From: Rhizodiscina lignyota
Lineage: Eukaryota
NCBI GenBank assembly: GCA_010015805.1
Contig: ML978129.1
Span: 682,001-746,000, forward strand
Direction: 5' to 3'
DNA length: 64,000 nt
How positions within the stretch are numbered: position 1 is the stretch's first letter; each line of letters opens with the position of its first letter. The translations under genes and the position numbers were made by a program. Positions 1 through 64,000 of this stretch are shown here, one piece after another. The notes beneath the pieces were generated by a model that had not been told where the DNA came from, ran no database searches, and saw nothing but the letters and a program-made list of their open reading frames with translations.

Positions 1-388
1 TCTCCTCAAGAAAATGAAAGATGATAGTGGCGATGTTTTGAATTGGTGTCCGTCGATGATTTTGTAGCTGTATCATTTCATACCCAAGAGTTGGAATACG
101 AAAACTGGGCGACGTTTAGGAGTTGATTTTTGTAGTAGCTTCTAGAGTTTCGATAGTGCATCGGGCTCACATCTGTCTTTACAAGAGGTGGAGTTGGCGC
201 AACCTGATATCTTCTTCGAGGTATTATCGGATCACTACTGTACATATAATTGCAAACTGCAGCCTTTATGGCGCGGTCGTACATGCTCGGACAGCGTCGC
301 TGAAATGGACAAAGCGCATTTCTAGCGCTATCGTACAATCTATTTACAATACCGGTGTGAATCGGTTCACCAGGTCTGATGTCGAGTC

Positions 389-1900
389 TCATCGGAAACG
401 CATAGGTTTGGCTGACGTCCTCCCCACCATGACAGGCTCCCGTTCTCTTGTCGGTTCCGGCACTGGCGCTGCTAACGCACGGTTTACAATTTCTGCACCA
501 TCAATCATGCTCCCGCGCATAGCGCGCTCCTGCTCCAGAATACGAGTTTGGCTCACCTTCTCTATCAACTGTGCTCTTCGTTCTTCCGTCATGATCCACT
601 CTTTGGGAAACTCATGCCGGACCTTGGGCTTGTGGTGTCTGAAATCGAATGGGACGTCTTCGAATGTGTCCTTGGGGTCTCTCGCCTCTTCCAGTAGCTC
701 CTCTACTTTATCTGCGAGATAGCGCTTGTTCTGTGCTTGAGTAACAAAGGATTCGCAGCTTATTTTTGCAACACCAGTGGAAGGGTTGAAACGTGCACCA
801 AGAAGCTTGATCAGCTTATTTCGTTGAATGTCGGTCAGTTCGGGTAGGTCTGCAGGAGAGAATTCGAGGATGACTTTAGAGGCAGCTGGATGGGACTCGC
901 CCAAATAGGACGTATATCGAAACCTGAGTGGCTGGGCTTTGGTTGGTGGAGTGAAGGGTTTGGCTAGCTCTGTTGACGTTGCTCAGTTGAAATTGTCCCA
1001 ATAAGTAAAACTCCGGCACGGCAAGTACTCACTGCTCAAAAGAGGGAGTTCCCAGGCTGCAAATCTGGCATACTCCCTGTATTCTCTTTGCTGTTCTAAC
1101 TCGTCGTGGCCCAAGGACGAGACGTTCTCTTTCAGAAACCCTTCGTCGCCATCACCCTCTGATGCGTATTTCCAGAAGCTACCCTTCCTCCCTTCGCTCA
1201 ACAGAGCTGATATGTCCTCGTTAGCCTGGGTTCGGATTTGCTCCAAATCGTCGGCCTCATCTAGAACTTCGTCCTCGATAAGCGTTGCAAGCTCGTCATT
1301 ATCCGCTGTCGGCTCCTCGACCGCTACTTCAACCGCCGCATGTTGCTGGCCTTTGGATATTTGTGCATCGATAGCGGATGGTGGGTTCTCCTCGCTAGGT
1401 ATAGGTTGAGCAGATGCTGGACTAGATTCCCTGCCACTGCCCAACTCTAATTCTAGTGCTCTCCGCGAGCCTGATAGTTCTGGGAAGAGTTCGTCTGCTG
1501 ATTCACCCGGAGCAATTGCATCCAACTCTCCTTTGACTTCTGACACTGGCCCCTGCAGAGGACGGTCCTTGGTCTGGTCTGTCTCTAGCTTGGCCTGGGG
1601 CAGTATCTCGCCTCCTACACGTTGATTTTCTCCGGAGGTCGTACCAGGAGCAACTCCCGCTTCTTCTATCCCATCGGACTCGCGAAGCTCGTGCTTCTCT
1701 GAATGTGTCTGGACATTCTGAACGGGCTTTGCGGACGTCTGGTCTTTCGGAGGTTTCGATTCGTCGTTCAATTGTCGCGCTGTTATGGAGAATGGTCTCT
1801 GCCACTGCGGTCTTCGTATCCGGAGAACCCGAGGCTTGGGGCGTATTTGAAGAGAGCAATTGATCGCAATCGCATTGAACCTCTTCGCCGTGGATGCCAT
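389..1900 (-). CDS. RSM24: Mitochondrial small ribosomal subunit protein Rsm24 (mS35), 2 exons
   Basis: Arg-rich mitochondrial-type presequence. An intron at 970-1032 (GTGAGT..CAG) joins REYARFAAWELPLLS to KLAKPFTPP..PLRFRYTSYLGESHPAASKV..QNKRYL..DTFEDVPFDFRH, which are typical mS35 motifs. Confidence 0.9.
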
Positions 1901-2127
1901 TACCGCTATCAAAGCTGCTGGAAAGTTGCGCTAAAAAGTTCCACGATCGCATCGGCAGCGCGCAGACCGGGAGTTCGGAGAAACGAAGCGCCGAAACCAA
2001 CGTCACGCTCTGCTAGCATGACCTTCGACGCGTTTCTTGGCAGGGCAGGCCCCCAGAATCTCTAAATAGCTACTCTTCCCGTAGGTTTGAGCTTCCTCCC
2101 ATTTATCTCTCAAACAATGTCCTAAAA

Positions 2128-2838
2128 ATGTCACATCACGACGCCGAAGAGAACAAGGTCTCCCCCAAAGTCTGTTTCGTTACCATTGGTGCTACAGCTG
2201 CTTTTGACACGCTCATACGCGCGTGCTTCAAGCCCGATTTCCTCAAAGAGCTTTCCAAGCAAGGTTACGAGTGCCTCCAAGTTCAATACGGCAGGGATGG
2301 CAAGATCTTGTTCGATCAGCTGGTGGCCCAAGTGCCCAACAAAGAGGAGCTAGGACTGCTCTTCGACGGATTCGACTTTGATGCTGATGGCCTAACGGAC
2401 TACTTCGTGCACGCGAGAGAGAGCGAAGGCGTGGTCATCAGCCACGCTGGTGAGACTAGAAAGAATATGCACTGCATTAACTCTTTGCTCTGATTTCATC
2501 ACAGGCTCTGGCACGATACTCGATGTCATGCGAATCAGCGCCGCGCTTGTTGTTGTCCCGAATCCGGAGCTACTTGACAACCACCAAGTTGAACTCGCGG
2601 CTGAGCTCGCGCGCCAGGGTTACGTAGTCCATGGGAACTTGGAGTCAGTGAAACCTTATGCTAAAGCAAGACTGGAACATTTGCTTACTACAGGTGAAGC
2701 AACCTCGTCAACGCAATTACTGATGCAGAGGCAGTGAAGCAGCGTCGCAAGCAATGGCCACCTGTCAACAGTGATGTAAGTCAGCGCGCAAATCCGCTTG
2801 CAGATGTCATGGAAGAGGAAATGGGTTACTTGGATTAG
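2128..2838 (+). CDS. ALG13: UDP-N-acetylglucosamine transferase catalytic subunit Alg13 (GT28 C-terminal), 3 exons
   Basis: Motifs [46 protein letters not shown]. Introns at 2450-2504 and ~2644-2699; ends EEMGYLD*. Confidence 0.93.
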
Positions 2839-3578
2839 GTTCAGGTTCAGGCTCCACAGCATTTTGGATCATTAACCACCACGGAAGAAGGTGGCTTTTT
2901 TTAAGAGTTTGGAAACCTGCCCACTGAAAGCTTGCTTTTCAATTATCATAAATTCACTCTACGGCTACTTGGAACCCCACTGGCTATTCGAATTGCAATA
3001 GCACATGCTACAAAAGCTAGGATCACCTAAAGGCTTGCTTTCTCCCTGAATCCCACAACTTCCTTTGCCGTGAAACCCTTGAAAATCTCAGTTCGACTCG
3101 TCTGCATCAACGCTGGCCAGACAGTTTGCCATCATGTTGTTGCTTCCTTTGCCCTCTTCCTCGAGGCTTTACTGATAATCGACATGTCCGATCAGCGTAT
3201 CAGTTCGGCAGAGATTCCGATTGAGTGAACTACCTGCATATACGTATGGAATGGTGCAATTTCGACCTTTTTCCTGCTCCCAGCTTGACAGCGAAGTACG
3301 TACCTTATCTGAGAAGGGAGCACAGCGCTTTGCCAACGAAATACTTCATTTCTTAATGCCTGGAGATCACACGACACTGGAGACAGGCCAGACTAAACTG
3401 GAGTTTGACAAGTAACTGAACGGATTATGCACAAGATTTGTGCATGCAGAATCTCATGAATGATTTTCACAGAAACTCGACGCCGACCTAGGTACATTCC
3501 TGCTTCTTGCATTTTGCGGTGCAAATTCAATATCAGATCGCACGACCTCCCAGTCTCCCTCACACCAACGCCACCCGC

Positions 3579-5416
3579 CTAGCTATGCGTCGGCATGTTT
3601 ACTCTCGCCTTCGTGTTCACCGCGTCCTCGCTCCTCCACAGACTGGTCACCGTCTTAGTTTGTGTGTAGAAAGCAATACCAGGCTTTCCATAGAACGTGT
3701 TTGCGCCGCCACCCGCAATGCTCTTCTTGTTGCCCGTGAAGCTGAACATGGGCAAGGGTACCGGGATCGGGACGTTGACACCAACCTGGCCGGCCTCGAT
3801 CTCATGCTGGAAGCGGCCGGCGGTTGCGCCGCTACGCGTGAAGATGGCGGTGCCGTTCCCGTACTCGTTGGCGTTGATGAGGTCGATCGCCTCGTCAATA
3901 GTGTCAACGTTCAGACACACAAGCACGGGGCCAAAGATCTCTTCAGTGTAGCAGCGCATGTGTGGTTTGACGTTGGCGATGATGGTGGGTCCGATCTTCC
4001 GGCGCATTAGCATTTTCCACTCTTCCAATTCCTGACTCGGGGATTCTAGGAGGGAAAAAGCTCACCCAGTTGCCATTAGGATATTTCTCTGGCTTCTTGC
4101 CCCGTCCATCCATAATGATTGTCGCGCCCTCTTGCTCTGCGCTGGCAATGATATCCTCAATCCTTTGCTTCGCCTGAGGGCTGATCACAGGGCCCAGATC
4201 CGCACCCTCCTCAAAACCACCGTTCATGCTGATCTCCTTCGCGCGCTCGCCAATCTCCGGCACCCAGTCCTTCGTCTCGCCCACCATGACAAGCGTGCTC
4301 AGCGCCATGCATCGCTGTCCTGCGGCACCAAATGCGGCACCCGCAATCGCGTTCAACGCGTGGTTCTTGTTGCAGTCCGGCAGCACTGCAGCGTGGTTCT
4401 TCGCGCCCAGGTTCGCCTGTACTCTCTTACCGTTCGCGGAACCTCTGGTGTAGATGTACTCTCCAGCACGGTTGCTGCCGACGAAGCTGATGGCCTTGAT
4501 GCGTGGCTCGTCGATGATGAAATCGACTGTCTTGGCGGCACCGTGAACGACGTTGACGACACCTGGTGGGAAACCGGCCTTAACGGCGAGCTCAGCGAGG
4601 ATCATGGCTGCACCGGGGTCGCGCTCAGAGGGCTTGATGACGAGTGTATTGCCGGTAATAGTAGCGATAGGAATGCACCAGAGCGGAATCATGGCAGGGA
4701 AGTCTAAGAAACGTCCACATTAGCATCTCGAATGTAGAAGTCATACGATGGGACCAGGAAAACCTACTAAATGGGCAAATAGCAGCCACAACGCCCAATG
4801 GCTCCTTATACGTCCTCGTTTCCATATCCTTCGAAACCTCCAAGACCTCGCCAGTCATTTGAGTCGTGATACCGCATGCCGTCTCCGCGACCTGCAGACC
4901 TCTGAGGACATCACCCCTCGCATCCGGGAACGTCTTGCCTTGCTCAATCGTGATGCTCGCAGCCAGCCTGTCCCAGTTCTCTCGGATCAATGCGACATAC
5001 TTGAACATTATCTGCTGCCTATGCAGCAAGCTCGTCTCTCTCCAGCTCTTAAAAGCCTTCTGCGCGCTGTCGACGGCTGCCACCAGCTCGGCATCTGTGC
5101 TCTGCGGCACCCGCGTAACGAGGTTGTTCGTGGCTGGGTCGTGCAGATCGATCCATTGTGAGGTCTGCGAAGGGACGAACTCGTTGTCGAGGAAATTGTG
5201 CGTCTCCCACGTCGAAGGAGCTTCGTGGGTTGTGTGGTGACCCTGCGGAGCTACGGAAGCCGAGGCAGCGGGGGCGAGGTGCTTTGTCGTTGCGTGAAGA
5301 CGCCGTACTGCGACCTGGCTGGATGGCATTCTCGAGGCAAGGCAGACGGCGGACCTGAGACGGGGAGGTCTAGAGAGCGCTGTGAAGCTTCGAATGGCGG
5401 CGCGACGAGCGGCCAT
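3579..5416 (-). CDS. mmsA: Mitochondrial methylmalonate-semialdehyde dehydrogenase (ALDH6 family)
   Basis: Presequence plus [59 protein letters not shown]. Two introns, near 4704-4766 and ending near 4065. Confidence 0.95.
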
Positions 5417-6165
5417 TGTATGAAGTTAAAGAGCGGAGATAGATGCAAGAGACGAAAACGAGGAAAGGACAGCTGCCAATCGATTCAGGCTATTCCTAGC
5501 AGGGGCACCTACAGCTATTTGAGATGCTCAGAGAGAGTCAGCGTGCAAAGAAATTTAATGGCGAGCTAACGATATGTCGCCGGCATAGCTTGAGGGGAAG
5601 CTCTTCGGCTAGCTCTGGGCCGCTGCGGAGAATGAGATCCATCGCACATCGCGCCGAATGGGCGGCGAGCCATGTCCGAATTTGGGAGCATTCTGAGTGC
5701 TGAGAAACTTTCGGTAGCCATGATGGGTCCAATTGACGGCAATAACCGCATAGCCGCGGAGCAAAGGAACTGCTGCAAGCTGTATCTTGGAGGTTGCTGT
5801 GTAAAGTACAGTCGGGGCCAGATTTATCGCCGAAGACGATCTTCACTGTGGTCTCAAAAGCGCTCTGTAATCAGCCAATTAGACGACAGTAGCGAGGAGA
5901 TGCGAGAGATGTGTGAAGTATCAGCTCTTTTCACATTGCTGCTAGGATACAACGTTCAATGTGGTCACATTAGAAAGACCTTTCGCAAATTGCTAATGCT
6001 CAAAAAAGGAAATCTGACTCCGTGGTCGCCTCAAATCAGCAAGGACGCTTTTGATCAGCTCCGCTGCAAACACCTTATCATCCCCAGATGCCTCTCGTTT
6101 TATGTCTGTGCGCCTAGTAGGCTCTTTCACTGTTCACCGTTTCCAACATAGCCCAAGGATTCCTC

Positions 6166-8131
6166 TTACGAAGCTTGGCTCCTGGTGGTCCTCTTGTTAA
6201 CCTCATCCTTTGCCTTGTCTGCCCCAGACGCGACAGCCTCAGCCGCCTTGTCCTTAGCATCCACCGCCGCAGCCTTAGCCTTGTCAGCGGCACCCTTGAC
6301 CTGCTCCTTCGAAGGCGCGGCACCACTGCCAAGAACGCCAGCGATGAGAGCGACCAGGAGGATAACAAGACCAGCAGCACCGCCAGCAATTTCGGGAACT
6401 TCCTTGACTGCAGTGACGGGGTCCTTCTGGGCAAGCGTGATAAAGAGATCAAACTTCTCCTTGACGTATTTGACGGGGTCATCCATGAACTTGAGGTCAG
6501 AATCCGAGGTCGGCTTGTCATCGAGCTTGGGCTTGGTGGCTTCCTCCTCAGCCTTCTCAACATCCTTCTTGATGTCAAAGGTCTCAGTCTTGAGCTTCTC
6601 AGCGTCCTCAACAGAGTGGCCAATATAGATATTGTCGAAGAGGATGTCCTTTTGCATGGTCCAGATCTCAAAACCAATCTATTGATGCTGTCAGTCGCTT
6701 GATGCAGAAATCAAAAGTGAGTTGAACTTACAGCACCCATAGGCTCAAAGTTGGACGGAGTCTTGTCCTCGAAGTACTTGGGGTTGGCAATCTTCCTTGG
6801 TGCCCACACACCCTTGTACGCCGGGTTCTCAATCAATGGTGGATTCCACTTGCCCTTGTAATCTGGGTTGCGCTTCATAGGCTTCTCCCACGGGCCACAG
6901 CCAGAGACGTCGTCGCACTTGGGGTTGGGAACCTGAGGAGCGATCCAGTCACCATCCTCCTCATCATCCCAGTCCTCAGGCTTCTCAGCCTCTGGATCAG
7001 GCACCATGGTGGGCTCATCCTCGAGCCAGTCCTCGGGCTTCTCAGCCTCGTCGTCGACAATTTCGAATGGAGCGTCCTCGTCCCAGTCTTCCGGCTTCTT
7101 AGCCTCAGGGTCTGGAATCTGGGACTCGTCGACCCAGTCATCGGGCTTCTTGTCATCAGCATCGTCAATCTCCTTCTCGGGATTGACGGAGGGAGAGAAG
7201 TCTTCGAGGAGAGAGCCAGTCTTCTTAGATTCGCCGTCAATCTTGATCTCGAAGGACTGGTCGGGACGGACGATGAGGGTGTAAAGGGAGGTCGTCTTGG
7301 TGATCTGAGCGAGAGGTGGGCTCTTCAAGTGCTTCTCCTCGTATTCGCCAGTCTTGGGGTTCTTGTGACGGAAGATGAAGTGGACCTAGGAATGTCAGAC
7401 GTGAAACCCAGCGCTTGCGCATTTGCATGAAGTACCTTGTTAGTGGAACCGCACTTATCGGGGCCAAACATGATGATATAAGGAGAAGCATTGGAGAATT
7501 CCTCGTTGGCGAGCTTCTTGTTGTCTTGGAGGAGCTTAAGATACGCTCCACCGCACTCCAGACCATCTGTGTGGCAACGTTAGCGACACAGATCAATTGG
7601 TGGCGCAAAGTGACTTACCCTGAAGCTTGACCTCGTATTGAACAACAAGAGTATCCTTCTTGTTAGAGATGGCCTTGGGGAACTTCGCAGAGATGGCATG
7701 ATGGGCGGCCTTGTCCTTCACAACAAGACCCTTGTCGCCCTCAATGCCCTTCAATACGGTGGGCTCCTCGACAGACCAAGTGCCAACGTATGCCCACTCC
7801 TCCTCCGAGGACTGGTCATTCTCCTTCTTCGCATGTGAAGGCTTCCACCGCGTCTCCCAGTCATCTGTGAACTGTTCGAGGAAAGGCGCTTTGAGGGTAG
7901 TGGGCTATGATGAGTGGTTGTGTTAGCTAGGGATACCTGTCCTGTTTGAGGCTTTAGAAGTGCGCAAGCAGAGTGGCTTACAGTGAAAGTGGGCCTCTCA
8001 ACAGCTGAAGAGGTTGCGGACTCTGCTGCTGAAGAGGCGGATGATGCAGCATCCTTAACATCCTCGACGACATCTGCAGCGCAGACGACGGTAGCTCCAA
8101 GCAAAGCGGAGGCAAGCGCTGCGATACGCAT
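6166..8131 (-). CDS. CNE1: Calnexin (ER lectin chaperone), multi-exon
   Basis: Signal peptide, [17 protein letters not shown], repeated KPEDWD P-domain motifs, [19 protein letters not shown], and a C-terminal transmembrane helix. Confidence 0.97.
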
Positions 8132-9831
8132 AGCGGTGGTATTATTTCAACGACCAATGCGTTGGGTAGATTTGAAAGACAATGACAACAGACGAAAGGA
8201 TTGGAGGATTGGAGGATTGGGGTGTTCTTTTGTAGCTGGAGGGTTTGGAAGAAGTAGCCACGTTCGCATAAAAAGTCAGGAAGGTACCGCCCGCGGGCTT
8301 TAGTTATAATGTCCAGACGGTGGTAGCCTGACTAAGACCGACTTGGCTTAGCCTTTCCAGTCACGTGCGTACTAACGCACAGGGAAGTCCTTAGAGACTC
8401 CGCTAAGATACATGTAAGAGAAGGGAAAGCTGACATAAACATTTAAGGTTTCTGACCATATGGACATTATAACTATTAACTAGAGCCCCACCCGCGCACA
8501 GGCTACAGAAGCCTCTCGCATAGCTCTCACCATAATTTCCGCGGCAGCTGCTTCAAAATGACACGTTTCGATTCTCCTTCGCTACAATCCATTCCGTCAC
8601 CACGCTACCCTCCTGCTCGATACAGCCAAGTCCCTTCTTGCTTGTTCCTCATCCCGCCGCAATTCACTTCCAAGGTTGCGGAGTCCGTCCAGCCTCCTCC
8701 GATGTCCAGGAGCCCAGACGACATGGGAGGCTCACTTCACATGTCGAAGCCCTTCAATCCCCCTCAACTTGGAGATAAACCGTGGTAGCTCCTCTCCTGT
8801 TGGGTCTTCTGATCTTTGCAATGAAAAAATGTCTTTCAACACCGTATCCAACTAAGCTACTTTACCAGTCTGTCTCATGTATGGCGTATTCCAAATTCTC
8901 AGGAAAGAGAGACCAAAAATTTCGGTATTTCATAACATATGCCGACGAAAATACCCCCCTTTGTTGTCTCTAGCACACCTACAATTCGTATACTTCAAGG
9001 TTTATTTCGTCGAGAAGCATAGCATACTCATGTTCCCTATCTCCGTCCCACTAAAAGCTCAAACTTGTCTGATAGTATTTCTGATGGTGGAAGTCCAAAG
9101 CAATATCTCGTCCAGAGCTGCGCGAGATCATCCCAACTTCTAAGCCGAGTACAGCCTGCGCTGCCCAGACCATGTAAGATACCTGTATAGTATTGGAAGA
9201 CGCCAGCAGCAGCACCAATTCATGATATTGAATCTTTGATTGACATATGTCGCTACTGATATTCCGCCGTCTGTTGGAGTTACTTGCATTGGGCGATCGA
9301 GGTCTGTCTTTCATTTACGCTATAAGAAATGGGTTAAGATGCGAGTCGACGGGAGTACTGCCGCAGCAAAAAGCATCTCAGAGGAGCACTTGCTTAAGCT
9401 GCTATGTAGTGTGGAGGAAGAGACGGGGTGTGCTGAAGCTGTTAAACAACACTGCCTGCGAGGTATGCGTTCATCTTTCTGGAACCATCCTTTACCGACA
9501 CGGAACTTACCCTCGAGGCTTTGCATGGAAGCTTGTGTTACTAGGTAGCCGCCGGCAGATTTCACGTTTACCCTCACCTCATGACGTGAACATAACACGA
9601 AGTTACCGCTAGGGCGCTGTTCGCAACACGATTTCAAACACCTCGGGGCCCGAGCTCCGCGAATACATAATCTCGCGAACTTTTGCAAGCTTTCAAACCT
9701 TTCTTCCTTCTCCATGCTCCTGGCACATTCAGACACAGACACAAGCACCCACAGAGTACCCCCTTTCCAAGACACCACTCTCACAGCCAACTCCAGCTAG
9801 CCGAGCATTTACGACCTCGCCTCCATCCACC

Positions 9832-12800
9832 ATGGAGGACCTTGTCGTTATCGCTCTGGCTTGTCTTCCTATTCCAGTGATCATCATACTCTTCGCTATC
9901 TTTGCCCCCTATGTGGCTAAGATGATGTTCTTCATCGCCAATCACGCTCAAGATGTTGAAGATATCGGGCACAAGTCGAATAAGCTCATTGAGCGCCTCT
10001 ACAACTACGCTATCGGTCGACCCAACGATATTCAGGCCTCCCTTCCCCGCAATGGCTATCAGCACATCGCGCTGATCTTCAGCAGCGTGGTGTTAGCGTT
10101 GGTCTTCGTGTTTCGGCAGTCTTGGTGTTTAGCTACGAAGCTACACCAATCTCTTAGCACTCCTTATACGAATGTCCACAAGACTAGTGAGGAGGTTGCG
10201 CCTATCCCTTGTGCAAATAATTGTATGGCGACAGCTATTCCGTTCGGCAAGTGTCTTAATCAAGGTTTCAGAAACGGTTTTCTAATCTCACAATAGCTAT
10301 TCGAATCCGTAATGGCTCTGAGCTCTTGGTGAACATCATCACTACAAAGGGCACAATCATCATCATCCCCTTAGTGCCAGTATTCCTCTACGAGCCGATT
10401 GCTCCGCATGTGTATCATGAAGTTCAAGGTAAGGCAGCTATTGCGCATTGATAATACTATATGATGCTAACGAACTCAAAACAGTTGTGCTGATGGCAGC
10501 CATCGAGCTTCGATGTCGTCCATCCAAGCCTCTAGCCCCTTCCAAGGCTGTCATACTTCAGGAGGAGGATATCATTTCTGAGCACTTTGAACACGATGAC
10601 CACCCGCTTCCTGGTACTCACAAGAATGATGACGGCGTTCACCATATTGTCGACATGAAGGCCGTCTCCGATGCTGAGTCTCGTACTCCTACCCTCGATG
10701 AAACTCGCAGCACTAGCTCAGATGAAGTTCGCTCTCGCTCTAGTTCAGCGAGCTCGTCAACCTCTACTGATGAATCGAAGTCCTCTAGATATAGCACGCC
10801 GACAACTCCTACCTCACCGAAATCTGTGCCGCTCGAGAATGTTGACCCTGCTGTGGAAGTCGAAGGTGATGATGGCTGGACCTGGGCGAAGGACGAGTCC
10901 GAGAACAAGTTTCTTTGTGAGATTTTGCAGGAGATGGTCTCGCAGGGATGCTTCTCACATCCTCATGCCGTTCGTCAATCACCGGATGTTGCGCTGCCGA
11001 AAGATGATACCCCATTGGATGTCGACATTGAGATCGATGATGAATTACCAACCTCTTTCTCCGACGACGATGACTATACTTCGCCGCTGCCTGCACATGC
11101 CTCCGATTCGCACCACTGGACCTATGTCCTCCCCTTGGAGGTTAAGTCTACCGAGAACACAACATCCGCTACATCTGACGCTACACCAAGCTCGAATGCA
11201 GACTTTGATGTTCCATCAGCGGTTACGATCCCGTTTCCACTCCGTGTGCCAACATCTTCACCACAGGAGACCTCACCCAACACTTTGTCGCCTCTACCTC
11301 TAGAGGAAGGAATTCCAGTGGTAGAAAACAACTTCATCAGCGATGACAATATCAACAAGAGTGTTCTTCTCGCTGACTTTGCGTCCGATCACTCTTCTGC
11401 CGAGCCTACTGAGGCTGCGCCTTTTCCCCAGCCGGTCGATGTCGAGGTTTCTCTGGAAGAGGTCATTGAGGCATATCGCAAAGAGCGCTATAATGCAATA
11501 TACTCAGAGTTGCGGAAGAAGAAGCTTGCTGAGAAGAAGGCTAAAAAGCTTGGCAGCAAGAAGAAGCAGCACAAGAAGAAGCATGCTCGCGAGGTGGATG
11601 TTGAATTGGAGCAGGGCGAGATCAGAACAATTTCTAGGGAAGCTGAAGATGCGGCTGAGAAATTGGTTCGCGAGAAATTCACTGGTGAGCTTGGCGGCTC
11701 GGATGTCGATGAGCAGGTCGATGAGCAGGTCAACGAGCAGATCAACGAGCAGGCGATCGAGCAGACCGACGAGCAGGCCGATATGCTGACTGATGAGCAA
11801 TGCGAAGGGACATTGTCGGACTTCACGCCTCCTGCGGCCCTTATGGAGGAGGACGAAATTGTCTCGGAGTTTGACGACGACATTTATGACGAGGATCTCG
11901 ATGAGTCCGCTTTCCAGGAATTCGACGAAATCTCTGATATCCCTACTCGGGCCGGCATCATTGACGATGCGATCGCTCAAAACTACTTCTCCACTCCAAC
12001 TGTCACAGATGCTGTTTACGATACGGTCGCGGACAATGAAGGAGGTGCTGGTGTGAACGAGAACGTTGGTACCTCATCCGATACCCCGTGCGATGTTGCA
12101 GCAGAAGTATCCTTCGACGACACTACTAGCATTGGCTCTCACAAAGACGAGGCTTCTGGTTCCCCTTGCAATGCTTTGGTGATTTACCAGGACATCGACG
12201 AGATGATTAAAATTGCCTTAGCGAAGTCCCAAGTTCCCATGTCGATAATGGACGACTCAGATGATGAACCAGACTTTATGTACGATTATACTGACATAAA
12301 GGATTGTCCTCTCGGAAAAGGATGTCCACACGAAGACGACTATCCTCACATAAACGGCTGTCCACACGAAGACAAATGTCCTCACGGAGACGATTGTCCT
12401 CACGTAGATGACTATCCTCACAAGATCTGCTTCAAGGCAGCTCAGCGCTATAATCCGAACCACGTTAAGCTCCTCCTTGAGGAGGCGCTTAGCGGGAAAT
12501 CCGTGCTTGGTATGCATTATGTATGGAGAATAGTGCGTTACCTCTCCCTGGATCCAACCATGAACGAGCAAGGCAAAGCACGAGAGGCGAACTTTACGAA
12601 CCTTGTTGATCTCGAAGATGAGGACAACTTGGACCAAGAAGATCTCAGCGAGGAGGATTTGATAGCGGCTGAAAACACAGAGAAAGAGTATCAGGAAATC
12701 TTTGAAGCCCTTCGGAAGTCGATGGTGACCGATGTCACTGATGCAAACAAGCCAGGATTCGATGAGGTCACCGCGATGAGGTACTTTGACGGTCTCGTAT

Positions 12801-14629
12801 TGCTGCACAAGCTCAACGGTCGACACGACAAGGCTCGCAAGTTACAGGCTGTCTTAGACAGATTGAAAAGTCCTGGATTTCGCAGCAAGGCGTGGTTCGC
12901 AGCCAAGACAATATTCTACCGCCTCACGAAACAGGATAACCTGTATTTTGCCTTTTTGGATTTCCTGAAGCGTGTCCGTCTAGCGGAAGACTATCGATTG
13001 GAATACGATACACCGTACAACCTTGACTGGGTTGTGATCACTGGAGAAGGAGACGGTAGAGACTACGGTACTTTCTTTCAGGCGTGGTACTCCTCCCTGC
13101 ACGTCGATGCATGCGTTGCTGAGGCTGGGGAGAATGAGGACAAAGGGGTCACTCAAACGGACAACATGGGTTGGGGAGCATTGAACATCTCTAAAGACGA
13201 CAACATAACGCTCAAGCGCACTATTGGAAAAAATACGCTAATCCTTCAAGGACTGAAGCATGATCACACTCTCATGCAAGAGGTTATGAAGCAAAAAGAG
13301 GATGTTAAATCAGAAGCATTCCAAGCTTTCGGGTCCTGGCTCACAAACCGGTTTCGGAAAATCTCGCATGCAACTTCCCATCGCTTTGCTAAACATTGTT
13401 CGGCGGCGAAGGTTCGCGAGGAGGTTCGCAAGACTCTTCCTGGCTACGGCACTTTTAAGTGCCCACCTACCGATAACTACTTCGAGTGGGAAGACTACAT
13501 TATGGCCAAGTTCAGCGAGCTTTCAGAGCAAGAGCAAGGGAATATGAACGACTTGAGCGATGCTCTTTGGGATGAGTCCAACATCTTCGAGGAATGGCAG
13601 ATCAAGGAAGCTCTTCAATACGAAAACCAGATTGCCATGGACTTCTTTACCATTGTCAGGGCCCACCCGAAGGACTTCGACATGCATCTTCAAGTACTTG
13701 AAGACAATCATGATCTCCGTCGCAAATACTACAAACAACAGAAGAAGATTCTCTCCGATTTCGAGGAGAGTTTGCGGAAAGCGTACGACCAGGCCATGAA
13801 TTTTGCTCTTCGCCGAGATAGGGGCCGGTGGCCTCCCGCACAGCCGTATCGCGTTGAATTCGACAAGCTGAAAAACTTACAAAAGAAGCAGAATGAGCAG
13901 CTGGCCACGCTGAGGAAAATTCAAAACACAGAGTATTTCTCGCATCTGAAATCAATTAGTGCGGAAGAGGAGCGACGTCGATCCCTGAGATGCCCCGAGA
14001 CGCGAATCAATCTGTGGCGTTCACAGTACACCGACAAGTTCCTGGCGGAAGATAGTAAGAAGTTCAATAAGTTTGTTCTTCAACAATTTGACTATCTGAA
14101 CACTTGGATCGAGAAGGCGATTCAGCAGTGTCCGCCAACGAATCCACCTCCTGCCTCTCGTGGCTTCAATTTCGCCTCGCCCGGGCAAAATAGCACGCTC
14201 TTCAACTTCTCTGGTTCGGCTACGCAGTCTTCATCACCAGCACCATTTGCTGGTCTGGGCACCACTCCTCAGCCATTTGCATTTACTGGCAGTGCCAACA
14301 ACGAAATGCTGCGCCAGGCTCCCAACGCTCCATCACAAAACGGTGCATTCAACTTTGGTAGCACTCCCCAATCTGCGTCCACCTCCGCCGACTGGCGCCC
14401 AAAGGCGACGCCGAAGTCTAGAGCGACGCCGGCCACTTCGCAATCGGGCACCCCATCAGATTCCAACAACCCCTTTGCTGGACCATCTACTACCTCATTC
14501 AATTTCAGCAACACTGAGCAGACATTCCCATTTGCTTCGACTAACAACAATAACGACCAGGGATCTCGGTCTGGCCCGACTCCGAGCGGCAAGAGCCGTT
14601 TCGCTGATATGTGGGCTGAGAAATCTTGA
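9832..14629 (+). CDS. Large hypothetical protein (~1563 aa): N-terminal hydrophobic helices, acidic disordered middle, internal repeats, FxF-rich tail
   Basis: The 1393-aa ORF joins upstream ORF 9832 through a phase-consistent model: exons 9832-10246, 10297-10428, 10485-14629. Intron 1 is GCAAGT..TAG and intron 2 is GTAAGG..CTAAC..CAG. Confidence 0.7.
11705..11800 (+). repeat. Coding 12-bp tandem repeat x8, encoding (V/I/T)(D/N)EQ-type tetrapeptides
   Basis: gtcgatgagcag gtcgatgagcag gtcaacgagcag atcaacgagcag gcgatcgagcag accgacgagcag gccgatatgctg actgatgagcaa. Confidence 0.9.
12305..12424 (+). repeat. Coding 18-bp tandem repeat x6.5, encoding (C/Y)PHxxx hexapeptides
   Basis: CPLGKG CPHEDD YPHING CPHEDK CPHGDD CPHVDD YPHK; DNA units such as tgtccacacgaagacgac. 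Confidence 0.9.
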
Positions 14630-15059
14630 AAGGGCACGGCGAACGGCGCCTATTCACTGATGCGATTTCATTTCTGAAAAGATGTCATTGTGGCTATGAA
14701 TTCGGAGGCTCTGCTAAATGCATAGCGAAGGGAATGATCATTGATGAAAATTGGGTCAAAACAACGGGAAAATCGGAGTTCATGGATTTCCAAGTTTGAA
14801 AGTGTACTGATTTCGCGGGCTTTGTTCCCGCTATGCGATCACCGGAAATTCCGATACGGCGTCATGGAGAATACAGTTGTTGCTTGTTTAAAAGTGTGCA
14901 TAGAACGAATTCTTCTAAGGTACATTATACCAAACAAAGAGACAGAGATTGGAGAAGCCGTGAGATCGTGAAGTGAGCGCTCGTCTTCTTTGCCTTCCAA
15001 TGCAACCGCCTCCATATCCGCTACATATCATCCCCAATACAACATCCTTCAGCTTCAGC

Positions 15060-17825
15060 TTAGGTTAGCTTTGGGTAGCTGGGTCGACCATGCAGTAGTC
15101 GAGATTGTGGACGCTGGTGTCCGGGTTGCCGGCCCAAGTTCTGCACGCGATATCAGCATTCGGCACATCTTCATGTCATCAAATTGAGTAACTTACGGGA
15201 AAGAGTGAGCATTTCCACTGCCACCAAAGACTGCAAACGTCAAGATGAACACCATGACCTGGGTACCGCCGTCCAAAGCCGCCGAGAGGATATAGTTGTA
15301 GTCGACGAACCACTGCGGGCGGAACTTGCGCAGCCAGAATTGCGCCATGAATCCAACGATGAAGTAGCTCAGAATCGAAGCATTGATACCGACGAACAAC
15401 CATCCCATGTACCAAAGGATAATCGACAAGTTGATGTACGAGAACACGCGCCAGCCAGTGTAGCGGTATGCGATCCAGAAGGGGAACGGCACGGCGAAAC
15501 CGACTATATAGCTGATTGTAACCCATTGGTACTTCGAGCCAATGGAAAACATGTCCTTGGCGATGGACCATGCAATGGCGAGAGTATTGAACTGCTGGAC
15601 GTTCTGGCCGGACCAGATGTTCGAACCCTCAATGGACGTCAGGATCGGCGCTTGGTTGTCGACAATGGTCAACATCATGCTGTAGTTCAGCAGAGCGCCG
15701 ACAATGCAGCCAATCACTTGCACGGTGAAGGTGCAGCGTGGCGAAAGATGGACGTATTGCGCGAGCTTGAGATCACGTGCAAGCACTTGACCCATTTGCA
15801 GAGCATTGAAGGTGTAGCAAGTAAAGTACAAGTCTGACGCTCATTAGCTTACGGTCACTGATGCCCTGGTATGCGAGAAACTTACTAGCAAGCGGACGTC
15901 CCGGAAACATGTATCCCGCAATCATCTGGCAGAATGGTTGGATATTGAACTGGAATCCGGTAATACCGAACTGCGCGCCGAAGAACAACATGAATATGAT
16001 GGAGAAGAGCAGCGCGAGGATAAAGCCCCACCATGGCAAGGTCGATTTCATCACGTAAAGACAGATAATGCCTATGACCCACGAGACCAGTAGGATAGCA
16101 CCCCACCACCAGAGCGGCACCTCGGGGTAGAGGTTTCGGAGCATAAGCTTGTAGTGTGGATCCAAAGCCGGGTCGTTCATCTTGCGCTCCAGACGCTCCT
16201 CGGGGGTCTCCTGGTTCTTCCAGAAAACGTACCAGGAGGGATTGAAGAACGTCTTCTTCAGAGCAGATGGAGCGGCCCAGGCCCAGCCGACTTTGATGTC
16301 ATCCCAATTCTACCAAATTTTGGTTAGACTCCCGAGTTGTATCAACCCATGATTACGAAAAGTCACTTACCCATAAAAGCATGTGCGTGAAGGTCGCGGT
16401 GAAGCCCATGGCTGAAGTGATAAGGTAGCCAAGATAAGTAGCTGTAAGGTTCGGTATGCCCTTCGCATGCATCGCATCAAAGTCAACCTCGAAGTTGCTG
16501 TCCAGAATATCGCTTTGGTTGTAGACAGAGTAGAAGGTGCCATTGGATGAGTCGTCAAACAAGAACTGGGACAGGAATGGGAATTTCCGTGCGTCCCACG
16601 TGTTGCGGTAGAAGAGGGCCATGAAGAGCATGATACATCCCAGATAGCCGATTAAGGTGTTCGTCAGAGAATACAGAGGGTACCACATGGGAGATCCAAG
16701 AGAGGCAATGTACTGCCAATCGAAGCAGACGGAGACTGTAATCTCTCAGTATACTCGGCGAATCCAAGAGGCAGAGAACTTACGGAAACCAAGACCCTCG
16801 TTACCACTGGCACCGCCGAACAGGTTCGTGAAAACCAAGCTGTCTTGGTGTGCAAGACAGAAGATTGACACACCTTCGAGCACAGGGAAAATGTACTGTT
16901 ATCTCGTAGTCAGCTCCTCAATCATGGATCATGTCTCGCCTAATGACTGACCTCAGGAACAACTTCCCAGAAGAACAAGACAAAGAATACAATATAGAAG
17001 AGTCGAAGCCGTTTCTTCGTCGCTGCCTTATCCTTGTGCAGAGACTCAAGCAGTGAAGCCACGGGCAAGTTGTAAGGCCAAAGCATCTTCGTTGGGTAGA
17101 CGAGCACGTCACGGAGCAGACCTGCGATGCCGTAGCCGATGAGCTGTGAGGAGAGGGTGATGAAGACCGCCGCAGCACGACTTGGAAATCCTCCATAGAA
17201 GAGCTGCTGTGCAGCCAATGCTTCCGTAGAAAGCGCGGATTGTGCGGCGGCGGAAGCCATGAGAGCAATGGCGGCGTGCTCCTTGCCATTGAAGGGACCT
17301 GGGTTGAGGAATCGGCCGATTGCGCCTTTTCGAGGAATAGTATATGCCATAAATTCGCCGAGAATATACGCAAGCACTGTCAAGAACACAACGGAGACGT
17401 AGATGACTTGAGGCTTGAAGTAGAAGATTTCCTGCAACACAGAGCCGAAGACTGCGAAACCAATGCCTAGTATATCGCGTGGTTAGCGGGTATTCGAGCG
17501 CATCTTGATAGTCCGTCGTGGATCTCTGGACGTATCAAGAATCATTTTACGCACCGAGGAAGAACATTCGGAATGTCCATGGATTTACAGTGGGATCGTC
17601 CTCTACGGTCAGCACCTGTGTGGTGATGTCTTCGACTGTGTCGGCATGGATATCATGCTTTTCCATATCTTCATAGTGAGGAACCGGATCTGAGGAGACG
17701 CCCATCTCTTTGACGTCGTCGGCGCCATTGGACGCCCCATCCCCAGAGGTCTTCTTCACATCCATATTGCTCAACGGCACCGAGTCTGTGTCGACACGTG
17801 AGAAACCAGGTCTCTTGGAGGCCAT
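15060..17825 (-). CDS. OPT-family oligopeptide transporter, multi-exon
   Basis: Motifs EDDPTVNPWTFRMFFLG, NPGPFNGKEHAAI, DPHYKLM..YPEVPLWWW, DLKLAQYVHLSPR, YNYILSAALDGGTQ; many transmembrane segments. Confidence 0.95.
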
Positions 17826-18048
17826 TTTGGCTATAATGAGATGAAGTTGAGGCCAAGCAAATGTAGCCAAGGAAACGACGGGAAGTAGGATTCGAGAAGG
17901 GGTAACCAAGTATACTTATTAGAACTAGGTGGCGCGCATAGCATCGGGGCACGATCTACTTCCAGCTCATCCCAGATACCACTCTAGACACGAATCCACG
18001 ATCCAGAATAGAAGGTTCGATACGATGTCACACCAGGTTTCGCTAGTT

Positions 18049-20629
18049 GATAAGGGTATGACGTTGGGTTGCAACGCACAAAAGGGAAGCTGGGGAAGCG
18101 ATAAGCGGGCGTGAAGGAAATTGATTGATTTGGAACAGAACGCGAATGAGGAGTTCGTCACGGTGGCTAGAGGGCTCGATCCTGTGCGTCGGGTGTGCAG
18201 CGGGTTGGTTTCTTCCCCGAATAGTACCACCATGTTTGGAGTAGACCCCTGTTGGTGGCGCCGCAGAGGCGGAGGTGACGCTATATGAGGCGAATCAGTA
18301 TGCCGCTCGCTGTATTTTCGAGATTCGATGAAGTCATGCCAATTCGCCTTTTCTCCTTCTTCTGCTCTTTTCTACGATTTGAATTGATATGAGACTGAAC
18401 AATTCGTGTTCCTACACTCGCAATGGCAAACAAATCGCAGGTATGTCAAACCTCTGTATTAGGAAGGTAAGTATCTGATATCGCTCGCACAGACACTGCG
18501 CAGAGGAGCGAGCTTGTCGAGCTTCTAAAAGGGCGCGAAGTCAATGCCCTCTGAGCTGTCTCCCTCGTCAAACCATAGGGTACCACAGCTCGTCAGCGCT
18601 CCTAGGATCAGGCTCGTGCAGTCCACTTAGACGAGAACGCAGTGATGAATCCTACAAAGTGAGCTCTGCATACACACCATATTTACAAAGCGTATAGGGT
18701 GTCAAACCACTACCGGGGATTACAGTCCCAGCGGAGTGGCACGCGCGCGGATTTGAATTCGGAAAATGCAGACCATGCCGAAAGTGGGAGTTCAGCGAGC
18801 CTGCTCCGGCTCTTTCTCCTGAGGCGTAACAGCGTCGCGTAGGCAGGAGACTAAGGAGACGAGCCACTGAGCCAGACGGCTCGGTCAAGATAAGCGCGAG
18901 CATTGTCCAGAGAGACGTTTGGTAGCCAAAGTAGGTATGTAGAACAGAGAGACCGACGAATGGTGACGTTCGTCTACCTGGAGGCTGGATCCTAGACGAT
19001 CGTTGAAACAAGCATTTCTCGGCAACGGACAAGCATCGTTGGCGTTGATTTCGGCGCCCCCGATGCAGTCCACGAGCGATCTCCAGCACATGAGAGGGCC
19101 ACTATCGCGTGCGGCAAAGCAAGAAAAGCTGTGTGCCCTCGTGATAAGAGGTAAGATGGCGGCCGCTTGCGATCGTATTCTTGGAAGTACTGTGCGTGGA
19201 ACGGACCGGCTTATCTCCCCAGGAAAAGTGCCTGCCAAACTGGGTGAGAGTGAGAGTCCACAAATCGTGACTCGCGTGTCGTGAGTGGGGAGGGTGACAG
19301 TGGCAAGCGGCAGAGCGTCTCTGCCTCTCTTCGTCCACCACTCGACGCTTCGGAGATGTCGTCTTCTCTGGAAGTAAAATGGAGATCTGCTCGCTGGGCC
19401 GCTGCAACATGAATCCACGCGCCAGGCGACGGGTCGTCCAGCAGCTGTTATTTCCTGAAGAGCTCGCGCCGCTGTGCCGACTCTCTTTGTAAGAGCCACA
19501 TGTCATCAACGAGGTGGGCCAGGGTTGGGAAATTCCAGATGCGGCCTGCTAGGCGACGAACACATCGTTATTGGGACATCATACGGAGTAAAAGTCTCTG
19601 CAAAGGACGGTCGTAAATGCGAGCAGTTTCCCGTCAGATATATATATTCGACGGTGGCCTGCGCGATCGGTGTCTGGTTCCCGCAGCCTGGAAATTCCGG
19701 TGACTCGATCCAGTGCGAGAGGATCCAGCCACGCACGCACAGCTTCCTGGATGTGGTCATTGGTCAATTCGACTCACCACACACGCCATCGATGTTAGGA
19801 TAAATGGAATTTCAGAATAACCACGACCCCTCAACGACGTCTGTCTTCATATATGTATGCGGCCCCCTTTTCTTCCGTCTTCCTCCAGCAAGCATTATTT
19901 CGGAGACAATTGGAACCGTACTTTGTCGTCGTAGCTTACGTCCGGATCTTCCCTCGCGACTGAGTACCTGGCAATCCTGAGAGCTCGCCAGTGAATCTTG
20001 GGACTATTTGCCCAATGGAATCAATGCTTGGACTCTAGCCTCATCACTGACGCACGAGACCCCATTACAAAAGCGCCATGTGCGGGTTTGATTGGCAAGA
20101 GTAAGGACATCGGCCCTCGGAGTTCAGAACTGTGACTACTTCATCAAAGGATTGAACTCCGAATCCAGCCATATTTGGCTCCCTGCTTCACAGTTCAGCT
20201 GTTATTGGACCAATATTGCAACATTTGCATATGGGGTAGTCTCCTCCGATCAGTGTTTCGATTTTCGATGCCGCTCTTGGAGCAGGGAAGATGAGGCTCT
20301 ATGACCTCTATTGCAACTTGAAATCCATGCAGCTAGGAGGACGAACGATCAAGTGGTAGAACATTGGATGCAAGTCATCAGGTCAATATCGATAGAGCCT
20401 GGAATACTCGCACCTATGTCATGCTTTGGATGTCAATGCCGATGGCAGCGGAAGAACGACCAAGTCATGTCACATGAGATGCTAACTTGTCAGATCAGCA
20501 TCGATAGACGAGCGCATGAGGTTATTTATGTTATGATTTCGTGAGTTCCCGACAGTAGAAGGGCAAGGATGGACAAATGATAATTAATCTTTAATTTGCT
20601 ATCCATTTCCCAAGCAACCAACAGATAAG
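18049..20629. promoter_or_regulatory. Cluster of GATAAG sites upstream of the OPT gene (putative AreA/NIT2 nitrogen-regulation sites)
   Basis: GATAAG at 18049, 18100, 18889, 19143 and 20624; CTTATC at 19210. Confidence 0.4.
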
Positions 20630-20904
20630 CTCCGACTGAACATCGATTCGGCATCTTATAATACATATCATAACAAATGCTACGAGAACGCCGTCTAGAT
20701 ATCCCATAGGTATAGAAAGAAGGAACTCGAGATATGTACAACGAAACCTGCTCCTCGGAAAAAGGGGGTGTATCCAAATTGGCTACGTAATTAGAAGAGC
20801 CAGAGCTTGAAAGTTTTGTGCCCACCGTGAAAACCGTTGCCATGCTTCAAAGGATATCAAACCCTGTGAAAGATCGGAAAGCATCATGTCTCAGAACTAA
20901 CGCC

Positions 20905-22545
20905 TCACCGGGCGGCTTTGTCCGTCTCTTCCCTGGAGCCAATGCCCTCCATAACCTCCGGCTCAGCAGCTGCGTCAGCTTTTTCATTAAGCTTGCGCAC
21001 CTTGGCCAGACCCTCCCTCATCCACTCCGCGACCAGACCTTTGTTCATTTCTACCCTCTGCTCGTTGGCCTTTCTGACCGCCTCCTTCTTCTTCTTGCGG
21101 TCTTCCGGCTTCATTGCTAATATTTTTCCAATCACGTCGAAATCCTCCTCGTTTTCTTCTTGTAGCCACACTGCTTCTGGAGGAAGATAGGTATATGCAT
21201 CCAATATGGCTTGAGTCGCTACGAGCGGTGTACCAGCAATGAGCGAGGCAGGGACAGTGGAGGAGGCCTTGCGGTCGAGGTATTCCGCGTTGGCAAAGCC
21301 AGGCAAGAGCGCAAACGTCCGTGAGATGATGCCATAGAAATTAAGATATTCGAGGCCTTCGTCAAACTTGACGTGCGGCTCCAGCTCTTTGGGAACTTCG
21401 GGTTTGCGGCCGTGACCAAGGAGGTGAAGTTGAATGTCGGGGTGGGAATCGTGGTCGTTGAGGTCGGCTGCCTCCTCTCCAGGGGTGGAGCTGTTGAGGA
21501 ACTTGCCTAGATGGTTGAAAATCTTCTTATAGTCCCTTCGACTGCCATCGTAATTGCCCTGTAACGCAAAAGAGAGTTCGTCTTCTTTCGCATCGGTAAC
21601 GGTCTTGGTCAGGTCGACGGGGAAGACGGGGATGAAATGGCGTGTGACAGCCTGCACGCCGCCAGTGTCCCACTTCTTCAGTTCGGCGTCGAGGAAGGTT
21701 TGGGTGTGCTTGCTGAGACAGAGGAAGTCGACCAAGCCCTTCTTGACCCAGGGCAGGATGATTCTAGCGCTCTTGTTGTTCACCCACCTGTCAGCGTGGT
21801 GGACCACGCAGAACAGATATGTCTGCTCCTTCTCCATTAGCATGGTGAATTCCTTGTCCTTCTCCATACTGTCGAGCTCGCACGTCGTCGAGACGAGGAT
21901 GCGCGGCTGCTTCTCGGTGGCGTTGAACTTCGTCTTGTGCGTGAATTCGGCGGGGAGGGGGTGGGAGAGCTCGAACTGGTCGAATATGTCCTTGATGCCG
22001 AAGCGCTGCAGGCGCTGGTACAGCTCGATTTGGACATTTGGTTGCGAGCCGAACGAGTGGATCAGGGCGGCGATAACCTCGTCATGTGAGCCTCCGACCT
22101 CTATCATCCATGTCGGAATTACCTCGTCATGAAAGCCGCCCGTCTCGAGTATCGTGGCGTTGAGAGGACCGTTCTTTGGGTCGTCCAACTCTTCTTCGCC
22201 CCCTACAGGCTTGTCGTCGCTCTCTGCGCTGTCTCCTCCTTCCGGCGCCTTATTCTGCTCCTCTTCCTTCTTCTCGTCCGCTGGATCCGCAAGCGCGGGA
22301 GAAGGAGCTTTGTCGTGCTCGTCGAGCTCTGTTGAGTCGCTAGAGGCATCATCGCCACCATTGTCTGCAACGATGCCGTCAATGTGCTCCTTTAACCATG
22401 AATCAGACCCTGACGAGGAATCCGAGCCCCATGGCTTCGGGAATAGAGGGCGCGCAAAGTCACTCCTCCCTTGTAGCAGCACAAAACTTGCGAGGAAGAT
22501 TGCGGCTACAGAGAGGGTGGCGAGGAGGATAACGCGGCGGGACAT
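20905..22545 (-). CDS. Type II membrane protein, putative glycosyltransferase-like, single exon
   Basis: 546-aa ORF with an N-terminal signal anchor, acidic stem and globular domain (VVHHADRW, RRDY, LLPGFA..KASSTVPASLIAGTPL). The glycosyltransferase call is inferred from architecture only. Confidence 0.7.
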   Translation of the reverse strand: MSRRVILLATLSVAAIFLASFVLLQGRSDFARPLFPKPWGSDSSSGSDSWLKEHIDGIVADNGGDDASSDSTELDEHDKAPSPALADPADEKKEEEQNKAPEGGDSAESDDKPVGGEEELDDPKNGPLNATILETGGFHDEVIPTWMIEVGGSHDEVIAALIHSFGSQPNVQIELYQRLQRFGIKDIFDQFELSHPLPAEFTHKTKFNATEKQPRILVSTTCELDSMEKDKEFTMLMEKEQTYLFCVVHHADRWVNNKSARIILPWVKKGLVDFLCLSKHTQTFLDAELKKWDTGGVQAVTRHFIPVFPVDLTKTVTDAKEDELSFALQGNYDGSRRDYKKIFNHLGKFLNSSTPGEEAADLNDHDSHPDIQLHLLGHGRKPEVPKELEPHVKFDEGLEYLNFYGIISRTFALLPGFANAEYLDRKASSTVPASLIAGTPLVATQAILDAYTYLPPEAVWLQEENEEDFDVIGKILAMKPEDRKKKKEAVRKANEQRVEMNKGLVAEWMREGLAKVRKLNEKADAAAEPEVMEGIGSREETDKAAR

Positions 22546-23379
22546 GGTGCCCGCGGGAGAAGGGAGAAAATGAGCGACGGCGGATACGAAGGGAGTGTAG
22601 AGTTTATGATGATTCTCTCATGTCTCACGTGGTGGTGAAAGGGTCCGCGCTGGAAGATGAAAAGGGTGACGCGAATTTTCTTTCTGGAGATAGGGATGGC
22701 CAGGGAGAGGGAGCGCTCAGCCTCAGGAGCGGAAGTGCAGCGGTGCGTTGGGTGGAGCTGAACACCAGCCAATCCCATCGAGCCGCTGGCCTGGGCCTGG
22801 CCAAGTATTGCCGTCACTAATGCGTAAGCGGCATGGCGCCCCTTGAACGCGCGTTGCTATTTCATATTAAGCAATAAGTGCTCGCTTTGGCCGCATGAAC
22901 GGAGTGCTCCTCTGCACTCCCTCAGCTCTGCACAAGAGTGAAGATGATGTCTTCGAGATGTGGATAGACGTTGAAGCCGTCTCCCCGCATCTCGAGAGAA
23001 ACCGTTAAGCACAGCCGTCGGTACACTAGCACCTGTCAACGCTCGACCTGGCCCCCTTTGAACCGACTACACCATCCTCAACAGTCTGGAATGACTGGCA
23101 CAGAATGTTACCATTCGAATCTTCTGATCAATCCATCTACGTGGTCATGTTCACCAAATAGTTTGATGATTGGGTTAAGTTATCAACATAAACATGCTTG
23201 TATTAGCCTAAACAATGGGATCGAGGCTGGGTAGCGTTGCTTCGCCTCAGCCTTGTGGTACAACAGCTTCCATGAGATCGCAACCTTATAGTCGTCTTGT
23301 GAACTTCCAGTCATCCAGAATTGGACGGAATTAATGTTGACGTGAATGAACCAGGAGAGCCTGTCTGTACCACTTCAGC

Positions 23380-26300
23380 ATGGATACTCAGTTCCCCAGC
23401 GGATGGCCACCTTCGCATCTTAGCATGTCGCGACTACGGTTTCCCCCAAGCACATTAAATGATTTTGAGTCCAAAATGACTTGGCCACATGCACAAGATG
23501 GAGGACCGTATTCATTTACCGCGCCGGGGGACGACGACCTATTAATATACTTTTACGGCGGTGCCAATCCGCTATGGCAAGCGGTTCACAGGACACCCAG
23601 CCCAGATCGTGAGCACGCTCGAAGGCTTCTAGAGGGAGGAGTCGATCTGCATGAACCCTGGAATACTGAAAAATGGATGGAAGAACATGTTTATTCGAAG
23701 CAATGGGGGGTGTAGACCACCAGAAGGCGATCTGATTGACCCAAAGCGGTGCACGCAAGCGCTCTTCAGCCCAGTATTGAATGGCTCCCCGGATCTTGTG
23801 GAGCTATTAGTGAACTTCGGTGCACGCATTGAAGCTCATAATCGAAAGGGCATGACAGCTCTACACGAAGCCGTCCGCACGCATAAGGCAAATATTGTTC
23901 GGATTTTGATCGACAATGGTGCCGATATAAACGGAACTGTTTCGACCGGCGGTTACGGCCATGAGTACCTTTCCGGCTTTACTGCTTTGCACCTTGCTGT
24001 GCTGGAGGGCCAAGGCGATATCGTAAGGATTCTACTTGATGCCGGTGTTGATGTACACATTTCCACATCATACAATTGGACCGCATTCGATCTAGCCCTC
24101 GTCGAACGACAAACAATTATTGCCAACATTTTGGAAGAGTATGCTGGAGATCTCAAACAAGAACTCAATTATCGGGCTCATTGCTTCAGTAAGACCTTCC
24201 AAAACCCGGAGCAAGACGAAGACGTAAAGCTCTCGCGGTTTGTGCTTGATCACGGATTCCAATACTGGGATGGAAAATACAGGACCTTTTATGTGCGCCT
24301 CATTTTGGAAATCCAAGGAAATCGCTCCGACGTCGAGAGGAACTCCAACAAATCATGTATGCAACTCGGGAATGAGATCCAAGATCAATTGAAAAAGCTT
24401 GCCCAACTTTCAAACACCGTAGAATGGGATCGACATCTCTGTTCGAAATGTGAAGCATTCCAGCAGCAAGAAGTATCAACCATGTATCAGCCATTCGAGC
24501 ATTACCCGAGCGAACGCGCACTCGTAGAGTCTAGCTCGAATGGCTGCGTCCTTTGTACAATGTTAGCGGAGTCACTTCATCTGAGTCAAACTGCTTTGCA
24601 ACCCGATCGAGACATGTCTCAGACGGATTTACAGAAAAGGTACGAAGATATGGATAATACAGTTTTGGATGTAGCACCTGTGGTGCTACGAATGGCAAAA
24701 CAGGGCTGGAGTGACCTTGCCGTGGTTGCTCGCTGTGGCGAAAGAGTGGTAGTCTAGAGCTTTTACCCGTTGGAGGTAAGCACTCTTCTTACCCAGTTCA
24801 TCTTCCTCTACAAAGCTCGCGCTGTGTGAGGAGGTTGGCCTATTATATTTCACCTTCGATCAAGCTCACACTGATCCAGCAATGTGGCTTCATTATTTCA
24901 TTATTGGAGCAAGAGAAATCTCAAAACGGCAGGCTAACTTCAAGAAGCTCCCGTTGCGAAGGCCATTGCGAAGACTGAACCGTACGATCGACAGAGCTCT
25001 GGATCTGAGCGTAGCATTGCAATTGCAGCAGCTTGGCTCGAAACGTGCACCACAAGCCATAAGACCTGCGGACTTAACGCCATGTCTGAACTACCGTCCC
25101 GCGTGATAGATGTTGGAAGCGAGGGATCACACCCTTTTCTATGTATCTCAGCACAAGACAAGGCGCGGTACACCGCACTCTCGTACTGTTGGGGGACAAA
25201 GCACAATTTCGTCACCACATCGTCTACACTTGATGATATGATGAGCGGCGTTCCTCTTCACCGATTTCCAAAAACAATGCGGGATGCCATCATCATCACA
25301 CGAGGCTTGGGCATCCGTTATCTGTGGATAGACGCTCTCTGCATAATACAAGATTCCGAAGAAGATTTCGCTAAAGAAGCAGCGGAGATGGGTGATATTT
25401 ATTCCCATGCAACAGTTACAATTGCTGCTACGGACTCGAAAAGCTGCCAGGATGGCATTTTTGAGGAACGGAATTGGAGAACTGGAGCATTGCTGCACCT
25501 TGATTTGAGAATCCCTTCAGGTTCCGGTACGATCAGTCCTCATGAAGGAACCTCAAGCATCAAAAGGATCTTAGCTCGTCGTGATATGCCATGGTCTCAC
25601 GAATCGCATCAAATTCTTGATACGCGTGGCTGGACGATGCAAGAGAAGCTCCTCTCCAGGCGCTACTTGAGCTGCAGTACTCTCGAACTCCACTGGAGTT
25701 GTCTCGAGGCCACTTCCTCCGAAACAAGGGCATATCTGCTTCCTCGGTCCTTCGATACAGACCGTTATCTTCACAGCGATGAAATGCAAAATATCCAAAA
25801 CATCCAAAACATGCTGGCAATACAATGCAACGAACGTGATGATGGCGATGCTTTTAGTGTTTGGTTGGGTTTGGTAGCCGAATACTCCAAACGAACGTTT
25901 TCAGAGTCGACAGACAAGATAATCGCACTTGCCGGCTTTCAAGACCAGTTGAGCGTGCTTTTCAATGATGTCCCCATCGCGGGCATGTGGAAAAATCGAT
26001 TTTTCTTGCGGAGCCTGCTGTGGACTCCTTGTCCATACTCGAACTTGTTTGACTCCGGAAACACCGCTGACGACAGCGACGTAATGGGAAATAGGTTCCA
26101 CGGTCCGTCGTGGAGCTGGACGTCTGCGGACGGCGAGATCACTTACGAGAATTTTAGCTCTGCCGAATTCTCATTTCTCATGGAGGTTCTGTCATGGGAT
26201 CTTAAGATCTCACCGGGACAGCGTTCTATTGAAGGAAGTATCACCATTCGAGGCAAGATCGTATTCTCAAAAGCTGCAGACCAATTCTGGTGGGGAATGG

Positions 26301-26599
26301 ACGACGACGAAGTCGACCCACTAATGCAATATTGCTCACACTATTACCGCGAGAAGTGCCGCTTTTTGAAGGAACCGGGGAAAAAGTGGTGTCTGTTGCT
26401 GGCTGAACGGCCTTTCGAACCACCGTCGAAAGTAGGGCGTCCACGCTGGCCAAATGGACGCAAGCCCGCCATGGTTTGCATGGTACTCGAGCCAGTCAAT
26501 CTCCAACAGCTGGAGTTCCGTCGAGCATGCATTGTGGAATTGGCGAAGCCGAAGAGAATGTTGCGACGATCCTTTACTAAAGTCATCAAGCTATTGTGA
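23380..26599 (+). CDS. Ankyrin-repeat + HET (PF06985-type) domain protein, interrupted by two frameshifts as assembled
   Basis: Ankyrin repeats GMTALHEAV..GADIN, GFTALHLAV..GVDVH, NWTAFDLA. HET motifs LPSRVIDV, YTALSYCWG, YLWIDALCIIQDS, MGDIYSHA, RGWTMQE. Intron 24776-~24947. Frame breaks at ~23705-23710 and ~24741-24743. Confidence 0.85.
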
Positions 26600-26910
26600 G
26601 TTGTCGTCATCTGCAGACGGCCATGTTTCCAGATCAGAAGCCAAAAGAACTCACTGGATAACCTGTGGAGTCCATGCAAAGCATCTGTAGAGACTACGCA
26701 CACTATCGAGCAAATGCTCCGCAAGCAAGAGAAGGACTGCCTCTCTGAGTTAGCAAAGCAAACCTTGCATCCTCGACTTATCTTGACGGTGTCTTGAATA
26801 CTTCTTCATCGCGCAGTGTCTCAGCACTATCGAACAGGGACGTCGACAGTGATGCGAAGCCTTGTTTCCACAAGAGAAATGGATTTCAAAGGTACCGTCG
26901 AAATATCTCA

Positions 26911-28968
26911 TCACAATTTCGCCTTTGCCTGAGTCTCCCCTAAACACCCTGCTTCCTTCAGTTTGTGCCACACTTCCAAACCATTCTCCCACATCTCCTT
27001 GTCCTTCCAAATATCCGTCTCGCCGCTCGGTTTAATTCTCCTCACCTCCTGAGGCCCATGTGTCCCCCACTTCGTCCTGATATCCTTTCCGTGCACAAAA
27101 TCACAAAATGCGTCATGCATCCATGTCTTCACCAAGCCTTTCTCTTTCTCTGTGAGCCCTTCCCCCCTTCCTTCACCCCACAACCAGAGAACTATATCAG
27201 TACCATGAGTCACTCCCCACTCTCGTGGCCAACTGGTATCGGCGCATTGCGCCCGCCATTCGACGCGATATCGATGCACAAGATCCCCAGCGCCGAACTT
27301 GTCAAGGCAGTCAACGAACCCACGTTCCATGTTATGGATCTGCGTATCTGCATAGATCCTGCCGAACGCGTCGTTCCAGTCCTTGCAACCCTTCGGGAGT
27401 TTTCCGTCAGGAGAGTAATGCTGCATGATCACCCGCACGACCGACAGTGGGTAGTCACCCTGAAGGCGATCGAAAGTCTTTCTGTACGACTGTGTACGCG
27501 CGTCGGGAGTCCTCCATGATTCGTACACGAAGTGCTCGTCCCGGCACTCGCCAGTGATTATCTCGACACCACGGTCACGCATGCGCTGCGCGAAGTCACC
27601 GGAGCAGATGCTGGTGAAGAGATGCGATGAAATGAAGGCGTTATCGGTGACCGCGCGGAATTCGTGCAACGCCATACTGTTGTTTGCGTCGACTAGTGCT
27701 TTCATTGGTAGGGCGCGGAGACGAGCCATTTTTTCCGTAGCGGTGAGAGAAAGTGGAATAGAGAGTTTTGTGAGCAGCTCGTTGAACTGCTCTTGCCGCT
27801 CGATCAGAGTATGTGGCTGCACGCCGGGGCCATTCGACCACATCACCGCACGGCGGATGATGGACTTATCAGTTGGCAGATAGAGATCATACTGCAATTG
27901 CTGGAATGTGGAGTGTGATCCTGAGGACTGTGTCAGTTTTGATCCTTCCCACAGCAGCTGGTACCAAAGGACATCTCCTTACCCGCAGAATACCCAGCTA
28001 CAGTGATGTTTCCTGCATTTCCGCCAAAGTAGCTGATGTTCTTGTACGTCCATTCAAGCGCGAGCCGCTGGTCCCAGAAACCGACGTTGAAGTCAGGTGC
28101 GTTTGGAGACTCGGCGAGCAATTCTTCGCTGGCGAGGAAGCCGAACAGATTGAGACGGTATGCTGGCTTTACAATGATGGCTCCGAAATTAGTCTCACTG
28201 AGGAGAGCGGAAAGGTCGCCGCCATTAGCTGTGCCGAATTGGAGAAATCCTCCATCTGTGCAAGACTTGAGTTCACGAGATATGGAAAGGAGGCGGATAT
28301 GGCTTACGGATGTAAATGAATACGGGCCAGCCTTCATATACACGTCAGTAAGTGGTCCCGAAAATCAACAGGAAAAGAGCATCCGACTCGCTTGGGAAGA
28401 ACAATTCTTGCGTTGACTACTAGGGAATTGCCGAAGCATCAAGGCCTTCAATCCAAAAGATTTTGAAGTTTTCGGAAAGAAAGAACAAATGAGGACTTTG
28501 GTAAAGAAGATCATCTATTATCAAGGCTGTAATGCCTCAATTGAACAGCGACAAGAATGAAAGCATCGGATTTAAGCAAGATTTCGGCATACCTCCCTTT
28601 GGTGGCTGCCCACCTGGAATCCATATGTTTACCTGTAAACAATCCTCTTCCCATACATTCTCTTCCACCGTAGGCTGTGGACAAACTCCAGTTCCCCCGT
28701 TGAACCTTCCAGGATTAGAATGCGTGCCATATCTGTAGCACGATGGCAATGCTCTGGGTTTCTTGAATCTATACGGCCCAACTGGCGGAAGGGCGTACGG
28801 TATCCCGCCAAAGTAATGACACAAGACTCGAGGCCGGAGATTTTTGGGGTAAGGATAGTTGTCAGATGGAGTGGTTGGGGTTTGAGAGATGTAAGAAAGG
28901 CCTTCGATGACACCGAGGGCTGAGAGATCCAGAACATAAGGCACCTTCTTCGGCTCCGATGCTGCCAT
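26911..28968 (-). CDS. Type-B carboxylesterase (para-nitrobenzyl esterase-like), 4 exons
   Basis: FGGIPYALPP, EDCLQVNIWIP, HGGFLQFG, YRLNLFGFL, nucleophile GYSAG, catalytic His in GVTHGTD. The exons join in phase. Confidence 0.93.
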
Positions 28969-29415
28969 TGTGACCAGTGTAACTCCTTCGCGATTTTGGT
29001 GTTATATCTGAGATGAATTGAGCTGTTAGAAGGGACAGATTGTGCTGCAATTCATTTACATTTACACCATTTCCGCCTGTTACTTAATGGAATCCTAAGA
29101 CATAGATATCGGCACAATTGCCGAACCAAAATGGCCCGCAGCAGACCCCAGACAAGTCACAGCGCCACCTATCGATAGGGGGCTCATGCACCTAAAAGCA
29201 GAGGTGTTGGGGTGCTGGAAGGTACGAGCGGCTGCCGTTCGGCAATTGCCGGCAGCGCGGAAATGGTTCAAATCCGATCTGAAATTCATTGGAAGGTCTC
29301 TCTCTCCGTCTTTGCCTTCACCCATGCTAAATATTCCCCTGATTTGCGCAGACGATCCTTCTTCAATCAAATCTCTTTTGCAATCAATTCAGGTCGATCT
29401 ATATTTGCCATGTAT

Positions 29416-31680
29416 TCACCAATCGTCATCATCCTCATCCTCATTCGAACTTGACGCCGCCTTCTGTCCCTGGCCTGGAACGTCTAGAAGCAAGGAGTTA
29501 TTCTCACGCTCTAAGGCTTCAAGATTCAGTCCGAATTTTCCTCCGTCGACGTGATCCGGTACACGCAATGATAGATGCGCCAAATCCTTGACTGGGCAGT
29601 CCGACATGCAATCAGTCACGAGGAGTTTGATGATCGCATTTGGAGTTTCATCGATCATCTTGATGATCCTTTCCACGACCCTATTTCCTTCGTCAAGGTT
29701 TCCAGATATCCTCGAAAACGAATCCAACAAAATGAAGACTCCGTCGTTTTCAGGCAACATTCCGAGTAGCCGCTTGAAAAGGGCTAGAGCATATTTTATC
29801 TTTTCCTGGGACTTTTGGGAGTACTCGGCTTCTTTAAGAAACGAGAGATCGATGGTCGGTCTTTGATCGGTGAGAAACCTGAGCAGTTGGCCGTTCATGC
29901 TCTTTAACATCGCAATCGGCCCGGATTCGTCCTCTTCTCTCGAAGAATTTGCTCGTAGTCCGCAAAAGAAGGAGAGAACCGGCAACTCAGTATTGTTACT
30001 GAGCATCTTGACGAGTAAGCCCGTGGTGAACGATAAGGAGTTGATCAATTTATCTGGCGGAGACTCGGCTTCGACCTCGAGGACGCAAGAGCTACTTCGA
30101 GTGAACCACTCGTACAACTCACCAGAATTCATAATCCATCGGATTTTGTCTTTCTCTTCGAGGTCAAGAGTCTCAACAGCATTGGAGCATTCTCCGAGGT
30201 CCTTGGACACCTCTGGATCGAATGGAGCCAGGCCATCAATCCATTCATCAATGATGCGTCTGTTGGTGTCAACTGAGAAGAGCGCGCCGCCGCTCGGAGC
30301 AATGGCGCTTCGGTTCGAGGTCAAGATGTACTTCAAACGGTCCTGGATCACTGTCATTCCTTTGTTAGCTTCGGAAGTTGCAAGGGATAAGCTAAGCTCG
30401 CTTCACCTGTCCCGTCAATAGGATTGAAAGTTGGATCACTCGCGACGAGCCGATAGAATTCATTCCAAACTGCAGCTTGGGCTCGCTCAAAAATCGTTTG
30501 TTGCTCGCCATTAAGAAATTTCCGCTGGTTTTCTTCGATTCTTGCAATTGCCGATCTCATCTGAGTCATCTCTGCAGAATATCTCAGTCTGTCTTGTTGT
30601 GGATTCTGGACACGAATGCTCGCTTACCTGTTATTCCAGCTCTCATCTCATGTCTTATCTGCATACCGTTCTCTTCGATTCTACCCATCCTGACCTGGGC
30701 ACAGATCTCCACTTCCTCTTTGAACTCAGCAATGCTGCGATTTAACGAACCGAGCGCGTCCTTGATATCGCCACTCCGACCCTTCACTTTTGAGAGCATA
30801 CTCTCTATGTTCTTTTCAGTCATGTGTAGTGCTTTGTAGGGATCCCAATACTAACCTCCGAAATTCATAGACAAACTATCAATGATTCGCTCAAGCGCGA
30901 TGAATATGCATATAAAGACGGAATTCGCATGCACATGAAGGCCTTTTGACTTTACGTGAACCTCGGTCAGTCTTTGTACGGTGCTCAGCCTTCGCGGTAT
31001 CTCGGCCAGGCTCGCCTGCATATCGTTTCGGAGCTTTTCATGATCACATATCACCTAGTATAAGACTGTTAACTCAAAGTCTTTCGACGATAGGCAAGCA
31101 GCATACAGCAAGGACCACCGTAAAGCCACCTGCAATGATCGAGCCATAAATATCATTCGGGACGCAGCTTAGGATATTTTCCAGCGTGCTTCTGTGTTTC
31201 GCAGTGGCCTTGAAACAATTGCGAATGACACGCATGCAGGTACGTGTGTTCTCTGAGTTCTTGTTTCTGTCCTGAACCAATTTGGCAATTTCAAGAACAT
31301 CTGCCATTTTGTAGTCCGCGGGATCTTTGATGTGAATGCCCAGTCTTTGGTCGAGCTTCCTTCTCTGGATCGTTTACAAAACCTTTGAAGAGTGTCTTTG
31401 AATTCTTTCATCTTCTCGGCTGACTCGACATAGTAGTCCTCCTCGCTGCCTACTATGAGTATACATCGGAAGTGAGAGATGTGGAACTTTACCGATGAAC
31501 CTCTCCTGGTGGGACAAAGCCATCGAGGCCACTCACGAATTCTGGCGATCTAGTGCCGTGATACCTACGAACAGTTGCAGCTTGAGATGTGAGTGCTGGT
31601 CCGGCTCTGGTCTCAACGAATTCAGCGGCGCTGTTGGTCATGACCCTGGATCTGGAGACGAGAGGCTGATCTTCTGCCAT
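29416..31680 (-). CDS. NACHT/STAND-like (NPHP3_N-type) protein with degenerate Walker A and no C-terminal sensor repeats; one frameshift as assembled
   Basis: Multi-exon model. N-terminal helical region (ILSCVPNDIYGSIIAGGFTVVLA) followed by WIMNSGELYEWF..SCVLEV, VLSFFCG, MLKSMNGQLL, Walker-B-like VFILLDS and IKLLVT. A frameshift at ~31373-31375 is repaired by one base to FCKTIQRRKLDQRLG. Confidence 0.7.
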
Positions 31681-32625
31681 ATCAATCGAAGCTCGCCACA
31701 ATTCTTGAAGTTATATCTTTTTTTGGAAATCACACTTGCGATAAGGGAGACAGCCTTGTCACGATATTGTTATTTGAATCTAAAACTTCTGTCACAGACT
31801 ATATCTGTTGCATAGCTGCCTTGAAAAGATGCCACGCTATGTCAGCAGGTGATTTTCATCTCGGCTCTGAGCACAGCCTGCGAGGCTGAAGGAATGATTT
31901 TCGTCCGAGTTTTAGCGGATTGTGGAAACGAGCAGGTGAATAATAAAACATGGCGATGACAGCCTTGAGCGGCAGCGACCTTCTAATTCTGCAACGCTGA
32001 AGAGGCATAACACGACTGCGATATGGGGCCTCTGGTGACGCCTTTTCGTTCGCACCGAGATGCTTCATCGCGAGTTCAATACGCCCTGCATGGCCAAGGA
32101 TTTGTCTGGTATCGCCATCCTGCCCACCGGTGCCGTAGACTGGGTAGCGATTGGCTCTATTGTGCAGGAGCTGAGGAGCTGCGGGGGAGAAAACGAATAC
32201 TTCACTTTGCACGGGAGAGTACCACACCATATCGTCCATCTCAGGAACTGTATTGGTGGCCTCGACGGCTCTCTTACTATCCCTACAATAGTGTGCATGT
32301 GCTGGAGAACCCGGAACGAGTGCTGGCGCGTCCTTTCTCAGGGAGATTTGAAGCCCTATGTGAGTTCGCATAGGGAAATCCATAATTAATGTCATAAGCT
32401 CAACCAAATTTATCCGCTCATCATTTCCGCCGCAGAGCCTCATCTGTTATTAATTCGTATTCCCATCCGGGTTCTTTCCTTTTCGCTCGAAGAGGTTGCT
32501 CGTTCATCGTTTGACTTCCTGGTTTGCGTTATTTCTGTCGCAATTCCTTGGTTCTATTGAAATCTCTTGATTCTCTATTCTTCTAGACATATCCGGTACA
32601 TGCGCAAGTTTCCTTGAAGTGGGCA

Positions 32626-35600
32626 ATGGCAGACCCGTCATACACAAAATCGGCTGCTGAAGTCAGCTACAGCAGCCTTCCTGCAACGCCTTTACGAGAC
32701 GGAGAAGTTTCAGCTAACGCCCCTACCTCAGGTAAAGATTCCGATACGGTCGCAACGAAAATGAGTACTACAGAAGACAATGCTCAATTGCAGAGTACAA
32801 ACCGGGCACTGCCCTCTGAAGCGCCTGGCGAGCCTGCAAAGAGCGAGGACTCACTAAAGGAACACGGTGACTCGATCGAATCTAGCATAGATGGCGACAA
32901 TCCAAAGAAGGCTGACAACGAAAATGGGGCGAAGGCTCCGACTGTTCACCTACGCCATTCAAGAGATACGGGGATTGACTCGGACTCCGGGACCGATGAT
33001 GAAGAAACTATGCACGCCGCAAGTGAACTGACATCGTCCAGCCTGTACGAGGCCTATGTCGAAAAGCTGGAACGTGAAAACGGCCCTGACCCCAACCACG
33101 ATAAGGAAATGGCTCCAAAACTTGTGAAGGGTTTCATTGACTACGTCCGCACACTTGAGAGGCGTGTTACCATTCTAGAATCTGGGATGGGCAAGGGCCT
33201 TCCAACAGGACCTCCCGCACCGCCCACGGTTAAACAAAAAGAAGTTGTACCGGAGGTCAAATTTTTCAATGCCGCCAATGAAGTTGATCCAGATGGGGAT
33301 TTTATACCTCGCAAAGCGACGGAAGAAGACACGTATTCAAGTGCAACAGCGGACAGGTGCCTCATTCGAGTCCTTTATAATTGGAACACAGACGAATACG
33401 ATATTGGAAGAGTTCTGTCGTTGGATGGGAAACAACAACCGGAGCCGGAGGATATCGATATCGTAGCAATTGGTATCGAATCAGTGCATATCTGGTCCTT
33501 TTTCTCGGGACATGGAGGGCCTTGGAACCTCTAGAAATTTTTTATTGCGATTATCAAAGCCATTTCGCGCCCTACTTCCATATGTCCAGTCAATGAAGGA
33601 TCATCTCTCCATGCTTGAGAGAGAATTTAGGTCGGTCGCCTGTGTAAAGCTGTCAGTCACGGTGAACATGAGCTAACCTAGTAGCAGATCACTCGTCGTA
33701 AATGACTCTCAAGACGATCATGAAGAAACCAAATATGTATCTAAGGAGAAGTCCGAAGGTGAAGCGACTTCAAGTACGCGGCCTCCCGAGCTGGTGTCAC
33801 CTGAGCAGGCTCTTAAGCACTTTCGTATTGTGGTTCAGTTTATCGATAAGTACCTGAGCAAACATCAGGCTGTCTTTGAAAAACTGAGGACTGGCAGAGA
33901 GGACAAAGTTACGTTTGAGGATCTCTGGATGCTATTCAACTCTGGTGATACCATTTATTCCCCTTTCCAAGAAGGGGGCCATACTTTGGAAGACAATGGG
34001 GACACACATACAACGAATAGGAGAGATGTTCCACAAGCATACCGCGTTCTGACAGCACAAGGTGGAATTCCTTTGACGAAAACTATTGCTCCGAGAACGA
34101 AAAGGCAAAATCTGTCCCTGCAGGTGGATCCCCTAGGGAAAAGGAACGACATAAATACCTCCTTAAGGATGAAGGACAAATACAGCACGTTTTATGTCTA
34201 CTGCTTCTACATAGACTTCGATGGTGGTAATTACGGAACAGTGCCCGAGATCTTTGAGTTTAAGCCGTACGAAGGTGAAGTCGACATTCGATCACTCGAC
34301 GCGTATCCGTTGCATCATTCCTACCGCACGGACACAACAATCACAGACGCGGAGCTCGGAATTCAATTACAGGATATGCTTGTAGATCGAGGTAAAAAGT
34401 TCATTGATCTTACAGCAGTTTCTCACATGACGTATGAAGGCCTCACTGTCGGAGAGCGGCGGGAAGAGGTATCGAACCAGTGCGACGACTTCCATATGGC
34501 AGACGCTAATGACGTGACAGATAAACAGCGCAGTCATCGTGGATATCAAATTGGCGTTCCAGCAGTATAAAGGCTCATTTCGAAATCCTGACGCTGTCGT
34601 CCCAACATTCTCAGCGCTGAACGGTTCATTATTGTTGACACCTCTGACTATTGGCCAAACAGTTGAACTGCACGGTGGTATATGCCGATGTGGCAGTAGC
34701 AACGAATGGTGTCACAATTTCCAATGCACCTTCGATCAATATCCAAACCTGCAGAAGGTAAAAAGACAGAAGGCCGTGACGGTCATCCGGGCGCTACTCG
34801 AAGAATGCGAGAACGAAAAGTCGAATCAAAGAGACGGACTCAACAACATCAAAAACTTCATGGAAGAAAGGGACCTAATTCGACTACTACCAGGCGTTGT
34901 CCCGGGATTTGCATTGAGAAACCGGAAATGGAGTAAGGCCACGAATTCCGAACAGAACTGACGCATGTCGCTCACCACAAACACAGTTCAACTCGATATC
35001 AACTTTTTGGAACACGTAAAGCAAGAGAACAATTGGGACGATCTCGTACTTCCAAAGGGACATAGGAACATGGTCCAGGGGATGGTTGAGACCCACGCTC
35101 AGGGCTCGAGATCGACCACGGGCCGTCAGCAAGATAAGATAGAAATGGATCTTGTTCGTGGAAAGGGAAGGGGTTGCATCATGCTACTCCACGGGGCACC
35201 TGGAGTTGGCAAGACATCAACTGCGGGTATGATAAACGTTCGCTTCTCATGCACGGATATGTTCAGCTCACTGACGTCTACTCTCAGAATGTGTGGCAGC
35301 GTACACAAAGAGGCCGTTGTATCCGATTACTTGTGGTAGGTTTCAATTTCAGAGATACCTCTGGAACAGAATTTCTCACAGGAGCAGGCGACATTGGCTA
35401 CGTGCCAGATGAGGTCGAAAAAAACATGGAACAACATTTCGAACTGGCTCACAAGTGGGGATGTGTACTACTACTTGACGAAGCGGATGTGTTCCTGGCG
35501 AAGCGTAACAAGGAAGACGTCAAGCGTAACGGGCTTGTCTCTGTGTTTTTGAGGATCCTGGAGTATTACTCTGGCATCCTGTTCCTCACAACGAATCGTG

Positions 35601-36274
35601 TAGGCATGATCGATGACGCGTTTCGCTCAAGGCTCCATCTCACACTGTACTACCCGCCACTCGGCCGCAGTCAAACGAAGAAAATCTGGCGTACCAATTT
35701 CAAGCGTCTCGAAGTCATCAATGCCGAGCGTGAGAAGTACGACCGTCCTCGCATAGAGTTCGACGACAAGCGAATCATTCGATGGGCTGATAAGTACTTC
35801 GAAGAGCTGAAATGGAACGGGCGGCAGATTCGCAATGCGTTCCAGACAGCTGTGGCGCTCGCGGAGTTCGCCGTGAAGAAGTCTGAGCGGAATGAGGAAT
35901 CTTCAGCAACAAAGTCGCTGGTCATGAGCGTCAAGGACTTCAGGACGATCGCGGAGGCGTCGATACAGTTTAATGAGTACTTGCTGGAAACGCATGGCCT
36001 TGATGAGGATCGGACAGCGAAGAGGGATTTGATTCGCGCGAATCGGGAGTTCAAATCGAAGGTCAAGATAGATCTCGATGAGAGCGAAGAGGAAGATGCC
36101 TCTGACGAAGATGAAGAATCGAGCGACGACGCGGATCATGATTCAGGTGATGACTCCGATGATGAGTCTGAGGAATCTGAGAAAGACAAGAAAAAGACGA
36201 AGAAGGGGAAAAAGAAGGCAAAGATGGATTCTGCCAACAAACCAAAGTCGAAGAAAAAGAAGAAGGATAAATAA
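32626..36274 (+). CDS. Fungal accessory AAA+ ATPase (DUF7025-like N-terminal region + AAA core), multi-exon; one frameshift as assembled
   Basis: VTFEDLWMLF, CFYIDFDG, WDDLVLP, GKGRGCIMLLHGAPGVGKTSTAECVA (Walker A), VLLLDEADVFL (Walker B), FLTTNRVG..DDAFRSR, WNGRQIRNAFQTA, and an acidic then Lys-rich tail. Frame break at ~33499-33503. Confidence 0.9.
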
Positions 36275-36774
36275 GTTAACTGCAGAGTCACATATAGTTT
36301 CCAGATGCCCTCGAAGGTGACACAAATATTTGCCGCAGCTTTCAGCACATTAAGCATCTGCTCTGTATAAGCTCTATTAGCAATGAAGCGTAAAGTCTTT
36401 CAACAGCAAGTTATTGTACGATCCACTCCAAAGAACGTACTACTAAGCTTCCAAGAATAATCTCGCTTGCCTTGAAGTATGAGAGCTACTTACCTTTAAG
36501 CGGTACAACCTTACTAAGCTCTCATTCTAAGTTAGCAGAAGTGTTGCTTTCTCCTCATTGCCTGGCTTGAGCCTTCATTCGCCATAGATGAAGCGTATTA
36601 ACTTAATTTAACATAGATATCTAAGCTCCAACATCTCCTTAACACACAATACTAATAGACTTTGAATTCATCTTAACTCCGTTATGCTATGCTTCATGAC
36701 AACCCATCACCACAATGTGCCTACCCATCCCCATCCCCACTCCCCAAACACTCTACTTATCCATATGTAACCAC

Positions 36775-37570
36775 TCATTGCCCTGGTGGCTTAGAACCAG
36801 GGGGTCCACCCATGCCTGGCGGCGCACCCATACCTGGTGGCGGAAACGGAAAATTTGGCGGCATTCCTCCAGGTGGCGGGAAGGGCATAGCGTTAGGCGG
36901 GGATCCCGAATGCGGCGGGAAGGCCTGCGGGAATGGCATCTGTCCTGGTGGCATGTTTGGTGGGAACGGTGGCATTGGAGGCATGTTCGGAGGCATATTT
37001 GGAGGCATTCCTCGACCTCCTGGCGGCATCGGGAACGGTGGTGGCCCGCCGGGGGGGAAGCCGAACGGCGGAGGAGGGAAGCCTGGGCCAGCGCCCGGCA
37101 TTGGTGGGCCACCCATGAGGTGGTTGTGTTGGAGCATCGGGTTCGAGTCTGACTGGCCGGCGGCGGCGTACGAGGAAGTGATTGAGTCGATTACAGATTG
37201 AGCTTTCTCGTGGCCGATTTCTGGACCAATATTGTTAGCAATTGCTTCCAGAGACAAGCCAAGTGAAGCACAGCGTTTGTGTGTTGAGAATAACCAGAGT
37301 GAATGGAGGGTGTGTCCTGAAGGCAAAGCTCCAGCATTCGGAGACGTACGCTGATAGTAGTCGACGACATTGCGCAGGTGATTTCGGCCGCTATTGTGAG
37401 CCTTGCGCACGCTCATCGAGTCGTGAGTGAGGTAGACATCGCAGTAGTCACCTATGGAATTAGCTGCTTTGCATTGAATGAAGCTGCTCGCGTGAACCTA
37501 CAAAAGAGTGCACAGATGGTAAGCTTGCGGTTTCATTTAGCAGTGTGAATGGATACTTATATTTTGGCAT
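36775..37570 (-). CDS. YHC1: U1 snRNP protein C, 3 exons
   Basis: [28 protein letters not shown] zinc finger, [17 protein letters not shown], and a Pro/Gly/Met-rich tail. Confidence 0.96.
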
Positions 37571-37856
37571 CTTTGCGACTGTGGTGAGAGCTTTGTTGTG
37601 TGGCGAAGAGTGTATTGAAGCGTGATATGCGGGGGTTGGAAGGTTGGAAGTTTCGAGAGATCCGAGCTTGAAATTATGCAGCAGCTCGGCTGATCTTCGG
37701 GGATCTGGATGTCTTGGCACTTTCGACGCGTCTAGACGCGTCGTGAAAACCAAAGCTTCGTTTATCGACCAATAGGGTAGGCTCTCAACTTTACCATTGG
37801 TGCAAGTTTTGAAGGCTTGAACTGTTCTAATCAACAAAGTCTTCAGATTCAACAAG

Positions 37857-38389
37857 ATGGCTCCAGTCCCGGCGAATAGCATTTGGTCGCAAATGGATTA
37901 TGTCCCGCCTCGTGGCAGTTGTAATCACAAGGATGGTATCATGTATCCCAAATGCTCGTGTATGAGATTCATGCTGCATCCTTTGAAAGTAAGGGAAGGA
38001 TTGGTTTGACGGTGTCACTCTGTCTGACGGATATCTAGTCTGCAACATCATTTGACTGCGACGGTTGTGGTCATCATGCTTCCTTTCACAACATGGAGAA
38101 TAAGGACGACGAGGAGATCATCAAGAGGTGGGAGACTCAAGAGCAGGGCCAGAATCCAGAAAAGCCCCAAAAGAAGAGGCGGCTAAAGGAGATCGAGAAC
38201 GGTGCGAAAGAGGAAATCTTCAATCTGCCCACAGTCCCAGCCTTAGCAGGACGTCGAAAGCCTCCTGCGAATCGAGGTCCAAATGCAAAGATCAAACCGA
38301 GTCGAAAGGCGCCTTCCCATAGCGCAGTTCAGACGCGTGGCTCCCAAGTCATTCATGAAGATGAACGTTTCATTGAACTCGACGACTAG
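37857..38389 (+). CDS. Small hypothetical protein with Cys/His (putative zinc-binding) N-terminus, 2 exons, 160 aa
   Basis: Exons 37857-37988 and 38039-38389 join in frame: PRGSCNHK..PKCSCMRFMLHPLK|SATSFDCDGCGHHASFH. Basic KKRRLK motif. The first exon is missing from the ORF track. Confidence 0.75.
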
Positions 38390-38994
38390 AAAGATGATTA
38401 TTAGAGTCGGCCTCGTTAGGATCCTATCGATGTTATAGGATCGTGTATCACTGTACCAGCATCGACATTTGGCTCATTTAGATGGACTTGATCATGGTAC
38501 ATGTCGTGGGACCGTGTTTGCATTGATTGCGTATATCATTTCAAGCGTCTAGAGCATTTCGACATGGAGTCACGGGTGGAATTGCATAGCGAGATACCCA
38601 TCTGCAGAGTTAAACATGCAATTGAATTCCAATTTGATATATGTAAGATCCATAGGACGTCCTATCACTGATGAACCGGACAAACACACCAGCCATTCCC
38701 GTGTTGCGTTTCTAATGGGCTTTGCGTCATTTGGCCCCAGCGCCATGTGCCCTGCATGGATCCTTTTTCGCAAACGCGACCTCCGACTGCATCCTTGTCA
38801 ACCTTCAAGTATCGTCCTCTCAGTTATCTGGGGAAACCAGCGCAACGAATTGGATTGGGAGCGCTCATATCCATATTCTACATCACTGACACATTGATGC
38901 TCCTCCACCCCAGACGCGCTCTTTGGACGCGTTGCGCGTGAAGCGCTTAACCTCACCACCGAGCTTCTCACGAACAGCACATCTTTTCAACGCA

Positions 38995-41517
38995 ATGGCG
39001 ACACCAACGCCCTCAGGCACACACGGCTCCAAGCACCCTCTGACCGCGCACTCAACCGCGACGCCTCCCTCCGTCTCGCACCTCCCAAACTTCTCCTCCC
39101 CAGCGCCGCGCTCCGTCCCCTCGCCCGCAACACATCGCAACCAAGCTGGCAAATCGCCCTTCAACACCTCCAGCCATGCGCCAAACAGTGTCGGCAGCAC
39201 TGCAACAGCCGGCGCACAGAACCACCCGACTGGCAGCTCGGGCAAGGGCTCGCAGGGCGTCGCAGGAGGTCTGCTTGGAAGCTCACCGGCAGGCATGAAC
39301 ATCGATTCACCTGCGGCGCTAGCCATGGGCCTGGGACAGATGGGCGGTGTGGAGATGGGACTGGGAATGAGCATGAGTGGGATCAGCCAGATGGGATTTG
39401 GAAACCTGGGTATGGGAATGGAGATTGGAGGCAGCAGAGGGGTGCAAGGCCGCGCGATGGACGACGAGGAGAGGAGAAAGAGACTGGAGCAGGTTATTGC
39501 GATGGTAGGCAGTAGACCGGGACGTGTGAGTGAAGAGTCGTTGGAGAGATTGGGGAGACGGCTTGGTTTAGATACTCAATGCGACCCACCACTTGGGCAG
39601 GGCAAGGGCGCGAATTGGAATGGGGTGAGGCAGTTGGCGATCGCCGGACAGACGTTCGTGGTCGATATCAGCTCACGGAGCGATAGCGTGGAGAACGTTT
39701 CGATTACGTGGGGAGCGGATCCGACGAAAGTCGATGAGTCGGCAAGTAAGTTGCTGATGGAAAGCATCACGCCTCCTCCAGGTGGTTCGAGCATCACATA
39801 TACGCTCGATAAATTCGAGAAAAATCTAGAACGTTTGGCGCGCCTGGATAAGCTGGAAGGAGCATCGTTCAATTGCTACGAGGCGATAACTGGGGTTTAC
39901 GAGAGCCTGAAGAGACTATATGAGCATGAGAAGAAGACTGCCTTAGCACTCATCGGCGAAGGTGCAAACAGGAGGGAAGAGCGCGCCGAGAGAGAGACAA
40001 TGTGCAAGAAGAGTGGCATACCACGGCTGAATGCCCACGGAAGAATTGGAGTATCGCTTGAATATTGGATGGATGGCCGCTTCCAGTTCAAATCGCCGTC
40101 CACAGACCAGGGTAATACCATGGACGTAGACAAACCTAGTTCATCGTCAGAACATGAAGATGATGGGGATGGGCAAGTCTACTCGCTTGTCATCGATTGC
40201 GAGTCTCATCCCGCCACACTCTACACTCCTATACGTACGTCTACAGCATGGATCTCCGAGGCTGTAGAGAAGCTCTCCGACGACCCTCACGGCCTTTTCG
40301 GACAGCAGGCCGAAATTGACTGGCAGGAGCCACCGTCATCGTATCTAAATAATCCGCACGAAGATGCTCCGCAGCAGCCAGATCCAATGAACCTCCAAGA
40401 CCTAGGTATGGGGAAACTGCCGAACATCAGATTCGTGGCCAGATTGGACCCGCCACTGCCTATGCCAGTGCAGATGTGGAACAGCATCTTGCATGCAGTA
40501 GGCGTGCAGCCGGATCTCCAGAGTCTGCGACATCATTCCTATGACGGGTTGGTGCTCAGAGCGGAAAGCTTGGAAGAACTGGCTGAAGCGCGCGATATTG
40601 CATCTCAGATGGAACGACAGGTTTACAGCAAGCGCGACATACTAGTTCCGGCGACGAATAGCAAAGAAGAATTCGAACGAATCCATTCAAGCACTCTAAT
40701 CGCTAAAGCCGAGTTTGGCAAAGTGCTCGAGGAGATCCCCTTCAGCCATCCTAGGGACATTGTCAACATTCTTGGTGTGTTGCGACAATACGCGTTCCTC
40801 AACTCCCTGTTGAAGCGGTCATTCGCAGCATCTAATCCGTCACTCACTCACGGCATGACCAACGGCACCAGCAATGGCGATCTCAACGGCGATACGGACA
40901 AGAAGCTTCCATCCCTCCCTGTGGACGTCCTCCTCACCACCGCGACCGCAACGTCCACATCTCCGCAACTCGTCATCACATTCCCTCGACCGATCCCACC
41001 TGCACCAACTCCAGCACCACGCTCACCAGTCCCGTCTGAGTCAAAAACTCTTCCTAGCAATACAAAACGCCTCGTGCCATACAGCTCTAGTACAGCGGCT
41101 TCTGACGCAGACGGAGATATCACACTCGACGACATCCTCGACGCTGAGGGTGCATCTGCCGATCCTTCGTTCGGGGCCAAAGACGTGGAAGCGGAAGCGA
41201 CAGTGCTAAGTCTCACAATCGAAATTTCAGCGCATAATGCCGATGTGAGCATCGTGGAGCAGAATGCCGTGCCGCCACCCACATCCGCTGTTACCACTAA
41301 TGAGAAAAGTTCCGGCTCCGATGGAGCAGAGAAGCAGGAAGGAACAGAAACAGGAGTGAAACAAGAAGGCGAGGATGTCATGGAAGGTATTTCGAAAGAC
41401 ATGGCGAACCAGCAGGAGGAGACGAAGAGGCTGGAGAAGGTACAGCGGTTCGCAAAGGCGTTAGAAGTATGTGGGGATATCGACGTGTGGGTGGAGTGGA
41501 TCGCGAAGCAATCGTAG
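38995..41517 (+). CDS. MED1: Mediator of RNA polymerase II transcription subunit 1
   Basis: MATPTP start, DEERRKRLEQVI..GRVSEESLERL, NLERLARLDKL..FNCYEAI, IPFSHP..LRQY, C-terminal ALEVCGDIDVWVEW; typical fungal Med1 layout. Confidence 0.88.
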   Translation: MATPTPSGTHGSKHPLTAHSTATPPSVSHLPNFSSPAPRSVPSPATHRNQAGKSPFNTSSHAPNSVGSTATAGAQNHPTGSSGKGSQGVAGGLLGSSPAGMNIDSPAALAMGLGQMGGVEMGLGMSMSGISQMGFGNLGMGMEIGGSRGVQGRAMDDEERRKRLEQVIAMVGSRPGRVSEESLERLGRRLGLDTQCDPPLGQGKGANWNGVRQLAIAGQTFVVDISSRSDSVENVSITWGADPTKVDESASKLLMESITPPPGGSSITYTLDKFEKNLERLARLDKLEGASFNCYEAITGVYESLKRLYEHEKKTALALIGEGANRREERAERETMCKKSGIPRLNAHGRIGVSLEYWMDGRFQFKSPSTDQGNTMDVDKPSSSSEHEDDGDGQVYSLVIDCESHPATLYTPIRTSTAWISEAVEKLSDDPHGLFGQQAEIDWQEPPSSYLNNPHEDAPQQPDPMNLQDLGMGKLPNIRFVARLDPPLPMPVQMWNSILHAVGVQPDLQSLRHHSYDGLVLRAESLEELAEARDIASQMERQVYSKRDILVPATNSKEEFERIHSSTLIAKAEFGKVLEEIPFSHPRDIVNILGVLRQYAFLNSLLKRSFAASNPSLTHGMTNGTSNGDLNGDTDKKLPSLPVDVLLTTATATSTSPQLVITFPRPIPPAPTPAPRSPVPSESKTLPSNTKRLVPYSSSTAASDADGDITLDDILDAEGASADPSFGAKDVEAEATVLSLTIEISAHNADVSIVEQNAVPPPTSAVTTNEKSSGSDGAEKQEGTETGVKQEGEDVMEGISKDMANQQEETKRLEKVQRFAKALEVCGDIDVWVEWIAKQS

Positions 41518-41954
41518 CCATGAATATAAATTTTTGCGCAAAGAAGATAGGCCCAAAGGCTTATTGAAGTAGAAAAAGGGTGTTCTTGCATCTCAATTGT
41601 GCTTCGGTCTTTTTAGCTACATGAGCATGCTTTCGGGAAGGAAGTGGAGGGTGCTTTGAACAAGACTGGGGCTCGAAGAGAAAAATCAATCTCGCACGCA
41701 TGCGGATGCAGTTGCAACAGCTCCCAGCTTCTGAAGATATCATACCAATCCACGACAAAACAACGGTCTAGATATAACGAGCAGACCAGCACCGCACCAA
41801 CTCCATCGAGGGTGTTATTTGCATTGTGGTTCGTACCCCAAACCGATGGCCACCATTGCTCTTCTTCCGCTCAATCAACGTCCTCGACGTCCCCGACTTC
41901 TGCCTGCATCACCGTCGCATCAGTCAAAGAAAACAGAAAAGCCAGGTATTGGAA

Positions 41955-43579
41955 TTAGACGGTCTTGGGGACCGGCACAACCATCTCCTGCTCTACCATC
42001 GAGACCTCGGTGCTCTTCTTCGCCATATCGGCACCCTTCACCTTGCCGCAGAGCGTCTCGACGATCATGCCGGTGACCTGGTACGGATCTGCGTTCGAAG
42101 CGGGTCTCCTGTCCTCGAAGTATCCCTTGCCCTCCTCGGCGCACGCCCTGTTCACACGGACTGACGCGCCACGGTTAGCAACGCCCCAGCTAAACTTGTC
42201 GAACGAGGCGGTCTCGTGCGCGCCAGTCATACGCTGGTCGTTGTCTTCACCGTATACCTCCATGTGCACCTTGTGGCGCTCAGCCAACTTCTCCATAGCT
42301 GCCTCGATGTGCTTCATACCACCATCAGCGCGCATTTCCTTGGTCGAGACGTTCGTGTGGAGACCAGCGCCGTTCCAGTCGCCGGGGATGGGCTTGGGTG
42401 CGAAGGTAATCTTGGTGCCGAAGTCTTCAGCGACGCGTTGGAGGATAAAGCGGGACATCCAGAGCTGGTCGCCAACTACCACCCCAGTTAGTTTATGGTA
42501 CATTGAAGTAGGAAGGGGAGATTCTCACGCTCAATGCCAACGCAAGGTCCGACTTGGTACTCCCACTGAGCAGGCATGACCTCGGCGTTCGTGCCAGAGA
42601 TGTTGATACCGGCATACAAGCAAGCCTTGTAATGCGACTCGACGATATCTCTCCTCATGACCTTACCAGTGCCTACACCGCAGTAGTACGGGCCTTGTGG
42701 GGCTGGGAAGCCATTCTTGGGCCAGCCATACGGCCAGCCATCAGCGCCCAGCATGGTGTACTCCTGCTCCAGACCGAACCAGAACACGTGGCTCTCATGG
42801 GCCTTCATAATGACCGCTGCGTCATGACGGAAGTTGTATGCATTGGGCTTGCCATCGGCCATCCAGCACTCAGCCATGACGAGGATGTTGTCGCCCAAGC
42901 GGAAGGGGTCTGCGAAGAATGCTACGGGGCGCAGATAGACATCGGAGTTGTCGCCTGGTGCTTGTCCAGTTGATGAGCCGTCGAAGTTCCATTCTGGGAG
43001 GTCATCGATCGATTTTGGCTTTTCCGTCAGGGTCTGATTGACATTTCGTAATTAGCACATAATCTTTGAATCTAGAATGCGGCTAATATGCAAAACAGCC
43101 GATCTCAGCAGCTTCGTGAAATAGCCACAATCGCGGTCCTTAACTACAAGCCGCTGCATTGTGGTTGGAGCTCTTATCGCGGGGTAGGGGTAGGCGATAA
43201 GGCGTAGGAGCGGCGTGCAGGAAAAAGCAAAAGCTAGCCCGCGTGCGTGCGTCATGGCTAGACGTCAGGAAGCAACTTGCAGCTGCGAAGTGCTTCAAAA
43301 GTTGAAATTGAGAAATCGCTCACCTTGCACTTTGAGCGCAGACCGCCAGAGGCGTCGATCCAGACATACTCTGCAATGACGCTGCCCTTCTGATCGAGCT
43401 GGAGGTATTTTTGCAACTGTTGTGAGTGCGGTTAGTCGCTCGCGTGATGCCCTGCCAATCCCGTGGATCTTACAGTTGCGGTGTTGGAAATAACCGTGCT
43501 TTCAGTAGCCTGGAAATTGTCAGCTACGCTGTACATTGCGGCGGCCCAGAGCCATTGTTGGGTGAGGCGAGCATACCAT
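41955..43579 (-). CDS. GLN1: Glutamine synthetase (GSII type), multi-exon with ATG-only first coding exon
   Basis: [72 protein letters not shown]. The ATG at 43579-43577 is followed directly by a GTATGC donor. Confidence 0.96.
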
Positions 43580-46542
43580 GGTGGCGAGTGTGTAATGTAC
43601 AAAGACGGGTGATGAGAGGGAATTGGGTATCAAGCGATTGCTTCAGCACAAAGCGATACTTGAGAAAGACGGGTTTGCCGGTTTGAGGTCAGCGAGGAGT
43701 AGTTCGGGAAGTTGAACGAAGATGTTGGAGGGGCGCTGGCACTTATTATTTACGCCTCGATGCCAAGAGCGACAGGCATCGCCCTTTGATCCGTGCGGGC
43801 GAACCTGGACGATGCTTTCCGCCCACCCTCAAAGGACAAGCAGAAGAAAACTTCCCACATCACCGCTCCCTGTTCCGCTGCAAGAGCCTGCAGGGTCCCT
43901 CACCCCACTGCAATCCAGGCGAATTAGCCTGCCTCCCTCTCATCAGCTTCAGATCCGCTCGGTCTCAATGGAGCGAGCTCTCGCTGGTTCAAGCGCGCCG
44001 TTCATCGCGGTCCACCATCGCTGCCATCCGATCATGACGGGTGAAAGCGGCCGTCCAGCGTAACCACGGCTACTTCGAACCCGATCCACGAGCTCAGACT
44101 GCTAGTTGCTCACTCGTTACCCCGGATCATCATGGCACGACGAGTAATCCTGCCCTATCCAGAGTACGGATCCGCCAAGTGGTGAGACACAGGAAGAAAC
44201 GCGCAGTATCACTCGTGAGCCAGAAAATTTTCATATTTCCCCCATTTGAGGCATTTCTTGCATTCAATTCTTCTCCACGCGCCAGCTGCGGAAGTGCTTG
44301 CACATGCATCATGGTGCATCAAGGCCATGTGTCTGGAGTCCCCCAAGACGACCGGCAGTGGGGGTTCATGTCGGTTCATGTCAATCTCTGAAGCACTTGC
44401 AGCTGCCCGATAAGGGGACAGAGAATGCTTCGCTGGAAGCACACGACCAATGTGCTTGGCTTCTAGAAGCTTGCCTTCTTCCGTAATATCTCACGACAAC
44501 TGCCTGCACGCTTATTACTATGGAGTTGGAGTACGAGTCGCCGAGTGGCCGAAGCAACACCAACACAGTCTATTTCCTCAACAAGCGATATTCGTTACTC
44601 GATGGAAATGCTGCGCCTCGATAGCAAACGCTCAGAGGCACGAATATTTCCCGCAACAAAGGCCGCGCCGGCGACATCGGCCTCAGCCTCACTGGTGCTA
44701 CACAAAGGACGTCAACGGCTAGATCAGCCGCCACTGCACCCTGCACGCCACCCGACCCGGCTGTCTGGCAGCTTATCGGAGAGCGCTCATTCGCTGGAGC
44801 CCGACGAGACGTAAGCCGATTTCCAACGTCTTCACAACAACATCACGAACATGTCGCGATGCTGGGCACCAAACTTTTGCGCAAGAAGAAAATGCGACGA
44901 AAATTTTCTGCTTCATGCACACCTCACGCAGCTCCGGAGAAGTTGGAATAAGAAAATAGGATGCGCAGCTGACATTACGCCGCTCAGGCTTGAATCGGCC
45001 ACCGTCAGCATCACGACAACGAGGACCAGAATCAGCTTGAATCGGCCTGACGGAGACATCCGACCTCTCGAGAGACAGCAATGCTTCTTGGAGAGCACGC
45101 AACGCTGATGGTAGGACGATGCCTGACCTTATCTTTCGCTTTCGCTAGAGGCTCAAAGCTGGAGGAGCAAACGCTGTCATCGTGACAGCAACACGCTCTT
45201 CAGGCATCTGGAGCTTTCCCCAGATTCTCACAAACCCACCCTGGCACGGGCATGAAGACATCTGGTTCCTGCATCCCGCCAAGCGGGCCGTTTTGCGCAG
45301 GATCGGCAGCCCAACTGCGCGGTTCAATTCGGGTGCCCCGGAGAGAAGAATCTGGGGAAGCATACGGGCAGCTTACACTTGCCACTTGCGGTGTAAGGCC
45401 GGGCTCACTAAGCTCTTCAGATTCTACAAGTAGCCTCTACTCCTTCCTCGTGGAACAGTTGGGACTACTGAGCCTTTGATGTCTTCCAGCAGCATACCTG
45501 GCAGTCGTTTATTTTCTAGCGGAAGTAGCGAGCTCGGTAAGCTTTCAGGGCAATAAACAGAACCCAACCATATCCTGTGGACATGATTGCCTGAACTCAC
45601 AATAGAGGACCGTTTGCAACGAACCTCCGTTGCTGTCATAACGAGCAAGCATATCTTTTGTAACATCCCCCAGATTGCCAACCTCCGATCCTTTGGTAAA
45701 CTATTTAAATGTAAGCATACGACGAAATTTCATTTCTATTATCGTTTACACGCGCCGCTATTTTTCAAACGACAGTGTTTCCGTATATACCTTACTTCTC
45801 ATTAGTCGGTATTGCGCCATCTCTAGCACGCTCTTCCTAGCCGTCTTGCATATCGCGTAGATTAGCGCGATTGCTTCGCCAGCTTTTAATCGCTCCGTCG
45901 CTTGTCTTCATAAGGAAAATCGCGAATGCGCTGTTGCAATGCCCGGATGAGCTCAACGCGTTCGCGCATCTCCAACTTTTGCACGACCAAACTTTGTTCC
46001 ACGGTCGCAATCACGTGGCATATCAACATCACAACGCGTTCGCAGCACGATGGGAAAGACGCACGTAGATTTAGCAGATGATCTTGCGGCGCCTATCCGT
46101 TGACGTGGCTATTGTCACAAAGTATTCATTCGCAGTGACGGGCTTTGCGAGGCACGGACCAGCATCGTCACCACACAATGCTATTGTGTGCCTGTGACAA
46201 TGACCAACCACCCGAATTGCTCGACGGATTGGTCTTTTGGTTGCATCTTCTCCTCTTCGCTCACATTTCTTTCACCTCACTAATTGCTGATTGCTTCCTT
46301 CTCTTGTCTCTGCTGGCAGTCTCAAGAACCCTTTGTCCCAGCTTCGTCTTCCTTTTCGATAGCAGTCATTCTCCCGTCCTCGCTCTGTCACAATAGTTCG
46401 ATCAGGCAGGCCTTGATCCATCTAATTGGTTACGGCCTCACGACTCCTCTGCTTCTGGACAGGCGGACAGGACCTCGGCGACTCGCTTTCCACACTTCGA
46501 GCAGCGCTCTTTGCAACACCATCCCGAGTTCAGACAGCAACG

Positions 46543-47223
46543 ATGTGCTGGACGGAGTGTGTTTTCCACCTCCCCTGTAAGCATTGGGGTCCCGATCGCT
46601 TCGTCGGCGAGCCATGTGTGCGCGCTCGACCAGTGGTGTCTCGCCAGCTCTCCCCCGTCGCCGGGACATCCTCTCGCTCTTCATCGGTGTCGGTATACAG
46701 TACTGTCTACGACCCCAGCGTTCACTCCACTGCTTCGACTGTCTCTTCGACGAATGGCATTTCCTCCTGTTCTTCGGTCCGCAGCCCCAGCATCGATTCG
46801 GCCTCTTCAACCTCGTCTAGCACTGATGCCGCGTCTTCGGTCTTCAGCGCCACTCATGCCCGCAACTCAAGCGTCGACTCCACCACCTCCATCTCATCCT
46901 CCCGCACCGATGCCGCCGCCGCCGAACCCTCCAGCGACCGCACAGATTCGCTTGGGAGTGGCGTTGTCGTCTGCGGTCACCACATGACGGCAGTATCAGA
47001 GCTGGGTCCGATCGCGAAGGAACTGGTGCTGTGGGCGGCGACTGACGCCACGATTGTGGAGAAGACCGTGTACTTGCCATGCCTGTACCAGGAGAAGATT
47101 GGCTGCTCGAACAGCGACGAGGACTGTCCGCGGTGCGTGAAGCTGGCGGAGAGGAGGGGGAGGAGCGAGTATAGGTTGGTGAGGGATGTGAGGCCGTGGT
47201 TGGAGGGGTACAGAATGGTGTGA
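46543..47223 (+). CDS. Hypothetical protein: Cys/His-rich termini flanking a Ser-rich linker
   Basis: MCWTECVFHLPCKHWG..PC, then a Ser/Thr tract, then LPCLY..GCSN..CPRC. Coding-like composition, 226 aa. Confidence 0.6.
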   Translation: MCWTECVFHLPCKHWGPDRFVGEPCVRARPVVSRQLSPVAGTSSRSSSVSVYSTVYDPSVHSTASTVSSTNGISSCSSVRSPSIDSASSTSSSTDAASSVFSATHARNSSVDSTTSISSSRTDAAAAEPSSDRTDSLGSGVVVCGHHMTAVSELGPIAKELVLWAATDATIVEKTVYLPCLYQEKIGCSNSDEDCPRCVKLAERRGRSEYRLVRDVRPWLEGYRMV

Positions 47224-48210
47224 GGGGAGGTGGGATGGGAGAGCAGGTGGGAGTGGGTAGGTGGAAATCTGTAGTTTATGGGATGGGATGTTTCAAGGCG
47301 AAGATAGGACGAAGACTCTACGATATCATGATAATGAGAGACGATTTTGCTTGGCCTTGCCAATGTAGTCATTCTTACTCAGTGCATGTTGTGATTGAAG
47401 CTCGCCGCTAAGTCGGCTTTCAACGCTCAGACTCCTAATGTAATGAAATGAATGCTCATGCAATGCTGTTCGAACGAGAGATTGAAGGATTAACGTGAAG
47501 AAGAGTCCTGGCATCGGCTCAAGGTGATAGCAGAGGAAGATGGTTCTCTCCAATCCAATCTCTGCCTAGACAAGTGTGCATTTCAACAACAGATTTCGAT
47601 TATAACAAAGCCTATACTCAGACATTAAGGCGCAGAGAGCAGAGCTGGAAATCTGATATGTAGAAAGTACAGAATTGCATTGAGCTCGAAACGGAGGAAG
47701 AACGTTCTGTCCAATGCGACATATCTCTACCGTCACCGGTGTCGATTTCAATAAGAGACTCCGGATGCAATCAGGCCAATCTTCAGAGAGTCAGCTGGAA
47801 TAGTGAGCTCATGGAGTTTAACTTATAGAAAGGACGGTGCGGGCTAAATGTCGAAATAGAGGAAGAAAGGGCTCTTCAGTTCAGCGTGTCTCTACTATGA
47901 CAGATGTGAATCCCGATAAGTGACTCCGGACCCAATCAAATCAATGTTCAAACAGTAGGACGCCGAAAGTAGATGTGTGAGTTTGACAGAGATGCTAAAC
48001 TTCGATGGCGTCGCTGTGTGGAGTGATATATAAATTTAAAAGTAACGTTGGGTCACCTCATGGTGGGGCGCTGCTTCTTGCCCTCGAGTCCACCTTTACT
48101 CTTCCAGATGACTACACCCAGTCTATTCTTACAAGCTTCACTTCGTGTTTAAGCATGAAAAGTGTCTCTAATAACGCTCGCTTTTCTCCATTAGACCTTC
48201 AACTTCCGTC

Positions 48211-49386
48211 ATGAGCGACTTGGCAAGGTCTTTTGCAAAGACCAAGCTTACATCACTCCCTCCAGAAGCGCCCCTCGCCGAAGAAGAACGAGAAGATGAT
48301 TCCTCCTCTGCCTCCTCCATGTCCTCCGTGGGCACAATCAGACCTTCGTCGAGTCACAAGCCTGCAAATCGCGTTTCCTGGGCCGATTTCTTCTCGCAAG
48401 AGCTCTATCTCGAGCAGAAAACGGAGAAGGACCACGCCAAATACCACGTCTATTATACCCCTCCTGCTTCGCTGAAGCTACCGCTACTAGTCCTACATCA
48501 TGGTGCTGGTTCCTCCGGGCTCTCCTTCGGCCTCTTCGCTAGAGACTTCCGAAAACTCATGCCAGACACTGGCATCCTCTGCCTCGAGGCACGCGACCAC
48601 GGCTCGGTTGTGTGGAGGAATGATACGGGCGACATAGATACCGACCTCTCCATTGACACACTGAGCCAGGATATGGCAGACATGATACACTTGACACAGG
48701 CGAAGTTGGGCTGGGCGGACTTGCCAGAGATGATGTTGGTTGGCCATAGTTTGGGAGGGGCTGTGGTCACCAATACTGCGAAGAAGGGACTGCTGGGCAA
48801 CAAAGTGCTTGGCTATGCGGTGCTAGATGTTGTAGAAGGCTCAGCCATGGATGCCCTCAAGAGCATGCAATCCTATCTGGCGACGCGGCCCTCCGTCTTC
48901 CCAACGCTTGCGGATGCCATTGATTGGCATATCAGGTCACGGACACTGCGGAACATTGAGTCTGCACGCGCTTCCGTACCGCCGCTCCTCTTACAAACTT
49001 CAACTGGCAAATGGATATGGCGGACGGATCTGAGCAAGACGGAAGCATACTGGGAAGATTGGTTTGGAGGCATGAGCAGCAAGTTTCTAAACGCGCGCGG
49101 TGCAAAGCTCCTTCTGCTGGCAGGCACGGATCGGCTCGACAAAGAGTTAATGATCGGACAAATGCAAGGTAATGGTATTTGGCCATCTTATGATGACACC
49201 ATCTAATGCATGTTTATAGGGAAGTTTCAACTCCAAGTCCTGCCCGCCGCGGGCCATTTCATTCAAGAAGATCTACCCGAGAAGACTGCGGAGATTATTG
49301 TGGAATTTTTGAAGAGGAATGACAGGAGTGCGTTAGTTCTGCCACCGAAGGTCTCCGATTTGCTAGCGCAGGGAAAGAAGGTGTGA
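48211..49386 (+). CDS. PPE1: Protein phosphatase methylesterase 1, 2 exons
   Basis: LHHGAGSSGLSF, VGHSLGG, VLDVVEGSAMDAL, LAGTDRLDKELMIGQMQG|KFQL..GHFIQED. Intron ~49169-49219. Confidence 0.96.
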
Positions 49387-49688
49387 ATGTTTTACCAAGT
49401 AAAATCTCGTCAATGAAAATTCCAAGTCAAACGGAAGTTCTTCTTTGAAGAGCAAACCGGAAGTGATTGAAGGTTGAGGTCGTTGGAGGAGTCTCCAGAG
49501 TATTCCGCAGACGCTAGAAACAGCGTTTGCACAAGCAGCACACGCATGTTGCAGAAAACACTCGTTTGTATGTTGGCCACCTGCATATATATCCTCTTAT
49601 ACCACGTCTACTCACGCTCTCACGGCAGGCAACCCTGAATTTCCTCAGACTGTGACAAATTTGACGCGCTACAATCACCCGGTCTACC

Positions 49689-51056
49689 ATGGATCTCCCC
49701 TCTACCGAGCTCGCACTCCAGCTACAGATCGAAGATGCGAATCAATCCCTGGCTGAAATCGATGACCTTGATGCCAGAACAGCTATCATACTTTGGAGAG
49801 ATGAGGTTCGCCAGCAGCTTCGTGAGGTGACTGATAGACGCACAGCCTTACTACTCTCAAGCGCTACCCAAGCAGATCGACAGGCAATAGATCAGGCTAT
49901 GCAAGAGGAGACACGGGCACGAGATGACAGACTGGTCGCACAGCGTCTTGGTGGCCAAGCTCAAGCCGACGATGCCACGACGAGAGCAGGATCAGTGATC
50001 GACGAGACTACATCAGTCCTATCTGCATTTGATGCACACGAACAACTTCATAACGACTTCGGTGCTTTGCAGCTGAACGACCCTGCTGAAGAGAATCTTG
50101 GAGAGGCGCCAACCGCAGAAGGCGAAGGCAAAGAGCCAGCCGAACCACAGCGCGTATGCCTCGTTTGTTTCGAACCCAAGCCAATATCCGATACGATACT
50201 CACGGAATGTGGGCATATCTATTGTCGAGAGCACATCGTCGAACTGTTCGAGCATTCCATGATCGATAGAGAGCTTTTTCCTCCTCGATGCTGCACACAA
50301 GAGATTAGCCTTGAGACTATCCGACATTTCCTCACTGACGACTTTATTGAGCGATATCTCGAGAAGAGCGTGGAATTCACTACTGATAATGCTCTGTATT
50401 GCTGTGGGAGGAACTGTTCGGCCTTCATCCATCCATCCCGCGTAAACGCAGACACTGGAACTGTGATCTGCCCCAAATGTGGGATGGAAACATGTGCGAC
50501 GTGCCGACAGGAAGCGCATATTGGCAGTCTCTGCCCTGAAGATCCCAATGCTCAGGCCTTGCAAGAACTGGCACGAGAAAATGGGTGGCAGCAGTGTTTT
50601 AGCTGCCGCAATATGGTAGAGCTATCCCACGGATGCTACCACATGACGTGAGTATATCCTACAAGTTCAGGCTTGTGTATGAACATCCACTGACCGCCTG
50701 ATAGTTGTCGTTGTACCGCACAATTTTGCTACGTCTGCGGAGTGGAGTGGAAGCACTGCAATTGCCCCCAATGGGATGAGAACAGGCTTGTTGCTCAAGG
50801 TCAACAAATCGTTGCCCGAGACGCCGGACGTGGTGCGCCTGGCCCCAATGCCGTTGCAGAAGCTGTGCGTGACCTCCGCGACAATCATGATTGCGAACAC
50901 CGAAACGGATTCGAGCGTGTGTATCGTAATCAGGGCTTTGGGACTAATTGTGAGTGGTGTGATCACCGCACTGGAGCCTATCTTCCTTGGATCTGGCAGT
51001 GTGCGGTCTGCCCACTACGTGTGTGCAATAGCTGTCGGTTAAATCGCTTGCGCTGA
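49689..51056 (+). CDS. RBR (RING1-IBR-RING2) E3 ubiquitin ligase, 2 exons
   Basis: RING1 CLVC..CGHIYC..FPPRCC; IBR YCCGRNC..CPKC..CATC..H..C; RING2 CFSC..GCYHMT|CRC..FCYVC; extra C-terminal Cys cluster. Intron 50648-50704. Confidence 0.93.
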
Positions 51057-51985
51057 AGGGCTATTCGCTGTGGAGTAGAATAGCACTTGACTTTGTAATT
51101 GGATCGCTCTGGTCCAAGGTACTCAAGTCGGAAGTAAGATAATACTTGCATTACGGGGACAGGGTCATTGCGGAGATCCCGTTCTAGCTGAACTGGGAGC
51201 TCGAGCACTGTGTGTTAAGCGCTAAGCGGTTCAACACTTAGCACAATATTAGACGACGCAAGGAAAGCCCAAAGTTGTCAGAGAGATTCTCCTTTCAATT
51301 GAATGCACGTTCATAGATCGTCCGCCGAATGAGTTCAAGATTCAGCTTCAGGCACAACCCATCTTCAAGAATAATGCGCCAAACTGTGAAGAGGACTCCG
51401 TTTTAGCTACAATGCATGCCCAGACACAGAGTGCCTAAATGTTACTAAGCGATGTGTGAGAGGTATGTTGAGACTATTGAGACTTCGCATTTGCTTCGAA
51501 CAGGGATGAAGCAAAATACCTCTAACCCAGCGTCGGTGATTTCGCCTGTAATGAACAGACCACCTTGGTTGTTGAACGTTGCCGTGGGACTGATTGAACT
51601 GTTCCTTCTTGGTCGCTTCTGTAAACAGTGCACCGTAAGCTCAGGTACAGCTTGATATCGTGGGAGCTTTACTTAACGAAGGGAGTACAACTGTATCAAA
51701 TGGATAGCAGTAAGCTCAAGAAAGCTATCCTGATGTATTTGCACAGTTATTGAGCAGGTTGAAGCTTTGTTTGTTATCGTCCTCTCCAAGAATCCGGCCA
51801 TAACTCAATTGATTGCTCCACAGGATTTCGGGGCTAGTCTACATGAAAGCTCCATCGCCGAAACGCTTTCCCCGGAATATTCGCAAGCATAAGCGATCAC
51901 TTGCGCCGACTATCGAGCTCGAGTAACCTATCATATCTTGACACTGATCTAAGCTTAAGGCCCGCTCTCCTGTCATTTAGTTGAA

Positions 51986-52839
51986 TTAATTGAATAAACT
52001 CTTTCGGGGTCTTGGCTCTTGCTGAGTGAGAGCAAGGAGTTTCCCCGCCACACCCTCTTCCTCACACCTCTTCATGTACAGACAGATGTAGCCAAGATCC
52101 AGAAAGTCTGCCGCCATCCACAATTGTATAGGGCTACAGCAGCGCGGCGGAAACAATCCATCGTCAATGAGAGATCCATCGAACGCCCCGAGGATACATC
52201 TCTTGCACACACTATGACCACAGTCCAGTGTAATCATCTCGAAAAAGGCAGCCTGCTGGAAACAGAATGCGCATTCGCGAAACAACCATTCCTGGCCAAT
52301 CTCCTTCAGGTATTTATCAAGAGAGTCGCCACATTGACCTTCGGAGCTGTGAGATGGTCTGCAGTTCGACGTCTGCGAAGTGAGGGTTGAGATCGGAGTT
52401 TCCTCGCGGGTGGAGGCGGCGGATGTTGCCATCATTGAAGATCGGTCGTCGTCGTCATCGTCGTCATCGTTGTCGATAATTGATTGCGCCCGAAGCCAAT
52501 GCTCATATCCAGTGTCTGCATCAGTCAAGGCAAAAGCGATCTCACGGTCCTCGATCGCCAATTTCTCCTCGTGCAGTATCAGCGCTCTCGTATGAGTATC
52601 GTCGGTGGTCGGAGTTGTGAGATTTGTAGTTGACTGAGAGTGTGTAGCTCGTGCCGAGTCCGGTACCGGTCGGGGATCTTTCACATGTCGGAGCCTCTCG
52701 CGAGCTTTGCTAATCTCGCTCGTGCTGCTGTCTTTTCCTCATGGGAACTCTTCTTATTTTGCTTGACGAACGCCAAAGATTGATGGGCGCGATCGATCTC
52801 AGCCCTGAGAGCAAGCTTGAGGATCCGACCACGATCCAT
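51986..52839 (-). pseudogene. Truncated paralog of the neighbouring RBR gene (N-terminus + RING1 only), frameshifted as assembled
   Basis: MDRGRILKLALRAEIDRAHQSLA resembles MDLPSTELALQLQIEDANQSLA; LRHVKDPR resembles LREVTDRR. RING1 CAFC..CGHSVCKRC..LFPPRCC is present, then a stop before IBR. Frame break at ~52706-52708. Confidence 0.65.
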
Positions 52840-53369
52840 GTTAATCGGCCTCTGCTGTTATACAAAGTAACACGCATATTGCTAAAGCTCCCACAGATAC
52901 ACGGAAGAGACTTACACAACTGTATTACACCAGATTTTCACAAATGTCATATGGAGAAGTGTGAGAGAGCGAAAGAGAAAACAAGAAGCAAGAGAAGGAG
53001 TAGTGAATTTATAGTTCTCGGATGGCTGGTGCCTCGGAATGTTCTTTTATGTTACATGAGAGCTGAGTGTTTAGCCATAATTTTACGATCTCTTTCGAAT
53101 TTGGTTAACACAATGGGCAGAACAGCCATTTAAAGGACAAACGCAAAACGGCTCAAGTGTAAGACTCCGACAGATGTGGAAGCAGCCTAGTGGGCGAATT
53201 GCCATATGTTAATCGCTTGCATTCAGCCTATTTTTATGCAATGAAATCTATTTCTGGTTTCTATCTTCGTCAGTTGAATCTTCTGCGTAATAGAGCTTGG
53301 AGTCACTCTGCGGAGTCGCAACTCCACACTATTAGATTCAAGCTCTGAGGAGGATACAACTCACACAAA

Positions 53370-54581
53370 TCATAGTAGGTTAAGGAGCTCTTTACCATCC
53401 AGATATCTTTCCAAGTTCTCCGCTTGCTCTGCATACCAGTTGTTGATAGTGCGTTCCTCCACATAGCCCATATGCGGCGTAAGTAAGACGTGACTGCTAC
53501 CATTCTGACCCCAATCTTGTGAGCGCCAGGGGCTGTTGGTGGGTAGTGGTTCAATGTCGAATACATCTAGTGCTGCTCCCCTGATCGAACCATTCCGCAC
53601 CGTCTTCAGGAGGGCAATCTCGTCTACTAGCGGACCACGTGAGGTATTGACGAAAAAGGCACTCTTCTTCATCGCGGAAAGCTCCTTCTCCCCAATAATA
53701 CCTATCGATCTCGCGCTGAGGACGTAGTGGATGCTGACAATGTCAGACCCCTTGAATAGCTCTTCTTTCGATACTGATTTGAACGTCTTCTCGCCCGATT
53801 CGTCCTCTACTGGAAGTCCCATCTGTTTTGCCATATCATCGGCCTTTTCTTGATTAAGGTTCTCACTCCATGCAATGATCTTCATCCCCCATGCCAGGAC
53901 ACCGATGCGAGCAGTAGCAGCCCCAAGACGGCCGAGTCCAACCAATCCCAAGGTCTTGCCAGTCAGGCCCACGGCAAGTTCAGTCTCCCACCCACCGGTT
54001 TTGACGACAAGATCATCCCTGGCAATATTTGATGCCAGCCCAAGAATCATCGCCCAGGAGTGCTGCACAGTGTGATGAGTGCCACCCTTCGGTGCTGGGA
54101 TCCTTGGTCGGTCAGTTCGTCCTTTGCCAGTTGAAGTAGCTACTGTGATGCCAAGTTCTTTCATTGCTCCGAGATCAAACGTTTGAAATTGGGTTCCAGT
54201 TGCTAGCAGGACTTTGAGGTTCGGCAAAGCCTCAAGAAGCTCACGAGGAAAGGCCGTCCGCTCACGAAGACTCGCGATTACCGTGAAAGGTTTCAACCGA
54301 TTGATCAGGGCCGCCTTGTCCTCCTTCGAAGTAGCTGCATGCGTAAATGGCGGCAAACTGTCCTTGAACACCGTAATAGATGCCTTTGAAGGGTCAATTT
54401 GGGCAAAGTGCTTCCTGGCGACATCTAGGTAGTCATCCAGGATCGCAACCTGCACTGGCCCAGAGGACGGCATTGTTGAGAATCTTTGACTTTGACTTGT
54501 CCGTGGCGAACCGATATGATTTACGATGGTTTGAAGTCTCCCTGATGCAACTGCCTTCACGACTTGTTGGGGCTTGGACAT
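53370..54581 (-). CDS. D-isomer-specific 2-hydroxyacid dehydrogenase, single exon
   Basis: VAILDDY, LRERTAFP, Rossmann GKTLGLVGLGRLG, FVNTSRGPLVDE, ALDVFDIEPLP, LTPHMGY. Confidence 0.93.
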   Translation of the reverse strand: MSKPQQVVKAVASGRLQTIVNHIGSPRTSQSQRFSTMPSSGPVQVAILDDYLDVARKHFAQIDPSKASITVFKDSLPPFTHAATSKEDKAALINRLKPFTVIASLRERTAFPRELLEALPNLKVLLATGTQFQTFDLGAMKELGITVATSTGKGRTDRPRIPAPKGGTHHTVQHSWAMILGLASNIARDDLVVKTGGWETELAVGLTGKTLGLVGLGRLGAATARIGVLAWGMKIIAWSENLNQEKADDMAKQMGLPVEDESGEKTFKSVSKEELFKGSDIVSIHYVLSARSIGIIGEKELSAMKKSAFFVNTSRGPLVDEIALLKTVRNGSIRGAALDVFDIEPLPTNSPWRSQDWGQNGSSHVLLTPHMGYVEERTINNWYAEQAENLERYLDGKELLNLL

Positions 54582-57500
54582 TTATGATGAAGTTGAGAGC
54601 CCGTAGCTCAGAGGTTTCACGGAAAGTCGAGTTCCAGGATGACAAATGTACACAGCCAAACGAATGCAGGAACGAGATTTTCAGGACATACATACCTTTG
54701 CGCCTTAATTGTAATAAGATAGATAGCATCATTTCAGATGGCCGACTCGCTCACAATGCCGACGTCGGCGAGTTGCGCAGCGCGGCAGATACTTTCGTGG
54801 AGCGAAAAACGGAGGGTCATCTTCCACTCGCGTTCATAACTCCGCGGTTTTACTAAGCAAGGGGGATCGGATAGGGGCAAGCGTGATATATCAAACTGTC
54901 TGGCGCATTGTCCGAGTTATTGGAGTCATGAGCGCTTGGAATAGAGCGAGCTCGAGTGTCTGGCGCAGCGGAATTCGAAGAGTGAAGCAGAGAGTCTGGA
55001 GTGTACCAATTCATCTCGACAAATCCAGGGCTTAATCAGGCGGTTGAACTATTGCATTTGGTCTGCTGCCTCTGTTCGACTTTTGAGATCATAATCTCCT
55101 CTGCTCTATACATTTCACCTGACTCGGAAGTATAATGTGACTTTGATTCGAGTACTTGTGACTCGCGTATAAGCCACTTTCCTTCGCTAATGTTTCGGAC
55201 GATGAAAAGCGTGCCATTCGATAAAGTTGACCTTCAGTACATCTAATACAAACAGCTGAAGTCACAAGCAGCCGAAGCTACAGATCCAACCATTTATGTC
55301 CCGCTCCAGACCCTAGTGTCCAATATCAACTTGTCCTAGTACTAGGTGTACTAGTTGCACACTTTCTCGCACACACAATCGCACTCGGATAGGCTCGTCG
55401 TGCACACACGATAGGTACTAGCTATCGTGACTTTCGAAACGGAAGGGCGGTAAACTCCTCGAGGAACTGGAGCGCCGAGAGTTAGTTATCGACTCGAGGG
55501 AGAAGGAGCCGTAGGGAGGCGAGTTCGAGTCGAGTCGGGTCAGGGACCACTACGCGGCACAGCGCAGGCGGAGAGGAGGTATTCGTTATCGTAAGAATAG
55601 TCTCAGCTTCATCTCTACAGAGTAGAGGCTACTATATGCCTAGCACCGCGTGAAGATGCTATCCTATCGCCGGTCGAGCCGAGACAAATGGCAAGTGCAC
55701 TAGGTGAAAACCGCTAGATGCCAGGCCCTTTCAAGACGAAGTAGCGGATATGACTGTTTTGTGAGGAGCACCGTCTTCCCTCCCACACTGAAGACAATCC
55801 CACAATAACTGGGCCGTTTGTAAGCTCGTGCAGATACGCACAAAAGCGAATGTAATCTTACCTTCCTAAATCTCCAGTATGTATTACAGCCGCGATCATT
55901 GGGCAACTGGTGTAGCCTCTCGTCATGGTTCAAACGCTCTGGTATGTCTTCCCATTATCTTAATCGCTGTTGATCGTCCGGGCCCCAGCATCTGTCTGCG
56001 GTTCCAAGGCTTGGGTCTTTCTGATCTTCCTCTCTCTTCGCCCAATAGCCACTCTTGATCTACGGCGGACCTTTTCTACTGTCAACGATCCGTCGCTATA
56101 CCGTTTCGCAGCCATAGCCAATATACCCGCGGTGGCCCAGCCCGCGCGAACCTCCACCTCACGGAGACGATTCACCAGCCAGGCCTTCTGCAATCGCGTT
56201 TGATGCTGCATACCCGCAAAGAAGCGCGGCATCGTGATCCCGCAAAGCATGCCAGCAATGCAGGGATGAGCGCCTTTCTCGATCCGCCCATCTCTTCGGC
56301 CATCTCGGTCGCAAAGTATCCCGATGTTAGGAGTTGTGACGCCTCGTAGTTCGGTCTCGACGTGAAGCAATGCAGAGGAAGGAAGGTAAAGTATCATCTA
56401 GAGCTCTAGAGAGCGCTTTATCGATGAGATGCGGGTTAGTTGTTAGCAGCTATAGTTCGCCAGTTTTGAGAACACACGGAATAGACAGGTTGTGCTCTAC
56501 TGAAGATGTTCTCGTAGCTGCTACGAGGTGAAGTAAATGTGTAGAGAAGCGAGCGAGCTGAACGCTGATTCCGCCGGTCTTCCACGCACCACTGGCATGA
56601 GCAAAGCTGTAGTAGGACCGAAAAAGAAGGTGCAGGTATACACAAAGGGAGAGGGGAGAGAGCCACCGCTTTCCCCAGCCTAAGTTTGATGATGGCGCTC
56701 CGAGAGACGTCTCGCGCTGGTGAGAACGAGGACAAAGGTAGCGATTATCGCAACTGAAGCGCCCCAAACTCCAGAGTGGGAGAGACCTCCTTATGTGTTG
56801 ATCAACATGGTCAGAAGCTCCTCTAGGTGTGCTGTGTCTTCATTGTAGAATAGCTCTCTACACAGAGTGGCTCACTTTGACCATTACTGATCACTCTCTG
56901 GGACGACACAACACGCAACACGTGGTAGGCGTCCGCGTGAGTGATAATAGCCCTATGTTCCTCGCACACAACCATTCATACGTCGCAGTGCGCGGCAGTG
57001 CCATCTCCGTCCCTCATCTTCGCGATCATTTTATCCTGCTAGCCTCGACAGCAGCATAAGATCATACACGTGCTATAGTGCATGCTAAAGGCATAGCCGT
57101 CAGCTTTCTGCCCTCCACCCACCGCTCAAAAACCGCCGGGCTGAAGGAGATCTGAGAGAATGCTTTGCTTGATCGTCCACAAGGACGCCGCGTCCTGTTA
57201 TGGCGACTACAAGCAAGCAACGCTTGCGACGTCACTCTGGGGTAGAAGGCCGGCTTTGAGAGCGCGTCACAATATGGCATCTCCTTCGAGTAAGTAAACA
57301 TCAGCACTGGGACTCGCAATCAGTGCTTCCTTCTCTTCTCCACACACTCCATCGATACAGCAGTGTACCGGAGAAGCTTGCGTAATCGCCCAAGTTACGC
57401 TCCTGGATCTTCTCTACAGCAGTATACTCCTCCGGCTAGTTGCAATACGCTCACCATGCCTCTGATCCTCAGCGCGCAAGTAGGCGGCCATGACGAAGCT

Positions 57501-57908
57501 GAGGAGAGCAGCGATGGCGCATCTTCTAGCAAGCTTGCCATGGCCAGGAGCGTTAGCTCATCACATGGCAAGAAGCTGTAGCTGGAGATGAAGCCATCGG
57601 AGTTACCAAGAAGCACCTGCATAGCGTCTCCAACGCTACGCTTGGTGCTGCCACCGATGTGGTTGCCATTCCAGGCGACACAGGTGGGAACATCAGGGCC
57701 CACATCCCCCAGGGTTTGTGTCTGTATCGGCCGCCTCATTGCGAGGTAATCCAGATAGAGCAAGATAAACGCCTTGTGGGAGAGCATACTCACCATCGAT
57801 GCCGCCGAAGAAACGCGGTTACTGACTCGATGGCTTTCAGCTGCGGTCCTCCACGTCAGATCTCATCAAAACCCTGTCCTTGAATCTACGACCTTATCGC
57901 ACATATAT

Positions 57909-58032
57909 CATGTCATTATATAAAGTATTGTCGGGGGACCACGTGGGTAGTGTACCTCTGTAACGCCCCTCATGTTATTATACAAAGGATTGTCCAGGGA
58001 CCATAGGGGTGGTGTACCTCTGTAACGCTCCT
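57909..58032. repeat. Imperfect 62-bp direct tandem duplication
   Basis: catgtcattatataaagtattgtcgggggaccacgtgggtagtgtacctctgtaacgcccct versus catgttattatacaaaggattgtccagggaccataggggtggtgtacctctgtaacgctcct; partial third echo cataggggtgg at ~58043. Confidence 0.9.
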
Positions 58033-61000
58033 CTGGCAATGACATAGGGGTGGAGGGTTGCATATCCTTCTGCGTGTGCCTCTGTTGTTCTACAGCGCCG
58101 CATCTCCTCTAAGTTCGATCTGTCAACGGCGGGGGGTATATTTCCCTCCTATCTTGAAAGAGTCCTCGAGATTTGGCATCGCGGTGAAATCCATGACAAA
58201 GGCTGGGGGAAGGAGTGAGTCCCAGTGCTGCGATCACCGAGCCGGGACAGAGTAGGACTCAACCTCAGATACTGCTATCAAGGTTGTTTTCGATTCTACT
58301 ATATGGCCGTCCGTGGCATGACGGCGCTGGCATATTGTACATGTTTGCTAGCAGTCAATTTATCCACTTATTGGAGACAGTAGTCAGTCACCAATCAGGG
58401 GGGTGAAGCCACCGAGACCACGGCTGATACAGGATCGCAACGCTGATCGCTGGAATAAAAGTTCCCTGGTGCTTGGTGTACAGCTGTACTCAAAGATCCA
58501 TTGGAAACCACAAGCAGTGTCCGTCTAACTGTTGTTGTACTAAGGCGGATACCCGCATTGGAAGCACCCCAACAGAGGACAGATCATGTCACAAACGGTG
58601 GCAACCGGCAGTGCCACCGAAGCCTGCAGTACGGGCTTGTTGAGTGCGAGAATGGCCGGCCGAGCAGACGCGTGATTGTAGCCAGAGGGGAAGGAGGAGT
58701 AGACCGCAGAGTTAAAGGGAGAATATCTAGGATCCCTACCCCTGGCCGGCCGTAGGCGATTTTATATTAGCTAATTGAGCACCACCCAGGCGTTCTTTCG
58801 CTAGTCCTCATCAAGGACTGGCGCAATCCTAAGCTAGACCTTTCCGGTGGGACCGAGCTTGAAACCGTTTAACGAAATGGGGACCCACCGTCAACCGTCC
58901 GCGCGGAGACTTGAGGGGCAGCAATGTGATTCCCAAGAGGATATCTGTCACGAGGCATCGCTCCGCGATAGAACCGGCCAAATTGATGCGCATGCAGGTC
59001 TAAAGGGAAGGCCAGACGTGTAGAAGCAGGGTAAAAAGATCGCCATCGAATGATAGGCTCGTCTTACGCAGGGCTCGCCTTCCTCCACCGTCCCCGGGCG
59101 CTTCCTGGCCATCAGAGGGTCGCTTTTTGGATGGCGGACTAGGCCAACATTGGACTGGCCTTCTCCGCATTTTCACCAAGCGTGCCTTTAAGCCCCTTGT
59201 CCTTGCACGAGACCGTGCTGGAGTGCAGGAAAGCCTCAAAGGCGTTGAGCTCTGCTGCTTCTCGACAACCTCTGCAATGTGCTGCCCACGCTGGGAACGG
59301 ACGACACTGCGTGGAGCCCTCGACAGCAACGAGACGCGCAACAACTGCCCGACGCATCGCGCTTGTGCAGGACAATAGAGATCGTCGCTGCCAGTCAGCA
59401 CGCGCCCCGAAGCGGAACAACGCAGCTACCGCCGCTTTGGAAATCCTCTTCCCCACAACGGCCTCGCAAGACTCGACGTCTTGTCTTGCATCCACCGCGC
59501 AACGAGGGTCAAACCTCACCACGCGATACACCCTAGGGGGCAGGCCGTCGCTCTTCGTGGAGCGCGACAATGCGACAACGAGCGACGACCCTGTACTGAG
59601 TTCAGGTGCTCAGCGTTGTTGTTCGGTGCATGTGGGACGGAGAATAGCTGTCGTCCCGTACTGCACTCCGCCTCCGCTTGTTAGAGCGCGACGACCTGCT
59701 TCTGAGATTTACCGTTCGGCCGCCCTGAAGACTTTGGGGGATCCAATTTTGCCTCCACACTTGACGGGCCGTATAGATTGGCGGGCAAACAGGCGCATTC
59801 CGGTTTTCTATTGAACGGTACTGCTGGACCGCTCCACCACCACTGGCGACCAAGAGTTCGTCGAGTGTGGTTTTGGCTATCATAAGCTGACACTTATCAG
59901 TCTATCGGTCGACTAAAAGTTTATTGCTGTTGCATTCAGGTCTTATAGAGCAAGCATTGGTGAGCCTTCCCGCACTGGGGTATCCCCTCTGGACACCTGA
60001 TCTAGAAGCCCTAGACGGCGCCATAATTCGAGCTAATGGGGATATAGTATTGTAATATAAGTCGATTTAGAGCATCGGGTCGTTCGAAAGAGATCGTACT
60101 CGTCAGTGTGAGGAGGCGATTCCTGAGTGTAAGTTAGCACTGGCCCATTCTGTTTACTGCGGTGCACTCCTGAGGAGTGGCATTTCTCCTCGAAATTATC
60201 TCTGGTATCGCCGTGCCATTGTCGCCGAAGAGTACTGCCTCCAGAGAGCTCGCGTCGGCCATCTCCCCCACCGGGTCGGGTACGACTTGTGTAGGCTAGA
60301 GGGGAGCTCGCTGTCGGAGACACCGTGCTGTGCTTCTGGAAGTGGCGCACAAGCTTTTGATTGATGGTCAAATTCTCCATCTCTCGAAGGAAGGCCGCTG
60401 CCGTCTCGATATCGATTCTGTATCTCTTCTAAGTTGAGAAAGAACATGGTGGTTGTTGGATGGTTGTGGAAGACATGGCGAATATTTTGTGGGCTAAGGG
60501 ACCTACAAGTGGCCAACGCCAACCACGCGACTGATTTCACCACAGGGAGGCCCGCAGCCTCTACAGAAAGGGCGAAACGATCAGCCGGTGGCCTTCATTC
60601 TATTTCGAACGCTCAGTCTTGCTTGCGTCTGTTTGTCTATGATTTCCCGAGCATGTTGCGCTGACAAACAGGCACACATAGTACACCGTCAGCACCAAAG
60701 CGACGACCATCTGCTCCTGCTGCCACAGCGCGCCCAAACTATTCCGCCCCTAGCCCCCGTGGAAGGGACGCAGATTTTAACTTGACTTTATCCCTCACCT
60801 CGTCTTCGTCTCCCTTCATCAATCAAGACTAACAATTATTTTGCAATCTACTTCCATCAAACGGCATTCTCTTGAAGGTTTTGTTCCTTTACAGCAGACA
60901 ACAAAGGTGCATTTCGGACGTCTGCTACTATTCAGGGTCATCCGTTTGAGAAAGGTCAGTGCTTCGCTTCCAACCCAACCTCCATTTTCGCTGCATGCAC

Positions 61001-62143
61001 TTCGTGATGCCAACGAGCTAGACTCACAGGGGTGTTGGAGACTCCTCGTTGGCATCTCTTCTCCTTGGGTGCTTGATGAGATTTCGCTGTCGAACATGGC
61101 CCCGGTCTTCAAGCACTGTGCTTGGGCTGCGTCTAAGTTCACCACTTTGAACCATCATCCCACCCATTAGTGTACAGCGGCATTGGGCATGCAGGTCACC
61201 AAAGTCTTTCAAGCGCTTTGAGGCCGTCCTATCATTATGTCATTTCCATAAACAACCAAGTCGTTGGTTCTTTTTGGATGCTGACTGCTCTATAGACATC
61301 TGATTGTTGTCTACTCTGGGTGCTCTAGGGACCAGCTCCATCTTGCATCAAAACAATCGTTCCTACCTCTCCTCCTACAACGAGTTGCATTCCATTCAGA
61401 CCAGTCTGAACGACTGTTTAAGCACAAATTTGCCCTTAATTTGTCTCGCTTTCACACCAGTCAGCAGCGTCACAAGACCTGTGACCTGATCAACCCTCCG
61501 CGGCCCTTATTTCGCTCAGACGCCGAGCTGCGTCCTCTCTATTTCTTCGAGGCTCCATACCATACCTCCACATCAAACATTGAGCAAAGTGGCCACGAAG
61601 ACGCACAAGCATCGAACCAGTTCAACAGAGAGTTTGGGACCAAGCACGTTTCCCTCGCACAAACTTCTGATACTTTGTACCTTTAAACGCTTGACGGTGA
61701 GTAGACTGCTTAGCTGTGCAGTTGCATCTCCACACTCTCCGATACAAATCCGCTAATCTCCTGTTTTGTGCGAGACTAGTAATCAGAACTACTCGAGCAA
61801 ATACGACCGCAGCCGCCCTAGCGCACTACACCATCGTATCCACATTTCCTCCTCGAATATCACTCGCGAGTCCACCAGCGAAAGACCTACATTAGATCTA
61901 CATTGGCAGGGTCGGATCACGTGAGCGGTCATTGCCCCCGCCTTAACGTTACGGAACTGGTCTTCTGATCTTGCCCTCAACACCTGACCTTACTTCCTTT
62001 CAATACGTTCCCTAAACCTCGCCAACGCTTCACACTCCGAAAGTCGTGACCTACATACATCAACGCAATACCTGGAGATCGATGTTTTGAACATTCAATC
62101 TTTGGCGCCTAGACTATTCGGAGAAGAGAGATCTTTCAGGGGA

Positions 62144-64000
62144 ATGGCTTCCTCCATGTCTTCTCCGTACAAAATGGCGACAAATCAGAACGGCAAAACA
62201 CCAACTACACAATCTCACACCTCAAACGCCTCGAAGATCTTAGAGAAGAAGACCTCGGGCATCCACCACATGCGTCGCTCTACTCCTGACTCTGAAGCTT
62301 TGGCTTCTTCCGACGATGACCATGACCAGAACGCCCTATCACAGTCTGCGCACTCGGCACACTCTGCTCAAAGCGCAAATCTACCAAAACCTGCCCGCCG
62401 CGCCTCATGGCTTAGCGAAGTCCAAGCAGGTTCCCAACAACGCAAGTTCTCTATCGGCTCCGCCTCCAATGTCCAGCCAGGTTCTGGCCCTTCGACTCCT
62501 GCCCTTGAAGGTGGACCTGGTGGTTGGGGTGTTGGACCAGGCACCATGCGTCCTGGACCATGGTCCGGTGCATGGCAGAGAGAACCTCCAGCCCGTCTGG
62601 TAGAAGACGTCCAAGTGGAGGGGTTTATGGGTCGTTATCCTCCCGATGACGATGCCTTGGTCTCACCGACCACCTACCAGTACCCAGGCGAGGACAATGA
62701 TGGGTCGTTTCCTTTTCCCATTCCGATGCAGCCTGTAAGAAAGACTTTTCGCTCCCAGTCCTACTCCGTAGGACAAATGGAGGCAGAAGCAAATGCATCA
62801 GCCGCCTCCTCAATAAACAACCCTACCATTGCCGCGGGTCACTCAAGAGCTGGAGGACACCAGCACCGCCCATCTCGACCAAGCATGCTTGGCGATGCCA
62901 GCGCTGGAAGTGGTCGCCCTGTTCTAGGACAACTTCTTGAGGATGAAGATGATCCACCGCACTCACCTGTCGGCTATACAGGCGCAAACATACCACGTCC
63001 CAACCTTGGGAAGAACGAGCAATCTTCCAACCTCGCTTACGCAAGCTCCGCCTTGTTGAAGCAAGCTGCTGTTGAGAATGCCCTTGCGAAGCAAAGAATA
63101 TCTGGATCCTCAGGACTGGCTGCCTCTGCCGATCCTTACGCTAGGTTTGGTCTCGCTCAGCGTCCCCATCCTGGCATGGCCTCCGATTCCGCTGTTGATG
63201 ACTTGAGCGAAGGTTTGCAGACCCAAGATCCCAACCTTTCCATTGCATCGTCTCGAGAAGGCTCTTACACAATGCTAACATCACGTGCAGAACAAGACTA
63301 CGGAGATAATCGAAGGACTGAGGCGAAGAAGGCATTGTGGCAGACCTCGCTTGGCTTTGGTCCCGTGGATGATGGCTCTCAGAGCCGTCGCCACTCATTC
63401 GCGGAGGTTCCATCGAGGTCCCGCGCGATGTCTTCGTCTCTCCTGTCTCCACGAAGCCATGAAGGACTTGGACCCTCTGCATCTGGTCAACACGACATGG
63501 CAATCAATGATGACCGTAAGTCGCCAGTATTTCGTCTTAGTTCCGAAGATCAGTTTTCCCCAGAAGATTTTCGCGACAATTCTATACTATTTCGCATTGT
63601 CCGGCAAGAATTAGACAAGCAACCCTCTTTTGACCACACGTTCGCAGCACTGTACTTTCGCGGCATCATAACAGACCTACGAACACAGCAGGCAGCCGGC
63701 CAGACTGCTGCACTCCGCGATGCCGCTCATCGTGGCGCTGACGTATCGCAACTTGCGTCTATGAACCCATTTGCGGTACCAAGCGTCATTACAAACCCAC
63801 AGCCGGATCTCTACATCGTTACATTCAAATGCGCGCGCGCTGATGTGTACTACATTCCGGCAAACACTGGATTGCAGGTCAAAGTTGGAGATATGGTCGT
63901 CGTTGAAGGTGATCGTGGCATCGACCTTGGAACTGTCAGCCATGCTCGAATGAGCATGAGCGAGGCGAAGCAGCTAAAAGAGGCGGCAACAGATCAACAC
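62144..64000 (+). CDS. PSP1: PSP1-domain protein, 5' part (runs off the window)
   Basis: Frame from ATG 62144: RRSTPDSEALASSDDD, LWQTSLGF..SRRHS, LYIVTFKCARADVYY..GDMVVVEGDRGIDLGTV. Absent from the ORF track, consistent with having no stop codon inside the window. Confidence 0.88.
   Translation, partial: MASSMSSPYKMATNQNGKTPTTQSHTSNASKILEKKTSGIHHMRRSTPDSEALASSDDDHDQNALSQSAHSAHSAQSANLPKPARRASWLSEVQAGSQQRKFSIGSASNVQPGSGPSTPALEGGPGGWGVGPGTMRPGPWSGAWQREPPARLVEDVQVEGFMGRYPPDDDALVSPTTYQYPGEDNDGSFPFPIPMQPVRKTFRSQSYSVGQMEAEANASAASSINNPTIAAGHSRAGGHQHRPSRPSMLGDASAGSGRPVLGQLLEDEDDPPHSPVGYTGANIPRPNLGKNEQSSNLAYASSALLKQAAVENALAKQRISGSSGLAASADPYARFGLAQRPHPGMASDSAVDDLSEGLQTQDPNLSIASSREGSYTMLTSRAEQDYGDNRRTEAKKALWQTSLGFGPVDDGSQSRRHSFAEVPSRSRAMSSSLLSPRSHEGLGPSASGQHDMAINDDRKSPVFRLSSEDQFSPEDFRDNSILFRIVRQELDKQPSFDHTFAALYFRGIITDLRTQQAAGQTAALRDAAHRGADVSQLASMNPFAVPSVITNPQPDLYIVTFKCARADVYYIPANTGLQVKVGDMVVVEGDRGIDLGTVSHARMSMSEAKQLKEAATDQH

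What the first reader, a model, noticed from the sequence alone, without database searches (positions are those of the whole stretch)
29416..36274. Head-to-head pair of a Walker-A-less NACHT/STAND-like protein and an AAA+ ATPase: candidate undescribed two-gene system
Seen: divergent ATGs at 31680 and 32626, 945 bp apart, implying a shared promoter region. The left gene keeps the NACHT-like scaffold (W..S..L.V, FFCG, L.S..GQLL, hhhhD). It has VEAESPPDKLINSLS where GxxGxGK[ST] should be, lacks WD40/ANK/TPR repeats, and ends in an acidic EDEDDDDW tail. The right gene has intact Walker A/B, sensor-1 and Arg-finger motifs and ends in a poly-Lys tail. Known: head-to-head pairs are typical of paired NLRs and of fungal incompatibility loci, and AAA+ ATPases often work through a dedicated adaptor or substrate. 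Inference: a pseudo-NTPase adaptor or client plus a dedicated remodelling ATPase, plausibly in defence or allorecognition. I know of no characterised example.
Basis: partly seen in the sequence, partly recalled or inferred. Interest (0 to 1): 0.8.

Follow-up and report, generated by a model that had tools for sequence, protein, structure and literature searches.

The report
Conserved pseudo-NLR and AAA ATPase gene pair
Two neighbouring, oppositely oriented fungal genes, one an immune-receptor-like protein that has lost its nucleotide-binding loop and the other an AAA+ ATPase, stay together as a unit in distantly related moulds, which suggests a shared but still unknown job; in this genome both copies carry a frameshift.

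Summary
The window is fungal; the right-hand gene's product is 98% identical to a Rhizodiscina lignyota protein. The two start codons, 31680 (-) and 32626 (+), lie 945 bp apart. The left gene belongs to a family of about 650-720 aa: a DUF7708/Goodbye-like N-domain, a NACHT/NPHP3_N-like domain, no repeats and an acidic tail. None of 150 family representatives has GxxxxGK[ST], yet the domain models confidently as a P-loop-type fold. The right gene is a DUF7025-AAA-AAA_lid_13 ATPase with intact motifs. New here: the pair is conserved. It is divergent and adjacent in the 2 distinct metagenome lineages with enough flank. GenBank accession order puts the two genes next to, or two from, each other in 4 of 5 species tested. 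Flanking genes are not shared, and the two genes' divergence patterns correlate (r 0.77). Also new: each gene in this window has one homopolymer frameshift near its 5' end, so the local copies are probably truncated or dead. The mechanism is inferred, not shown: the ATPase probably acts on the pseudo-NLR. The one complex prediction gave no verdict. I found no description in print. It is a new variant of fungal NLR-linked gene pairs and of moderately high interest.

The parts
29416..31680 (-). Left gene: DUF7708/Goodbye-like N-domain plus P-loop-less NACHT/NPHP3_N-like domain. Exons are 31680-31493, 31445-31107, 31054-30856, 30804-30628, 30571-30407 and 30350-29416. The annotated 558-aa model P0016 starts at the internal ATG 31307.
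   Evidence: tblastn of full-length homologues P0018 and P0024; exact mapping of P0016; sequence read; Pfam.
31446..31492 (-). Predicted 47-nt first intron of the left gene (GTAAAG...CAG). It restores the frame between ...PPGEVHR and EEDYYVES...
   Evidence: Frame change between tblastn segments. Relatives L001 and L003 also have an interruption at this position. Reading. Predicted, with no RNA support.
31373..31375 (-). Frameshift site in the left gene: an AAA run after TGT. Homologues read FCK-T(I/L)Q.. without a break. Here the frame changes, and reading from ATG 31680 ends at a stop after about 154 codons.
   Evidence: tblastn frames -1 to -3 at 31376/31373. L001 is continuous in one frame across the same point. 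There is no room for an intron. A contig of run X1 is identical.
30031..30069 (-). Pseudo-P-loop AESPPDKLINSLS, in the position of the Walker A loop between strand 1 and helix 1.
   Evidence: Alignment A1. 0 of 150 representatives have GxxxxGK[ST]. In the model, strand 336-342 is followed by a loop and helix 352-367.
29722..29745 (-). Walker-B-like strand GVFILLDS. D457 is invariant and no second acidic residue follows it.
   Evidence: Invariant column D457; strand 450-457 in the model.
29419..29445 (-). Acidic C-terminal tail ending in Trp (NEDEDDDDW).
   Evidence: 23 of 150 representatives end in W, 12 of them after an acidic run.
31681..32625 (.). 945-bp divergent intergenic region, presumably a shared promoter.
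   Evidence: No k-mer of 9 or more is shared with the intergenic regions of L001 and L003.
32626..36274 (+). Right gene: N-extension, DUF7025, AAA, AAA_lid_13 and an acidic/Lys-rich tail. Exons are 32626-33630 (with the frameshift), 33685-34468, 34521-34932, 34987-35226, 35288-35335 and 35388-36274. The annotated model P0001 (741 aa) starts at 33735 and skips the N-terminal third.
   Evidence: tblastn of P0011 and P0003; mapping of P0001; sequence; Pfam.
33499..33506 (+). Frameshift site in the right gene: a TTTTT run between ...IWSFFS (frame 1) and RDMEGLGTS... (frame 2). Reading from ATG 32626 ends at the TAG at 33532-33534.
   Evidence: tblastn frames +1 to +2 at 33504/33521. L001 is continuous in one frame. 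Lengths match homologues with no room for an intron. A contig of run X1 is identical.
35193..35216 (+). Walker A GAPGVGKT.
   Evidence: Pfam AAA 72.5 bits on P0001.
35465..35482 (+). Walker B VLLLDE.
36184..36271 (+). Lys-rich C-terminal tail after an acidic Ser/Asp/Glu stretch.
   Evidence: Similar tails occur in P0003 and P0011.

Best explanation
This is a conserved, co-inherited two-gene module of filamentous ascomycetes. One gene encodes an NLR-derived protein. It keeps a fungal NLR-type N-terminal domain (DUF7708/Goodbye-like) and the nucleotide-binding-domain fold. As a family it has lost the Walker A loop, the second Walker B acid and the sensor repeats, so it cannot bind nucleotide through a canonical Walker A loop. 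The other gene, transcribed divergently from the same 0.5-1.3 kb region, encodes a classical-clade AAA+ ATPase with a large N-terminal region (DUF7025). My inferred mechanism is that the ATPase is the dedicated energy-using partner of the pseudo-NLR. It would bind the pseudo-NLR and remodel it, either holding or resetting it in an inactive state or switching it on. That would supply in trans the switch that a normal NLR has in its own NACHT domain. The output would most likely be regulated cell death or non-self defence, as for other Goodbye-like NLRs. In the genome of this window the module is damaged: each gene has one homopolymer frameshift in its 5' part. At best, N-terminally truncated proteins are made. 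Shown: the domain content, the family-wide loss of the P-loop, the P-loop-type fold, the conserved adjacency and divergent orientation, the parallel divergence, and the frameshifts. Inferred: physical contact, the direction of regulation, and the biological role.
For: Family and fold. The left C-terminal exon finds 440 representatives at E<=1e-3 and 74 at E<=1e-30. Full-length members share one architecture. 0 of 150 representatives have GxxxxGK[ST]. The model has pLDDT above 90 over residues 270-530. Those residues match Cdc6/Orc1 (Z 12.4, rmsd 2.9, 161 aligned), Avs3 (Z 11.1), ZAR1 (Z 10.7), Apaf-1 (Z 9.9) and CED-4 (Z 9.8). The N-terminal region hits DUF7708 in 9 of 10 family members scanned, at E 4e-8 to 9e-3, with only 2 above the cut-off. 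Its nearest Atlas clusters are DUF7708, Goodbye and NACHT_N, at score 0.92. The right gene has DUF7025, AAA and AAA_lid_13 above their cut-offs. Its closest solved relatives are Rix7, p97, NVL and Msp1/ATAD1.

Pairing. A metagenome scan with the left family gave 4 loci. The 3 with enough flank (L001, L002, L003) all have a divergent DUF7025-AAA gene directly upstream. L002 and L003 are 99.5% identical, so they count as 2 lineages. GenBank accessions are consecutive in Rhexocercosporidium (KAH7309947/48), Glarea (EPE35642/43) and Lasiosphaeria (KAK3349666/67), and two apart in Acephala (KAF8861392/94). In each case both genes are on the same contig. Only the two genes are shared between the window and L001 or L003, and between L001 and L003. 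Identity matrices of the two genes over 7 pairs correlate (r 0.77; 1 in 200 permutations as high). The window's pair is closest to L001 and Acephala in both genes.

Damage. Both genes change frame where L001 is continuous. An independently built contig of the one public run is identical at depth 155.
Against: There is no direct evidence that the proteins interact. There is no expression evidence, because no RNA run was listed. In Hypoxylon sp. FL0543, the one AAA homologue retrieved (KAI1142730) and the left homologue (KAI1139708) are on different contigs. Pairing is therefore not universal, or the true partner was not retrieved. Adjacency in the four named species rests on accession order, not on coordinates I saw, and their orientation is unknown. 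The sample is small: 7 pairs, chosen by what the capped searches returned. The DUF7025-AAA family appears from the searches and from my recollection to be large, so most members may have no such neighbour. The function of Goodbye-like domains is listed as unknown (PMC4986451, passages read), so the cell-death reading is an analogy. Pfam NPHP3_N scores are borderline for this copy (22.8 vs 24.8 bits). The parallel divergence would also arise from plain co-inheritance without interaction. The run behind may be the data the assembly was made from, so the frameshifts are not independently confirmed.
Confidence: 0.45

Rival explanations
1. The genes are co-regulated neighbours without physical coupling. 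They are kept together because they share a bidirectional promoter or chromatin context and act in the same stress or defence programme. The ATPase works on other substrates, and the pseudo-NLR is not its client or adaptor.
For: Adjacency, divergent orientation and parallel divergence fit this as well as they fit physical coupling. The partners share no sequence motif (best BLASTP E 1.2).
Against: The intergenic regions share no motif of 9 or more bases, so no common regulatory element is visible. The pair survives while all flanking genes change, across protein divergence down to 30-40% identity. That is unusual for mere promoter sharing. Both genes are broken together here.
Confidence: 0.25
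2. It is a toxin/antidote-like or allorecognition pair. The pseudo-NLR, with its Goodbye-like domain, is a latent cell-killing protein, and the ATPase is its specific inhibitor by disassembly or extraction. Loss or mismatch of the ATPase would kill the cell. This is a more specific version of the best explanation.
For: The pair moves as a unit into unrelated genomic contexts. Its similarity pattern does not follow taxonomy: this Dothideomycete's copy is closer to Acephala, which I recall is a Leotiomycete, than Glarea, also Leotiomycete by recollection, is to Acephala. Both genes are inactivated together here, as expected when one partner cannot safely be kept alone. Fungal two-gene death clusters are an established pattern (review PMC12881547, passages read).
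Against: No toxicity data exist. No polymorphism data exist, with only one run and one strain. The function of Goodbye-like domains is unknown. The taxonomy argument rests on 7 sequences and on identities, not on a rooted tree.
Confidence: 0.15
3. Here it is only a dead relic. Whatever the family does elsewhere, in this genome both genes are pseudogenes with no function, and the annotated shorter proteins are artefacts of gene modelling around the frameshifts.
For: There is one frameshift in each gene at a homopolymer run. The annotated models start downstream of the breaks. The AAA model uses an odd 13-codon first exon and drops the conserved ALKHFRIVVQFIDKYL segment. A contig of the public run agrees with the window.
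Against: Downstream of the breaks both reading frames are long, free of stops and keep all family-invariant residues and ATPase motifs. In-frame ATGs follow each break (31307; 33512). The breaks are therefore very recent, or truncated products are still made. This reading concerns this copy only and is compatible with the best explanation for the family.
Confidence: 0.5
4. The genes are chance neighbours from two expanded fungal gene families.
For: Both families have many members (440 left representatives; many AAA hits). One species showed the retrieved homologues on different contigs.
Against: Adjacency recurs in the window, in 2 metagenome lineages and in 4 of 5 named species, with unrelated flanks. 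The divergence patterns also correlate.
Confidence: 0.03

Closest known systems
Fungal NLRs with a Goodbye-like/DUF7708 N-domain, a NACHT domain and WD40/ANK/TPR repeats (Dyrka et al. 2014, PMC4986451; passages read)
   Same: Same kind of N-terminal domain. A NACHT/NPHP3_N-type nucleotide-binding-domain fold with the FFC..R and NGQLL motifs.
   Different: No Walker A in any of 150 representatives, no second Walker B acid, no helical/winged-helix arm and no repeats: the protein ends about 45 residues after the domain. Published censuses select NLRs by an intact or near-intact P-loop (PMC13449251; PMC4986451), so this family would be left out of them.
Fungal two-gene cell-death clusters: het-S/nwd2, HELLP/PNT1, gasdermin/protease (review PMC12881547; passages read)
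   Same: An NLR-related gene and a partner gene kept side by side as a functional unit.
   Different: In those clusters the NLR is the active sensor and the partner is the executioner, linked by a shared amyloid motif or by proteolysis. Here the NLR-like gene is the inert one, the partner is an ATPase, and no shared motif is found.
AAA+ remodellers with a dedicated client or adaptor: TRIP13/Pch2 with HORMA proteins (also in bacterial CBASS), NSF with SNAPs, Vps4 with ESCRT-III (recalled, not tested)
   Same: A single-ring classical or related AAA+ ATPase with an N-terminal recognition region, and a partner that cannot change state by itself.
   Different: No sequence or fold relation of the partner to HORMA, SNAP or ESCRT-III. 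Interaction is not shown here.
Classical-clade AAA ATPases Rix7/NVL, p97/Cdc48, Msp1/ATAD1
   Same: The closest solved sequences to the ATPase domain (E 4e-11 to 2e-6). The lid matches Pex1/Pex6 (Z 10.3) and ATAD1 (Z 9.0).
   Different: One ATPase domain only. The N-terminal DUF7025 region has no match I could obtain, because the model was poor (pLDDT 58). The family is described in Pfam only as 'Fungal AAA+ ATPase lid' and a DUF.
Plant head-to-head paired NLRs such as RGA4/RGA5 and RRS1/RPS4 (recalled)
   Same: Divergent orientation, a short shared intergenic region, and one partner with reduced autonomy.
   Different: Both plant partners are NLRs with P-loops. Here only one gene is NLR-derived, and it has no P-loop.
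Degenerate subunits in ORC/Cdc6-type AAA+ assemblies (recalled)
   Same: The best structural matches of the left domain are Cdc6/Orc1 and ORC subunits. Such assemblies mix active and inactive subunits.
   Different: No evidence that the left domain enters a ring with the AAA partner. No DNA-binding winged helix.

Membership tests
STAND/NLR (NACHT-type) proteins | Nucleotide-binding domain with the ASCE P-loop NTPase fold | tested here: met
   Model residues about 295-521 match Cdc6/Orc1 (Z 12.4), Avs3 (Z 11.1), ZAR1 (Z 10.7), Apaf-1 (Z 9.9), CED-4 (Z 9.8) and MalT (Z 9.7). pLDDT is above 90.
STAND/NLR (NACHT-type) proteins | Walker A GxxxxGK[ST] | tested here: not met
   0 of 150 representatives have it. 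The position reads E[ST]PPxxLxNxLSF.
STAND/NLR (NACHT-type) proteins | Walker B hhhhD followed by a second acidic residue | tested here: inconclusive
   D457 is invariant at the end of strand 450-457, but the following residues are S-F/x-S.
STAND/NLR (NACHT-type) proteins | Pfam NACHT/NPHP3_N match above the gathering score | tested here: inconclusive
   This copy scores 22.8-23.9 bits against a cut-off of 24.8. P0038 scores 28.2; others score 23-24.5.
STAND/NLR (NACHT-type) proteins | C-terminal sensor repeats (WD40, ANK, TPR, LRR) | tested here: not met
   No repeat family in Pfam. The protein ends in a disordered acidic tail right after the domain. The same holds in all 34 aligned full-length members.
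Fungal STAND N-terminal domains (DUF7708/Goodbye-like) | Profile match of the N-terminal region | tested here: inconclusive
   DUF7708 hits 9 of 10 family members at E 4e-8 to 9e-3. Only P0018 (28.3 bits) and P0028 (33.7 bits) pass the 25-bit cut-off, and there is no hit in the truncated local model P0016. Atlas feature search scores 0.92 to DUF7708, Goodbye and NACHT_N clusters.
Classical AAA ATPases (Pfam PF00004) of the fungal DUF7025/AAA_lid_13 type | Pfam AAA, DUF7025 and AAA_lid_13 above the gathering scores | tested here: met
   P0001 scores AAA 72.5 bits (cut-off 21.2), DUF7025 76.5 (27) and AAA_lid_13 78.5 (27).
Classical AAA ATPases (Pfam PF00004) of the fungal DUF7025/AAA_lid_13 type | Walker A, Walker B, sensor-1 Asn, Arg fingers | tested here: met
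   GAPGVGKT, LLLDEAD, LTTNR and FRSRLH are read in the sequence. The assignment of sensor 1 and the Arg fingers is by my reading.
Classical AAA ATPases (Pfam PF00004) of the fungal DUF7025/AAA_lid_13 type | Aromatic pore loop 1 for substrate threading | tested here: inconclusive
   GDIGY is conserved in the partner subfamily (consensus of A4). Its equivalence to pore loop 1 is a manual guess, and the ATPase core modelled poorly.
Paired NLRs / amyloid-linked fungal NLR clusters | Both partners are NLRs, or the partners share a signalling motif | tested here: not met
   The partner is an AAA ATPase without STAND features. The best local similarity between the Glarea partners is E 1.2.
Conserved two-gene module (operational definition) | Adjacency kept across lineages while flanks change | tested here: met
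   The window, L001 and L002/L003 show it. Accession order shows it in 4 of 5 named species.
Conserved two-gene module (operational definition) | Physical interaction of the products | not testable with these tools
   Only one prediction job was allowed, and it returned no verdict.

The most novel reading that the evidence does not exclude
Filamentous fungi carry a mobile two-gene immune or cell-death module. In it an NLR has handed over its nucleotide switch to a separate AAA+ unfoldase. The P-loop-less NLR remnant, with a Goodbye-like executioner domain and an inert oligomerisation domain, is held in check or fired by its dedicated ATPase. The pair is duplicated, transferred and lost only together, as seen in the double frameshift in this strain.
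Probability: 0.3. Interest if true: 0.8.

Novelty: new variant of a known kind. Interest (0 to 1): 0.62.

Why it matters
Fungal NLR repertoires are catalogued by requiring an intact P-loop, so a widespread P-loop-less branch has been invisible to those surveys (440 cluster representatives, found in the calls here in named species that I recall span Dothideo-, Leotio-, Sordario- and Lecanoromycetes). The function of the large DUF7025 AAA+ family of moulds is also unknown. A conserved one-to-one pairing between the two gives both families a testable hypothesis: which protein the ATPase works on, and how an NLR-like scaffold can be switched without binding nucleotide. It also offers a compact genetic system of two genes and one promoter region for experiments on regulated cell death in fungi. 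If the ATPase does control the pseudo-NLR, it would be a new way of wiring a STAND-type switch.

Tried and rejected
1. Whole genome: none is held for this window, so a within-genome census of paralogue adjacency was impossible.

2. Earlier findings of the scan: nothing near this place, nothing by sequence, and nothing relevant by words.

3. RNA evidence: no RNA holder was listed. The single run is DNA-like contigs. Laying it showed one contig identical to the window, with no joints.

An 8-sequence alignment worked. L004 (1.5 kb) was too short to show a neighbour.

5. Complex prediction of the Glarea left protein (full length) with residues 115-335 of its AAA partner scored 0.05 against a mark of 0.34: no verdict. 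The tool did not use my alignments. Other domain combinations could not be tried because the cap is one job.

6. The model of the full Glarea ATPase was poor (mean pLDDT 57.7). The structure search matched only the lid, so the fold of DUF7025 and of the N-extension remains untested.

7. Foldseek on the whole left model gave no hit at E<=1e-3; the best was ORC4 at 2.4e-3. The exhaustive aligner was needed. The helical N-terminal half gave only generic helical-bundle matches (BAR, GCP, Sla2; Z 9-10), which I do not interpret.

8. No shared promoter motif: no k-mer of 9 or more is common to the three intergenic regions.

9. No shared motif between partners.

10. Literature: zero papers for DUF7025, DUF7708, or PF22942/PF23232/PF24809. 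PF24883 appears only in an NLR survey preprint (search listing only). Searches combining AAA ATPase with NLR, Pezizomycotina and heterokaryon incompatibility found nothing on this pair (listings only, plus passages of PMC12881547, PMC13449251 and PMC4986451). Supplementary tables of these papers were not opened and might list family members.

11. I considered rescuing the frameshifts by introns. I rejected this because the homologous segments abut with equal length and no GT..AG of suitable length exists.


Full report
What is there. The window is fungal. The right-hand gene's product is 98% identical to a protein that NCBI names as from Rhizodiscina lignyota. On the minus strand a gene runs from ATG 31680 to the stop at 29416-29418. 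On the plus strand a second gene runs from ATG 32626 to the stop at 36272-36274. The two start codons are 945 bp apart. Both genes are interrupted by short GT..AG introns. I placed them by tblastn with full-length homologues and by exact mapping of the two annotated products, P0016 (558 aa) and P0001 (741 aa).

The left protein. Its last exon (310 aa) finds 440 cluster representatives at E<=1e-3 and 74 at E<=1e-30 in a library of 1.84 billion proteins. Full-length members are 650-720 aa and share one architecture (alignment of 34):
- a strongly conserved N-terminal motif, LTNSAAEFVE.RAG;
- a helical region with P.D.YGS.I.GGF..ILA;
- a long helix;
- a C-terminal alpha/beta domain;
- an acidic tail (23 of 150 representatives end in Trp).

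Pfam gives weak DUF7708 hits in 9 of 10 family members scanned, with two above the cut-off. It gives borderline NPHP3_N hits: 22.8 bits here against a cut-off of 24.8, and up to 28.2 in relatives. A language-model search puts the N-terminal 360 residues of a relative beside DUF7708, Goodbye and NACHT_N clusters at score 0.92. [quoted passage not shown] The function of the Goodbye-like class is listed as unknown in the reference survey (PMC4986451, passages read).

None of the 150 listed representatives contains GxxxxGK[ST]. The position reads E[ST]PP..L.N.LSF throughout. The loss is therefore old and family-wide, not a local defect. An AlphaFold model built on the 34-sequence alignment has pLDDT above 90 for residues 270-530. 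An exhaustive structure comparison matches residues about 295-521 to several P-loop-type domains:
- Cdc6/Orc1: Z 12.4, rmsd 2.9 Å over 161 residues;
- the STAND protein Avs3: Z 11.1;
- ZAR1: Z 10.7;
- Apaf-1: Z 9.9;
- CED-4: Z 9.8.

Foldseek alone was weaker; its best hit was ORC4 at E 2.4e-3. The protein stops right after the nucleotide-binding domain. There is no helical or winged-helix arm and there are no repeats.

The right protein. Pfam finds DUF7025, AAA and AAA_lid_13 well above their cut-offs. The closest solved sequences are Rix7, p97/VCP, NVL and Msp1/ATAD1, which places it in the classical AAA clade. Walker A and Walker B are intact. Residues I read as sensor 1 and the Arg fingers are also intact. 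Longer relatives such as P0011 and P0180 show a conserved N-terminal extension in front of DUF7025. A model of the 1181-aa Glarea relative was poor (mean pLDDT 57.7), and only its lid matched known structures. The fold of the N-terminal two thirds is therefore open.

The pair is conserved as a unit. A scan of metagenome contigs with an 8-sequence alignment of the left family returned four loci. One (L004, 1.5 kb) is too short to judge. In the other three, a DUF7025-AAA gene lies directly upstream on the opposite strand:
- L001: AAA 7880 to 4623 and left 9620 to 11939;
- L003: AAA 8568 to 5223 and left 9576 to 11871;
- L002: the same arrangement, cut off by the contig end.

L002 and L003 are 99.5% identical in DNA, so these are two independent lineages. 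Translated comparison of 35 kb of the window with these loci finds similarity only over the two genes (29410-31695 and 33103-36049) and nothing convincing in the flanks. L001 and L003 likewise share only the pair. In the window the flanking genes are a carboxylesterase, a U1-C-type zinc-finger gene and Med1.

Among named genomes, I looked up accessions for species in which my searches had returned both a left-family and an AAA homologue:
- Rhexocercosporidium sp.: KAH7309947 and KAH7309948;
- Glarea lozoyensis: EPE35642 (GLAREA_11342) and EPE35643;
- Lasiosphaeria hispida: KAK3349666 and KAK3349667;
- Acephala macrosclerotiorum: KAF8861392 and KAF8861394.

In each of these four species both genes are on a contig of the same length. 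I take consecutive numbers to mean neighbouring genes. That is the usual result of record-order numbering, but it is an inference. In the fifth species, Hypoxylon sp. FL0543, the two retrieved proteins lie on different contigs, which counts against universality. Only one AAA homologue of that species was returned, so its true partner may have been missed.

Across the seven pairs, the matrix of pairwise identities of the left domain correlates with that of the DUF7025 region (r 0.77; about 1 in 200 label permutations reach it). The window's copies are closest to L001 and Acephala in both genes. By recalled taxonomy, the window's organism belongs to a different class from Acephala. The two genes thus share a history that does not simply follow taxonomy. 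This fits a unit that is duplicated or moved as a whole. With seven sequences and no rooted tree I do not claim transfer.

Both local copies are broken.

In the left gene, homologues read ...TL..FCK-T(L/I)Q.RK(L)D.KLG... without a break. Here the frame changes at the AAA run 31373-31375: tblastn goes from frame -1 to -3, and L001 is continuous. Reading from ATG 31680 stops after about 154 codons. The frame change a little upstream, between 31493 and 31445, is best explained by a 47-nt intron, because L001 and L003 are also interrupted at that position.

In the right gene, the frame changes at the TTTTT run 33499-33503, between ...IWSFFS and RDMEGLGTS.... tblastn goes from frame +1 to +2, and L001 is continuous. 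Reading from ATG 32626 stops at 33532-33534.

In neither place is there room or signal for an intron. The public annotation avoids both breaks by starting downstream. For the ATPase it uses a 13-codon first exon that drops a conserved segment. A contig assembled independently from the one public run holding this DNA is identical over 29300-36400 at word depth 155. That run may be the assembly's own source, so this excludes an assembler artefact but not a culture-specific mutation. Downstream of the breaks both frames are intact and keep all invariant residues. The damage is therefore recent, or truncated proteins are still made from ATG 31307 and ATG 33512. Two adjacent genes each carrying a fresh frameshift, among intact-looking neighbours, is what one expects if losing one partner removes selection on the other. 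This is weak but real support for functional linkage.

How it probably works (inference). A normal NLR uses nucleotide binding and exchange in its own NACHT domain to switch between off and on. It uses repeats to sense and an N-terminal domain to act. This family keeps the acting end and the oligomerisation-type fold but has no loop to hold nucleotide and no sensor. Its constant companion is an ATPase of the clade that unfolds, extracts or disassembles proteins. The simplest reading is that the ATPase supplies the switch in trans. It would recognise the pseudo-NLR and use ATP to reset it or to release it. Candidate handles are the invariant N-terminal motif, the acidic-Trp tail or the inert domain. 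This is comparable to TRIP13 with HORMA proteins or NSF with SNARE complexes (recalled analogies). Whether it is an off-switch or an on-switch, and whether the output is cell death, defence or allorecognition, cannot be decided from sequence. I put about 0.8 on 'functionally linked conserved pair'. I put about 0.45 on 'the ATPase acts directly on the pseudo-NLR', and less on any particular direction. The one complex prediction allowed (Glarea left protein with residues 115-335 of its partner) returned no verdict and is not evidence either way.

Comparison with what is known. The left protein is not a member of the NLR/STAND family in the strict sense, because the Walker A and the repeats were tested and are absent. 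It is clearly derived from that family. The right protein is a member of the classical AAA family and of the Pfam-defined fungal DUF7025/AAA_lid_13 group. The arrangement recalls fungal two-gene death clusters (het-S/nwd2, HELLP/PNT1, gasdermin/protease; review PMC12881547, passages read) and plant head-to-head NLR pairs (recalled). It differs from both: the partner is an AAA ATPase, the NLR-like member is the inert one, and no shared motif links the two.

I found no paper naming DUF7025, DUF7708 or their Pfam numbers. I found none linking an AAA ATPase gene to an NLR-like gene in fungi. A recent NLR survey defines its set by an intact P-loop (PMC13449251, passage read). The 2014 survey reports only single-residue P-loop variants (PMC4986451). 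Supplementary files were not opened, and subscription journals are outside the library, so 'not in print' is limited to these searches.

Verdict. The two-gene reading is supported by conserved adjacency, changing flanks and parallel divergence. The mechanism and the role remain inferred. The copy in this window is frame-disrupted in both genes. I rate it a new variant of a known kind, an NLR-linked gene pair, with interest 0.62.

Noticed in passing
window 33735-33868 and 31307: The public gene models for both genes (P0001, P0016) start downstream of the frameshifts. The AAA model uses a 13-codon first exon (33735-33773) and an intron that removes the conserved ALKHFRIVVQFIDKYL segment, so it is probably a modelling artefact.
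   Followed up: partly
window 26911-28968 (-): Carboxylesterase-family gene in several exons. Pfam COesterase E 1.5e-21 and 1.5e-10 on two ORF pieces.
   Followed up: partly
window 36775-37416 (-): U1-type zinc finger (zf-U1, E 1.9e-6) followed by a long Pro/Gly/Met-rich tail: a U1 snRNP C-like gene. The first codons seem to lie in an upstream exon.
   Followed up: no
window 38923-41517 (+): Mediator subunit Med1 (Pfam Med1 E 2e-96) in one long ORF.
   Followed up: no
left-family proteins, N-terminus (window 31680-31600): An almost invariant short motif, R..LTNSAAEFVE.RAG, sits at the very N-terminus of a region that is otherwise variable. It looks like a docking or recognition peptide. In this window it lies upstream of the frameshift and so is lost from any product starting at 31307.
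   Followed up: no
L001 9790-9850; L003 about 9795-9850: The first intron of the left gene is at the same position in the window, L001 and L003. In L001 it is in frame and free of stops.
   Followed up: partly
matrix: The window's pair is more similar to the Acephala and L001 pairs (50-59%) than the Glarea pair is to the Acephala pair (40-44%), although Glarea and Acephala are both Leotiomycetes by recollection. This points to several old paralogous pair lineages, or to transfer.
   Followed up: partly
window 31856-32443 (-): A 195-codon ORF lies inside the intergenic region. It has no Pfam match and no similarity to L001 or L003, so it is probably not a gene.
   Followed up: partly
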